This document shows, in pieces, positions 1-64,000 of a stretch of DNA of 64,000 nt. Under the pieces are notes generated by a model. That model was not told the origin of the DNA and made no database searches. It saw only the letters and a program-made list of their open reading frames with translations. The position numbers were made by a program, and so were the translations under genes. Location of the stretch: NCBI GenBank assembly GCA_019058275.1, contig JAHLVW010000066.1, positions 230,781 through 294,780 on the forward strand. The letters run 5' to 3'. The first letter of the stretch is position 1. Each line of letters begins with the position of its first letter. Origin of the DNA: Candidatus Heimdallarchaeota archaeon. GTDB taxonomy: Archaea; Asgardarchaeota; Heimdallarchaeia; JABLTI01.

Positions 1-415
1 CAGTATCAACAATTTCTCTGTTCATGTTAGAAAAAAGAACTGAAAATTGAGGTTCTCTAATAAGAAATTCTCCCAGAAAATAAACCCAAAGACTATGCAA
101 AGTATGGTCCCGATAGAATGAATCAGAAGCAAAAATCAATTCTTCAAATTCTACAAATTCATTAAAATATGAAAACAATAAATCATACCCTTGCTTGTCA
201 GGATCAATGAATACCATAGCGGATTCAAATAGAATCTTCCAAAGTTCCTTAGCAGCATTTATTTTGTCATGAATGTCTTCGCTTTTTTTGAGCTCTCTAA
301 TTATCTTTGTGATACTTTTTTTAGCATCTTCTTTTCCTACAAGAAATTTAATCTGATCTTTCTTTAATAATTTTAAGTAATAATCCATAACAGTATTTTC
401 ACTTACTTGAACCAA
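1..415 (-). CDS. Partial CDS (runs off the window start); possible HD-superfamily metal-dependent phosphohydrolase
   Basis: Manual translation from TTG at 415, with a GAGGGA RBS at 421-426: MVQVSENTVMDYYLKLL...FYRDHTLHSLWVYFLGEFL..., open to base 2. The RDHxxHS motif resembles the first His motif of HD-type domains. Not in the ORF track. Confidence 0.7.
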   Translation of the reverse strand, partial: MVQVSENTVMDYYLKLLKKDQIKFLVGKEDAKKSITKIIRELKKSEDIHDKINAAKELWKILFESAMVFIDPDKQGYDLLFSYFNEFVEFEELIFASDSFYRDHTLHSLWVYFLGEFLIREPQFSVLFSNMNREIVDT

Positions 416-548
416 ATCTATCCCTCTAAATTTAATAGGTATCATTATAAATTTACTTAATCTTAAATTTCTTAATCCTTAAAGTAGATAATATATTTTA
501 TCTAGAAAATACCTCATAAAGTGTAAAATAAGTTAATAAAAGAACAAA

Positions 549-1274
549 ATGGAGAAAAGAAAATTGTCGAAAAACGAAGCTTTGAATATTGTGATTACAG
601 GAGCCTCAAGTGGAATTGGTGAAGCAATTGCCTTAGAAATGGCTAAAGACAAACACCATTTTTTTCTAACTGCTAGAAATCAAGAGCGGTTAAGTAAAGT
701 AGCGGAAAATCTGGATAAAATGGGTTGTCAAGTTCATTATGCAGTGGGTGATGTACGAGATGCAAAAGAAGTAGAGAAGATTCATTCTTATGTAGAAAAA
801 GCATTTGAAGGAAAAGTGGATGTTCTTGTTGCAAATGCAGGTGTAGGATACTTTGGTAATTTGGAAGATCTAACTGTAGAGCAATATGATTTACAATTCA
901 ACACAAATGTCAAAGGCGTTTTTCTTTGGTTGCGAAAGGTTTTACCAAATATGAAAAAACGGAATAAAGGACAAATAATTGTTTTATCATCTAATTTAGG
1001 TTTAAAGACAGATTCAAGAGCAAGTCTATACGCTGGAACAAAACATGCAGTTCAAGCAATGGTGTGGTGCTTACGTGATGAACTAAAAGGTACACATGTA
1101 AAGGCTGCTACTATAAATCCTGGTTCAGTAGATACACCTTGGTTTAATAGTAAGGATGTTGATAGAACAAAAATGCTGTTTGCAGAGGACATAGCTAAAA
1201 CCACAAGGTTAATCATAGAACAATCTGAAACTTCCAATATTGATCATATTCTACTCTTGCCAGGAAAAAGATAA
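549..1274 (+). CDS. Short-chain dehydrogenase/reductase (SDR)
   Basis: TGASSGIG Rossmann motif, NAG, YAGTK (YxxxK), PGSVDT. Confidence 0.95.
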   Translation: MEKRKLSKNEALNIVITGASSGIGEAIALEMAKDKHHFFLTARNQERLSKVAENLDKMGCQVHYAVGDVRDAKEVEKIHSYVEKAFEGKVDVLVANAGVGYFGNLEDLTVEQYDLQFNTNVKGVFLWLRKVLPNMKKRNKGQIIVLSSNLGLKTDSRASLYAGTKHAVQAMVWCLRDELKGTHVKAATINPGSVDTPWFNSKDVDRTKMLFAEDIAKTTRLIIEQSETSNIDHILLLPGKR

Positions 1275-1352
1275 AGAAATGAGCTATTTTTTCTTTTTTT
1301 ACTAATAATTTTTTAATCCAGTACTACTTTACAAGATTTAGCGGTTAAAGCA

Positions 1353-3293
1353 TTGATTAAAAGAAAGACATTTTCAAGTTTATTTATAATAATAATAATT
1401 CTAACCGTTAGTTTTTCTTTAGAAGATATTCAGAGTAAAATACAAGTTAAACCTTATAGAAATACATTTGATAAACAAACAACAAAAGAATGGACTTGTA
1501 TGATCTATTGTTATGCGGATACTCGATTATCATCAATACAAGATCCACAGGATAATAGTTTGAATAAGCTTTTTCTAGTCATGTATGATTCATTGTATGA
1601 TTTACCTTCCCGTTTGCAAGCAGATTCTGAAACTGACATGAACATTATTGTACTATTTGATTATCCTTATACTCAAGCAAACCCATTTGGAGATGCTGAA
1701 ATTTATGAAGTAACATCAAGTGAGGTCAATAAGGTTGCAGATTTGGGTGCAAAAAATATGAGTTCATGGACAGTATTGAGGGATTTCATAAGCTACTGTA
1801 AAACAAATTACCCAGCATACCATTACTCAATAAATTTAGTCGATCATGGACATGGGTACGCAGGCTTCTGTTATGACTACCATGCTTCCCATCCTTATTG
1901 GGATTATGCTCTCGGTGATTGTTTAGAAGTTTCAGAATTAGAACTTGCTTTATCTTTGGAAGGAGGGGTTGATGTACTATTCTTAGATACTTGCTCTGGT
2001 GGTTCCTTTGAAGTTGCTTGGCAATTGTATGAAGAAGTTGATTATATGGTAGCTGGTGAAACAGTTCAAGGTTATGTTGCTTTATGTCATTTTGTTGATA
2101 TATATTCACAGCTAAGCCATGACACAAGTTCTACTCCTATAAAATTAGCTCAAATAGGGTTTAATTCTGCGAAATTTATCAATTATTATTCGCTAGTACT
2201 GGATCCGACTCATAACAATGTTGATTCCTGGGGATCTGTCACGATGTACTCTTTGAATAGATTTGAATCGTTTACAGGCGGTCCCAGTTTTAAACCGTTA
2301 TTTGAAGAGCTTACAACGGAGTTGTCTTATGAATTAATGATAAATAAAACAACCGCTTTTGAATTATTTAGTAATATTAAAGGAAATCTAACAACTTCTG
2401 GATTATCTTCCAATTCACTCATGGTTGATCTTTATAATTTTCTAGAAGTCATAATAGATTTCACTGGGCAATTTAATAACACAATTATTGAAACGAAGGT
2501 TGTTCAAGTGAAAAACCTTCTTGAACCAGGTCCTAGGTATATCATTCATGATAACTGGGTTTATTCTGAAACTGCTTTACCAGACATTCATGGTTTTTCT
2601 ATATGCTTCCCTGATTCCCTTAATTTATATCAAGGATATCTCTATCCTAATTTTTATGAAGATCTTAATATCTCAGCTGATACCTATTGGGATGATTTCA
2701 TTTTCAGTCTCTTCCCTCACAATTATACTAACTTCCTCAATCCTCCCCATCTTGAATTTTATGAATTCTATCTTAACTTGATAGACCCTGTAGTTGCTCT
2801 TCATATCTATATTTATCTTGGAGATGAAATGTACCATGTTGGACTGAAAGATTCGTTAGATTTCGGAATGGGTATTGATATTGGACTAGATAAAGCTCAG
2901 TTTATGGATGACTTACTCTTTGGAAATTCATACGTTAGAATCCCAACAGCAAGTTTTCAATTTGGTGCCAAGAAAAGTTTAGACGAAACTGTTACAATGC
3001 AAGTTGTTATTAATGCAACTGGTTCTCCAACAGCAACTCAATTGGTCAATTTGACAGTAAACCATGTTAAAGATGATAAGGTTGTGTGGCACGCAAACCA
3101 AGTCACTGATTTTGAGGTAGGACAAATCATTGAATGTAATGTTACAACTGATGATGAAATAACTGATTTTGAAAAGACAGATGCATCACCAACTAAGAAA
3201 TTTGAATTCGAACCAGAAATTACCATAATTACTGTTACTACATCAATTGTGCTGTTAATAGTATTAGATAGGAGAAGAAAAAAGATCAATTGA
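1353..3293 (+). CDS. Clostripain-family (C11) cysteine peptidase, secreted and C-terminally membrane-anchored
   Basis: N-terminal signal/TM; EWTCMIYCYAD; DHGHG catalytic His; LFLDTC catalytic Cys; VAGE; C-terminal TM followed by RRRKK. Confidence 0.85.
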   Translation: MIKRKTFSSLFIIIIILTVSFSLEDIQSKIQVKPYRNTFDKQTTKEWTCMIYCYADTRLSSIQDPQDNSLNKLFLVMYDSLYDLPSRLQADSETDMNIIVLFDYPYTQANPFGDAEIYEVTSSEVNKVADLGAKNMSSWTVLRDFISYCKTNYPAYHYSINLVDHGHGYAGFCYDYHASHPYWDYALGDCLEVSELELALSLEGGVDVLFLDTCSGGSFEVAWQLYEEVDYMVAGETVQGYVALCHFVDIYSQLSHDTSSTPIKLAQIGFNSAKFINYYSLVLDPTHNNVDSWGSVTMYSLNRFESFTGGPSFKPLFEELTTELSYELMINKTTAFELFSNIKGNLTTSGLSSNSLMVDLYNFLEVIIDFTGQFNNTIIETKVVQVKNLLEPGPRYIIHDNWVYSETALPDIHGFSICFPDSLNLYQGYLYPNFYEDLNISADTYWDDFIFSLFPHNYTNFLNPPHLEFYEFYLNLIDPVVALHIYIYLGDEMYHVGLKDSLDFGMGIDIGLDKAQFMDDLLFGNSYVRIPTASFQFGAKKSLDETVTMQVVINATGSPTATQLVNLTVNHVKDDKVVWHANQVTDFEVGQIIECNVTTDDEITDFEKTDASPTKKFEFEPEITIITVTTSIVLLIVLDRRRKKIN

Positions 3294-3460
3294 AAGAATG
3301 TGTGAAGTCTGCCATAAATCAAAAAGTCAAGGAACACTATGCTACGTGTTTATATTCAAAACGTTTAATTAGAAAAAACGTTATTTGTTTAAAGGAAAAT
3401 ATCTAAATTTAGATTTGCAAATATTTGAAGGATAAAATTGCTTGGAGCGGGTAATTTATC

Positions 3461-4207
3461 ATGAATAAAAAGAAAAAAACAAGTAAAAAGAAATCTACAA
3501 GTAAGAAAGATACAGCTAAGAAAACAACACCAAGCAAAAAGAAAACAACTGCGAAACCAAAAACAAAATCACATAAAGCAGAAGAACTAGAGGGAGTTGA
3601 TGATTCACTTCTTCTTGATGGAATAACATATATTGAACAAAATAAAATGGAAGCTGCTCTCGAGTGCTTCGAAGATTTTTCAAAGGAATATCCCGGTAGT
3701 CATTTTGGCTGGTACTATCAAGGGTATACAAAAATGCTTCAAGATAAGAAGAAGGATGCTGTGAAAAATTTCAAGAAAGCAACCAAAATAAACAAAGCTT
3801 TCCTTCCAAGTCTCTATTATCAAGGATTAATAGAATTCGAAAACAGTAATTTTGAAAAAGCCTTGTCAATCTTTGACGGTATCATGGAGAATTTTAATAT
3901 TGATGTATTAAAGGAAAGTAATTTTAATATTCCTTATTTCATAGCAATAAGCCATCACTATTTGGGGAATCTACAAAGAGCCGAAGAGTACTTTATGTTT
4001 GCATATAACTTATCACCAGATGATCCTGTAATTTTATATTATAAAGGATTCAATGAATTAGCAATGAGAAATTATAACTATGCTATGGAGACTTTCAAGA
4101 ACTTGTTACATATTGATATAAACAACCTAAACTTCTGGGACTTGATAAAGGGTTATAGCTACTATTATCACCAACATGAGGATAAGAAGAAACAAGAGGA
4201 ACAATAG
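3461..4207 (+). CDS. TPR-repeat protein with a Lys/Thr-rich basic N-terminal tail
   Basis: KKKTSKKKSTSKKDTAKKTTPSKKKTTAK tail, then about 5 TPRs (WYYQG, LYYQG, LYYKG). Confidence 0.85.
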   Translation: MNKKKKTSKKKSTSKKDTAKKTTPSKKKTTAKPKTKSHKAEELEGVDDSLLLDGITYIEQNKMEAALECFEDFSKEYPGSHFGWYYQGYTKMLQDKKKDAVKNFKKATKINKAFLPSLYYQGLIEFENSNFEKALSIFDGIMENFNIDVLKESNFNIPYFIAISHHYLGNLQRAEEYFMFAYNLSPDDPVILYYKGFNELAMRNYNYAMETFKNLLHIDINNLNFWDLIKGYSYYYHQHEDKKKQEEQ

Positions 4208-4268
4208 AAGAAACTACGAAATAGCATATTAATTCTCCTCTTTTATCTTTGAAAAATCCAATGGTGAT

Positions 4269-4727
4269 TTGAATATGGAGATTGAAGAGCTAGAAATTAA
4301 GATAAAGCAATCTGTAAAGAAGCTAATTTTTATTATTGGTGACGATCTGAAAAAGAAGGCAGATTTCTTCAAGGATTTTGCTCAAAAAGAAAATTACTCA
4401 TTTCTAACTTTTCAAGAATTAATGTTCGCATTAACAACAATCGAAGGTGATTTTGCTGATTTTCCTTCAATTAGAGATCAATTAATTGTTTTGATTACTG
4501 CTTTAATAAGTAAAGAAAAAACAAAAGGGGTAATAATCGATCAATTTGATTTTGATATAATAATTAAATTCCAAGTTCAAATTAGACTTCTTCAAGAATT
4601 TAAGAGATATCCAAAAGATCCAACCGCAAAAGGAAAACTAATTTTAATCAATTATGGTAAACCGTTAGAAGACATGTTTGAATCTGAATTTATTAATAGC
4701 TGTTCAGTTATTAGATTGCAAATATAA
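4269..4727 (+). CDS. Hypothetical protein, possibly a degenerate P-loop fold (weak BrxF-like resemblance)
   Basis: KLIFIIGDDLKKKAD at the Walker-A position lacks GKT; GVIIDQFD resembles Walker B. Confidence 0.55.
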   Translation: MNMEIEELEIKIKQSVKKLIFIIGDDLKKKADFFKDFAQKENYSFLTFQELMFALTTIEGDFADFPSIRDQLIVLITALISKEKTKGVIIDQFDFDIIIKFQVQIRLLQEFKRYPKDPTAKGKLILINYGKPLEDMFESEFINSCSVIRLQI

Positions 4728-4761
4728 AAGACATTTATTCAGATTTCAAGGTGGATTTCAT

Positions 4762-6789
4762 TTGTCTAACGTAAAAGAAACTATAACAGACTTCACTACA
4801 GAAGAAAGAATTATTTTAGAATTAATAGGACAGCTATCAAGGAAACATCAAGACAAAATAAGAAACCACTATCTGAAAGAGAAAAAAATCAAGCTTAAAA
4901 AACGAAAACTAAAAGAAAAGTTCCTTAAAAAAAAGAAAGGAAAAAAACTAACTGAAAAGGAAAGAATTAGGTTTCAACTAATACCTGCAGTTCTTTCACA
5001 GGCACTAACCAAAGGTATTCCTATAAGGGAACCCAAAAGAAAGAAAAGTAGTCGTGAAGAATTAAAACCATTACTTTTTGAAGTTGAAGATAAACTGCGT
5101 TCTGATGAAAAGCTGCTAAAAAGAAGCAGCTTTACAAACCTTGATTTGGATTTAACTTTTGATAAGATATATCTGCAACGATTAGATACTAATAATAGTA
5201 AAATTCTGGTTAAACTGTTCGTTGATTGGGGATACTTGAATGAAAATAAACTTCATCTATTTATTGATTCAAATAAGGATGAAATCGCTGATTGTCAGAT
5301 AGTTGTGATTGATAAAAATACAAAATTAGTTGACATATATCCACTAAGACACATTTCAAAATTAATCGTTGATAAAGAAGAATCAGCTAATTCGTTATTT
5401 GTTGGTCAGATAGATGGTCTAGTGCCAGATGAAAAATACAAATATCGCATTGAATGTTATAAAAAATCTGATGGAAAGCTCTTTGCTGGAACCCAATTCA
5501 AAGAATTCCGAACCTCGTTCAATTTAAATGAACAAAATAAACCACTATTTTTCAGTATTAGTTCGGATTTACATAGTGGTCGTAATGGTGGATTTATGAG
5601 AGGAAATGTTAAAAGTTCTAAAATTAGTGGCAATCTTGATTTAAATAGAGTTTTTACAAGCATTGCTAAAACTGAAAATAAAGTCACTTTTGATATGGGA
5701 TATTCATTAGCAATTGCAACAGGTGATTTAACGGAAAACGCATCCTATAGTGAATATTGGGCTGATCTCTTCAAAAGATGTTCCATTTTGTGGGATCATG
5801 TTCCACTTTTAACAAGTATAGGTAACCATGATTACTATTGCGGTGGAAAAGGAAAAGGAAATATGATAGGCGGTTTAGAAGAAGATTGTCGTTATTGGCA
5901 CAAATATATAACAAATCCTGTCTCTAGTTCAGGAAGTTTACTGGGTCATTGGTACTCTTTGGATCAAGGTAATATTCATGCTGTATTTTTAGATAGTAAT
6001 GGAACCGGCTGGGGTAAATACGAAATTGATTGTACAACAGAACAATGGCACTGGTTAGAAAATGACTTGAGGATTTGGCATAAAAGGGTCAATAAAGGTG
6101 AGAAAGTTCCTCAATTCTGTTTTGTTTTCTTACATTCAGCTATTATGAGCTTGGGTTTTTGGGGTCGAGGTTTCAATAGTGGTAATGATGAAAAGGCGCA
6201 ATCATATCTCACACCACTCTTTAGAAAATATGGTGTTGATATGGTATTCTGCGGACATGATCATATATATCAAAGATCAAATTGGATGGGAACACTGTAT
6301 CTAGAAAATGGACGACATGGTGGATCAACAAGACCATACTTTTTCTGGAAAAAAAGGAGAGCAGTATATGATATAGAAAGAATTTGTGAGGATTGGAACA
6401 CAAGAATTTACACAACAATTTATGTTCCTCCAAATGCTAAACACCTAACTAGTAATGATAATATAAAAATGAAAAATTTCAAAGAAAAAGCTAGAGAGGA
6501 ACTATTGTCACAACCACTTGCTAGTAATTTCTTTTTTGGTGTAAGAAGCAGCAATCAAGAAATTGGTAGATTATTTGATGAAAACTCAAAACAGAAAGAG
6601 AAACTTATTGATGAACTTATTTTGACAAAATTAGTTGACCATGTATGGTTAAGAGCATATGCTGTAGAAGAAAACTATAAACCAGAATTTCGAGAAATCA
6701 TCGATTCGATTTTTGTTAAAGCAAAAAACACAACTGAAGTTAATCAAATAAAAAATAAAATTGTTTGTCCTGAGAAAGTTGTTGAATGA
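4762..6789 (+). CDS. Purple-acid-phosphatase-like metallophosphoesterase with FN3-like domain and basic N-terminal extension
   Basis: SDLH, GDL, GNHD, FLH and GHDH calcineurin-like motifs; GLVPDEKYKYRI FN3-like segment. Start moved from 4678 to TTG 4762 (AGGTGG RBS). Confidence 0.85.
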   Translation: MSNVKETITDFTTEERIILELIGQLSRKHQDKIRNHYLKEKKIKLKKRKLKEKFLKKKKGKKLTEKERIRFQLIPAVLSQALTKGIPIREPKRKKSSREELKPLLFEVEDKLRSDEKLLKRSSFTNLDLDLTFDKIYLQRLDTNNSKILVKLFVDWGYLNENKLHLFIDSNKDEIADCQIVVIDKNTKLVDIYPLRHISKLIVDKEESANSLFVGQIDGLVPDEKYKYRIECYKKSDGKLFAGTQFKEFRTSFNLNEQNKPLFFSISSDLHSGRNGGFMRGNVKSSKISGNLDLNRVFTSIAKTENKVTFDMGYSLAIATGDLTENASYSEYWADLFKRCSILWDHVPLLTSIGNHDYYCGGKGKGNMIGGLEEDCRYWHKYITNPVSSSGSLLGHWYSLDQGNIHAVFLDSNGTGWGKYEIDCTTEQWHWLENDLRIWHKRVNKGEKVPQFCFVFLHSAIMSLGFWGRGFNSGNDEKAQSYLTPLFRKYGVDMVFCGHDHIYQRSNWMGTLYLENGRHGGSTRPYFFWKKRRAVYDIERICEDWNTRIYTTIYVPPNAKHLTSNDNIKMKNFKEKAREELLSQPLASNFFFGVRSSNQEIGRLFDENSKQKEKLIDELILTKLVDHVWLRAYAVEENYKPEFREIIDSIFVKAKNTTEVNQIKNKIVCPEKVVE

Positions 6790-6910
6790 AAAATTGAGTT
6801 CTTTTCTAAAAAGCGAAATCATTGACATATAAAAACTAAAATTTACTTTTTAGAGGAAACTTTAAAGCAAGAAAAAACAAATTAGACCACAATTAGTCAT
6901 ACTTTTTTGG

Positions 6911-8200
6911 GTGTGCGATTTGACCGATATTAAGAAGAAATTACTGATATCAGAGGATAGACTAAAAGCTATCAATGATTTTTTGATAAAAGAAGACAAT
7001 CCATTGATAGATGAACTTATTGCCGTCGTAGAGAAACATGGCGGTGTGGATGAAATTAATAAGAAAGCAGCAGAAGCTCGTAATGTTGATAGTTTATTAG
7101 CTCGCTTAGATAAGAAAGAACCAAAATATGTTAAAGATCTTACTTGGTTAGTCGAGCAACGAGATAATGATGCTTTTATCAGTATAGCTGATTATCGTCG
7201 AAAAATTCTTGGAAAAGAAGCAGATAATATTACTTTTGATGAATCATACGCTGTAACACTCGAGATTAGTGCTTGTCAATATTTCCCCTTCTTTGTCGCT
7301 CAAGCTAAACAGGCTGTAAAGAAGCAAGAGCTAATGCCTGCAAGATTCATTCGTGTTAGAAGAATGAAAGAGCAAGAAGAAGATGGAGATTTGCTTGCTA
7401 TGACAGCTGCTATGCTACTAGTTGGTGCATCTTGTGTAGAAACTTTGGATACAAAAGGAACAGCACCTGGACCAGATGGTTTGCCAGTCAATATACATCT
7501 AGGTGGTCCAGCAACCATTACCGGTTATTTCGGTGGTGTTGGTCAACCAAATGATTACGCTCTGAAATGGGTTGATGAATACCTTTACTATTATACAAAA
7601 TATGGCATCCAATCAGCATTGAATATCAATCCTGGAACAGTTATTTTAGGTTATATGCTCTATAAATTAGGAGTTGATATGGTGTATAAAATATCAGTTT
7701 TTGTGGGTAATGATAATCCATACTCTTGTTTTTGGACTCTATTAACTGCTAAGCTATTCAGTAGAGATGATGGTACAAGTCCATTAATTGGGTTTAACTT
7801 ATCTAATGCAGTTAATAATAGAACAATGGAAGTAGCAGCACAATTCCGTAAGGATTTCGGATTTGAAGATGTTGTTCGTTTTGAACATCATATCACAGAA
7901 ACATGGAAGAGTATTGTTCGTCAACCATATGATAGAACTGATGAACTTGTGGAATTAGCTAAAACTGTTAAGAATGTTAGTGCAAAACACGAAGGTGGAA
8001 AGCAAAAAATCGAAGAAACTCGAGAACATCAATCTGATATTTTGGATTATTTCAGAGAAAAAAGTGAGGTTATTGAAGCTGGTGATATGGATAATATGCT
8101 TATTAATTATCTCGATAAACACCATGCATTGAATTTCTCTGCTGATACTTTAACAAAGAATAAAATCTCTGTTTTAGCTGCCACAAATTTGCACAAATAA
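6911..8200 (+). CDS. Uncharacterised soluble 429-aa protein, likely co-transcribed with the dapA-fae fusion
   Basis: Long ORF with enzyme-like motifs (ETLDTKG, HLGGPATITGYFGG, FEHHITE, AKHEGG); 18 bp gap to the next gene; alternative TTG start at 6920. Confidence 0.85.
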   Translation: MCDLTDIKKKLLISEDRLKAINDFLIKEDNPLIDELIAVVEKHGGVDEINKKAAEARNVDSLLARLDKKEPKYVKDLTWLVEQRDNDAFISIADYRRKILGKEADNITFDESYAVTLEISACQYFPFFVAQAKQAVKKQELMPARFIRVRRMKEQEEDGDLLAMTAAMLLVGASCVETLDTKGTAPGPDGLPVNIHLGGPATITGYFGGVGQPNDYALKWVDEYLYYYTKYGIQSALNINPGTVILGYMLYKLGVDMVYKISVFVGNDNPYSCFWTLLTAKLFSRDDGTSPLIGFNLSNAVNNRTMEVAAQFRKDFGFEDVVRFEHHITETWKSIVRQPYDRTDELVELAKTVKNVSAKHEGGKQKIEETREHQSDILDYFREKSEVIEAGDMDNMLINYLDKHHALNFSADTLTKNKISVLAATNLHK

Positions 8201-8218
8201 AATGGGAGAAGATTAATC

Positions 8219-9736
8219 ATGGCAAAGAAATTCAGACCTGGAGGAGTTAGTCCAGCACTAGTTACTCCATTTACAAAAAAAGATGTACTAGATGAAGAAG
8301 CTTATCGAAAATTAATCAGATTTGTTATAGATGATCTCGGTGTCACAGGGATTGTACCTGCTGGTTCAACTGGTGAGTTTTCATCACTATTCTGGGAAGA
8401 GCAACAGAAAGTAATTGAAATTGCTGTAGATGAAGCAAAGGGCAAAGTAGATGTTATGGCCGGCACTGGTACAAGTGGAACAAAAAGAACTATTGAAATG
8501 ACTAAGTATGCTATGGATGTTGGAGCAGACGCAGCATTAGTAGTAACACCTTATTACATGAAACCAACACAAAGAGGTCTATTCAAGCATTATTCAGCTC
8601 TAGCTGATAAAGTTGATTTTCCAATTATGCTTTATCAATTACCAGCATTAACAGATGTTGTTCTACCAAGAATGGTAGTTGAAGATTTAGCAGTAGAGCA
8701 TGAGAATGTAGTAGGTATGAAATGCAGTTGGGGAAATATGGCTTATCTAATGGAAATACTTGAGAGAGTAAAGCCAGTTGCTCCTGACTTCAAAATTCTC
8801 TGTGGCTGGGATGAAATTGTCTTTCCAGCACTAGCAGGAGGAGTTGATGGATGTATCTTAGCTTCAGCTAATTTCATTGGTGATCATTGGCTCAAAATCA
8901 AGAAATTAGTTGATGAAGGAAAGCTTGAAGAAGCTAGAAAAGCTGAGATGGAGATTCATAAACTAACTCGAATTGCTGTTAAAACTGGTGCAGCTGGTAC
9001 AAAAGAAGCCTTAAACATGATGGGTGTAAAAGTAAGAAAACCAAGATTGCCATTAGAAATCGGTGGAAGTATTAGCCATGAACTTCGTTCTGAATTACGG
9101 TTAGAACTCGAGCGAATTGGTAAAATTGAAACTAAACCAATTATTGGTTTACCAAAAGCTCCTGAAAAGATTGAGGAAAGATTCGGACAAGTTGATGTTA
9201 CAGCAGAAACTATCCTACAAAGTAAATTACTAATTGGTGAAGGATTCTTTGGTGGTGATCGTCCAGAAATGGCTCATATAGACCTTTTACTAGGTCCAAA
9301 AGATGGACCTGTAGGAATAGCTTTCGCAAAAGCATTAGCGTTAGTAAAAGACGACCCATCAAAAATCGAAGGTCATGAACCACTTCTAGCACTTTTAGAA
9401 ACAAATGAAGCAGTGAAACCTGAGACACTATTAGTTCCAAAAGTTTTCATTAGAAACTTACGGCAAGCAGCAATGGTGTTTGGTCCAGTGCAAGCTGGTG
9501 TAGCAAAAGCAGTGATCCAATGTGTCAAAGATGGATTTATTCCAGAGAAATATGTTAACAATATGGTTATTATTGCTTCAGTCTTTGTTCATCCAACAGC
9601 AGTATCTAGAAATAGAGTCTATGTTAACAATCGAAAAGCAACTGTTATGGCTATTAGAAATGCTGTTGAAAAGAAACCAGATCTTGACTACTTGTTTCAA
9701 GCACCTGCAAGACATCCTTTAAAGAATGAACCTTAA
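8219..9736 (+). CDS. DapA/NAL-family class I aldolase fused to formaldehyde-activating enzyme (Fae) domain
   Basis: N-terminal part: ALVTPF, GSTGE, TPYY, LYQLP, GMKCS (Schiff-base Lys). C-terminal part: IGEG...EMAHIDLLLGPKDGPVG, KPETLLVPKV, FGPVQAGVAKAV, VFVHP, NRKAT..AI (Fae signatures). Confidence 0.9.
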   Translation: MAKKFRPGGVSPALVTPFTKKDVLDEEAYRKLIRFVIDDLGVTGIVPAGSTGEFSSLFWEEQQKVIEIAVDEAKGKVDVMAGTGTSGTKRTIEMTKYAMDVGADAALVVTPYYMKPTQRGLFKHYSALADKVDFPIMLYQLPALTDVVLPRMVVEDLAVEHENVVGMKCSWGNMAYLMEILERVKPVAPDFKILCGWDEIVFPALAGGVDGCILASANFIGDHWLKIKKLVDEGKLEEARKAEMEIHKLTRIAVKTGAAGTKEALNMMGVKVRKPRLPLEIGGSISHELRSELRLELERIGKIETKPIIGLPKAPEKIEERFGQVDVTAETILQSKLLIGEGFFGGDRPEMAHIDLLLGPKDGPVGIAFAKALALVKDDPSKIEGHEPLLALLETNEAVKPETLLVPKVFIRNLRQAAMVFGPVQAGVAKAVIQCVKDGFIPEKYVNNMVIIASVFVHPTAVSRNRVYVNNRKATVMAIRNAVEKKPDLDYLFQAPARHPLKNEP

Positions 9737-9764
9737 AGTTCATTCTCATTTCTTTATTTTTTCT

Positions 9765-11507
9765 TTAAATTAATGATTTTTTGAATTTAATATAATCTTC
9801 TTTGGAAATTTCTTTTTTACTTTTAAAATTAGATTCTTCCCAAATTGATTGTATATCATTAAATGTCAGAGAATTAGCCAAATCACTAAAGGAAATACGC
9901 ATTAGAATTTCTTTTGTAAAAGGTCTTTTAGAGTTAAGAAAAACTATTGATTTAAAAAATCCTTTTGCAACTGAACTGTTTAAGATTGTACAAAAGAATA
10001 AAGCTTCGTTATAAGCTTGAAAACCTAGGAAATAACAAGTATCATCTAATAACACAGGTTTCTTGTTAATTGGTGGTATAAATGTAAATTGAACTGTTTT
10101 GTATAATCCTGCAATAGCAACCTTAAATGGAGAAAATGTATAATCTCCAATACCAAATATAGTAAAATCGAACTTATTTTGAAAGACTCTAGATTTTCTT
10201 TTGTCAAAGTATTTTTTATTTCTTGATAGGTAATTCCAAGTTTTTGGGTATCTTTCCTTTATGTAACTTGTATCTTCACCTAATTTTGTTTGTGTCAGAA
10301 GCAATCTTTTACTAGTATTTAACACTTCAAATTTCTTCAAATTAGAACCTTTCAACAATGGATAAATCAAATCTTTCTCAATTGTGAGATTTTCATTCAA
10401 TTTGTTAAAAAGCTGATTCTCCCTTTCAACTTGTAATTCAAGGATCTTCGAGCAGTCATGTTTTACACCTTGTCTCCAAGTATAATTAGATAGTTTATCA
10501 AGGAAGGAGTAATTTCTATAAGATTTAATATCTGAAACGAATTTTTCATTAATCCAACCAAATTTTCTCGTTATTTGATTTGGTGATTCAATATCACTAA
10601 CATTACAATAATCATCGTTCAATCCAGGAATTAAATCAGCAAGAAATAATGAAGCATCACAATTTTTACCAAAGTTTTTTCTAGCATCAATTTTCAAAGC
10701 TCTGATATTCGAAATTGGAAATTGGGTTTTCTGAATCTCTTTAACAAAATTCCTGATAACAGAATCTTTACAAAGAAAAGCTAATTTACCTTGATGATCT
10801 GAAAAAAGATGTAGCAATCTGGTTATGATTGATTCTGCGATATCAAAATTACTTCGACCAGTAATTGCTTCAATACCGCTAAACCCCTTAATGTTTGATT
10901 TCGTTGGTAAATTACTTGAGTTTAATGAAGATAATTCAGAAAGTGTAACCCAAGGAGGATTCCCAATGAGAAGGATATTTGCTTTTGTATCTAAAAAGAT
11001 ATTTTTTGCGAATTGATGATGGAAAATATCATCTTGAAAAATTCTTATCGTATATTGATTATTTTGGCTAATTTCTTTACTACCAGCTTGTGTTATTTGC
11101 GATGCAACATAATGAAAAATGTGTTTTTGTTGGATTTCTACCCCATAAACTTGCTTAAGATTTGTGAATTCTTCAGGTATACATTGTATGAAATGACCTA
11201 ACCCAAATGTTGCTTCAATAAGTATGTAAGGATTAAAATCAATATCGATTAAGATATCATATATCTGGTTAACTAATTGGTTTGGTGTTTGGACGTCTCC
11301 CCATTCCTTTGAGATTATGTCTTGATTATGAGAAAAGGATTCATCTTTAAGATATTCAATGAAATTTCTTAAATCGATTTCATTTTTAAATAAACCAACA
11401 ATATTCGTTACTGACTCAATAAGGTTATTAGCTTTTTTAATTGATTTGGTTTGCTCTAGTCTAGTGATCAGATTTTCGGGTTTTTGATGCTCAACCAAAT
11501 CAATCAA
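9765..11507 (-). CDS. Orphan amino (probably N6-adenine) DNA methyltransferase, type II gamma-class
   Basis: GDVQTP motif X, EATFGLGHF SAM-binding motif I, GNPPW motif IV; no adjacent endonuclease gene. Confidence 0.85.
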   Translation of the reverse strand: MIDLVEHQKPENLITRLEQTKSIKKANNLIESVTNIVGLFKNEIDLRNFIEYLKDESFSHNQDIISKEWGDVQTPNQLVNQIYDILIDIDFNPYILIEATFGLGHFIQCIPEEFTNLKQVYGVEIQQKHIFHYVASQITQAGSKEISQNNQYTIRIFQDDIFHHQFAKNIFLDTKANILLIGNPPWVTLSELSSLNSSNLPTKSNIKGFSGIEAITGRSNFDIAESIITRLLHLFSDHQGKLAFLCKDSVIRNFVKEIQKTQFPISNIRALKIDARKNFGKNCDASLFLADLIPGLNDDYCNVSDIESPNQITRKFGWINEKFVSDIKSYRNYSFLDKLSNYTWRQGVKHDCSKILELQVERENQLFNKLNENLTIEKDLIYPLLKGSNLKKFEVLNTSKRLLLTQTKLGEDTSYIKERYPKTWNYLSRNKKYFDKRKSRVFQNKFDFTIFGIGDYTFSPFKVAIAGLYKTVQFTFIPPINKKPVLLDDTCYFLGFQAYNEALFFCTILNSSVAKGFFKSIVFLNSKRPFTKEILMRISFSDLANSLTFNDIQSIWEESNFKSKKEISKEDYIKFKKSLI

Positions 11508-11707
11508 CTTCAGAAAATATTACCTTAATTCACCCTTACATGTGAGTTTTAACTCATTTTTCGAATAAATAAGTTCCGAAAAGTCCGACGAAAATTAAAT
11601 AAATGAGAAGCTCAAAGCTTAAAAGCTGTAAGGTGTTGTGCATATAAATATCTTACACAGGTCACTTCTATTGGCCATCGAAAACAGGTCTCTTGAGTTG
11701 AGAAAAT

Positions 11708-12316
11708 TTGCTGAGTATACAAGAAGCTGAAAAACTAGTCGGTGAACTGGAGAGTAAAAACTTAAATACAAGAAGTCGAGCTATCGAAGTTTTATCTTCA
11801 TTAGAAAAAATGGAGATAATAGATTTCTTGATTTCACTTCTAATGAAAAACTCACATAGGCTAGTAAAAGAAGGTGTTTGTAAATCATTAGGAAAAATAG
11901 GGCATAGGAAAGCAACTGATGTTCTAATAGAAACACTCAATGATGAAAACGAAAGTGTTCGATATCAAGCAGTGATTGCACTTGGACAACTAGGTGATAC
12001 ACATACTGTTCCTCCACTTTTGGAATTACTAAAAAGGCAAGATGATCCATTAGTTCGATCTGAAGCTGCTAAGGCTTTAGGATTAATTGGCGATCCCAGT
12101 GCACTTAAAATCCTATTAAGTATCCTCAAAAAGGAAGAAGATCGTTTCATCAAATATCACGCTGTAACATCACTAGGTAAAATCGGTGATAAAAAAGCAT
12201 TAAAGGATTTACAAAAGATAGTCAAAGAGAAAAAAGATGCTAGACTAGTACTACGTTCAATGGAAGCAATTGAGGCTATACAAAAAGCAAATAGTAAGAA
12301 AGTAGTTGCAGGATAA
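11708..12316 (+). CDS. HEAT/PBS-lyase repeat protein
   Basis: Repeated VRxxAxxALGxxGD units. Confidence 0.9.
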   Translation: MLSIQEAEKLVGELESKNLNTRSRAIEVLSSLEKMEIIDFLISLLMKNSHRLVKEGVCKSLGKIGHRKATDVLIETLNDENESVRYQAVIALGQLGDTHTVPPLLELLKRQDDPLVRSEAAKALGLIGDPSALKILLSILKKEEDRFIKYHAVTSLGKIGDKKALKDLQKIVKEKKDARLVLRSMEAIEAIQKANSKKVVAG

Positions 12317-12322
12317 AAAAGG

Positions 12323-12348
12323 ATGAGTGGTCATATCACACTCATTTT
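12323..12348 (+). terminator. Hairpin plus short T-tract after the HEAT gene
   Basis: ATGAGTG-N9-CACTCAT followed by TTT. Confidence 0.4.
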
Positions 12349-12380
12349 ATCACCAATCGGATGGTGAGATAAAGGGAGGC

Positions 12381-12540
12381 CTTAAAAATCGCTTCTCCAA
12401 CAGTTTTTTCATTGAAGTAAAGTTGTGCTGTGTCAAGAAATCTAAACCCTATCAGAATTCCTTTTATCAAACCTTATTTAGCCTTCTCTGAACGCGCCAA
12501 CATTGTTCCTAAACCTATTTTTGTAATTTTAAAGATGCCA
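12381..12540 (-). pseudogene. Aldo/keto reductase N-terminal remnant
   Basis: Manual translation: GIFKITKIGLGTMLARSEKAK*GLIKGILIGFRFLDTAQLYFNEKTVGEAIFK. Classic AKR GxGT and DTAxxYxNExxVGEA motifs, internal TAA at 12474-12476, no start codon and no C-terminus. Confidence 0.75.
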
Positions 12541-12635
12541 TAATAATCAAATTCTATGATTTAATACGAAATATAATCTCTTTGATTTATTTAATAGGAA
12601 AAAAAAATTTCTCTTAGAAGAAATCAAGCAGACTT

Positions 12636-14804
12636 TTACTGTTTTATTAATTTAATACTACGAAGAATAAAACCGGAAATCAATATTGTAACGCCTATAA
12701 TGCCCAAAATTATTACAAGATTAGTATAACTTACTGAGAGTGGTAAATCAACGGGTAATGGTTCTAAATGCATTATAAACAACCCATCTTGATAAGAAGT
12801 AACATAAGCTATATTCTTTTGAACATAAACATCAGATAAAAGGCAGTATTCAGAAGCTAATCCAGAGGTGGGGTCAAATTTCTTAACTGGTCGATAAAGA
12901 CCAACAGAACCTAGATTCTCGAGATTATGAATATTGATTATCAAAACACCATCATCACCATAGTTTATGTAAATGTGATTATTCTCATAGAAAATATTAT
13001 ATGCTTCTTGACAATCTATTCCTTCTGCTTCTGCATCAAAGTCATTTACAAAGGTAGGATTAGTTAAATTTGAAATGTCTAAAATAGTTAAATCTTGATA
13101 ACCTGTTAAAATGAAAATATTGTTGTTAGTTATACTAGTATCCCTAATTTCTGATATTGAATAATTGCTCGTTTGAGTTAAATTGTTATCACTTTCACTA
13201 AATATATGCAATCCATCTCCAGTAATTACAAAATAGTTATCATTCTGAAAATTAAAACTATAAGAAAATAATTCTAAGTAATAGTCCTTTTCAAGGGTAA
13301 TATTATCAAGGTTTGAACAATCATAAACAAGAATAGCTGTCTGTATATAATAATCTGTAATATTATGGTAAGTAATGAGTATATGAGCTTTTGAGTTTTT
13401 AATGTGAACTGCTAAACAATAAATTGGACCTTGGAGTTCATATGGTATTACAGCTACTTTTGTTGGATGATCTGGATCAGAAATATCAAAAATATCCATT
13501 AAATTCTGATACCAACTTAAAAAATATGCATAGTTGCCCTCTATATACACATCCACATAAAAACTTAAACCAGAACAATATGCACTTTTTGTTTTTGGTT
13601 TTAATGGATTAGATACATCGATTAGAACAAAACCTGCATCAATAATCATTATTGCTAAATCATCATGTACATATATACTATTGATATCACTCCCACAAAA
13701 GAATTGACCTGCAAGATAAATTTCCATATTTTCATCATCAAAATAGAGTATACGTAAATTTGCACCATTTTCTGAGATATATAATCTGTCATTTTTCATC
13801 ATTCCAATGTATGCATTATTCGGATAATAAAAGTCTAAAACTCGTGTTAAATTATTGACATCGGAAAAATCAATTACAATAATTCCATTAGAACATAGAA
13901 GAAAAGCAAGTTCGTTTTGAATCATAATTTTATTTACATGATATGTCTTGTCTGTGAAATAGTTCACCATAATAAGCTCTGATGAATTTGAGATATCATA
14001 GAAAGAAACTCCTTTATGAGAATCAAAGCATATTAATAAGTCTTCAATAACTGCTCCTGTTTCCCCACCATACAAAGAAAGATAAGTAACAAACTGTGGA
14101 TAAGTAGCATATTCAATATTTACTACTTCACATCCGTAGTACTCTGTAAGATAGAGCGTGGAATCCTTCAAAATCATATTACTAATGTAATATAAAATTC
14201 TTGTTTCATATTGTGCAATAATTTCTGTTTTTTCGGGATTAGATACATCCAATATGAAGACATGGTCATCATAAAGAGATGCAGCATACATAAAACCATT
14301 GTCAACTATCATGATTGTGAAGTCATCCATAGTAATGTCTTGAAGAATTAATTCCGGTTTAGATGGTTTTGTAGTATCAAAAACCCTAAAACCAAAATCA
14401 TTGCCAGATATGTATACATATTCATCATCAACAACAAGACAAGTGGTTACATTACCATCAAGAAATTCTCCAATAATCTTAGATTTGGATGGTTTTGAGA
14501 CATCTACAATGATAAAACCCTCTTCAACTGCTATATAGGCTAATATTTTCATTTTACTTTCGACGATTTCAAAATCAACAATTCTTCCATACATTTCATC
14601 CCATCTTCCCAAATCAATACAATTACTCCAGTATTCTTGATTAGTCTCGAAAGGTGAATTTTTGTTGTTATCTAGATTGGTACTAATTGGTTCTTCAATT
14701 TGATTATCGAAGAAAAATCCAAATGTATAACTAAATGTCATCGAAACAATAATGAAAGCAATAAGCAAATAACAAATAGAACTGCTTTCTTTCTTTCTTA
14801 ACAT
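12636..14804 (-). CDS. LVIVD-repeat (beta-propeller) cell-surface protein with C-terminal TM anchor
   Basis: Many I/VxDVSNP repeats; N-terminal signal; C-terminal hydrophobic helix. Start moved to ATG 14804 (AGGAGGAG RBS), overlapping the upstream stop. Confidence 0.85.
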   Translation of the reverse strand: MLRKKESSSICYLLIAFIIVSMTFSYTFGFFFDNQIEEPISTNLDNNKNSPFETNQEYWSNCIDLGRWDEMYGRIVDFEIVESKMKILAYIAVEEGFIIVDVSKPSKSKIIGEFLDGNVTTCLVVDDEYVYISGNDFGFRVFDTTKPSKPELILQDITMDDFTIMIVDNGFMYAASLYDDHVFILDVSNPEKTEIIAQYETRILYYISNMILKDSTLYLTEYYGCEVVNIEYATYPQFVTYLSLYGGETGAVIEDLLICFDSHKGVSFYDISNSSELIMVNYFTDKTYHVNKIMIQNELAFLLCSNGIIVIDFSDVNNLTRVLDFYYPNNAYIGMMKNDRLYISENGANLRILYFDDENMEIYLAGQFFCGSDINSIYVHDDLAIMIIDAGFVLIDVSNPLKPKTKSAYCSGLSFYVDVYIEGNYAYFLSWYQNLMDIFDISDPDHPTKVAVIPYELQGPIYCLAVHIKNSKAHILITYHNITDYYIQTAILVYDCSNLDNITLEKDYYLELFSYSFNFQNDNYFVITGDGLHIFSESDNNLTQTSNYSISEIRDTSITNNNIFILTGYQDLTILDISNLTNPTFVNDFDAEAEGIDCQEAYNIFYENNHIYINYGDDGVLIINIHNLENLGSVGLYRPVKKFDPTSGLASEYCLLSDVYVQKNIAYVTSYQDGLFIMHLEPLPVDLPLSVSYTNLVIILGIIGVTILISGFILRSIKLIKQ

Positions 14805-17605
14805 TTTAATCTCCTCCTTTTCTTTCCAGCATAAATTAAAATCCAAGCAAAAATTAAACCAATTGTTGCAGCAATTAGAGTAGGAATTGATATGTTAGTT
14901 GTTAGTGGTGTTTTAGTATAATCAGGATGATCATCAGAATCAGTAGGATCAGTACCTTCTTGAACTTCCTCATAATCGGAATAACCATCATAATCCGAAT
15001 CACTTCTATTAGGAGCAGTACCAAGTAAGTATTCTTCGTAATTTGTTAATCCATCTAAATCTAGATCTTCGTTAGCATCTGTAGGATCTAAGGGATCTAG
15101 TTGATAAATTACTTCGAAATAATCATCCATCAAATCATCATCGGTATCTACATCTAAAGGATCTGTACTATAGTAAAATATTTCGCGATAATCCAATAAT
15201 TGATCAGAATCAGTATCATTAAGAATAGGACTAGTTAATGAAATAAACAATTCATAGGGATCTACTAGATAATCATCATCTGTATCTATAGTACTAGGAT
15301 CAGTATTGTAATTGTTAAGTTCTAGGTTATCTGGTAATGTATCTCTATCTGAATCAGAGCTTATTGGATTAAGATTGTAGTTGTATTCTTCTAGATTAGA
15401 TATTGTATCTAAATCAAAATCCAAATTTGCATCAGAACTATTCAATGGGTCAAGATTGTAAGTAATTTCAAAATAATCACTCATCAAATCAGAATCTGAA
15501 TCAATGTTATGTGGGTCAGTTAAGTATTTTGTAGTCTCCTGGTAAGTAGCTATTTGATCTGAATCATGATCCTCACCAAGAATAGCTAAACCATTGTCAA
15601 GCAATGGCAGAAAAACTGTTCCATTATCAACAGCGAAGTTATATTTATCGATACTATAGTAGTTGTAATTCATCTCTTTCCAAAATAAGATTTCTAGTTG
15701 AAGATTTGGTGGGTTACTATTATCTACAACCCCAAATCTGACGTAATTGTCAATTGAAACAAAGTATATTGAACCATTAATAATCATAAGATCTCTAAAA
15801 TCTTCATAATCATATTGTTGATTGTAGGAGATCAATTCAAAATTCAAGATATCACTAATATTATATGTATAAATTCTCCAACGGTTTTCAATAGTATATA
15901 AGATTCCATTTGAAATCACAAACTCTGTAACATACCTTTCTAGATTGAAAATAGAAATAAGCTCTATTGATTGTAAATCTGTTTTATTAAAAATATAGTA
16001 ACCATAATACTCCCAAGCAGCAATTATATAGTTATCATAAATTACAATTGATTTAATATTGTAAATATTAAAATTAGTCTTATATATTTGTAAAACATTA
16101 GTAGCATTTGTTGCATTAAAAACGTACATGTCAGTATAGCCTGTATAAATAATACTATTGTTTACAGTCAAGCACATCGTATAATGCGGTATACTTAATT
16201 CTCCTATTTTTGTTATGTTATAAATATCTGTTAGATTCAAGATTTGGATATTCGAAGAAGTTAAAACATAACCTCTATCGTATTCAACACAAAAATCTAC
16301 AAAAGTGTCTTGAAGTCGATATTCAGTAATGACACTCAGATTATAATAATCAGATACATTTAGAACAGATAATTTATCATTTCCAGAAACAATTAGACAA
16401 TTTTCATAGAATAATGCACTTTTAAAATATTCTGTATTTGTTCTGCTTATTTCTATAAAATTATAATCATTCGTTATATTCCCTAAAAGAAATCCATCTC
16501 TCCCACATGCAAAAGCAACAGTATTATTGGAAAAATCGATATCCCAGAATCCCTCTATATTATGATCGTTTGAACTAAAGCAATCAACATAGGTAGGAAT
16601 GTATGGATTACTAACATCAATGATATAAATATTAGAATTATATTTTGATGTTAAATAGAGATAGCCATCATTATACCCTTTAATTTGCCCACCATATGTT
16701 TGCTGATCTATTTTGCTTCTAAATGATGGATTATTAGGATTACTTATATCGTATATAGTGAGATTCTGCCAATCAGTTAAATATAGAATAGTTTTATGAA
16801 CAAAAAATGACTCTACGCTTTCCAAATACACCATTTCATGAATCTTAATTGGATTTACAAGATTAGATATGTCAATGATTGTAATATCATTGTATCTATT
16901 TAAAATATAGATATAATCTTCAACAATTTGCATATTCTCCCCATAAATTATATTTTCATACTGACCAACTAAATGATAATTAAATGGATCACTGAAATCA
17001 AATATTAATAGGCCATCATATTCAGATAAAATGAACATATAGCTTGAGTTTACAAAGAAATCTATAATATTATAATAAAAAAAGCTAGTTAAATAAATTG
17101 GATTTTCAGGATTACTAATATTATAAATCTCTATTTTTTGTATTTCCCATTTGAAAGAATTTTCGATTATAAATCCTAAATAAGCCAAATTATTATCAAT
17201 TTCTACTTTTTCTAGTCTGTTTACCTCTAAGTGTTCGGTCTTAGAACTTATTATTGGCTCACTTTTATTACTAATATTTATACTAATGAATCCTGATACA
17301 TCTGTTAAGAATATCCAATCATCTTCTACTTCAATTGATCGCACTTCTACAAAAGGATTGTCGTTCCAAATGTCGATTTCAGAATAGTTGTAAATGTCAT
17401 TAGAATTATGTAGTGCAGATTGCTTAATCTCTTCAGATTTTTGATCAAGAGATTCAGATAATGAGCTTTCAATCGTGTTTAAACCATAATCCCTAAAATT
17501 AAAACTATTCGTTATTGTAATTGGAATTAAAAGCATTAATGTGAAAACAACTAAGAGAATTCTAAACCTCGTATCTCTAAATCTAATAACATTTAACAAT
17601 TCCAT
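14798..17605 (-). CDS. LVIVD-repeat surface protein with thrombospondin-type-3-like Ca-binding repeats and C-terminal TM
   Basis: IYNISNP/IIDISN repeats; tandem DxDxDxxxDxxE...TDP repeats; TM followed by KKRRR. Confidence 0.88.
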   Translation of the reverse strand: MELLNVIRFRDTRFRILLVVFTLMLLIPITITNSFNFRDYGLNTIESSLSESLDQKSEEIKQSALHNSNDIYNYSEIDIWNDNPFVEVRSIEVEDDWIFLTDVSGFISINISNKSEPIISSKTEHLEVNRLEKVEIDNNLAYLGFIIENSFKWEIQKIEIYNISNPENPIYLTSFFYYNIIDFFVNSSYMFILSEYDGLLIFDFSDPFNYHLVGQYENIIYGENMQIVEDYIYILNRYNDITIIDISNLVNPIKIHEMVYLESVESFFVHKTILYLTDWQNLTIYDISNPNNPSFRSKIDQQTYGGQIKGYNDGYLYLTSKYNSNIYIIDVSNPYIPTYVDCFSSNDHNIEGFWDIDFSNNTVAFACGRDGFLLGNITNDYNFIEISRTNTEYFKSALFYENCLIVSGNDKLSVLNVSDYYNLSVITEYRLQDTFVDFCVEYDRGYVLTSSNIQILNLTDIYNITKIGELSIPHYTMCLTVNNSIIYTGYTDMYVFNATNATNVLQIYKTNFNIYNIKSIVIYDNYIIAAWEYYGYYIFNKTDLQSIELISIFNLERYVTEFVISNGILYTIENRWRIYTYNISDILNFELISYNQQYDYEDFRDLMIINGSIYFVSIDNYVRFGVVDNSNPPNLQLEILFWKEMNYNYYSIDKYNFAVDNGTVFLPLLDNGLAILGEDHDSDQIATYQETTKYLTDPHNIDSDSDLMSDYFEITYNLDPLNSSDANLDFDLDTISNLEEYNYNLNPISSDSDRDTLPDNLELNNYNTDPSTIDTDDDYLVDPYELFISLTSPILNDTDSDQLLDYREIFYYSTDPLDVDTDDDLMDDYFEVIYQLDPLDPTDANEDLDLDGLTNYEEYLLGTAPNRSDSDYDGYSDYEEVQEGTDPTDSDDHPDYTKTPLTTNISIPTLIAATIGLIFAWILIYAGKKRRRLKC
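14925..15572 (-). repeat. Intragenic tandem Asp-rich Ca-binding repeats (TSP3-like)
   Basis: DSDSDLMSDYFE, DSDRDTLPDNLE, DTDDDYLVDPYE, DTDSDQLLDYRE, DTDDDLMDDYFE, DLDLDGLTNYEE, DSDYDGYSDYEE. Confidence 0.8.
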
Positions 17606-17717
17606 TTCATCCCTTGCCTATCTATCCGCCAATAGGTATTAGAACAATCTCTCTACCATTTAAAATAATTTAGTTAAATAAAAAATATTGAAAAATGGTT
17701 GAATAATGCTGAGATTG

Positions 17718-18797
17718 TCAGTCATCCTTTACTAAAACATTCCAACCATATTCATCTTTTATGCGTCCATATTGAATTCCGGTTAAAAGCTCATAAAGCT
17801 TCTCACTAATAGGTCCAACTCTATTGTTGTTTATCTGATAGACTTTTTCTTTATACCGCAATTCACCAACAGGAGCTATTGAAGCAGCAGTTCCAGCACC
17901 AAAAGCTTCTGAAAGTGCTCCGTTTTTTATTCCATCAATCACTTGATCAATGGCCAAATATTCTTCCTTTACTTTATAACCCTGATCTTTAGCTAATTGT
18001 AACACACTTTCTCGAGTAACTCCCTTCAAAACAGTACCATCAGTTGGTGCAGTATAGATGATATCATCCATAACAAAGAATTGGTTCATTGTACCAACTT
18101 CTTCGATATATTTGTGCTCTTTTGCATCTAACCACAATACTTGACTACAGCCAGAAGCTCTCGCTTTCTTAAGTGCAAGTAAACTAGCAGCATAATTGCC
18201 ACCTGTTTTAGCTTCACCAATTCCTCCATGAACAGCTCTGACATAACTGGGTTCTACATAAATTTTGATAGGTTTAAATCCTTCAGAGAAATAAGGACCA
18301 ACTGGACTAAGGATAATATAGAATCTATAATCGCTAGAGCTCTTAAGACCTAAAACACTCTCAGTTGCAATCAAAGTAGGTCTCAAATAAAGCGATGTAC
18401 CATGTGAATTTGGTACCCAATCTCTCTCGATATTGACCAGTTTATTTAACCCTGTAAGAAAATGCTCTTCAGGAAATGGTTCCATATCCAATCTAATAGC
18501 AGAATCAACCATTCTTTTAGCATTCTTTTCTGGTCTAAAGAATGAAACATCTTTTTTATTTTCTTGTCTAAAAGCTTTCATCCCTTCAAAAATCTCTTGC
18601 CCATAATGCAATACTAACGATGCAGGAGAAAGACTAAATGGTCCAAAAGGCATAATTCGAGCATTTTTCCACTTACCTTCGTGATAATCCACAACAAACA
18701 TATGATCAGTAAATATGCGACCAAAACCCAATTGATTATCATCACTAGGTAATGATCCTCTTTCAGATTGTGGTTTCAGTTTGACATTAATATCCAT
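17718..18797 (-). CDS. ilvE: Branched-chain amino acid aminotransferase
   Basis: FTDHMF, LHYGQEIFEGMKA, YLRP, AKTGGNY (PLP Lys), EEVGTMN, GVTRES, GTAA. Confidence 0.95.
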   Translation of the reverse strand: MDINVKLKPQSERGSLPSDDNQLGFGRIFTDHMFVVDYHEGKWKNARIMPFGPFSLSPASLVLHYGQEIFEGMKAFRQENKKDVSFFRPEKNAKRMVDSAIRLDMEPFPEEHFLTGLNKLVNIERDWVPNSHGTSLYLRPTLIATESVLGLKSSSDYRFYIILSPVGPYFSEGFKPIKIYVEPSYVRAVHGGIGEAKTGGNYAASLLALKKARASGCSQVLWLDAKEHKYIEEVGTMNQFFVMDDIIYTAPTDGTVLKGVTRESVLQLAKDQGYKVKEEYLAIDQVIDGIKNGALSEAFGAGTAASIAPVGELRYKEKVYQINNNRVGPISEKLYELLTGIQYGRIKDEYGWNVLVKDD

Positions 18798-18863
18798 TAT
18801 AACTTCGCCATTTAAAATAAGATATTCTATTTGAAAAATCTTTAGTAAAATAGAGTCATAATC

Positions 18864-19217
18864 TTAACTTGTTTTAATCATTATCAATAGCATTTTGAAT
18901 TGCTTTTCAGCATATAGTGCATGAGGAATATCTGCTGGCATAATAATGATTTCATCGTTTTTCATATGATAATCAGTTTTATCAATAGTAATTTTAGCTT
19001 CACCATCAAGGATGTGAACTAGAGCATCAAATGGAGCAGTATGTTCGCTCAATCCTTCACCTTCAGCAAAAGCAAAAACTGTGACAGTGCCTTCCTTCCT
19101 TTTAATTAGCTGTCTGCTTATGACTGAACCTTCTTGATAATTTACTAGATTACCAAGATTGTATACTTCTGAGAAATTTATTGTGCTTGTCTTATTTACT
19201 TCCATATGTAACACCAA
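18864..19217 (-). CDS. Cupin-domain protein
   Basis: FAFAEGEGLSEHTAPFDA and MPADIPHAL cupin motifs. Confidence 0.9.
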   Translation of the reverse strand: MVLHMEVNKTSTINFSEVYNLGNLVNYQEGSVISRQLIKRKEGTVTVFAFAEGEGLSEHTAPFDALVHILDGEAKITIDKTDYHMKNDEIIIMPADIPHALYAEKQFKMLLIMIKTS

Positions 19218-19292
19218 GTTATTGCCATTTTTATGACTTTAAAATACGGGTGCTTTACAACCTAAATAAAAACGAGAAGCTGCTTTCACACC

Positions 19293-21500
19293 TTATTTGG
19301 ATTCTTCTTCTTCCTTCTTCTCTTTCAAAAGGTCAAGTTCTTCACCTATCAAGTAATGTGAAAACCAATTGAGATTTTGATACATAATCGCTCTGTTTTC
19401 TCGAGGCTTAGTTATAGGATGCCCCATTCCAGGATAGATGAAAAGTTCAACATGAACATTCATTTCTTTTAACCCCCGATAGAGTTCTTTAGCATTTGAT
19501 AATGGTACTCTCATGTCAATTTCACCATGTTGTATAAGCATAGGTGTTTTCGCTTCTTTGATTTTACTAATGGGTGCTGTTTTCTCATAGAGCTCTCTAT
19601 CACGGAAAGGTGAGCCAGACAAATAATGGGTGGTAAAATGAGGAATATCATTACTAATATGATAAGTGTACCAATCTGAAATACCAGCTCCAACTGAAAC
19701 TGCCATAAAGCGATTGGAATGAAGACCAACAAAAGCTGAAATGTATCCGCCTTGGCTCCAACCCATGCAGCCAATTTTGGTAGTATCAATAAAACCTTCT
19801 TTATCGAGATAATCTATTGCACTTTCTACATCCCACAAATCACCAATACCAAGGTTATCCTTATTTAATTCCAGAAATGCTTGCCCTCTTCCAATAGATC
19901 CTCGATAATTCACTTTTAAAGTAAGAATCTCTTTATTTACCAATTGAACAGAAGGATGATAAAGGATATCTGAATGTTCTAATAGACTTTCAGGATCAAA
20001 TGCTTGTGGTCCGCCATGAATAATAAAAGCTAATGGATATTTCTTCTTAGGATTGAAATTTAATGGTTTTCTTAGTACTCCTTCTATTTCTGTTCCATCT
20101 TTACTTTTCCAACGTATTGTTTCGATTGTACCAAAATTCCATGTTTTAACATCTTCTGAGTAATTTGTAACCTGCTTGAGTTCTAAATTACTTGATTTGA
20201 TGGATTTTCTTGATATATATAGCTCAGATAATTTCTCTGCTGTCTTCCCAAAGAAACTAAGATAACCGTTTTGAGAAATATCAAATCCATTGTATAATCT
20301 TTGAATGTATCCTTCTAGATCAAGAGGAGTAATTTTACCACTTTCTGTAACCTTAGCAATTACTGTTTTTGTTCCATAAGCATAAGCAATAACAATACCA
20401 TCATGTATCCAAACACCACCAAATGGAATACGGTCTAAATCACCTGTAATTTTCACGAATTTCTCTATAATTTCCTCAGATTCAAGAAGTTCTTTCCACT
20501 TTACTATGTCAAGAATCCAATAATCCACTTGAGTATAAAACATATCATCTCTTTCTTTTTTAGCAATTAGTAATTTATCTCCATCTGGAGAAGTATCAAC
20601 AATATAGGCTCCCTTAGGAAAAGCAAGCTTTTGGATTTCTCCAAGATAGCTTACATCTTTATCTTCTTCTTTCACTTCTTCCTTTTCCTCGTCTTCTTTA
20701 GTTTCTTTATCCTTGTCTTTCTTTTCTTTTTTCAGTGCTATGTAAGCTTCTAATGCTTCATCTGGATTAGTTTTAATACAATAATTAAAAGTCTCTAGAT
20801 AGTATACCAGATCATCTCGAATTTTACAAATAAGGTATATTGAATCATTTTGTTTTGAAGGGATAAAACGTACTATTGATAATGGTTCCTCTAACAATTT
20901 GGAGAATTCAATAATTGGTTTTATTAATTTCTTTGAATCATCTTCTGTTTTAGTTTTCAACTCATTTTGATAAGCAACCATCTTTTCTAAATTAACATAA
21001 TATAATGCACTAGCACTTTTTTCATGTTCAAAGTGAATATATGTGCCGAATTTATTCTTTCGATCCTTTTTCTCTTGTCTTTTAGGATCCTTAGCTAAGA
21101 AAAGTAAACCTTTTCCAAATGGTTTAAAATTTCGTACGCCATTTTCATGTTCCGTTACTTTCCAAGGTTCTCCTACTAAGTTATCAAAAACATAGATTTG
21201 ATTACCACCCTTATTTGCATTATCACCTTGCTTTAGAATAGCGATAGAATCATTATTCAGCCATTCAGCTTGTATAACAGAACCAGATCTTGTTAATTGG
21301 TATGTTTTATTAGCTTTAACATCATGTATAAAACAGTTCTTTTCATATGAATTCTTATTCCAATCTGTCTTTAATGATAAATAAGCCACTTTATCTCCGT
21401 TTGGTGAGATTTTTGCTCCATAAGCATATCCTAAAGTAATCAAATCAGTTATTGTTGGTTCATAAGCTTTAACCATGATAAACCCTACATTGATCGACAT
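19293..21500 (-). CDS. S9-family serine peptidase (acylaminoacyl/dipeptidyl aminopeptidase)
   Basis: Beta-propeller N-terminus (ISPNG), IHGGP, NYRGS, GWSQGG nucleophile, HGEIDMRV, GMGH. Confidence 0.93.
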   Translation of the reverse strand: MSINVGFIMVKAYEPTITDLITLGYAYGAKISPNGDKVAYLSLKTDWNKNSYEKNCFIHDVKANKTYQLTRSGSVIQAEWLNNDSIAILKQGDNANKGGNQIYVFDNLVGEPWKVTEHENGVRNFKPFGKGLLFLAKDPKRQEKKDRKNKFGTYIHFEHEKSASALYYVNLEKMVAYQNELKTKTEDDSKKLIKPIIEFSKLLEEPLSIVRFIPSKQNDSIYLICKIRDDLVYYLETFNYCIKTNPDEALEAYIALKKEKKDKDKETKEDEEKEEVKEEDKDVSYLGEIQKLAFPKGAYIVDTSPDGDKLLIAKKERDDMFYTQVDYWILDIVKWKELLESEEIIEKFVKITGDLDRIPFGGVWIHDGIVIAYAYGTKTVIAKVTESGKITPLDLEGYIQRLYNGFDISQNGYLSFFGKTAEKLSELYISRKSIKSSNLELKQVTNYSEDVKTWNFGTIETIRWKSKDGTEIEGVLRKPLNFNPKKKYPLAFIIHGGPQAFDPESLLEHSDILYHPSVQLVNKEILTLKVNYRGSIGRGQAFLELNKDNLGIGDLWDVESAIDYLDKEGFIDTTKIGCMGWSQGGYISAFVGLHSNRFMAVSVGAGISDWYTYHISNDIPHFTTHYLSGSPFRDRELYEKTAPISKIKEAKTPMLIQHGEIDMRVPLSNAKELYRGLKEMNVHVELFIYPGMGHPITKPRENRAIMYQNLNWFSHYLIGEELDLLKEKKEEEESK

Positions 21501-21572
21501 TTCAAGCTATTAATTTACAATTATAATTCAAACGGTGAGTATTGAATTTAAAGTTTTACAAGAAAAAGAAGA

Positions 21573-21591
21573 TATTCCCAAGATGGGAATA
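21573..21591 (-). terminator. Hairpin plus pyrimidine tract after tldD-pmbA
   Basis: TATTCCCA-AGA-TGGGAATA, followed on the minus strand by TCTTCTTTTTCT. Confidence 0.5.
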
Positions 21592-21597
21592 AATCAA

Positions 21598-22943
21598 TTA
21601 TTTTCCAGCAATTGTCATTTCAGAGATTTTTATTGCAGGACTATACATATGACCATTATTGGATAGATCAGAACCAATAGTATCGATTTTATCCTTAATA
21701 ATCTCAAAGAAATTGCCAGCGATAATCACATTTTTTACTGGTTTAGTAAGCTCACCATTTTCAATAAGATATCCATGTGTAACAGTAGCATTCATTTCAC
21801 CACTAGATGGTCGTGAAAGCCATTCACCAATTGTTCTTTCAATGAAGAGTCCTTTCTTAGTGTCTTTTATCATATCTTCCAAGCTTGTAGTTCCTGGTTT
21901 AAAGATGAAATTGTTTGTTGAGGGGACTGGTAAAGTGTTGAAATTCCTTCGTGCATTTCCACTTGATTTCAAATTTTCCTTTTTAGCACGGTAGCTATCA
22001 TAGATGAAATTCTTGAGAACACCTTTCTCTAAGATAGTTGTTTTTTGAGTTGGATGACCTTCGCTGTCAAATGCTCGAGTTCGTACACCATTGGGCATAG
22101 TTCCATCATCAATTACTGTTATTCTTTCATCAGCAATCTGTGTGTTTAATTTAGCAGCGAATGTTGATCTACCTTTCTGGATATTCTCTGAGTTAATGTT
22201 ACTACCTAACATGAAACCAAATAAGAATGCGCCAAATTTGTTTCGCATAATCACGGGAAGTTTAACACTACCTATCGGTTTTGCTTTTACATACATTAGT
22301 GCTTGTTCTGCTGCATAATCTGCAACCTTATCATAATTTAGATCCTTCCAATAACGAACTTGCAATGATTCTGCACCAGTACTTTCACCGCCTTCAACAG
22401 CTTTAGTCATCATGTAAGTAGTGATATAAGAACCGTAGTAGGTTTGTGTATCATTGTAATTGTTGGTAACAGAAACTTCACTATCATTAATAGTTAAGGC
22501 TCCACGAGTTACCTTCACTTTTCTACCATTTTCAGTTGCCCTATTGATTCCACCAATAACTTTGTCTATGATTTTATCATAGTCCAAATTCTTGAGAGAA
22601 TCATCATAATTGCCCTTTACAGATGTTTTGCCAAATTTATCATTAAGGCTATTCAATTAGGATCCTCAGGAGTTACTTCTGCTATCTTAACAGCTTTTTC
22701 AACAGCTCTTCCTACTTCAGCTTCAGTTAGAATTGAAGTTGCATGAAGACCAATTTGCTTTCCTTTGGCAACTCTAATACCTAAACCCCGAGAATCAACA
22801 GTTTTGAAACTCTCAATTTCAGAAGCAAACATTACATCAGTTATTTTCTTTCTCAAGATGTAAACTTCAGCTTCATCTGCACCCAATTTCATTGCTTTCT
22901 TAACTGCTAGTTGACCTAAATCCATTGTTCTATCTTCCTCCAA
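21598..22943 (-). pseudogene. pmbA: PmbA/TldE-family protein split by a 1-nt frameshift (or sequencing error)
   Basis: ORFs 22653-22943 (GADEAEVY, GLGIRV) and 21598-22656 (FDSEG, SSGNA, IAGN) are the two halves. The junction AAT TGA AT becomes AAT TGG AAT (EDPNWNSL) with one added G. Confidence 0.8.
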
Positions 22944-24351
22944 CAGTCATTTCTTGAACCCTAATGTGGGGACCACCAAAACCAACTTTTGCTGCTTGTC
23001 CCCCCTTCCCACAACCACCAAAATAGCTTGTAGAAATCTCTAAATCATTACCAACAGCATCAACGGTTTTCAAAGTGTCAAGTATAGCTCCACTAATAAT
23101 AACACCTCTAACAGGTTCAGCAAGCTCACCATTTCGAATCATGAAGCTTTCACCACCATTAAATGTGAAAGTTCCCATGCCTACTTCTACTTGACCACCA
23201 CCCGAACCCTTATTCTTGATGTAAACACCTTCTTTGATACCTTCAAGTAATTCATTAAATTTGTAATCACCATTATCGATGTAAGTATTTGTCATACGAA
23301 CAAGTGGTTGATTTTCAAAATCCTGTGCTCTTGAATTGCCTGTAGGTGAAACTGCTAAGACATTAGCAGAATTTCGATCATGAATATATGCTTTTAGAAC
23401 TCCTTTATCCATAATTACCGTTTTTCCTTTTGGAGTTCCTTCATCATCAACAGGGATATAGTAGCCACCTTTAGAAGTGCCTTCATCAATAATAGAAACT
23501 TGTTCATTAGCTAGTTCTTCACCAAGTCGATCCTTGAGTGTAGATGTTCCAGTGAAAACTAAATCAGCTTCTGCAGCATGGCCAAACGCTTCGTGAACTA
23601 GTATTCCAACTAATCGTGGGTCAACAACAACTGGATATGTACCTGGAGGTGGGGAAGAAGCTTTAACAGAACGAAGTGCTAATTCAGAAAGATCAACTGA
23701 GAAATCATTCCAATCATATTTCTTTGTAAATTCATAACCGCTACATGCGCCATGCCCATGATATGTTGTATCCATTTTGCCATTTTCAACTGCTACAGCA
23801 ATTTGAATCAAACCAATAGTTGTTACCTGAACCAGAGTTTGAGTTCCCTGAGATGATATAAAAAATCTATTATCTACAGAGGAGCCCATAATTGTAATGA
23901 CATTTTTTATCTGGTCACTAATCCAGGCTGCCTTATTGGTTTCCATTAATAATTCAACTTTTTCTTTTGGAGAGACACTTATTGGATCAGTTTTAACTGA
24001 CACTTTTTCATCAAACTTGATTGTTTTAGTCTCTGCAAAATTTCCTTTCTCACTTTCAAATGATTTTGCCAATTTTAATGCAGCATTAATAGAATTGTTA
24101 ACACTATCCATAGAAAAATCACTTGTCGATGCAAATCCTACTGCACCATTGACTACCACACGTATTCCCAAACCACCAAAATCGAGAGATTTATACTCTT
24201 CAAGAGATTTATTTTCTACTCGTATTTCTTCGTTGCTAAAGTGCTGATACCGAACGTCAGCGTATGAAGCTCCAAGTTTTAAAGCTTTATCGATGATTTT
24301 TTCCGGTTTGAGTTGGTTTAATGTTTCCTTAAAATTACTCATAATTGCCAC
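22930..24351 (-). CDS. tldD: TldD metalloprotease
   Basis: YADVR, GIRV, HEAFGHAAEAD (HExxH), DDEG, TGNSRA, RMTNT, GCGKGGQ. Confidence 0.93.
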   Translation of the reverse strand: MAIMSNFKETLNQLKPEKIIDKALKLGASYADVRYQHFSNEEIRVENKSLEEYKSLDFGGLGIRVVVNGAVGFASTSDFSMDSVNNSINAALKLAKSFESEKGNFAETKTIKFDEKVSVKTDPISVSPKEKVELLMETNKAAWISDQIKNVITIMGSSVDNRFFISSQGTQTLVQVTTIGLIQIAVAVENGKMDTTYHGHGACSGYEFTKKYDWNDFSVDLSELALRSVKASSPPPGTYPVVVDPRLVGILVHEAFGHAAEADLVFTGTSTLKDRLGEELANEQVSIIDEGTSKGGYYIPVDDEGTPKGKTVIMDKGVLKAYIHDRNSANVLAVSPTGNSRAQDFENQPLVRMTNTYIDNGDYKFNELLEGIKEGVYIKNKGSGGGQVEVGMGTFTFNGGESFMIRNGELAEPVRGVIISGAILDTLKTVDAVGNDLEISTSYFGGCGKGGQAAKVGFGGPHIRVQEMTVGGR

Positions 24352-24484
24352 ATCAATTATACTAAAACCATCATTGAGACAGTAATTTGCTTATATGGTT
24401 ATTTCGTTGGGTCTTATTTGCTTTGAATGAAACTAATTGACAAAAATATCTTATAATTCAAAAATAGATTTACGTAGGATTATG

Positions 24485-24613
24485 TTAGATCATTCCATCG
24501 ACATAATATAATCCTAACAATATACCTGATTTCTCTAGCTCCTTAGCCTTCTTCCTGCTGAGTTGCTTTTTATCTTTTCGAGGTTTTGCCTTTTTGATCT
24601 TAACCATCTTCAT
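24485..24613 (-). CDS. Small basic 42-aa protein
   Basis: Manual translation MKMVKIKKAKPRKDKKQLSRKKAKELEKSGILLGLYYVDGMI*; fills the intergenic gap upstream of tldD; below the ORF-track cutoff. Confidence 0.5.
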   Translation of the reverse strand: MKMVKIKKAKPRKDKKQLSRKKAKELEKSGILLGLYYVDGMI

Positions 24614-24669
24614 CCCAATCTATTATTCCAATAACGTGGAAGGTTCTTTAATATTCTATTTATCTATTG

Positions 24670-24698
24670 TTTTTCGAATATTTAAATTCTTCGAAAAA
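24670..24698. promoter_or_regulatory. Inverted repeat around a TATA-like core; candidate ArsR operator
   Basis: TTTTTCGAA-TATTTAAATTC-TTCGAAAAA in the divergent promoter region. Confidence 0.45.
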
Positions 24699-24772
24699 AC
24701 TGCTAATTTTAGAATATTATAAGAATTATCAAAATTTCGTATATTTTTATAAATGATGATTGTATAAATGAA

Positions 24773-25438
24773 ATGAATACAATGTCTATTAAGAAATTAG
24801 AAAAGGAAGTTCACGAACAAACAAAGAATATCATAAAAGCAATTAGCAATGAAACTCGTTTTAGCATTTTACTACTAATAGTAGTTTATAGAGAAATGAC
24901 TCTAGATAAAATTAGTGAATTAGTGAACAAAAGCAAATCAACTGTTCATCATCACATAACACAATTGCTAAAATATGGTCTTATTGAGGAAACAACAAAA
25001 CCCGGAAGCAAAACAAGGTACTATAAACAACTTGAATCAGACATAAATAAAAGATTAAAAGAGACATTCAATTGGGAGCGATTTCAAGAACAATTACCTG
25101 AAGAAAAAGAAGAATTGTGTGAATTGTACACTGAATTAGCAAAAACAAACAACATCATGATGTTAAATGCTCTTCAATTCCTTATTAGAACTTACTACAG
25201 TAATTTAGATGATCTAGAAGTCGATAAGAGATATTACACTTTAGGGGAATTGATGATGGGCACATTTAATCTGAGTGAGGAAAGTTCTCTAGCATATCGC
25301 AAAGAACACAAGGAACTTGCTCAAAAATATATCAAGAAAGATAGAGAACATCCAGAACGTAAAAAACCACATGCTCATTACTATGCTGGTTACAATGTCG
25401 AGAAAACACTTGAACGACTTTATAAGAAGAAAAAATAA
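24773..25438 (+). CDS. ArsR-family winged-helix transcriptional regulator
   Basis: AISNETRFSIL...ISELVNKSKSTVHHHITQLLKYGLI. Confidence 0.88.
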   Translation: MNTMSIKKLEKEVHEQTKNIIKAISNETRFSILLLIVVYREMTLDKISELVNKSKSTVHHHITQLLKYGLIEETTKPGSKTRYYKQLESDINKRLKETFNWERFQEQLPEEKEELCELYTELAKTNNIMMLNALQFLIRTYYSNLDDLEVDKRYYTLGELMMGTFNLSEESSLAYRKEHKELAQKYIKKDREHPERKKPHAHYYAGYNVEKTLERLYKKKK

Positions 25439-25452
25439 ACTCTTTCTTTCTA

Positions 25453-26595
25453 TTATGATTTCTGTTCTGAAAGAATTGCATGAGCTTCTTTTATACGCTC
25501 AATGATTGGTATTTCTTGTGGGCACTTCTCCAAACATTCCTCATATTCCGTACAAGCAGGTGATTTTTGACCTGGTTGAGATTTTGTTAAACCAATTCCA
25601 CGATATTTAGCTCGAGCAAGATGAAGCTTTAATGGATCTCTTGAAACCATAAGCTGTTTAAGAATTGCTTTAATATTTACATCGTTAGGACATGGCATAC
25701 AATATCCGCATTGTGTGCAATCGATATCATAAATTTCTTGGAATTTTTTGGAAACTAAGTCTATACGTTTTAACTCATCATCTGTAAGATTAAAATTCTT
25801 TCTAGAGGCAAGAGCAATATTTTCTTCTATGTTTTTCTCAGAACTCATACCAGATAAAACAACAGAAATATTGGGATTTGATAGAACAAACTTTAGAGCC
25901 AGATCTGCGAAATCTTTTCTCCCTTTAGTCAGCCATTTTTCCATTTCTTTGACTGGTTCCATAGCTAATCTACCTCCCCCAACAGGTCCCATGATTGCTA
26001 TACCTAAACCATTTTCATTAGCATAATGGATGATTTTTTGGTTATCTCTATCTAAGAGATTATACTGAACAAGCACGACCTCAAAAACACCAGTATCTAT
26101 GTACTTCTTGATGTTCTTAGGTTTATCATGAGATGAAAAGCCAATGTGTTTTATCTTTCTCATTTTTTTAGCTTTCTTCATTTCATCAATTAGTTTGAGT
26201 TTTACTATTTTCTCTTCAAATCTACCCTTGCTTATATTATGGAAAAGGTAGATATCAACAAAATCAACATCCAGTCTTTCTAGTTGTTCATCTAGTCTTT
26301 GGTGAAATTCCTCAGCGCTATTAACAGCCCAAATAGGACATTTAGTCATGAGAGTTACTTTGTTCCGATAGCCTTCTTTTAGTGCTTTCCCAACGATTAA
26401 TTCACTTTTCCCGTTCATATAATTATAAGCAGTATCAATGAAATTCACTCCACCATCGTTGGCTTGTCGAACCATCTCTACACCTCTCTCAATATCAAAT
26501 GTTTTATCGCTAGGACTCTTTTTTGGTATGCGAAGAACACCAAAACCTAATGCGGATACCTTTATTCCAGTTTTACCTAATTGACGATATTGCAA
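25453..26595 (-). CDS. Aldo/keto reductase with C-terminal 4Fe-4S domain (one Cys ligand lost)
   Basis: YRQLGKTG, IDTAYNY, GFSSH, QYN, CTQCGYCMPC; second cluster reads CTEYEECLEKCP. Confidence 0.9.
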   Translation of the reverse strand: MQYRQLGKTGIKVSALGFGVLRIPKKSPSDKTFDIERGVEMVRQANDGGVNFIDTAYNYMNGKSELIVGKALKEGYRNKVTLMTKCPIWAVNSAEEFHQRLDEQLERLDVDFVDIYLFHNISKGRFEEKIVKLKLIDEMKKAKKMRKIKHIGFSSHDKPKNIKKYIDTGVFEVVLVQYNLLDRDNQKIIHYANENGLGIAIMGPVGGGRLAMEPVKEMEKWLTKGRKDFADLALKFVLSNPNISVVLSGMSSEKNIEENIALASRKNFNLTDDELKRIDLVSKKFQEIYDIDCTQCGYCMPCPNDVNIKAILKQLMVSRDPLKLHLARAKYRGIGLTKSQPGQKSPACTEYEECLEKCPQEIPIIERIKEAHAILSEQKS

Positions 26596-26607
26596 TGAAG
26601 AACCTCT

Positions 26608-27849
26608 TTATGAGTAGATTACTTTTTCTCTTTCAATAGCTTTTGTAGCAATTACAATTAGTAATGCAAATAAACCAATAAATAATGCTAGGAATAATCC
26701 ATCAATCCACCCAAAAGATCCATCTATCAATGCCATAATTGGATGATATATCCAATGAAATGGATTGATGTAAGTTATGAAAAGTGTAGATTGAGGATTG
26801 ATGACTATTGGAAAGAAAAATAGCATTCCAAGTAATATCACTACTGGAATACCAATAGTATCTGCTAATGGTTTCTTCAGAGTAGTTTCAAAAACGATCA
26901 ACATGGTTATTGCTAAACTAAGACAAAATACAATACTTAACAATAGGAGTATTCCATTACCTGATAAAATTGCGTTTAATGAAAGAATCAATGAGAAATC
27001 ATCAATAATATCATCGCCAAGTAATGCTGGTAACCCACCAATAAGTGAACCTGCAAAGTAAGCAGTTATCGATAAGAATGCTCCCATTACGCCAACGAGT
27101 ATTTTTGATAGTACAATATGAGACCTCTTTCTTGTTATTGTAAGCATAGTCTCTAGTGTACCGTCTTCACGCTCTTTTCCAAAACCAAAATTCTTTCCCA
27201 TGCTTATAGACATTGAAACAAAGAGCAAGATAGCATAACCAAAAGGTACAGCAAGTGAAAGTGTATCACTACTCCAACCCTCTTGCTCTACAGGAGGAGG
27301 AATATATTGGTCGGGTTCAACATCTGGCATATCAGAAACATTGTTTAAGAAAAGCATTCTATCTTCAATTGTTTCGTCAATCATGGTCATTGCTTGTGCA
27401 AAATACATACCTGCTCTTGTTCCTGAATCAGAAACGGTTCGAAATTCATAGCTAGATTGTCCATCAAAAGTAGTATCTAAAAAATTACTTGGAAAATAAA
27501 ATCCATATGAGCTATTAAGTGCTCCATCTCTGGAAGTTGTGAGTTTTATTATAACTTCAGGATTATTTCTAAAAAGCGCAGACATCTTATTGATAGCTTC
27601 TTGACCCAAATTAATATTGTAAGACGTTCCATTAACATGCAATTCTGCAGAACCAATATCTGCAGAACGAATGCTTATAGTCATTTCAAATGTATAACTG
27701 TCATTAAACATCATTGGTAAAGCAGTAAGTACAGCTATGATGGTAAATGGAATAATGAACATGAAGATTAGGTTCTTTTTAGTAAAAACTAGTTTGATGT
27801 CTTTCTTTAGTATTGCCAGAAATTGATTTGAACTATCGTTTTCGGTCAT
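26608..27849 (-). CDS. ABC-2 type (NatB-like) exporter permease
   Basis: KEREDGTLETML motif, multiple TM helices, large extracellular loop. Confidence 0.85.
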   Translation of the reverse strand: MTENDSSNQFLAILKKDIKLVFTKKNLIFMFIIPFTIIAVLTALPMMFNDSYTFEMTISIRSADIGSAELHVNGTSYNINLGQEAINKMSALFRNNPEVIIKLTTSRDGALNSSYGFYFPSNFLDTTFDGQSSYEFRTVSDSGTRAGMYFAQAMTMIDETIEDRMLFLNNVSDMPDVEPDQYIPPPVEQEGWSSDTLSLAVPFGYAILLFVSMSISMGKNFGFGKEREDGTLETMLTITRKRSHIVLSKILVGVMGAFLSITAYFAGSLIGGLPALLGDDIIDDFSLILSLNAILSGNGILLLLSIVFCLSLAITMLIVFETTLKKPLADTIGIPVVILLGMLFFFPIVINPQSTLFITYINPFHWIYHPIMALIDGSFGWIDGLFLALFIGLFALLIVIATKAIEREKVIYS

Positions 27850-27851
27850 GA

Positions 27852-28640
27852 TTAATTTTCCTCCAATTCATTTCTCTCATGTGCGTTATGTTGTTCTTTT
27901 TGATAGCCATTTTCAAAGGCATAAATAATGGCGTTTTCAAAAGAATCTCCTGGAGCAAATGTCTCAATGACCTCTTGCTTTGTACCTTGAAAAATGAGCT
28001 TACCTTCTTTTAGTATACCAGCATGTGTTGCTAGATCCTCAAGATCTGAAGTTATGTGACTAGACATAAGAATTGTTTTATTCTCCTTTACAACTAGGTC
28101 TCTTAGAATATCTCTCACTTTTTTCGCTCGAGCGATATCCAAACCAGTTGTTGGTTCATCAAGAATAACTAATTCTTTACTCGAGATAATTGTTCTAATC
28201 AAACCAATGGCTCGTTTTTCTCCACCAGAAAGCTTGTTGAATTCGAGATCTAATTTATCTAACATATCAAGTTTTGTAAGGAGATCGACCATTTTATTAT
28301 GAGCATTTTCCTTATTCACACCGATTATGGATGTAAACAACAGAATATTATCTTTGGTTGAGAAGTCCTTATAACCAGCAGTAAATTGAGATAGAACGCC
28401 AATTTTGGATCTGATCTCTTCAGGATTCTTCGTAACTAGAACTCCTTGAACAACTACTTTGCCAGTTGCAGGTTTAAGAATCCCTGTTAAAATTCTAATT
28501 GTAGTTGTTTTACCTGCTCCATTTGGTCCCAATAAAGCATAAATGCTCCCTTTTGTAACTTGTAAATCAACATCTTTCAGAACCGTTTTTTCCCCAAATC
28601 TTTTACTAAGATTCTTTGTTTCAATTATGTATTCGTTTAT
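27852..28640 (-). CDS. ABC transporter ATP-binding protein; apparent ATA start codon
   Basis: GPNGAGKTT, LSGGE, LDEPT, SSH. The frame extends 36 codons upstream of the tracked TTG (xNEYIIETKNLSKRFGEKTVLKDVDL...) to ATA at 28640, 6 nt after a GAGGGA RBS. Confidence 0.85.
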   Translation of the reverse strand: MNEYIIETKNLSKRFGEKTVLKDVDLQVTKGSIYALLGPNGAGKTTTIRILTGILKPATGKVVVQGVLVTKNPEEIRSKIGVLSQFTAGYKDFSTKDNILLFTSIIGVNKENAHNKMVDLLTKLDMLDKLDLEFNKLSGGEKRAIGLIRTIISSKELVILDEPTTGLDIARAKKVRDILRDLVVKENKTILMSSHITSDLEDLATHAGILKEGKLIFQGTKQEVIETFAPGDSFENAIIYAFENGYQKEQHNAHERNELEEN

Positions 28641-28869
28641 AATATATCCCTCGTTTTACATAGATAATAGACTTGATTCTCATATAAATAAGAATTAACT
28701 CTCACACTATTTAAACATGTGCAATAAACCAGAAATAAGAAATTATGTAAAGGGTATAAAAATCAGCGGGAAAAATTTAAATTAATAATAAATTAAGTAG
28801 AAATAATAATGTCTCGGAACGAAAGACCAGTTTGTATTTAATTTAAAAAAAAAATTTCTTAGATTAAGG

Positions 28870-30618
28870 GTGGGTACTAAATCATTGGTAAAGAACAAGA
28901 ATAGTTGGTTAATTTATGCTTGCTTTATGATTATCCTAATAACAAACATTAATTTGCTGAGTAATTATACAACTGAAATTCCAGAACTATATAATCCTGA
29001 ACTTGTTGAAATAAAAGCATATTATCCTTCAGCATTAACTAGTCCGCTATTTACATTGGATATGTTAACCAATCAACTATCCACTAATTTTAGAGAGAAC
29101 ATTTGTTTAGAAGTACAAGAAGATTTGGAAGCAATTGGTATAGGTGTTAACTTAAATTCCTCAGATTGGACTTATGTGACAGATCAATTATTGAATAGAA
29201 ATGAATATGATATGTTTTTTGTTGGTTTATATGCAGGGATTTTATTTGATCCTGATTGGTCCCATTTATTCGCTGAAAATGGCTCATTAAGTGCTTATTT
29301 TGGTTATGATACATCAATGGATTACAATAGTACCTATGGTACAGGACTTAACCAATGGTATCTTGAACAAGGAAGGTTAATGATGCCTCCTAACTCCACG
29401 GCTAGAATAAATCACTATTGGGAATGGCAAGAGTATTTTATGAATGAGATATTATCATACATTCCTGGATTTTATGCGTTACATTTTGAATCAATGTGGT
29501 CTAATTTAAATGGTTATAATGCTACTGAAGGTTTATTGAAATCCTTAGGAAAAATGAGTTGGTCAGGATCACATTTAGGTCAAGCAAGTACCTCAGAGGT
29601 AGTACTCACAGATTGGATGTGGTTAAATCTTAATCCTTTAAGACATGAGGATGAGGTTGAGGTTGGAAATACATATATAAAAGATGCATTAATGGATCGG
29701 TTAGTTTATTATGATAGAGATTTAAACGTTTATCCTCATATCATCAGTGATTGGAACCATATAAATGATACCCATGTTCGTCTAACTGTAAGGGATGGTA
29801 TAAAGTGGCAAACTGATCCAGATAGTTTATTTCCAAATGAATATCTAGATGCAAGAGATGTTTATTTTTCATTATTTAGTTACAAAAATTTGGCTAATAT
29901 AACCAAAGATTGGATAGATGAAATAGAGATCATAGATGATCATACAGTTGATTTATTCATTGATGAGAATATTTCTACAATAACAAATGATCCTTATTGC
30001 AGTTATTTGAGAGAATTTAACGACATGAGTGTTTTACCTGAACATTATTTGAATCAAACGCAATTAGCAGATGGCATTACACCAAATATGACTCATTCAT
30101 CTTGGACAAAATTTAACACACAAGCATTTGGAACAGGTCCATTTGAACTATCAGCTTATTTAGATTATGATCATACAAATCTTACACTCTTTAATGATTC
30201 ATGGTGGTTTAACGCAACAGTAAACAACGACCCAAGACTTGATTTCACACAAAGATTTGGTGATTTTTCAGGAGGTATATCTGATCTAAGAATAATGGTT
30301 TACTATGATGAAACTGAGATACATAATGAATTTGAAGCAGGTAGACTAGATCTTATCGATATATCAGATAATCAAACAAAAAAAATAGAATATTCCGGTA
30401 ATTCAAATTATGATATTCAAACAAAAATAAGAACTACACACACATTTTGGGGTATCAACGTAAGAGAAAGTAGAGGAACACCAATGCAAAGCATGGATCC
30501 TTGTCCTCTTATACCAGGAATGACTGTTGGATTAGCTGTTAGAAAAGCAATTGCTCATGCAATAGATAAAGATAGTATAGCTAGCTTGTATGTAGGAGCA
30601 AATGGAAGAAGCAATTGA
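28870..30618 (+). CDS. Family-5 ABC solute-binding protein, circularly permuted, probably C-terminally truncated
   Basis: Signal/TM; LEAIGIGV...DW...YDM segment comes before LNPL, VRDGIKW, DVYFS, GTGPFEL and VRKAIAHAID; ends abruptly at the LLM fragment. Confidence 0.8.
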   Translation: MGTKSLVKNKNSWLIYACFMIILITNINLLSNYTTEIPELYNPELVEIKAYYPSALTSPLFTLDMLTNQLSTNFRENICLEVQEDLEAIGIGVNLNSSDWTYVTDQLLNRNEYDMFFVGLYAGILFDPDWSHLFAENGSLSAYFGYDTSMDYNSTYGTGLNQWYLEQGRLMMPPNSTARINHYWEWQEYFMNEILSYIPGFYALHFESMWSNLNGYNATEGLLKSLGKMSWSGSHLGQASTSEVVLTDWMWLNLNPLRHEDEVEVGNTYIKDALMDRLVYYDRDLNVYPHIISDWNHINDTHVRLTVRDGIKWQTDPDSLFPNEYLDARDVYFSLFSYKNLANITKDWIDEIEIIDDHTVDLFIDENISTITNDPYCSYLREFNDMSVLPEHYLNQTQLADGITPNMTHSSWTKFNTQAFGTGPFELSAYLDYDHTNLTLFNDSWWFNATVNNDPRLDFTQRFGDFSGGISDLRIMVYYDETEIHNEFEAGRLDLIDISDNQTKKIEYSGNSNYDIQTKIRTTHTFWGINVRESRGTPMQSMDPCPLIPGMTVGLAVRKAIAHAIDKDSIASLYVGANGRSN

Positions 30619-31177
30619 AATAATAAAACTACTCTGGACAGAACATAAAGTAACGTATGAGGGTAAGCATTACAAGATACAAGATGCTTTTTCAGCACCA
30701 AAACCTGTTCAGAAACCACATCCACCTGTAATGATTGGAGGAATGGGAGAAAAAGTGCTTCTTAAAATGGTTGCAAAACATGCTGATTAGTGCAACTTGA
30801 TGCCTAATGAAAGAACGCAACAAGCACTCGATGCCTTGAAAGAACATTGTAAGGAAATTGGTAGAGATTATTCAGATGTAAAGAAGAGTCTTTTTGTTGT
30901 AGGTATACCTGTTTTTGTTACAGAGTCCAAGGAAGAGCTTGATGGGTTTCTCAAAGAGTTAGCTGAAAGATATAGTCGACCTTTGAAACAAATAAAAGCA
31001 CGCTTCTCGAGTGGAGGTCCTGGTGTATGGGCAGGAACGCTAGAGGAAATAATAGAACGATTCCAATACTACATCGACATGGGTTTTGAATATTTCCAGG
31101 TCTTATTCAATGGACATGATGAAAAAATTGTTGATTATAGCAAGGATTTTGCTGAAAAAGTAATGAAGAAATTTTAA
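30596..31177 (+). pseudogene. LLM-class (luciferase-like) oxidoreductase, 5'-truncated with an in-frame TAG
   Basis: EQMEEAIEIIKLLWTE...PKPVQKPHPPVMIGGMGEK..LKMVAKHAD*CNLM... ORFs 30602-30790 and 30797-31177 share one frame; the N-terminal part is missing. Confidence 0.85.
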
Positions 31178-31199
31178 CTTCATTATTTTATTTTCTATT

Positions 31200-32264
31200 T
31201 TAGCTAATGTTTTCATTAATTTCTAGTTTCTCATAGAATTTTAAAACTGATAATGCATGAAATGTCAACCATTTGCTTTTTTGATTTACTTCCTCAATTT
31301 GTGTATGCATTGGTGATCTAGTTTTAATTTTATTAATCCATGCACCATTAACTGCATTGTTTTTGATTAATTCTAATGCATCAGACATTTGATTCGAATA
31401 CTTAACTTTTGCTGAGACTAACGATCGCATTGCATCCAATGCATCTGAAGTATAACTATGTGGAAAACTAAATTCTGTCCATCCAGTTTTAGCTACTTTT
31501 GCCATATCTGGATTTTCTTTCAGCATTCTCTTTTTTTCTTCTCTTCTTTGTTGACTGGTTAGTTTCTTTTCTCTTATGTATTTTAGATATTCATTATTTT
31601 TTTCAGGCAAATACTTGTAAATTTGGTTATCTAGTAATCTTTCAACACATAAATTAATTCCTTTAGTTACTCGAGGATTTCGTTTCTTTTCTGGAATCAT
31701 GCTCAATGCAAAAAGGATTTTTGGCATTACCATATAACAATTTTTCAACAACCCAATGGTTTGACACCGTATTTTACCATTTCTATCAACAAACCAATTA
31801 AGCAAAAATTCTAAAGCATTATGTGTGCGATCATCATCTAAATAATCATAATGAATCAAAACACGAAGCATGTTTGCAGTTAGACATTCTGCAACAAGGG
31901 AATTTGTACCAGAAACCAAAAAACCACCATTAGGTGCTTGTCCAGTTGAAAAAATATGTTCTATTGCATTTGTTATTCGCTTATTTTTCTGGGCATGCAT
32001 TTCATATAAAAATAAAAGCTGCCAATAAGTTCCCAAATATTTCTTGTAATTTTGGTTCTTTTTCTTATCAAACCAATAGCTATTTTCCTTTTGTTTAGCA
32101 AAGATGTCCGCGATAGGTTTGTAAGTATTTATTTTTTGAATAGTTTCTTGAATGATACTGGAATCCTCCTTTTCATCCAACAGTTTTGTAAGTGTGAGAT
32201 ATTTTACAGGAGGATTTTCATCTTCTAAAAGCCAATTGATAATACTGTTATCTACCTTATACAA
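31200..32264 (-). CDS. Hypothetical protein, probable alpha/alpha-toroid (prenyltransferase/squalene-cyclase-repeat-like)
   Basis: WLLEDENPPVKY, QKENSYW, QAPNGGF, FSFPHSYTSD, SKWLT motifs. Confidence 0.65.
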   Translation of the reverse strand: MYKVDNSIINWLLEDENPPVKYLTLTKLLDEKEDSSIIQETIQKINTYKPIADIFAKQKENSYWFDKKKNQNYKKYLGTYWQLLFLYEMHAQKNKRITNAIEHIFSTGQAPNGGFLVSGTNSLVAECLTANMLRVLIHYDYLDDDRTHNALEFLLNWFVDRNGKIRCQTIGLLKNCYMVMPKILFALSMIPEKKRNPRVTKGINLCVERLLDNQIYKYLPEKNNEYLKYIREKKLTSQQRREEKKRMLKENPDMAKVAKTGWTEFSFPHSYTSDALDAMRSLVSAKVKYSNQMSDALELIKNNAVNGAWINKIKTRSPMHTQIEEVNQKSKWLTFHALSVLKFYEKLEINENIS

Positions 32265-32326
32265 GGTTATTCTACCCTAATTATCCAGTAAAATTTTTCA
32301 TAAAAGATTTTTGAAAACTTGGATTA

Positions 32327-33182
32327 TTAATGAAGTTTCTTTGTAAAAGCTACTACTATGTTTTTCCCACCATTCCAAACTTTGCCATATTTGAAATTTA
32401 ATTCCAAAACATTTGGTGATAATTCCTCTGGGCACAAACAAAACAAAGTCTTATTCCATTTAGCATTTCGTTTAATAAAATCTAGCAGTAAATCTCTAAT
32501 GTTTTTTGATGAACCATATAAAATTCCTTTAATAAATGCCACTTTATTTGTGTATGAATCTTTTTCAAGATATTCAAATAATAACGAGTCACTCACTATG
32601 TAAAAATTCATGTCGGGATTTGATTCAAAGTACTCCTTTTCTAATGGTGCATAATTCCAACCTATACATATCTCTTCCATTTGAAATCTTATTTAGAAAA
32701 AGTATTGCTTCAGCAGCATCAATATGAGTTGGTGTTTTATACTTTTCACTTAAATTGGGAAAATGTTCGTGTTTAAGATAAAAAGTAACCATTTCATGTC
32801 CTCTTTGAAATCTATTTAGTTCACCAATTCGACATGAACCTTTGTTCTCTGTTACTGTTTGAAAACCTATTTTCTCAAAATTTCTGCTTCTAGCTAATTC
32901 TTCGCCAAAATTAAAAAGAGCTGTTCCAATTCCCCTTTTCTGATATTCTCCATGAACTCTAATACTTTCAATCCAAGCAAATTTCTCTGTTTTTTCTGTT
33001 AAACAGCCTACCCCAACAAGCTTATCATCAAGAAAAGCCCCATAAATTAAACACTCAGAATTATGTATGTATGCACTTGCAGTTTCTCCTATTTTTGGAC
33101 TATTTAACAATCCCATTGAATCAGAGAGTTCCTTAATATCAGCAAGATCATTGTTATCAAGTTCTCGAAATGCCAGATTCAA
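32327..33182 (-). pseudogene. GNAT acetyltransferase split by a frameshift (or sequencing error)
   Basis: IRVHGEYQKRGIGTAL acetyl-CoA motif in 32625-33329 (likely TTG start at 33182); the C-terminal half continues in the overlapping frame 32327-32680 (EEICIGWNYAPL); shift near 32677. Confidence 0.7.
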
Positions 33183-33323
33183 ATTATTGACCCCATAGCT
33201 AATAGCTAATATTAATTTATTAATAAAAAAGCAATGATCAATCAATATTTTATTACTAACAATTTTCACTTCTACTTCAATAAATATAAAAACCAACAAT
33301 TGAAATAAACCAAGTGAAGTGTT

Positions 33324-34601
33324 TTGCATAGGGAATTGAACGAGTTAGAATATCTTAGCCTTGCAATTGGACAACCATTCAATGTAGCAGTTGTTTTAAG
33401 GATAAACGGAAAAATTAGCAAAAATTTAGTTGAAAAGTTAATGACTAAATTACAGAAAAGACATCCTTTGTTGCAGGTAAGACTTATATTTGATGATAAC
33501 AATCGCCCATATTCTACATCGAAAAATGTTGGAAAAATACCTGTAACTGAATACAAACGTGTAGATGATTCGCAAGCCATGAAAGAATTCCATAGACAAC
33601 TTACTACTCCATTCGATTTATCGAATAACAAGTTACCTCTAATTAGAGTAGTACTTTATTCTTCCACTGAAAAATCTGATTTAGTAGTTTGTTCTTACCA
33701 CACAATTTCAGATGGTTACTCTATGTTATTCTTAACTAAAGATTTGTTGAAATTCATGGCGAATCCTGATATGTCCATTGAGGTAATTGATTTTCCTACT
33801 AAAGATGTTGATTTATTCACACCAAAAGTTAGGAAAATGATACCTAAACGACCATTTTTCGCACATTTACTTCATATAGCACTTCGACTGTATAATTTCT
33901 TTCGTTATTTATTTGTAGGGAAAATAAAAACTGCTAAAATAAACGTTCATAAGGATGATTTAGAGATTCATTCAACTAAATTATCAAAAGAACAGTCAGC
34001 TAAATTCTTAGAAAAATGCAAAACTGAAAATATATCAGTGCATAGTGCTGTTAGTACAGTTTTTATCCATGAACATCCAATAATCGCCAGTCCTGTTAAC
34101 ATACGAAAATGATTAAATCATGATGTTGGTGAAGCATTTGGTTTTTATTCTGGATTAGCTGTTTACAAACAAAAATATCGCAAAAGGTTGAACTTCTGGC
34201 AGAATGCTCGTAAAGTGCAAAAAAAATTGATGAAAAGTTTACGTGATAGAAAGCTCTTCTTTATACAAAAAATATTTTCAAAAGCAGCATCAGTTAAATT
34301 ACTTCGAAAAATTGGCACATTTTATGTTGAGATAATGACTAGAAAGAAACCTTTTTCATTAGATAATTTAGGATTATTAGACAAACACTTTCAAGATATT
34401 GATCTTAGTAAAATACCACCAATAGAAACATTTTATGGCGGAATTACGAGTCTTCTTGATGCGATAATAGTGCTATTCTATACGATTAGAGGGGAAATGC
34501 ATTTCATATATCACTATACTAAAAACAAATTTTCTTCTAAAGAAATAAAAACATACGCTGAAACCATACTACAAAGATTAGCAAATGCTGTAGGAATGTA
34601 A
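33324..34601 (+). pseudogene. Condensation/alcohol-acetyltransferase-like protein with an in-frame TGA
   Basis: RHPLL, YHTISDG (HHxxxDG-like), SPVNIRK*LNHDVGEAFGFYSG. The TGA at 34110-34112 is in frame with ORF 34188-34601. Confidence 0.8.
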
Positions 34602-34711
34602 AATCAATTATTCATCGAACTGTTTCGATAAATCATATTGACATTTACTAAAAACCTTGTGAATGATATCAAAGCGCCTTTGCGTAAAACAATTAGTTGA
34701 AATTAATAATC

Positions 34712-37048
34712 CTAAGATATGTGTTTTGAGAAATAAGATTTCCTTTGAATAATTATTGTGAAACCAAACAATAAAGGTATTACTAGTATAATCAAGAAGC
34801 TTAACCAAAAAATGATTTGCACAGGATAATATTGTTGTATTGGATACATAACAGTTGGTAGTTGTATATACAAATAGAGAATTCCTAATGAAATTCCTAG
34901 TAATGCTGAAATAAATAATATTAAAATCAAATTATTAAATTGTCTTGTTTTAATAAATACAATTGACATTCCTCTTTGATAAAACACAATCATGGCATTT
35001 CTAATTTTTGCTAGAATTTGTTTTATACAAAGCCAAATTACAGCTAATGATATTAGGATAAAATAAACTTGAAAAATGATGTTAAAAACATCGTAATTTA
35101 CTAAATAAGGTCTATCAATTTCTTGAATTGGTGCATCTAATTTTTTTTCTAAATAGTCTATTACCTCACTATTATTTTTTTCAGCAATGATATTTATATA
35201 AAGATTTGATACTCTAGATATATTACTATATTGCATATTATAAGATGAAACAATGAAAGGTCTACCTGGTTCTTTCTTTACAAATGGAAAATAATCTGTA
35301 ATTTTAATTTCTTGATTAATATAAACTGATGAACCATTTTCTCCCATCTTTGTTAAAAAATAATCTCCATCTACATAATTGAATTCTTTTGCAAAATCTT
35401 TTGACATATAAACCAATCCTTCTTTTAATACGGATAAACCATAATATTTGTTTATATTAGGTAATAATTCTTGAAGTATTGTAAAATTCATCAGGTAAAG
35501 ATCATAATCTAGAAAGAAACTTTCATGTGTATGAGTGAATGGTAGTACCGTTGTAATTAGTTCCTTGTTTTGTATATTTGAAACATTAAATAAATAGATG
35601 TCAGTAGAAACTACTAAATCAGTTGGATACTCCATCTCAATATTCAAAGTGTAATTTTTAGAATAGGTCTGAAAACCGCCTAATATAACCGTAGAACCCC
35701 ATGTTAGAAGCAAAGTTGTATGAATTAATTGTCGAAAAACGTACTCCTTTTTATTAAATAATTTGTTAAAGAGATTTTTCATTCCAAACTTATTAAAAAG
35801 CCTAGTAGCAATCTTCTTAATGAAAATTTCTACAATAAGTAAAGTAATAATGAAATACTGTATTATTTGAGAAAAGAGTATTATATATGAGTATGTAGTT
35901 TCTGGAATGAGAGAATAGACAAATTCCCTAAGTAAAATAGGAGTTATTGAAACTATCAATAATATTAATACAAAAATAAACGTTGATTTAGAATTCAAAA
36001 TTGTTTGACCTAATAGATTGAATTTCTTATAATTTCTAAAAATAAAAAGAATTGAAAATATGCTTAAAACTATTGTTGATAAAAGGAAATCCATTCTTAT
36101 AATAAAATTTGTAATAAGTAATACAAATCCAATGATAATGAAACTGAATAGACTCACAATTAGTGGTAAATAAACTGAAATTACTTTTCCTCTTTTGGAT
36201 TCTAAACCTCTAATAAATAGCTTGTTTATTTTTTGTCTGATATCTCTTGAGAAATTGTCACTAAAAAATTCATTTAACCAAATTGTCACTATTAACATAA
36301 TTAATGAAACTAAAATTATTAAAGAATCAAATTGATTCTTGTAAGAAATAATATCTTCATTTAGATTAGCACTTTCTTCAAGTGAGCTATCAAGAGGAAT
36401 ATTATTACTTGACAAATAAACTTCTATTTTACCGTCAATCTCCCTCATTAAATTCAAATATGATTCAAGTGAACTAATCTTCCTTATTTTAAAATCAAAA
36501 ACATGTCCAATATATGATTCTCTAGACAAAACTTCAAAAGTTGATAAGTTTAAATTTTGGAAAAATTTATTGCTAAAAACCAATGAAAGTTCAAAAGGCA
36601 ACTCAGAGCTTTCAAGAAAATTATCTACTGATATGGTATTATTAAAATATTCAAATTGAGTAAGTGGAAAACTATTCCTTCTCAGATTAGTTGAATCTTC
36701 AGAAAAATCAATTCCAATTTTAAATGTTAGATTATCAACATTATAATTAGATATTAGTAATATAGAACAATTTGAATAATATCTGTTCCATTGCATACAA
36801 TAATTAGACAAATCATGTATAATTAATTCTAAATCTGAAATATTACTTGCTGAATAATTTAGCTCTAAATCATATGAGATCTCTAAGTCATCACTTTTTA
36901 CAGCAAGAAAATTTGTGACTGTTAGTTTATCGAAAATCGCTCCACTAATTGCAGGAGTAGAAACTATTAAGAGACTTAGTAATGTGTAAATGAAATGTTT
37001 AAAGTATAGCTTCCAATATCTTCTGAAGAAAAGTAATGAGATTTTCAA
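34712..37048 (-). CDS. FtsX/MacB-like ABC permease
   Basis: Multi-TM protein with FIRG and YQRG motifs; adjacent to a LolD-type ATPase. Confidence 0.7.
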   Translation of the reverse strand: MKISLLFFRRYWKLYFKHFIYTLLSLLIVSTPAISGAIFDKLTVTNFLAVKSDDLEISYDLELNYSASNISDLELIIHDLSNYCMQWNRYYSNCSILLISNYNVDNLTFKIGIDFSEDSTNLRRNSFPLTQFEYFNNTISVDNFLESSELPFELSLVFSNKFFQNLNLSTFEVLSRESYIGHVFDFKIRKISSLESYLNLMREIDGKIEVYLSSNNIPLDSSLEESANLNEDIISYKNQFDSLIILVSLIMLIVTIWLNEFFSDNFSRDIRQKINKLFIRGLESKRGKVISVYLPLIVSLFSFIIIGFVLLITNFIIRMDFLLSTIVLSIFSILFIFRNYKKFNLLGQTILNSKSTFIFVLILLIVSITPILLREFVYSLIPETTYSYIILFSQIIQYFIITLLIVEIFIKKIATRLFNKFGMKNLFNKLFNKKEYVFRQLIHTTLLLTWGSTVILGGFQTYSKNYTLNIEMEYPTDLVVSTDIYLFNVSNIQNKELITTVLPFTHTHESFFLDYDLYLMNFTILQELLPNINKYYGLSVLKEGLVYMSKDFAKEFNYVDGDYFLTKMGENGSSVYINQEIKITDYFPFVKKEPGRPFIVSSYNMQYSNISRVSNLYINIIAEKNNSEVIDYLEKKLDAPIQEIDRPYLVNYDVFNIIFQVYFILISLAVIWLCIKQILAKIRNAMIVFYQRGMSIVFIKTRQFNNLILILFISALLGISLGILYLYIQLPTVMYPIQQYYPVQIIFWLSFLIILVIPLLFGFTIIIQRKSYFSKHIS

Positions 37049-37055
37049 ATAAGAA

Positions 37056-37718
37056 TCACCTTATTAATTTTGGCAAATCAATTACTCTATCAATCCTTTC
37101 CATAATAAATGGATCATGTGTAGCAATGACCAGTGATTTGTTTAGATTTTTACATTTGCTAATGAGTAAATCAATGACATTCTCTCTAGATACTAAGTCA
37201 AGATTACCTGTAGGTTCATCTGCTAGAATAATGTCAGGATCATTCGCAAGTGCGACTGCAATAGCTACTCTTTGTTGTTCTCCGCCTGAAAGATAGTTTG
37301 GGAAAGTTTTTGTGTAACGTTGAATATCTAATGTTTTTAAAAGTTCATTCACTCGTGCATCAATTTCTGACTTGGATTTCTTTGCGATTAACATTGGTAG
37401 AGCAACATTTTCATAGATTGAAAATTCATTTATTAAATTAAAATCTTGGTAAATTAATCCTACTTGATCTCTTCGATACTCCACTAATTCATCATCTGAT
37501 AATTTAGTGATATCAATACCTGCAATTAATATTCGCCCACTTGTTGGTTTTAACACTCCACCAATACAAGATAATAGGCTTGTTTTCCCACTTCCACTTG
37601 GTCCAGCAACAGCTACAACTTCACCTTTATCGATTTCCTCATTGAAATTTTCTAAAGCAACCGTTTCTACAGTTCCTTGATAGATTTTGTATAAAGACTC
37701 TATGATTATATGTTTCAT
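37056..37718 (-). CDS. LolD/SalX/MacB-type ABC ATP-binding protein
   Basis: GPSGSGKT, LSGGEQQRVAIA, ILADEPTGNLD, ATHD. Confidence 0.95.
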   Translation of the reverse strand: MKHIIIESLYKIYQGTVETVALENFNEEIDKGEVVAVAGPSGSGKTSLLSCIGGVLKPTSGRILIAGIDITKLSDDELVEYRRDQVGLIYQDFNLINEFSIYENVALPMLIAKKSKSEIDARVNELLKTLDIQRYTKTFPNYLSGGEQQRVAIAVALANDPDIILADEPTGNLDLVSRENVIDLLISKCKNLNKSLVIATHDPFIMERIDRVIDLPKLIR

Positions 37719-37828
37719 TTCTCTTTTCCTTCTTCTGTAGTTTTAAGATTACTATTAAGATTAAATTTATGTAAACCTTTTATTCTTAATCCTATAATAT
37801 TTGATAATGAAAGATTTTTCGTTTTCAT

Positions 37829-40552
37829 TTACATAATCACCTTTTTTAATTGTTTAATAGTTAAAAGGTGAGTTACTGCAAGTGTTGCAATATTCACAAT
37901 TATGAATAATAAAATGAATAATCCCAATTGCATGAATAACTGATAATTTGTTGCTAGTAACAAACTAGGAAAATCATATCGAATATAGATAAATGCTACT
38001 ACAAGACCAGATAATAAACCAAAAAGGATACTGGAGCTATGGTTAATCATAATTCTTCTACTAGTATCCATTATAATCTTCTTGCTAGAATATCCTCTAG
38101 ATACTATTCTCTTCAGAGAAGGACTTATTTCTTTCAAAAATGAATAATTGAGAACAATAATTAACATAGGAAGTATTAAACATAAAAGAATAGCATCAAA
38201 AACAATGAAATATGTTTCAGCTTTGGTATCTGGTCTTACGAGGTAATTACCAACATCATCTAAAATTATTGTATTAAGATTTTCTTCAATATCAAAAAAT
38301 ATTCTGACCTTATCCACAATTACTTCTATTTCCTCTTCTCGTTCTATTTTTTCAAGAGATGGATCTATATTCAAATCAAGGGTTAATTCATCAACCATGA
38401 AATTCCCATCTAAATTACTATACACAAGCTCTAACAAAGAGAAATCAGCATAGATATAATTCATAGCATATGACTTAAATCCAATTCCTATTGGTAATGT
38501 GTCAACAATACCTATAATTGTTACGTTATTAATTCGATAAGATCTTTCATCTATATCATCCCAATATGGAGGTAATGAAAGATCGATTGAAATCGTATCA
38601 CCTTCTCTTAAACCAGATATTTCAGCTACTTCCTGGTTTATAATGATTGAATTTGTAGATAATTGAGATACATCCTCATTTGTATGATTATTTCCAACAT
38701 ATCCTATAAAATAATTCCATGAAACATCATAGCTTGAAAGTAAAGACGAATTTAATACAATAATTGTTGAAGTAATTGATTTATCATTTGCAACAAAAGA
38801 GACAGAACTACCTGAATTTGGAAAAACCAAATCGATTTCAGAGATGCTTTTAGGCAGATCGGGAATTTTACTGTAATTAAAGCCGGATGGAGGATTGAAA
38901 AGCTTCACATCCCAACCTATTTCTGTACTTTCAATATATGATCTTGTATAATTTATGTCTGATATCTTAAAAAACAGCAAAAATGTCAACAGAATACACA
39001 AACCAAAAGTAATAATACGTTGTTGTGCTATCTTCATCTTTAGCTTGTTTTTAAATAGCTTCTGAAACAAAGTTTCAAAATTAAAAATATCCTCATTTTT
39101 CTTTTTATTATTATATGATAAAAATGAATGCCCTAGAAGAGCAATAGAGATGGCTATGATGCTAAAAATATTTATCACTAACCTAATTGATCCTCTTAGT
39201 AATGGAAACCAGAATAAAGGTTCAAATATAGAATATAATTGTAGAAACAAAGCAATTAATAATATGATTAATGTAATTGTAATATTAAAGGAAATTTTTC
39301 TATTCTTTATTCGATGTTCATCCTGTTCTTCAAAAACAGTCTCAACTTCATTAACAGATAAAATACTCTTATGTTTGATTGAAAATCTAATAAATTTACT
39401 TATAGAAATAATAACGAATACAAGCATATTAGACATAAAAAGTGATAATAAAATAAAATATGGTAAATTAAACGCAAGAATAATTATGCTAAATAACAAT
39501 TGAGCAATAACAACCATTAGAAGATCAGTTATAATTTCAGAGATAATAAGGATAAATATTGTACGTTTCAGAGATAATCCTCTTGTCCATAAGAATTTAC
39601 CTTTCTTCTTAAGCAAATTATACATCCCTAAATCCACTGAAAAAATAATAATGATTACAATAATAATATTAGGTAATGAAAGAATCTGGATTGAATTAAT
39701 TTCATAGCCAATATCTGTTTTGATTGAATTTATTGCTGCTTGTAGATATGAACGAAAATGTATATAATCGCTTGTAAATCCTCCCTCTAAACAGTCTAAG
39801 AAAATCGAGAGCTCTTCTTCCTGTATTATTTGTTCAATCTTGTTAATAGATAATTGACTAAGATAATCATCATCAAATTGGACTAAAATGAATGCACTAA
39901 TAGCTAATGAATTTCTTGGAAATTTCATAATAATATTATTTAATGTTGTAAAATTAACACATAGAAATTGATCAAAATCATAGTAGAGGGGAGGTGTCAT
40001 ATCATATCGATGTAAAATGAATACTAAAGTATGATAATTGTCATCATATGAGAAGTTTTGAAAATCATTAATAAACAAACTGTAATTAGCAGAATTTGGA
40101 TCTTCTGGCAGAGATAAATTAATTGTACTATACGCTAAATCTTGTGAGCTTATTATTTTTCTATTTGGATAACCAAGAAAATCAAATAATGAATCAGTTA
40201 AACCAAAGATTGGTAAATGTATTGTTTGATTGTTTATTGTTGCATTTAAGCTTACTATTATACCATACTCTGTACGGGCTTCTTCAACATTTATACTTTC
40301 AAGAGTTTGGTTTATTGAAGTAAACTCAGTATTATTTAGTGATTGGTAACCAATGGTCGTATAACTATCAGTATCAATTCTTGCTAATTCTTCATTAAGA
40401 GCTAAAGTATAGGGGGTAGCTGTAGCAACAATTGTGATCCCTAGTAACCCTAACACAATCAGAAAAACTAATGCTGATGTTAAAACAGTTTTGAAATTTC
40501 GTTTGTAAAATAGTTTAAATAATTTGAATCTACACATTAATTTTTCATCCAT
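37829..40552 (-). CDS. FtsX/MacB-like ABC permease
   Basis: Two large extracellular domains, WTRGLS and VSRGYS motifs, many TM helices. Confidence 0.75.
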   Translation of the reverse strand: MDEKLMCRFKLFKLFYKRNFKTVLTSALVFLIVLGLLGITIVATATPYTLALNEELARIDTDSYTTIGYQSLNNTEFTSINQTLESINVEEARTEYGIIVSLNATINNQTIHLPIFGLTDSLFDFLGYPNRKIISSQDLAYSTINLSLPEDPNSANYSLFINDFQNFSYDDNYHTLVFILHRYDMTPPLYYDFDQFLCVNFTTLNNIIMKFPRNSLAISAFILVQFDDDYLSQLSINKIEQIIQEEELSIFLDCLEGGFTSDYIHFRSYLQAAINSIKTDIGYEINSIQILSLPNIIIVIIIIFSVDLGMYNLLKKKGKFLWTRGLSLKRTIFILIISEIITDLLMVVIAQLLFSIIILAFNLPYFILLSLFMSNMLVFVIISISKFIRFSIKHKSILSVNEVETVFEEQDEHRIKNRKISFNITITLIILLIALFLQLYSIFEPLFWFPLLRGSIRLVINIFSIIAISIALLGHSFLSYNNKKKNEDIFNFETLFQKLFKNKLKMKIAQQRIITFGLCILLTFLLFFKISDINYTRSYIESTEIGWDVKLFNPPSGFNYSKIPDLPKSISEIDLVFPNSGSSVSFVANDKSITSTIIVLNSSLLSSYDVSWNYFIGYVGNNHTNEDVSQLSTNSIIINQEVAEISGLREGDTISIDLSLPPYWDDIDERSYRINNVTIIGIVDTLPIGIGFKSYAMNYIYADFSLLELVYSNLDGNFMVDELTLDLNIDPSLEKIEREEEIEVIVDKVRIFFDIEENLNTIILDDVGNYLVRPDTKAETYFIVFDAILLCLILPMLIIVLNYSFLKEISPSLKRIVSRGYSSKKIIMDTSRRIMINHSSSILFGLLSGLVVAFIYIRYDFPSLLLATNYQLFMQLGLFILLFIIVNIATLAVTHLLTIKQLKKVIM

Positions 40553-40611
40553 TAAGTATAATCATATATTTATCTTTTATTTAAAAAAAAATATAAGGGT
40601 TTTGTGTTATT

Positions 40612-41082
40612 TCACCCTAGATTTTGTATTTCAAGGTAGAACCAATCACCATTTTCATTCTCAGATTCTTCTTGTCCTACTTCCTTAGATAAAAAACCAA
40701 TATATAAATAGATAGCGATATCCCAACTGCCTTGGTTAATTCCGTTTCCGGAATCCATTTCTAACTCAGCACATATTTGATCATCTTTCAACAAATCACT
40801 TTCCATCATTCTAACGTAAACATATTCATTTACAATAACATCTTCGATATCAAAACTTTTAGCTGGATAGTAATAACCCTCTTCAATATTATATAATTTG
40901 ACATTAGGTGAATTTTTTACATGCCAACCAGAATCATCCTTGTATTTAATTTGTATGTAGAATCTACCATTATCGTCAAAATCATAAGATTGAGTGAGAT
41001 AGATCTTTGTCCAGTCTACATCAATAGTTGTTCTTTCTGCTTTTGTTGGTAAAACCAAGAAAACAGTCGCTATCACGCTCAT
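40612..41082 (-). CDS. Secreted hypothetical protein; signal-peptide start apparently lost
   Basis: Hydrophobic GFFIIFFVAMSVIATVFLVLPTKA-ERT continues upstream of the ATG up to the 41104 element; no basic n-region or upstream start in frame. Confidence 0.6.
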   Translation of the reverse strand: MSVIATVFLVLPTKAERTTIDVDWTKIYLTQSYDFDDNGRFYIQIKYKDDSGWHVKNSPNVKLYNIEEGYYYPAKSFDIEDVIVNEYVYVRMMESDLLKDDQICAELEMDSGNGINQGSWDIAIYLYIGFLSKEVGQEESENENGDWFYLEIQNLG

Positions 41083-41103
41083 AGCTACAAAAAAGATTAT
41101 AAA

Positions 41104-41208
41104 AAATCCTCTGTCGCTGACCGCTCCTCTCGTGCCGACCTACTTCCTCCATCTTGCGATGGAGACCTCCTTCTACGGTCGGAAGAACACGAATAACTAA
41201 GAGGATTT
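41104..41208. repeat. 105-bp GC-rich nested inverted-repeat element (MITE/REP-like or structured RNA)
   Basis: Terminal IR AAATCCTCT/AGAGGATTT; inner stems TCGTG/CACGA and CCGACC/GGTCGG; apical CTCCATC-TTGC-GATGGAG (GCAA tetraloop on the minus strand). Confidence 0.65.
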
Positions 41209-41248
41209 GTTTAAGGCTTTCTGCTTGTGAAGAATGCTTCAGATTTGA

Positions 41249-41830
41249 AGAAGAAATAAAAATTACAAAAAAAATCCATATCTGAAAATTTTAAAGTCCA
41301 GGGATAATCCTTCAAGTAAAAATTTAATTTCTATAGAACACATTATAGCTTATACTTCAACAATAGTTGTTTCTGTATTAATTAGTGGTTTAGTTATTGG
41401 TACCCAAATCGCTCAAACTGGTGGTGTTCTCAGACCCCGAATTAGAAGAACAAGAATTTCTGATCCTTCCATTTCTGATGATTCTGTCCAGCAACCTCGT
41501 CTCTCTGATGAACCTATTCCAGATTATGATAAGAAGCCTCCTACAGAAAGACCCCCTCCAACTGAAGAACCTATTCTACCACCAGAGAAAGAACCTATCC
41601 CCCCTCCTGATGATGAACCACCTCCTGAGAAAACAGCTCCTGATGAGGATCCAGACGATTCTGATAGTGTTCAACAAGAATTAGAAAGCACGATAAAGGA
41701 AACTATTTTGGAATTATTAGAGGAGCTTCGAAAACAAGCTGCTTGCATAACCTGCAATACCAAAGCAATTGGTCCTTATTGCTATCTTTGTGGAGCAGAA
41801 ATTGAATCTTTTGAGGAATCTTCAAACTAA
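41249..41830 (+). pseudogene. Membrane protein with Pro-rich linker, coiled coil and C-terminal zinc ribbon; no canonical start
   Basis: Manual translation, 193 sense codons between TGA 41246-48 and TAA 41828-30: TM IIAYTSTIVVSVLISGLVIG, PPTERPPPTEEPILPPEKEPIPPPDDEPPP, ELLEELRKQ, CITC...CYLC. Missed by the ORF track. Confidence 0.7.
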
Positions 41831-41860
41831 AATCCAATAGTTTTGATTTCTTAATTCACT

Positions 41861-42630
41861 TCAATTAATAGATGAATGTTTATTGTACAGATTCATCAAT
41901 TGTTCCAAGTGCTCTTTGTTTACTCGAGTATAGAATTTCTTCTTTTCAAAATTACGTAAGAAGAGTTCAATCATTGTTTCTTGATCTAATTGTTTTTCAG
42001 TTGCTTCCTCAAAAACGATGGCCATAGTAATTAGTCTTATTGTTACTTGTTTCATGAGGTTTATTGCGTTCAAGTATCTCTTCCAACCCCATGCATCTAT
42101 CCTCGGTATTATCAGAAACCTGTCAAGTGATACTTTTAGTAGAGCAATAAAACCAATAACTACGATATTAAGAATTATTGATTCTATCCTACTCTCTATT
42201 TTTTGTGATAGAAATGTTACAAGTAGAATTAAGCTGACAGAGACTAGAATATCTATTACAGATATTAGTATTGATATGTATTGAATGTGTTACGCATTCT
42301 TTTAACTTTCAGTTTTGTGCGTCTGCTAGTATTTGAAAGAATTTCCTTGTAGTTAGGTATTTTCTCTCTTAGTTTTTTACCAACCTTTTCTTGTCGAACA
42401 ATAACGCTTTCTTGTGCTTTTTTAAAAGCCCAATGGAGGTCATAACGTTCTCGTTCAAAATAAATTCCGTGTAGATCTTTGCAGATATCTTCAGATTTAG
42501 CTATCATCTCAGCTTTGTCCTCAATGTATCCACAATCTGAGAATTTGGGATATACTTCATCGATGTAAACTTGCAATTCGTTGCAAATCGATATCTCAGA
42601 TATATCACATAATAACTCTTGTTCACTCAA
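41861..42630 (-). pseudogene. Membrane hypothetical protein split by a 1-nt frameshift (or sequencing error)
   Basis: Adding one A at ~42290 (CGT AA[A] CAC ATT CAA) joins 42265-42630 to an open frame HIQYISILISVIDILVSV...WGWKRYLNAINLMKQ that runs into ORF 41861-42073. Confidence 0.75.
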
Positions 42631-43766
42631 CCTTTTTCACCCAATATTTCATGAGCTTCCTTCAATTTCTCAATTATTGGTATACCTTGTGGACATTTTT
42701 CTTCGCATTCACCACATTCAATACATTCAGTTGCTTGCTTCCCTGGAGCAATTGGTGAATTACCTATCATTTGATAGTATCTCTTAGCCATGTCCCATCC
42801 GTATACTTGCCAGTGAATTAACTGCTTTAGAATTCTTGTTATATTTACTCCTTGTTCGCATGGTTCGCAATAACCACATTGTGTGCAAATTAAATCTGAT
42901 AGCTCTTTGTATGTTTTATCAATCTTCTTTGTAAGTTCTTTTTCTTTATCTGTCAGAGTGATAATTTCATCATTTGCTAATTCAAGATTTATTTTTACCA
43001 TTTCTTCTGAACCCATACCAGATAATGCTAATGTAACATTAGGATTGCTCCAGACATGTTTGAAAGCCAAGTCTACAAAATCCTCCTTTCCAGGTGTTAA
43101 ACAATCCTTCAATTCATCTGGTGGTGCTAGAGCTAACCTTCCACCAGCAACTGGACCCATAATACAAACTCCCATGCCATTCTTTGCCGCATGCTCGATA
43201 ACTTTAGCATTGCTATCATCTATAATATTATACTGTAGAAGAATTACCTCAAATTCACCAGTATCTATCAGCTTTATGATATTCTCTGGTTTATCATGTG
43301 ATGAAAGTCCTATGTGTTTGATTTTTCCTTCCTCTTTAGCTTTTTTTGCAAGATCTAGTAATCCTAATTTCAGAACCTTGTTTTCATATACTTCGTATTT
43401 TAAACCATGGAAAAGGTAAACATCGATATATTCTGTATCGTATCTTTTCAATTCCTCATCTAGAAGTTTAGTATAATCATCGGGTTCCTCGACCATTCTG
43501 ACAGGATTTTTTGTCATTATGCTAACTTTTTCTCTGTAACCATCTTTGAGAGCTTTACCAACTAGTACTTCGCTTTGCCCTCTATGGTAAACATAAGCAG
43601 AATCAATATAGTTAACTCCCCCATCTATTGCTTGTCTAATAATCTTGATTGCTTCATCTTCTATTATTGTTGTTGGATCATCTTCTTTACTCGTTGGTAA
43701 ACGCATTGCTCCAAAACCCAATATTGAAGCTTTTATTCCTGTTTTTCCTAATTGACGGTAGTGCAT
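42627..43766 (-). CDS. Aldo/keto reductase with C-terminal 4Fe-4S dicluster domain
   Basis: YRQLGKTG, GFGAMRLP, IDSAYVYH, CTQCGYCEPC, CIECGECEEKCPQ. Confidence 0.93.
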   Translation of the reverse strand: MHYRQLGKTGIKASILGFGAMRLPTSKEDDPTTIIEDEAIKIIRQAIDGGVNYIDSAYVYHRGQSEVLVGKALKDGYREKVSIMTKNPVRMVEEPDDYTKLLDEELKRYDTEYIDVYLFHGLKYEVYENKVLKLGLLDLAKKAKEEGKIKHIGLSSHDKPENIIKLIDTGEFEVILLQYNIIDDSNAKVIEHAAKNGMGVCIMGPVAGGRLALAPPDELKDCLTPGKEDFVDLAFKHVWSNPNVTLALSGMGSEEMVKINLELANDEIITLTDKEKELTKKIDKTYKELSDLICTQCGYCEPCEQGVNITRILKQLIHWQVYGWDMAKRYYQMIGNSPIAPGKQATECIECGECEEKCPQGIPIIEKLKEAHEILGEKG

Positions 43767-43965
43767 TTTCTTTCCTCTTTGCTAATTCTTTTTCTTATGT
43801 AATTGTTTAAGCGATTAAAAAGAATTGCCTCAAAAGAAATGTCGCTGAATGGCATAAGTTTTGAGTAAACAATTTTTTATATTTTCTTAATATAAATTTT
43901 TTTAATTTGCTCTATTAATCTACAATTTATAAAAATATTAAAATAAATGATGATGAATAGTTACT

Positions 43966-45264
43966 TTGGGAGTTTCTATGAAGAGTGGTAAAAGGAAAAT
44001 TAGTAAGAAAAGGTTAATTCTAATTATATTCTTAATTATTACTTTAATGGAATTAAACCTATCAATGGGATTAGGTTATAAAGTGCATAATCATGATTTT
44101 GAAACTAATAATATGAGTGTTCCATCATGGGGATATAATGATATTAAAATTTCAAATGATTTAGCATTTCTTTCTATTCCACATTCATTTTATGCCAATG
44201 TATTTCCATGGGTTAACTCATTAGAATTGTGGAGCTTAAAAAATTCAAAAAGACCAGTTTTTTTAGATAGTATTTCTTTCAATTTGAGTTTTCCCCATTT
44301 TAGTGGGGCAAATCTGTTCGTTTACAATGATTACATTTTTTATCCTATATGTTTTGATTATGGATCAAGTGCTATAGCAGGTTTCAAAATAATTAGATGT
44401 AATGAAAATTCACTTCAAGAAGTTGGTAGTTTTCAACTAAATAATTCATATTGGATGTCGGGTGATAAAATAATAGTTGAAAATAATATAGCTTATTTTG
44501 TAGCAACTAAAGAAACCTTCAGTTATCTCATGCCCATTAGTATAATCAATTTATCAGCACCTTTCAGTATTAGCTTGTATAATACTACAGGTTACATTCA
44601 CTCAATAATAAAAGATGGAAATATTATCTATTTACTCAAATCCCTAAACTATGAAACAACATTTATTGAAATTATAAATGTTCAAGATATTTTAAATCCA
44701 TATCTAGTTAGTAGTTATCCATTAAATATATCGTATCCTATTAAATTCATAAAAAAAGGCTTACACTTTTTTATTTTAGGAAGAAATGAAATGTCTGTTT
44801 TTAATTTAGATTTAAACTCCACACAATTATTACTTGAATATGGTGAAGATATGAGTTTTTTTAGAGATTTATTGCTAGACAAAAATTTACTTTATTGCGT
44901 GAATCGGGATGAACTTTTCATCTATAATATAACCGAAATAAATGATTTTAGATTGCTAGGCAATTGCTTGAATAGAAAGCAAGGATATGGATTTTATCAT
45001 AAAATGGAGAAGAGAAATGACTATTTGTATATTATTAGAATATCCGAAAAAGAGGAACGATTTTTCTTTGTATTTGATTGTTCAAATCCAAACAATCCTA
45101 GAAAGATATACCCACTAGGTTATGTTTTTCCTGATTTCTGGTTATATGTCGGATGGTTTTCCATTTATTACTCAATTATACTAGCAGGTATAACCACATT
45201 GATTGTGGTGTTTTCTCCATTGATTCGAAGGAGATATAAGACAAAAAAGGAAAACATTAAGTGA
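43966..45264 (+). CDS. LVIVD-like beta-propeller surface protein with C-terminal TM
   Basis: Signal/TM; IINVQDILNP, IYNITE and VFDCSNPNNP repeats; TM followed by RRR. Confidence 0.75.
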   Translation: MGVSMKSGKRKISKKRLILIIFLIITLMELNLSMGLGYKVHNHDFETNNMSVPSWGYNDIKISNDLAFLSIPHSFYANVFPWVNSLELWSLKNSKRPVFLDSISFNLSFPHFSGANLFVYNDYIFYPICFDYGSSAIAGFKIIRCNENSLQEVGSFQLNNSYWMSGDKIIVENNIAYFVATKETFSYLMPISIINLSAPFSISLYNTTGYIHSIIKDGNIIYLLKSLNYETTFIEIINVQDILNPYLVSSYPLNISYPIKFIKKGLHFFILGRNEMSVFNLDLNSTQLLLEYGEDMSFFRDLLLDKNLLYCVNRDELFIYNITEINDFRLLGNCLNRKQGYGFYHKMEKRNDYLYIIRISEKEERFFFVFDCSNPNNPRKIYPLGYVFPDFWLYVGWFSIYYSIILAGITTLIVVFSPLIRRRYKTKKENIK

Positions 45265-45325
45265 AAATTATTACTCAGTATTATTTGATTAGTATTCATT
45301 TAAATACTAGTATGAATCAAGTGAT

Positions 45326-45360
45326 TATAGTAAACTACTATACTATAGTGAATTACTATA
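45326..45360. promoter_or_regulatory. Tandem palindromic operator TATAGT-N5-ACTATA x2
   Basis: TATAGT-AAACT-ACTATA (45326-45342), C, TATAGT-GAATT-ACTATA (45344-45360), ending 34 bp upstream of the AbrB-like gene. Confidence 0.65.
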
Positions 45361-45394
45361 AATCAAATAAATGAGAGATAAGTAGTTTTTCTGG

Positions 45395-45778
45395 GTGCCG
45401 GTAATGATAAACAAGAAGAGTTTACATTCTACTATTAACCTAAATATCTCTGAGAATCACAACCTTCTTTATTACAATATCCCTAAAGAAATTGTTCAAA
45501 AATTAGATCTAAATGATAAAGATCTTTTAGAGTACGACATTCGAGAGGATAATTTCTTCGTTCGAAAGAAAGGCTCTCAATCTTTGCCTGTGAATACAAA
45601 TAACAATATCTTTTCAGGATTACTAGTTGAACGGAATATAACACGAAATAATACCGTCCTAAGAACAAATTTACCCAAAGAGGTTGCTCAACCTTTGATT
45701 ATAGCTAAGGGCGATCAAGTTGAGATAACCATCGAGGGGAAGGTCATTGTAGGCCGAAAAATAAGCTCAAAAGAATAA
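45395..45778 (+). CDS. Tandem AbrB/MazE/SpoVT-domain DNA-binding protein
   Basis: Two swapped-hairpin units: NIPKEIVQKLDLNDKDLLEYDI and NLPKEVAQPLIIAKGDQVEITI. Confidence 0.8.
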   Translation: MPVMINKKSLHSTINLNISENHNLLYYNIPKEIVQKLDLNDKDLLEYDIREDNFFVRKKGSQSLPVNTNNNIFSGLLVERNITRNNTVLRTNLPKEVAQPLIIAKGDQVEITIEGKVIVGRKISSKE

Positions 45779-45795
45779 CAGCAGGAGAAAAAATA

Positions 45796-48495
45796 TTGCG
45801 TGTAAGAGAACGAATTATGGTGACATTCATCGTATTACTCATTCTTCCGCCAATCATTATGATTACGGTTTCAAGTGTACGAATAAGTCAAATTTCGCGG
45901 GAGAATGCAACCGATTCTTCTGTAGCCTTACTAGCTGAAGAATTAGAACATCTTCAACGGTTGTCTTCAGATGAATCGCAAAAAATCAACGAGCTATTCG
46001 ATCAGATAGTTGCAGAAGTGACTATACTCGATAGCTATACGGAAGATTTGTTTGATAACAAAATTCCGGTAACACCATATCAATCCTATTGGTGGGATGA
46101 ACAAGAAGAAAAGATTGAAACACTTCGTGATATTCCTGGGATACATGACAACGATGATTATGAATCGCGTATTTCATTTGATGCTAGTTGTTATTATATA
46201 CCAAGGGATAAGATTGCTACTGCATTAGGTGGAGATCCCTTTAATTGGACACCTGACCTTCAATACTTGCTTGATATTTCATCCAATATGGATATTGCTT
46301 TTAAGAACATGCATGAAGCAAATGAAAATTACATTTGGATTTATGGTGCTTTTGCAGATCCTACATTTTCACTCTTTAGAAACTATCCTTATGATTCTAT
46401 GGAGTGGACACAATATGACGAAAACGATAATCCAGTTTCACCAGAGGATGATTGGGATCCACTAGAGTTTGATTGGTACACAAACGCTGCTAGTATAACT
46501 GATAATAGTACTGCATTTACTTCACCTTATTTCGATCCAATTGGTTTAATTATCTCAGTTGGTAGACCTATTAGATTCGAAAATGATACCCTCATAGGTG
46601 TTGTTAGTGTAGATATCACTATTGAAACAATGCAACAAAGTATCTTGAATCTAGATGTCAGTGAGAATGGTTATGCTTTCCTAATTGATGCGAATGGAGA
46701 CACAATTACTCATCCAGATCTTATAGATGAAGCTATTGACATCATGGATTTGGAAATGACTGGTGCATCATCTTTGGAAAGAAATGCTTTTGAGGACATC
46801 ATTGATAACATGATAACTGGACAATCAGAATTACAAACCTTCACAAAGAGTGGAGATTTGTGGTATATCTCATATAGTCCAATCAGCACAACAGGTTATT
46901 CATTAGCATTAATTGTTCCAGAAATGGATATCTTAGCACCTATTAATCAACTTAGAGATGACATACTTGCCAGAAGTCGAAACAATATTTTGATTTCAGT
47001 TGGTTTGCTTCTATTAGCCTTAGTTCTTATTGTATTTGTATCATTTAGTGTCTCAAAGCGAACTGTTGAACCAATTCAAGATTTCATAGACTTTTCTGAA
47101 AGAGTTGGAAAAGGAGATCTCTCAAGAGACTTGGATGAGGACGAAATAATCCCGAGGGAGATTCAGGGATTACATGAAGCGTTAGATGGGTTACTTACAG
47201 CTTTACGATTCGGTAATACTGATTATTATGAAGGAAATCTGGATCTTGCGTTTAACAATTACCTAAAAGCATTGAAGCTATTTGAAACAACCAAAGACCA
47301 AATAGGTATTGGTGTTTGTCTTAACAATCTCGGTAATGTTTATCGAGAATGGGGCGACTTACCAAAAGCAAAAGAGTTCTATTCAAAAGCAATTGCTGTT
47401 GCTGAAAATCTTCAAGACAACATTGGTCTTGCTTCGAGATATAACAACTATGGTTTAATTCTCTTAGACAGTGGAGAATTAGATGAAGCTCAGAAATACG
47501 TTGATAGAGCTTTGAAAATAAATGAAGATCTTGGTAAAATAAGAGGTCGAGTTCTTTGTTTGAATAATCTTGGTTTGATTCATTTCAAATTAGGTTCAGT
47601 CAAATTAGCATTCCAATATTACCAAGATGCAATAAAGCTAGCAAAAGAAGATGATTTTGTTAGAGGTGTTGCTCACAGTCTGCTTAACTTAGCGGTATTT
47701 TATCTCGAGCAATATGATGTTCACAGCTCAAAAACACACATGCAAGAAGCTTTAGAGAATGCTCGTATGGTAAATGATGTTTTACTTGAAGAAGAAATTC
47801 TAGAACGATTGAAGCTTGTTGAGCGTGATTTAGGAGACGACGCTAGTCAAGAGCAAATTAGACAAACACTAGAAGCACTAAGAGGTAAGGGAACTCCACA
47901 GAAAAGCGTTCTATATGTTTTGGATTACAGCGGTTCAATGAGCGGATCACGTAGTAGAGCATCTGTCAGAGGTTCACTTGATCTATTTAACACTGCAATA
48001 GATGATAGGGATACTGTTGGAATTATCACTTTCCATACAATAAGTCATATGATTCTGAAACCAACACAAGTAAGACGTAATCGAACAATGATTACGAATT
48101 CTTTGAAACGTCTAACCAGACCAAACGGTAATACAGCAATGTGGGATGCATTAGCAGATGCTATCGCTACTCTAGGTACCGTTGGAGGAACTCAGAAATG
48201 GCTAGTACTTCTAACAGATGGAGAAGACAACTCAAGTAGTAAATCAGCAAACGATATCAAGCATTTAATCAGGAAGTTGAAATACAATTTGTACATGGTA
48301 GTAATTAGTGTGGGTGAAATTGGTTCAGATGAAGCAATTTTAGTTGAATTCTGCGACACAGTCAATGGCACATTCATCAAAGTTGATGACTCTCGAAGTG
48401 TCCATAAACAAATCGAGAAAGCTTTCAAGACTGTGGGTCAATTGATGTCCCAGGCTCAGGTATCAGTAGAGGGTCTGGTATTGGATGATTTGTGA
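45796..48495 (+). CDS. Membrane receptor: TM-dCache-TM-HAMP-TPR-vWA
   Basis: TM1; dCache (FRNYP, DWY, FTSPYFD, GVVSVD, GYAFLID..HP); TM2; HAMP (EPI...VGKGDL...EI..L); about five 40-aa TPRs (LNNLG); vWA with MIDAS DYSGS, GNT, LTDGED. Confidence 0.88.
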   Translation: MRVRERIMVTFIVLLILPPIIMITVSSVRISQISRENATDSSVALLAEELEHLQRLSSDESQKINELFDQIVAEVTILDSYTEDLFDNKIPVTPYQSYWWDEQEEKIETLRDIPGIHDNDDYESRISFDASCYYIPRDKIATALGGDPFNWTPDLQYLLDISSNMDIAFKNMHEANENYIWIYGAFADPTFSLFRNYPYDSMEWTQYDENDNPVSPEDDWDPLEFDWYTNAASITDNSTAFTSPYFDPIGLIISVGRPIRFENDTLIGVVSVDITIETMQQSILNLDVSENGYAFLIDANGDTITHPDLIDEAIDIMDLEMTGASSLERNAFEDIIDNMITGQSELQTFTKSGDLWYISYSPISTTGYSLALIVPEMDILAPINQLRDDILARSRNNILISVGLLLLALVLIVFVSFSVSKRTVEPIQDFIDFSERVGKGDLSRDLDEDEIIPREIQGLHEALDGLLTALRFGNTDYYEGNLDLAFNNYLKALKLFETTKDQIGIGVCLNNLGNVYREWGDLPKAKEFYSKAIAVAENLQDNIGLASRYNNYGLILLDSGELDEAQKYVDRALKINEDLGKIRGRVLCLNNLGLIHFKLGSVKLAFQYYQDAIKLAKEDDFVRGVAHSLLNLAVFYLEQYDVHSSKTHMQEALENARMVNDVLLEEEILERLKLVERDLGDDASQEQIRQTLEALRGKGTPQKSVLYVLDYSGSMSGSRSRASVRGSLDLFNTAIDDRDTVGIITFHTISHMILKPTQVRRNRTMITNSLKRLTRPNGNTAMWDALADAIATLGTVGGTQKWLVLLTDGEDNSSSKSANDIKHLIRKLKYNLYMVVISVGEIGSDEAILVEFCDTVNGTFIKVDDSRSVHKQIEKAFKTVGQLMSQAQVSVEGLVLDDL

Positions 48496-48507
48496 GGTTG
48501 TGATAAC

Positions 48508-58292: not shown

Positions 58293-59189
58293 ATGAAAAT
58301 CCAAGAAATCGGTAGTAGAGGAATTGTGTTTACGTTTGATGATTTATCAACGGAGAATTTTGAGTGTCCAACAAATGTTTATGTTATCAAAGGTGAGAAA
58401 TATGTCTATATTTGTGACACATTTTTAGGTCCAAAATCGATGGCAGGAGTAAAAGAGTATCTCGAGAAAAATCAGATTTCAAAACCAATAGTCTTATTCA
58501 ACTCTCATTATGATTATGATCATTATTGGGGAAATTGTGCCTTTAATTTTATAATGATAATAGGACACAAATTGTGCTATGATCACATAATAAAGAAAGG
58601 AGAAGAGGATAAAGAGACATACAAAAAATATCTTAGAGGAGAAGTAATAATTACCCCTCCAAATTTACTCTTTAGAAAAGAAATCAAATTTATTGAAGAT
58701 GATATAACTTTCTTTCATTCACCTGGTCATACAAAGGATTCCTCTTCAAGTTATGATAACAAGGATAAGATACTCTTTGTTGCAGATAATATAGAAGAAC
58801 CTATCCCTTATATACGATCAAATCTTGCCGGAGTGAAGAAATATGTAGCAACATTGGAGAGATATCTGAAAATGGATTTTGTAAAATTAATACCTGGTCA
58901 TGGCAAAATCTCTGATAAAAAATTACTACAATTAAATCTTGATTATTTGACTACTTTTCCAGACTTATCTGAACCTGTGGATGTGGAAAAGAATGGAAGG
59001 CAATACTATATGATTCATCTACAAAATCTTTCAACATTAGCAACAAAGACAGCAGAAGATAGAAACAACAAAGAAGCAATAGAATACAACCAGCAATTGA
59101 TAGAAATAGGAACAAAGTACAAATTACTTGACGAAGAAACTGTGAAAAGATTCGAAGAGAAAATTGCAATATTAAAAAAGAAAGACTAG
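58293..59189 (+). CDS. MBL-fold metallo-hydrolase
   Basis: CDT, SHYDYDHYWGN, SPGHT, VADN, IPGHG. Confidence 0.9.
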   Translation: MKIQEIGSRGIVFTFDDLSTENFECPTNVYVIKGEKYVYICDTFLGPKSMAGVKEYLEKNQISKPIVLFNSHYDYDHYWGNCAFNFIMIIGHKLCYDHIIKKGEEDKETYKKYLRGEVIITPPNLLFRKEIKFIEDDITFFHSPGHTKDSSSSYDNKDKILFVADNIEEPIPYIRSNLAGVKKYVATLERYLKMDFVKLIPGHGKISDKKLLQLNLDYLTTFPDLSEPVDVEKNGRQYYMIHLQNLSTLATKTAEDRNNKEAIEYNQQLIEIGTKYKLLDEETVKRFEEKIAILKKKD

Positions 59190-59689
59190 TCAACTGAAAA
59201 TCTATCATCAGATTGAGCAGTTGCTATATCACGATTTTCATACCAACCACTTTTCGCGTTAGGAAAGCAATCAAAATCAGCTACATATGGTTTAATATCT
59301 AACAAAGGTGTTTGATCAAGCATATCAACACCTTCTACAATCAATTTTAATTCTCCATCTTCTTCGTAAATTGTCTTCAATTTTATTATGAATATAGCTA
59401 TTGGATTTGGACGGTTTGTAGCTCTAACTGAGAAAATACCTAGATTTCTTGTACTCAAAAAGGGTTCAACAACTAGTTGTGGAGTTTTTGCTTTATGAAA
59501 ATGGTAAATAAGAATTAAATGTGAAAATTCATTCAGACCAACTGTTGCTTCTTTAAATTCTTCTTTTAGAACAACTATTCCTTCTGTCTTAGAGAATGAA
59601 GATTGTATAGGCATTCCCTTTGAACCTTTGAATGGTGTTCTAATAACTCCAATTGTTTTATAACAAATATTATTGTAAACATAATTCAT
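59186..59689 (-). CDS. tsaA: tRNA (N6-threonylcarbamoyladenosine37)-N6-methyltransferase TrmO/TsaA
   Basis: IGVIRTPF, FSHLILIYHFH, GIFSVRATNRPNPI, DMLDQTPLLDIKPY. Confidence 0.9.
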   Translation of the reverse strand: MNYVYNNICYKTIGVIRTPFKGSKGMPIQSSFSKTEGIVVLKEEFKEATVGLNEFSHLILIYHFHKAKTPQLVVEPFLSTRNLGIFSVRATNRPNPIAIFIIKLKTIYEEDGELKLIVEGVDMLDQTPLLDIKPYVADFDCFPNAKSGWYENRDIATAQSDDRFSVD

Positions 59690-59798
59690 AACAATATATC
59701 ATTTCATAGAAAGTATAAACTTAATGTTTCTAAAAAAGGAAAAGATAAACATATTTTCAAATAATCAAACGAATAATACATATCTAGGGAGTAATAGA

Positions 59799-60401
59799 AT
59801 GAAAAAAGAATCTCTAACTTTCATCTTGATTAGTTGTTTGATTCTAGGAACAACAGTTACAACACAAGTACTAATTATGAGGGAGTTAAGTCTAAAACAA
59901 GGATTATCATTTACAGATGAAGATGTTATTATAACTGTTAATGAAACGATTGCAAAGTTTTATGCTAGATATGCAATTAAAAACTATGAAAAAACTACAA
60001 ACTACTGGATTTCTTTGCCTTTTGCTCTGAAACCTTGGGATATCAATTTAACAATTAATGATGAAGCGTTAGATTATTCATGGACAGAATCCTATGTAGA
60101 ACCCGAACCTATACCTTTTGATGCAATAACTTTTCAAGTTGAAATAGCAGAAGGGGAGAAATTGGATATAGAAGTAAGTTATTATCGAAATTATGAATCA
60201 ATTTTCGAAAACAATACTCAATATGGTCTCTTTCGGTATATAGTAGGTTCAACCCGCAGTTGGGATCAACCATTAAATTTCGCTCATTTTGAGTTGTGGC
60301 AAGAAGCTGGTTCTATTAAAACTCTCATTGAAACAAGGGATTATACAAATTGGTATCCTAGTGAAACTTTTTTGTATTTCTATTTTGAATTGAATTTTTA
60401 G
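59799..60401 (+). CDS. Secreted or membrane-anchored hypothetical protein
   Basis: ATG 59799 with GGAG RBS, N-terminal TM, beta-rich domain, YIVGSTRSW motif. Confidence 0.65.
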   Translation: MKKESLTFILISCLILGTTVTTQVLIMRELSLKQGLSFTDEDVIITVNETIAKFYARYAIKNYEKTTNYWISLPFALKPWDINLTINDEALDYSWTESYVEPEPIPFDAITFQVEIAEGEKLDIEVSYYRNYESIFENNTQYGLFRYIVGSTRSWDQPLNFAHFELWQEAGSIKTLIETRDYTNWYPSETFLYFYFELNF

Positions 60402-60451
60402 TTGAAATCAAAAGCAAGAATTTTTTATAGGTAAATCAACAACATTCCTTT

Positions 60452-62179
60452 ATGAACCAACCGAGGTTTCCTTACGGTCGAGTCACATTAGTTAGTTTTG
60501 GCTATTTTACTAATAATATTACTTGGTCAGTGTATAATGTCTTTGTTCCAATTTTCCTAACCTCGAATTTCATTGCAATACTAGGTGAGAATTCAACAAT
60601 TATCAACACTCTTGTTGGTCTAGTGATGATACTTGATAATATTGCTGCTGTTCTTATTCAGCCATATATAGGTGCTTTATCAGATCGTACTTGGGTAAAA
60701 AAATTAGGGAGGCGAATGCCCTTTGTGATAATTGGCTTACCTCTTGCTGCATTTTTCTTTGGATTTATAGGTTCTTTTTGGTCTACTCTTTGGATTTTGT
60801 TAATAGCAATAACTGGTTTTAATATTTGTATGGCTTTCTACAAGTCTCCTGTAATGAGTTTGGTTCCTGATACACTTCCTAAAGAATACAGAAGCCAAGG
60901 TTCAGGCGTCCTCAATGTAGTAGGTGGAATTGCAAGTATAACTGGTTTAGTAATTGTCTCATCCTTGTTCAATGTTAACTTAAAGCTTGCTTTCTGGTTA
61001 TTATCAATAATTATGATCATTTGTTTAGCAATTTTAATTTTTAATATTAGAGAGGTCAAAGATATAGAAATTGAGGAACGGAAAGAGAAAGTAGGTGTTT
61101 TTTCATCTATTAGAACTTTGTTCAAAGAAAAAAATAAAGTTCTAATAATTCTATTATTCTCTATATTCTTCCATACAGCAGGTTATAACGTTGCTGAAAC
61201 GTATATTAGTAAATATGTTACTGAGATTTTAAATTTCAATTCAGAAATTGGTGGTTTTATTCTTGCAGCGTTTGTTGGTTTTTCGGTTTTAGCAGCTATT
61301 CCTGCTGGACTAGTTGGAAGACGAATAGGTGCTCTGAATGCCTGTCTTTTAGGGTTAAGTGGATTTATTCTTGCAGTCATTCCAATTACTATTATTAGTT
61401 TAACAAATACTGAGATTTTGAAAGAAGTTCTAACACTAAACACCTATACTGCACCGAAATTTGGATGGGAAACTTTCCTCTATTTACTTCTAGTACTGTT
61501 GCTGGGATTTAGTTGGTTAGTTCTATCAATCAATACAATTGTTGTTGTTTGGAATTTAGCACCAAAAGGGAAAACAGCTACATATACGAGTTATTTCTAT
61601 CTTTTCCATCATCTTGCAGCAATTTTTAGCCCATTTCTAGCTGGTGGTCTGTTTGATTTATTTGAATATACAGCTAGACGTTTGGGTTATGATATTCCTG
61701 GACTAAGAATCCTATTTCTTTATGTTAGTGTATGTTTTGTAATTGCTGTTGTCTTATTAACAATAGTTAGAATTGTAAGAACTAGACAATTGAAAGCTAT
61801 TGAGGATACAGATGAATATATCTTAAAAAGATTTGAAGAAAAAGAATATCCTTTGCTGTTTCTCCCAATGTTGTTATTTGGTATAGGTTTACGTCAAGAG
61901 AAAGCATTAATCGAGTTAAGAAATGAACAGAATCGTGAAAGACGAGAATTAAGGAAGGAAATTAGGCGTTTAAAGAGAGAACGTAGGAAATTAAAAGCTG
62001 ATGTCATTGTTGGGGATTATCCAGAAGCGGAACAAGATCATATTATGGCTATCAAAGAACAACAAGAACTAGGGAAAGGTCTTAGAAAAGAACATAGAGA
62101 GCAAAGACGTGAACTGAAAGAGGAGATTATTAAAGAAAAAATTAAAAAGAAATTAGAGAAGGATGAAGACGAAAACTAA
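60452..62179 (+). CDS. MFS (GPH/sugar-type) transporter with a long charged C-terminal coiled-coil tail
   Basis: QPYIGALSDRT..LGRRMPF, LVPD, 12 TM helices, E/K/R-rich tail of about 110 aa. Confidence 0.9.
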   Translation: MNQPRFPYGRVTLVSFGYFTNNITWSVYNVFVPIFLTSNFIAILGENSTIINTLVGLVMILDNIAAVLIQPYIGALSDRTWVKKLGRRMPFVIIGLPLAAFFFGFIGSFWSTLWILLIAITGFNICMAFYKSPVMSLVPDTLPKEYRSQGSGVLNVVGGIASITGLVIVSSLFNVNLKLAFWLLSIIMIICLAILIFNIREVKDIEIEERKEKVGVFSSIRTLFKEKNKVLIILLFSIFFHTAGYNVAETYISKYVTEILNFNSEIGGFILAAFVGFSVLAAIPAGLVGRRIGALNACLLGLSGFILAVIPITIISLTNTEILKEVLTLNTYTAPKFGWETFLYLLLVLLLGFSWLVLSINTIVVVWNLAPKGKTATYTSYFYLFHHLAAIFSPFLAGGLFDLFEYTARRLGYDIPGLRILFLYVSVCFVIAVVLLTIVRIVRTRQLKAIEDTDEYILKRFEEKEYPLLFLPMLLFGIGLRQEKALIELRNEQNRERRELRKEIRRLKRERRKLKADVIVGDYPEAEQDHIMAIKEQQELGKGLRKEHREQRRELKEEIIKEKIKKKLEKDEDEN

Positions 62180-62199
62180 AGTTAGATAAAATAAAAAAC

Positions 62200-62991
62200 T
62201 CAATCCTCTTTTTTTCCAATACAAAATAGTATTGATGCATTAGCACTACCTTGATTTTTTATTCTTTGCTTTATAGTTTCAGCTCTCTGTCTGTATTCGG
62301 AATAATCTTTGTGTTCTTTTATTGGTTCTAAGGTTTTATCAATATCTTCTAATGCAAAATTTATTAGCTCTGAATTTTTTGGATCTTCACAGTTATACTT
62401 TTCTTCACATGTAAGACATTTAACATATCTAGTTGATTCAAGAATTTCCAAATCTTTAAGTCCCATTTGAGAAACTATGTTCAATATTTCATTCTTTGAA
62501 TATACTTTTCGATGATAAATTCCTAACATACTATCAATTTCAGCTCCTAATATATGAGATGCTGTATCACATTTCTGAGGTTCTGTTTGATTACCATCAC
62601 AAAACATCTCTTGTATTATAAAGTAACCATTACTTTTGAGGACACGTTTCATTTCAGATAAGGTTTTATTCTTATATTGCATATGGTGTAAAGAATTTGC
62701 TATACTAACTAAATCAAATGTTTCATCAGTATATCTGAGTTTTTCTCCTTTCATCTTTTTTATTGAAATAGTTTTGTCCTTTATTCTTAATCTTGCTTTT
62801 TTAATTTCATTTTCATCAGTGTCAATGCCAATTACTGATTCATAATTTTTCAGAAAATCAATTAGAGTTAAAATAAAATCTCCATCTCCTGTAGCAATAT
62901 CTAAAATCTTACCACCAGATATAGTTTTCAATTTTTCAGCTATTTCAATTGCACCAGAACTTGCTAATTTTGGCGGAATATTTTCCATCAA
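62200..62991 (-). CDS. Class I SAM-dependent methyltransferase
   Basis: ILDIATGDG, IGID, FDLV, SLHH, RVLKSNG. Confidence 0.88.
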   Translation of the reverse strand: MMENIPPKLASSGAIEIAEKLKTISGGKILDIATGDGDFILTLIDFLKNYESVIGIDTDENEIKKARLRIKDKTISIKKMKGEKLRYTDETFDLVSIANSLHHMQYKNKTLSEMKRVLKSNGYFIIQEMFCDGNQTEPQKCDTASHILGAEIDSMLGIYHRKVYSKNEILNIVSQMGLKDLEILESTRYVKCLTCEEKYNCEDPKNSELINFALEDIDKTLEPIKEHKDYSEYRQRAETIKQRIKNQGSANASILFCIGKKED

Positions 62992-63151
62992 TAATTCACC
63001 AAAAATGTTATAGTGTTTTTCTATTTATTTAACTTAATACCACACTTGATAAAATAATGAGATAATTTTATAACATTTTTATACTTAATCAATTAATGAA
63101 ACATAGAGTGATTTTTATTATCAATTATTGTTTAGGTGCTGAGAAAATACT

Positions 63152-64000
63152 TTGGAAGAAGAATATGCTATTGTAATTAAGAATTTAGTGAAGAAATATG
63201 ATAATATAATTGCGGTTAATGATATATCCTTTGAAATAAAAAAAGGAGAGATTTTTGCTTTTCTTGGACCGAATGGTGCTGGTAAAACTACTGCTGTTGA
63301 GATCCTTGAAGGAATTAGGAAAAAGACTAGTGGCGAAGCTTTTGTTCTCGGTATGAATATTGACAACAGACGCGAGCTTGAAAGTATCAAAAAAGTCATT
63401 GGGACATTACCTCAAGAATTCAGCACACATGAGAATTTAACAGTTAAAGAGAATCTTCGTTTTTGGAGTCGAATGTATGCTAAATCTTTACCTGTTGATG
63501 ATTTGATTGCACTAGTTAAATTGGAAGAAAAAGCTAAAGCTAGGTACAAAAATCTATCTGGTGATTTAAAGAGAAGGTTGGGTATAGCAATCTCATTGGT
63601 TAATGATCCTGAGCTTGTTTTCTTAGACGAACCAACTACTGGATTAGATCCTCGAGCGAGAAGAGAAACTTGGGTGGTAATTGAAAATTTACAGAAGCAA
63701 GGTAAAACGATTTTTCTAACGACACATTATATGGAAGAAGCTCAAGTTTTAGCTGATACAGTAGCGATTATTCACAAAGGTAAGATTATGGATATAGGTA
63801 CTCCAACACAATTGATAGATAAACATGGTGGGGAGAATAAGATAGTTGTTCGATGTAATGATCAAGAGACTCGAGATAAAATCCATGAATTATTATTTAT
63901 CTATGGGCCCTTGGAAAACGAAGATGGTGATATTGTCATTTCTGCAAAGAAGGGCGCTTTATCAAAAGTTGTTGATCTACTGGATGAAAATGATGTTGCA
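63152..64000 (+). CDS. ABC transporter ATP-binding protein (partial, runs off the window end)
   Basis: Manual translation from TTG 63152: GPNGAGKTT, LPQ, LSGDLKRR (signature variant), FLDEPTTGLDP, TTH. Not in the ORF track. Confidence 0.9.
   Translation, partial: MEEEYAIVIKNLVKKYDNIIAVNDISFEIKKGEIFAFLGPNGAGKTTAVEILEGIRKKTSGEAFVLGMNIDNRRELESIKKVIGTLPQEFSTHENLTVKENLRFWSRMYAKSLPVDDLIALVKLEEKAKARYKNLSGDLKRRLGIAISLVNDPELVFLDEPTTGLDPRARRETWVVIENLQKQGKTIFLTTHYMEEAQVLADTVAIIHKGKIMDIGTPTQLIDKHGGENKIVVRCNDQETRDKIHELLFIYGPLENEDGDIVISAKKGALSKVVDLLDENDVA

What the first reader, a model, noticed from the sequence alone, without database searches (positions are those of the whole stretch)
45796..48495. Receptor 1 may be a eukaryote-like protein (alpha2delta-type Cache segment; protist Cache-TPR-vWA family)
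Seen in sequence: MDIAFKNMHEANENYIWIYGAF...FRNYP...DWY in receptor 1 and MDHVFQYIHNNAPEFRWLYIAF...INYP...DWY in receptor 2. From memory, these resemble the pre-vWA Cache segment of eukaryotic alpha2delta/CACHD1 channel subunits (LDxVFxxN...WQYFG...FRxYP...WY). Those proteins also combine Cache and vWA, but there vWA is extracellular and inserted into Cache, whereas here it is cytoplasmic. The HAMP-to-TPR junction (ALRFGNTDYYEGN...ALKLF...GIGVCLNNLGNVY) also recalls uncharacterised ciliate/protist Cache-TPR-vWA membrane proteins. Both resemblances are unverified recall. If confirmed, this would be an unlisted eukaryotic signature protein.
Basis: inference. Interest (0 to 1): 0.8.

Follow-up and report, generated by a model that had tools for sequence, protein, structure and literature searches.

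The report
Asgard-eukaryote Cache-TPR-vWA membrane receptor
This Asgard archaeal gene encodes a membrane sensor with no enzyme on its inner side. Its full-length relatives were found only in Asgard archaea, a few distant protists and giant viruses, which makes it a candidate, so far unlisted, "eukaryotic signature" receptor.

Summary
ORF 45796-48495 (899 aa) carries every quoted motif and reads TM, dCache_1, TM, HAMP-like linker, about 5 TPRs, then a vWA domain with an intact MIDAS site.

Full-length relatives with the same architecture and the same HAMP-to-TPR junction motif occur in:
- about a third of sampled Asgard genomes;
- the protists Andalucia godoyi, Trimastix marina and Platysulcus tardus (Tetrahymena has a copy without vWA);
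- giant-virus contigs.

No bacterial full-length relative was found.

The neighbouring paralogue R2 was used to root the tree. On that tree the eukaryote/giant-virus clade sits inside Asgard diversity, next to a Heimdallarchaeota subgroup (SH-aLRT 86-96). Asgard monophyly is rejected (AU p 0.0085).

The alpha2delta resemblance is real: alpha2delta-1 is the top solved match by profile and by Foldseek, and its pre-vWA stretch aligns. But it ties with bacterial amino-acid sensors, and the two vWA domains are not specially related. R1 and alpha2delta are cousins; R1 is not a member of that family.

Likely mechanism: a heterodimer with the output-less partner R2 (adjacent in 70 of 70 assessable Asgard loci; ipSAE 0.80 against a best control of 0.00). 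Its pocket has lost the carboxylate-binding Arg, and it is linked to a SpeA-like arginine decarboxylase (45 of 56 loci). I infer amine/polyamine sensing with a protein-docking output.

This scan has already followed up the same family on other genomes.

The parts
45796..48495 (+). R1: receptor gene, 899 aa, TTG start. Order: TM, dCache_1, TM, HAMP-like linker, TPR array, vWA.
   Evidence: ORF and translation; Pfam; GGAG 9 nt upstream of the TTG; identical 899-aa protein on record.
45814..45870 (+). TM1 (residues 7-25)
   Evidence: Hydropathy window, score 2.79. In the complex model this helix is part of the interface with R2.
45883..46980 (+). Extracellular dCache_1 sensor domain (residues about 30-395), with an extra stretch of about 90 residues before the distal module
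46453..46479 (+). Ligand-pocket motif WDPLEFDWY. It is the equivalent of YDPRxRPWY (PctA Y121..Y129); the carboxylate-binding Arg is replaced by Phe.
   Evidence: Alignment of 180 R1/R2 ectodomains; motif definition from PMC8915833; Mlp24 alignment.
46987..47043 (+). TM2 (residues 398-416)
   Evidence: Hydropathy, score 3.13; part of the interface in the complex model.
47053..47199 (+). HAMP-like linker (residues about 420-468)
   Evidence: Only weak matches to the TM2-HAMP parts of sensor kinases and MCPs (NCBIfam, 7e-4 to 0.016). R2 has Pfam HAMP at 1.8e-4, below the cutoff.
47200..47865 (+). TPR array (residues 469-690). It begins with the family-wide junction motif ALRFGN..Y..GNL..A..NY..AL.LF....N.RG.GVC.NN.GN.Y.
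   Evidence: Pfam TPR_12, TPR_1, TPR_2 and TPR_10. The junction is conserved in Asgard, protist and giant-virus members.
47893..48492 (+). Cytoplasmic vWA domain (residues 700-899) with a complete MIDAS site: D710-x-S712-G-S714, T780, D808
   Evidence: Pfam VWA, 1.5e-11. D710, S712, T780 and D808 are invariant in 70 family members and in the vWA-only alignment.
48508..49968 (+). R2: output-less partner, 486 aa (TM, dCache_1, TM, HAMP). Its pocket motif is YEASLEDWY, with the Arg replaced by Glu.
   Evidence: Translation; Pfam. Adjacent to R1 in 70 of 70 assessable Asgard loci and 3 of 4 giant-virus loci. Complex model ipSAE 0.80 against a best control of 0.00.
49993..51801 (+). SpeA-like PLP-dependent arginine decarboxylase (602 aa), a conserved neighbour
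   Evidence: NCBIfam biosynthetic arginine decarboxylase, 1.3e-94, full length but below the cutoff. Pfam Orn_Arg_deC_N. Within 2.6 kb of R1 in 45 of 56 assessable Asgard loci.
45395..45778 (+). Small protein (127 aa) with two AbrB/MazE-type DNA-binding domains, 17 bp upstream of R1. Lineage-specific neighbour.
   Evidence: Pfam MazE_antitoxin, 4.5e-11, 2 stretches. The same neighbour is present in the close relatives L004/L005.
52434..53873 (+). Second PLP decarboxylase (479 aa; LysA/ornithine-lysine decarboxylase-like), downstream in this lineage
   Evidence: Pfam; NCBIfam lysA, 6.5e-58, below the cutoff; also present in L004, L017 and L018.

Best explanation
R1 is a two-pass membrane receptor. 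Outside the cell it has a dCache_1 sensor domain. Inside, a HAMP-like linker runs straight into about five TPR repeats and a vWA domain with a complete metal-ion (MIDAS) site. It has no kinase, cyclase, MCP or phosphatase domain.

It belongs to an apparently undescribed family. Full-length members were found only in Asgard archaea, a few deep-branching protists and giant viruses of eukaryotes. The eukaryote/virus branch arises from within Asgard diversity, next to a Heimdallarchaeota subgroup. That is the pattern expected of a eukaryotic signature protein, whether inherited or acquired very early.

Proposed working, step by step:
1. R1 pairs in the membrane with the output-less paralogue R2, encoded 12 bp downstream. 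Shown: strict gene adjacency. Modelled: a parallel dimer through TM1, the long N-terminal helix, TM2 and HAMP. About 0.7 likely.
2. The distal Cache pockets of R1 and R2 keep the residues that hold a ligand's amino group. They have replaced the Arg that holds the carboxylate with Phe (R1) or Glu (R2). The ligand is therefore more likely an amine or polyamine such as agmatine or putrescine than an amino acid. Inferred, about 0.5.
3. Ligand binding is passed through TM2 and HAMP to the TPR-vWA arm. That arm signals only by binding or releasing partner proteins, with the MIDAS site capturing an acidic residue. The architecture is shown; the act is inferred.
4. The most likely target is polyamine synthesis. 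The candidates are the co-conserved SpeA-like arginine decarboxylase or, in this lineage, the AbrB-type regulator encoded just upstream. Inferred, about 0.35.
For: Architecture and topology.

Family range:
- About 67 full-length clusters, all labelled Asgard except one likely mislabel.
- An exhaustive HMMER search adds many full-length relatives at 26-36% identity.
- These include EukProt proteins of Andalucia godoyi, Trimastix marina and Platysulcus tardus. All have 2 TM helices, a Cys pair in the ectodomain and a MIDAS site.
- The Tetrahymena relative matches the non-Asgard profile at Prob 99.5, E 1.4e-22, over 770 columns.
- Giant-virus contexts: the poxvirus P4B core protein, RFC, XRN and ubiquitin genes on a 569-kb contig; ATG8, NFACT and Ank genes on another; and three IMG/VR GVMAG contigs.
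- Of 185,579 prokaryote species, 99 have relatives, and all 80 that were kept and listed are Asgard-type.
- 101 of 301 Asgard genomes carry it, in 9 of 30 families.

Junction motif: conserved across all three groups. MIDAS residues: invariant.

Trees:
- The full-length tree splits Asgard from eukaryotes plus viruses at 100.
- R2-rooted trees of the Cache-HAMP half, under LG+G4 and under LG+C20+F+G4, give Euk+NCLDV 96; with the Heimdall paralogue group 93 and 86; with the ADC-linked group 97 and 94.
- The AU test rejects Asgard-R1 monophyly (delta lnL 28.8, p 0.0085).

Partner:
- R2 is adjacent in 70 of 70 assessable Asgard loci and 3 of 4 viral loci, and on the Andalucia-like contig L097.
- Complex model: ipSAE 0.80 in three runs against a best control of 0.00. 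That mark was reached by 58 of 80 solved complexes and 2 of 110 mismatched pairs. Contacts agree at 93% or more, and partner pLDDT is 79 or more.

Ligand:
- In 53 ADC-linked R1 and all ADC-linked R2 sequences, the R126-equivalent is E, D, Q, N, F or Y and never R, while Y144 is almost always kept (Phe or unaligned in a few) and D173 always.
- The paralogues without ADC (Loki and Heimdall types) and all viral R1 keep YDPRxRxWY.
- R1's best single-sequence solved match, 3lib, is an amine-binding dCache_1AM domain according to PMC10104139.

ADC neighbour: 45 of 56 loci; SpeA family, full length.
Against: - No experiment exists for any member.
- Eukaryotic occurrence is patchy. Late transfer, perhaps by giant viruses, remains possible.
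- Support for the sister position next to Heimdall paralogues is moderate (SH-aLRT 86-93). The bootstrap run did not finish. Eukaryote and virus rows have deviant composition. The AU hypothesis was framed after a first tree had been seen.
- The family is in only about a third of Asgard genomes.
- The complex model may pass by likeness to solved homodimeric Cache receptors. It cannot tell a heterodimer from homodimers.
- The amine ligand is inferred from one pocket position. The published amine motif was not checked residue by residue.
- R1 of this window has Phe, not the Glu of most orthologues.
- No evidence links the TPR-vWA arm physically to the decarboxylase.
- HAMP in R1 is below Pfam's threshold.
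Confidence: 0.62

Rival explanations
1. Late horizontal transfer rather than shared ancestry. A Heimdall-type archaeon donated the R1-R2 pair to one protist or one giant virus long after the first eukaryotes, and giant viruses then spread it among unrelated protists. The family would then be Asgard-derived but would say nothing about eukaryogenesis. The receptor mechanism would be the same as in the best explanation.
For: - Patchy eukaryotic distribution: four named species.
- Giant-virus members are numerous and diverse, and their clade sits inside the eukaryote polytomy.
- The R1-R2 pair travels as adjacent genes in viral contigs.
- The eukaryote/virus clade is nested within Asgard next to one subgroup, which is also what a transfer would give.
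Against: - The named eukaryotes belong to four distant supergroups: Discoba, Metamonada, Stramenopila and Alveolata.
- Branches in the eukaryote group are long (0.6-1.4 changes per site) and deep.
- All eukaryote and virus members share derived features absent from Asgard members, namely the Cys pair in YTC...YDPRCRxWY. That points to one old entry.
- Giant viruses are not known to infect archaea (established knowledge).
Confidence: 0.3
2. An ordinary prokaryotic Cache sensor. On this reading the eukaryote likeness is no more than shared common domains (Cache, TPR, vWA) assembled independently, and the alpha2delta resemblance is the generic Cache homology known since 2000.
For: - Each domain is common in bacteria.
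- The bacterial profile MCP-like_PDC_1 covers the quoted motif region better (2e-10) than VWA_N, which misses R1.
- Solved bacterial sensors tie with alpha2delta in Z and in profile score.
- PMC8915833 already showed that VWA_N is the front part of a dCache_1 domain.
Against: - One-stretch, end-to-end alignments to protist and viral proteins, with E-values from 1e-54 to 1e-77 in 1.8 billion proteins.
- Identical domain order and topology.
- A conserved linker-TPR junction motif that no generic TPR would give.
- The conserved R1-R2 gene pair in viruses.
- A sharp drop, from 1e-84 to 4e-29, to partial bacterial hits.
- No bacterium among the 80 listed of 99 relatives in 185,579 species.
Confidence: 0.04
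3. The eukaryotic members are artefacts: contaminant or viral sequences wrongly filed under protist names in EukProt. The family would then be Asgard plus giant viruses only.
For: - Trimastix and Platysulcus entries come from transcriptomes of cultures that are not axenic (established knowledge of these data sets).
- Metagenomic relatives of the Andalucia protein lie on gene-sparse contigs full of ORFans, as in giant viruses.
Against: - The Andalucia and Tetrahymena entries are gene models from genome assemblies. Tetrahymena XP_001016264.2 lies on a 1.08-Mb scaffold.
- The named eukaryotes do not fall inside the clade of context-verified viral sequences.
Confidence: 0.04

Closest known systems
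[not shown]
   Same: - Same topology: TM, double-PDC Cache domain with a long N-terminal helix, TM, HAMP.
- Pfam dCache_1 above threshold.
- Family profile against Mlp24, 2.8e-31.
- Most family members carry the YDPRxRxWY amino-acid motif.
- The modelled dimer interface is of the canonical parallel kind.
   Different: - The output is TPR plus MIDAS-vWA instead of a kinase, MCP, cyclase or PP2C domain.
- It has an obligate output-less paralogous partner gene.
- The ectodomain is about 100 residues longer.
- R1 of this window lacks the carboxylate-binding Arg.
- Bacterial hits cover only the Cache-HAMP half, at 26% identity or less over at most 48% of the protein.
Voltage-gated calcium-channel subunit alpha2delta-1 and CACHD1 (PDB 8x90, 8if3/8if4, 9vlg, 8s7c)
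   Same: - Their first dCache_1 domain is the top solved match of the family profile (1.8e-31; CACHD1 8.9e-30) and of Foldseek (3.9e-15, TM-score on the query 0.59-0.68).
- The pre-vWA stretch 101-246 (Pfam VWA_N) aligns to profile positions 45-198, which no solved bacterial domain covers.
- VWA_N hits 13 of 42 family ectodomains, all below threshold.
- Both combine Cache and vWA domains.
   Different: - In alpha2delta the vWA is extracellular and inserted into the Cache domain, and a second dCache_1 follows. Here the vWA is C-terminal and cytoplasmic, after a TPR array.
- The family's vWA matches alpha2delta's only at 6e-7, far behind ITIH, ANTXR2 and an archaeal vWA.
- VWA_N does not hit R1 itself.
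- Scores tie with bacterial sensors, so a special sister relation is not shown.
Archaeal cytoplasmic vWA signalling proteins of the ArnB type (Sulfolobus ArnA-ArnB module; PDB 5a8j 'VWA2', 8s05 'conserved protein')
   Same: - A cytoplasmic MIDAS-type vWA domain used for regulated protein-protein binding in an archaeal signalling pathway. The role of ArnB is from my own knowledge of the literature.
- 8s05 is the best solved match of the family's vWA profile (8.9e-19); 5a8j matches at 9.7e-9.
   Different: ArnB-type proteins are soluble and controlled by phosphorylation. They are not fused to a membrane sensor or to TPRs. No kinase or FHA partner is encoded next to R1.
Cache-less 2TM-HAMP-TPR-vWA proteins of other Asgard archaea
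   Same: Same HAMP-TPR-vWA output half. Matches cover family model positions 382-893 of the 894-position A1 profile in proteins of 577-585 aa. Proteins of 505-806 aa cover R1 residues about 373-897.
   Different: They have no Cache ectodomain. They must receive their signal from another protein.

Membership tests
dCache_1 sensor domain (Pfam PF02743) | Profile match above the curated threshold | tested here: met
   63.6 bits against a cutoff of 45, residues 226-371. MCP-like_PDC_1 gives 41.5 bits against a cutoff of 27, residues 170-281.
dCache_1 sensor domain (Pfam PF02743) | Double PDC fold with a long N-terminal helix, placed between two TM helices | tested here: met
   [not shown]
dCache_1AA amino-acid sensors (PMC8915833) | AA motif: Y121, R126, W128, Y129, Y144, D173 (PctA numbering) | tested here: not met
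   R1 reads W-D-P-L-E-F-D-W-Y, so R126 is Phe and Y121 is Trp. W128, Y129, Y144 and D173 are kept. R2 has Glu at the R126 position. Other branches of the family (Loki and Heimdall paralogues, protists, viruses) do carry YDPRxRxWY.
dCache_1AM amine sensors (PMC10104139) | The published amine motif, including a small pocket insertion and specific aromatic residues | not tested
   There are only indirect pointers. The best single-sequence solved hit, 3lib (5.2e-12), is a member according to the paper, and the carboxylate-binding Arg is lost. The motif positions themselves were not mapped.
alpha2delta / CACHD1 family | [quoted passage not shown] | tested here: not met
   The Cache domain of R1 is continuous (model). 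The vWA lies at residues 700-899, after TM2 and the TPRs, so it is cytoplasmic.
alpha2delta / CACHD1 family | Pfam VWA_N (PF08399) match | tested here: not met
   No hit for R1 or R2, even at E up to 10 on excised segments. 13 of 42 family ectodomains hit, with a best E of 7.5e-7; the three hits whose scores were examined (P0051, P0116, P0124) were 17.6-19.8 bits, below the 34.7-bit cutoff.
alpha2delta / CACHD1 family | Specific relatedness of the vWA domain | tested here: not met
   The family vWA profile matches alpha2delta-1 at 6e-7, ranked below about 40 other solved vWA domains.
Eukaryotic signature protein (operational definition) | Full-length homologues in eukaryotes of several supergroups | tested here: met
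   Andalucia (Discoba), Trimastix (Metamonada) and Platysulcus (Stramenopila) have the full architecture. Tetrahymena (Alveolata) lacks the vWA.
Eukaryotic signature protein (operational definition) | Absent from bacteria and from archaea other than Asgard | tested here: met
   All 80 listed of the 99 relatives in 185,579 species are Asgard-type MAGs. The three odd labels (one 'Bathyarchaeia', one 'Methanobacteriota', and one 'Zixibacteria' protein) are probably mislabels; the 'Bathyarchaeia' (73% identity, L018) also shares the synteny. Limits: one peptide pattern seeded the scan, 19 relatives were not listed, and only the best 150 of the exhaustive search were seen.
Eukaryotic signature protein (operational definition) | Eukaryotes branch with or within Asgard in a rooted tree | tested here: met
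   In R2-rooted trees the eukaryote/virus clade is next to Heimdall paralogues, with SH-aLRT 86-96 under two models. The AU test rejects Asgard monophyly at p 0.0085. Support is moderate and there is no bootstrap.
Eukaryotic signature protein (operational definition) | Broad enough in eukaryotes to place it in their last common ancestor | tested here: inconclusive
   Only four named species were found. The word-index searches were saturated by TPR words, and no full census of eukaryote proteomes was possible.
vWA domain with MIDAS | DxSxS, Thr and Asp metal ligands | tested here: met
   D710-Y-S712-G-S714, T780 and D808. These are invariant across 70 members.
HAMP domain (PF00672) | Profile match after TM2 | tested here: inconclusive
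   R1 has no Pfam HAMP hit among those listed, only weak NCBIfam matches of residues 390-470 to TM2-HAMP regions. R2 scores 22.2 bits against a cutoff of 25.

The most novel reading that the evidence does not exclude
The R1-R2 receptor pair is a true eukaryotic signature system, inherited by the first eukaryotes from a Heimdall-related Asgard ancestor. On this reading the Cache sensor modules of eukaryotes, including the gabapentin-binding dCache_1 of alpha2delta and CACHD1, descend from this archaeal receptor lineage. That would replace the published view of a bacterial gene transfer at the time of the last eukaryotic common ancestor (PMC8915833). It would make this the first ligand-binding transmembrane receptor traced from Asgard archaea into eukaryotes.
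Probability: 0.2. Interest if true: 0.88.

Novelty: new variant of a known kind. Interest (0 to 1): 0.72.

Why it matters
Lists of Asgard-eukaryote shared proteins are dominated by cytoskeleton, trafficking, ubiquitin and information-processing parts. A ligand-binding surface receptor is not among them. The main texts of two large Asgard surveys and of a 2026 structural survey do not mention Cache or vWA proteins.

This family would add a way of sensing the outside world to what the archaeal ancestor may have passed on. It also bears on two published statements: that every eukaryotic dCache_1 protein carries an inserted vWA domain, and that eukaryotes obtained the domain from bacteria (PMC8915833). 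The protist members found here have an uninterrupted Cache domain and archaeal next of kin.

Its presence in giant viruses raises the question of what a virus gains from a host-type surface sensor.

Mechanistically it is a receptor that signals with docking domains only. A specific prediction can be tested at the bench: an amine or polyamine ligand, and control of arginine decarboxylase.

Tried and rejected
- Pfam VWA_N on R1 and R2, whole and as excised segments, at E up to 10: no hit.
- Idea that alpha2delta arose by rearranging this family's own vWA: rejected. The vWA profile matches alpha2delta only at 6e-7, well behind many others.
- Idea that the 432-aa ORF upstream (43966-45264) is the beta-propeller found next to R1 in Thor and Heimdall loci: no similarity.
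- Two profile searches seeded with the virus and protist members, to enlarge the eukaryote list. Both were saturated by TPR words. The first gave Tetrahymena, the second nothing new.
- ESM Atlas look-up of the Andalucia protein. The top cluster is the Thorarchaeota family (0.99). A chytrid Cache-HAMP cluster scored 0.81, which is only a lead.
- Literature searches for a prior description of a Cache-TPR-vWA receptor in Asgard, protists or giant viruses: nothing found in the held library. No supplementary tables of PMC8915833 were held.
- Bootstrap ('careful') tree under LG+C20+F+G4: not finished after 728 s on one CPU, and abandoned.
- A phylogeny that includes alpha2delta and CACHD1 sequences could not be built, because no tool gave those sequences as a reference.

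Full report
**What is there.**
The finding's coordinates are exactly one open reading frame, 45796..48495 on the + strand. It starts at TTG with a GGAG 9 nt upstream and gives 899 aa. An identical 899-aa protein is on record.

Pfam gives the following for R1:
- dCache_1, residues 226-371, 63.6 bits against a cutoff of 45;
- MCP-like_PDC_1, residues 170-281;
- a TPR array, residues 468-620 and beyond;
- VWA, residues 706-871.

Hydropathy places two TM helices at residues 7-25 and 398-416. The Cache domain is therefore outside and TPR-vWA inside. The MIDAS residues D710, S712, S714, T780 and D808 are all present and all but S714 (at least 90% conserved) are invariant in 70 relatives. R2 is TM, dCache_1, TM, HAMP with nothing behind it.

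**Who else has it.**
A word-indexed search of 5.8 billion proteins gave about 67 full-length clusters at 30-79% identity. All carry Asgard names apart from one 'Zixibacteria' label at 74% identity. The list then drops from 1e-84 to 4e-29, to partial bacterial TPR or Cache-HAMP hits.

An exhaustive HMMER pass over 1.8 billion representatives found many more one-stretch, end-to-end relatives at 26-36% identity. I looked up where these distant ones come from.
- Three sit on giant-virus-type contigs. One is a 569-kb contig with the poxvirus P4B core protein, RFC, XRN, a protein kinase and ubiquitins. Another carries ATG8, NFACT and ankyrin genes. The third is a UniRef 'viral metagenome' protein that is identical to an IMG/VR GVMAG contig.
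- Three are EukProt proteins of Andalucia godoyi (930 aa, a genome model), Trimastix marina (900 aa) and Platysulcus tardus (1015 aa).
- A profile of the non-Asgard members also pulled out Tetrahymena thermophila XP_001016264.2. It aligns over 770 columns (Prob 99.5, E 1.4e-22) but has no vWA.

The protist proteins have the same two-TM topology, two cysteines in the ectodomain, the motif YDPRCRxWY and, except Tetrahymena, an intact MIDAS.

A pattern-seeded scan of one genome for each of 185,579 prokaryote species returned 99 relatives. The 80 kept are all Asgard-type MAGs or genomes: Heimdall, Hod, Thor, Loki (including Lokiarchaeum ossiferum), Hermod and Sigyn. Two odd labels are probably mis-binned.

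Within the phylum, 101 of 301 genomes at least 70% complete have a match at 1e-60 or better. That covers 9 of 30 families, and 7 of 8 genomes in the window's own genus. The family is therefore widespread but not universal. The window's genome has one R1 and one R2.

**Where the eukaryotes branch.**
A full-length tree of 85 rows splits cleanly (100) into an all-Asgard side and a side that holds every viral-context row plus the protists.

R2 is a paralogue of the front half of R1 and occurs in both Asgard and viruses. The two subfamilies can therefore root each other. On the Cache-HAMP half (57-64 rows):
- R1 and R2 separate at 100 in the 57-row sets; in the first 64-row tree the R1/R2 branch was weak (43) until three loci with R1/R2 mixing (L075, L085, L087) were removed;
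- Loki-type and Hermod/Sigyn-type paralogues branch first;
- the eukaryote+virus clade (96) joins a group of Heimdallarchaeota-labelled paralogues, at 93 under LG+G4 and 86 under LG+C20+F+G4;
- that set lies inside a clade with the decarboxylase-linked orthologues, at 97 and 94.

An AU test rejects a monophyletic Asgard R1 (delta lnL 28.8, p 0.0085). Viral R2 is likewise nested in Asgard R2.

Caveats:
- the supports are SH-aLRT from short searches;
- the bootstrap run did not finish;
- eukaryote and virus rows have deviant composition;
- the eukaryotic record is only four named species.

Vertical descent and an early or virus-borne transfer both fit. A generic-domain coincidence does not.

**The alpha2delta question.**
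With R1 alone, the best solved matches are the Methanosarcina kinase sensors 3lib and 3li8 (5e-12) and PctA/B. CACHD1 and alpha2delta-1 follow at 1e-8, and only over the post-vWA part. VWA_N does not hit R1.

With a 42-member ectodomain profile the picture changes:
- alpha2delta-1 is first (1.8e-31), level with Mlp24 (2.8e-31), and CACHD1 scores 8.9e-30;
- alpha2delta matches in separate stretches before and after its vWA;
- the pre-vWA stretch 101-246 covers profile positions 45-198, which no solved bacterial domain covers.

This agrees with PMC8915833, which showed that VWA_N is the front of a dCache_1 domain split by the vWA. The family's own vWA is not close to that of alpha2delta (6e-7, behind about 40 others).

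My reading is that the two belong to the same branch of Cache sensors and may be somewhat closer than bacterial sensors are. R1 is not a member of the alpha2delta family, and it is not shown to be its forerunner.

**How it probably works.**
R2 follows R1 in 70 of 70 assessable Asgard loci and 3 of 4 viral loci, and on the Andalucia-like contig. A complex model of R1(1-470) with R2 scores ipSAE 0.80 in three runs against 0.00 for the best control. That mark was reached by 58 of 80 solved complexes and 2 of 110 mismatched pairs. Contacts agree at 93% or more, and partner pLDDT is 79 or more. The model shows a parallel interface along TM1, the N-terminal helix, TM2 and HAMP. This may pass by likeness to known homodimeric Cache receptors, and it cannot exclude homodimers.

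A SpeA-like arginine decarboxylase (full-length match, 1.3e-94) lies within 2.6 kb in 45 of 56 assessable Asgard loci.

In exactly these loci, the pocket position that holds the ligand's carboxylate in amino-acid sensors (R126 of PctA) is E, D, Q, N, F or Y in R1 and R2 and never Arg. The amino-group ligand D173 is always kept and Y144 almost always (Phe or unaligned in a few R1). Paralogues without the decarboxylase, and all viral R1, keep YDPRxRxWY. R1 here has Phe and R2 has Glu.

I infer a ligand without a carboxylate, most simply agmatine or a polyamine, and feedback on polyamine synthesis.

The output can only be protein docking by the TPR array and the MIDAS site. The decarboxylase, or the two-domain AbrB protein encoded 17 bp upstream in this lineage, are the candidates. 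None of this has been measured.

**Standing.**
I found no description of the family in the held literature.

The scan itself has met it before on other genomes. Its follow-up notes reached compatible conclusions: alpha2delta cousins with an unrelated vWA; a family shared with protists and giant viruses; a neighbour that makes agmatine. Those are AI notes, not independent evidence, and the points I rely on were re-derived here.

- the reciprocal R1/R2 rooting and the AU test;
- the link between the pocket residue and the decarboxylase;
- the profile and structure comparison with alpha2delta.

Noticed in passing
window 43966-45264 (+): A 432-aa ORF directly upstream of the AbrB gene has no Pfam or NCBIfam match. 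It has no similarity to the beta-propeller genes that sit next to R1 in Thor and Heimdall loci.
   Followed up: partly
window 45395-45778 (+): A small protein with two AbrB/MazE-type domains sits 17 bp upstream of R1. It is also present in the 71%-identical relatives (L004/L005). It may be the transcriptional end of the pathway in this lineage.
   Followed up: partly
window 37829-40552 (-): A 907-aa protein with many TM helices has no family match (one weak DUF4220 hit at E 0.15). A MacB/FtsX-type permease of similar size lies near the receptor in the Heimdall genome CP070760.1 (L001).
   Followed up: no
L008:8752-10764 and 10872-11471: In one relative (46% identity) the R2 partner is 670 aa and ends in HEAT repeats. 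The gene after it encodes a small Ras/Roc-type GTPase. This hints that R2 can carry its own docking arm.
   Followed up: no
L002/L006/L007 upstream of R1; L001/L009 downstream of R2: A beta-propeller gene of about 430-490 aa (weak IFT122/WDR19/PQQ-type hits) accompanies the R1-R2 pair in Thor, Hermod and Heimdall loci, but not in this window.
   Followed up: partly
L013 (569-kb giant-virus contig), 7165-9541: Two ubiquitin-family genes lie directly beside the viral R2 gene, which is divergent from R1.
   Followed up: no
P0016 and L018: Proteins 73-74% identical to R1 are deposited under 'Zixibacteria' (P0016) and 'Bathyarchaeia' (L018) names. For L018, which also has the same R1-R2-decarboxylase order, and by identity for P0016, these look like mis-binned or mislabelled Asgard contigs.
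   Followed up: partly
The genome search family f14 (e.g. G049, G111, G244, G289): Proteins of 577-585 aa match only model positions 382-893 of the A1 profile (TM2-HAMP-TPR-vWA). This is a Cache-less form of the same output module.
   Followed up: no
alignments A2 and A4 (non-Asgard members): Protist and giant-virus members share a nearly invariant cysteine pair in the ectodomain (YTC...YDPRCRxWY). Asgard members lack it. This fits a disulfide formed in a eukaryotic secretory pathway.
   Followed up: partly
window 51828-52292 (-): A PEBP-family gene (154 aa) lies on the opposite strand between the two decarboxylase genes.
   Followed up: no
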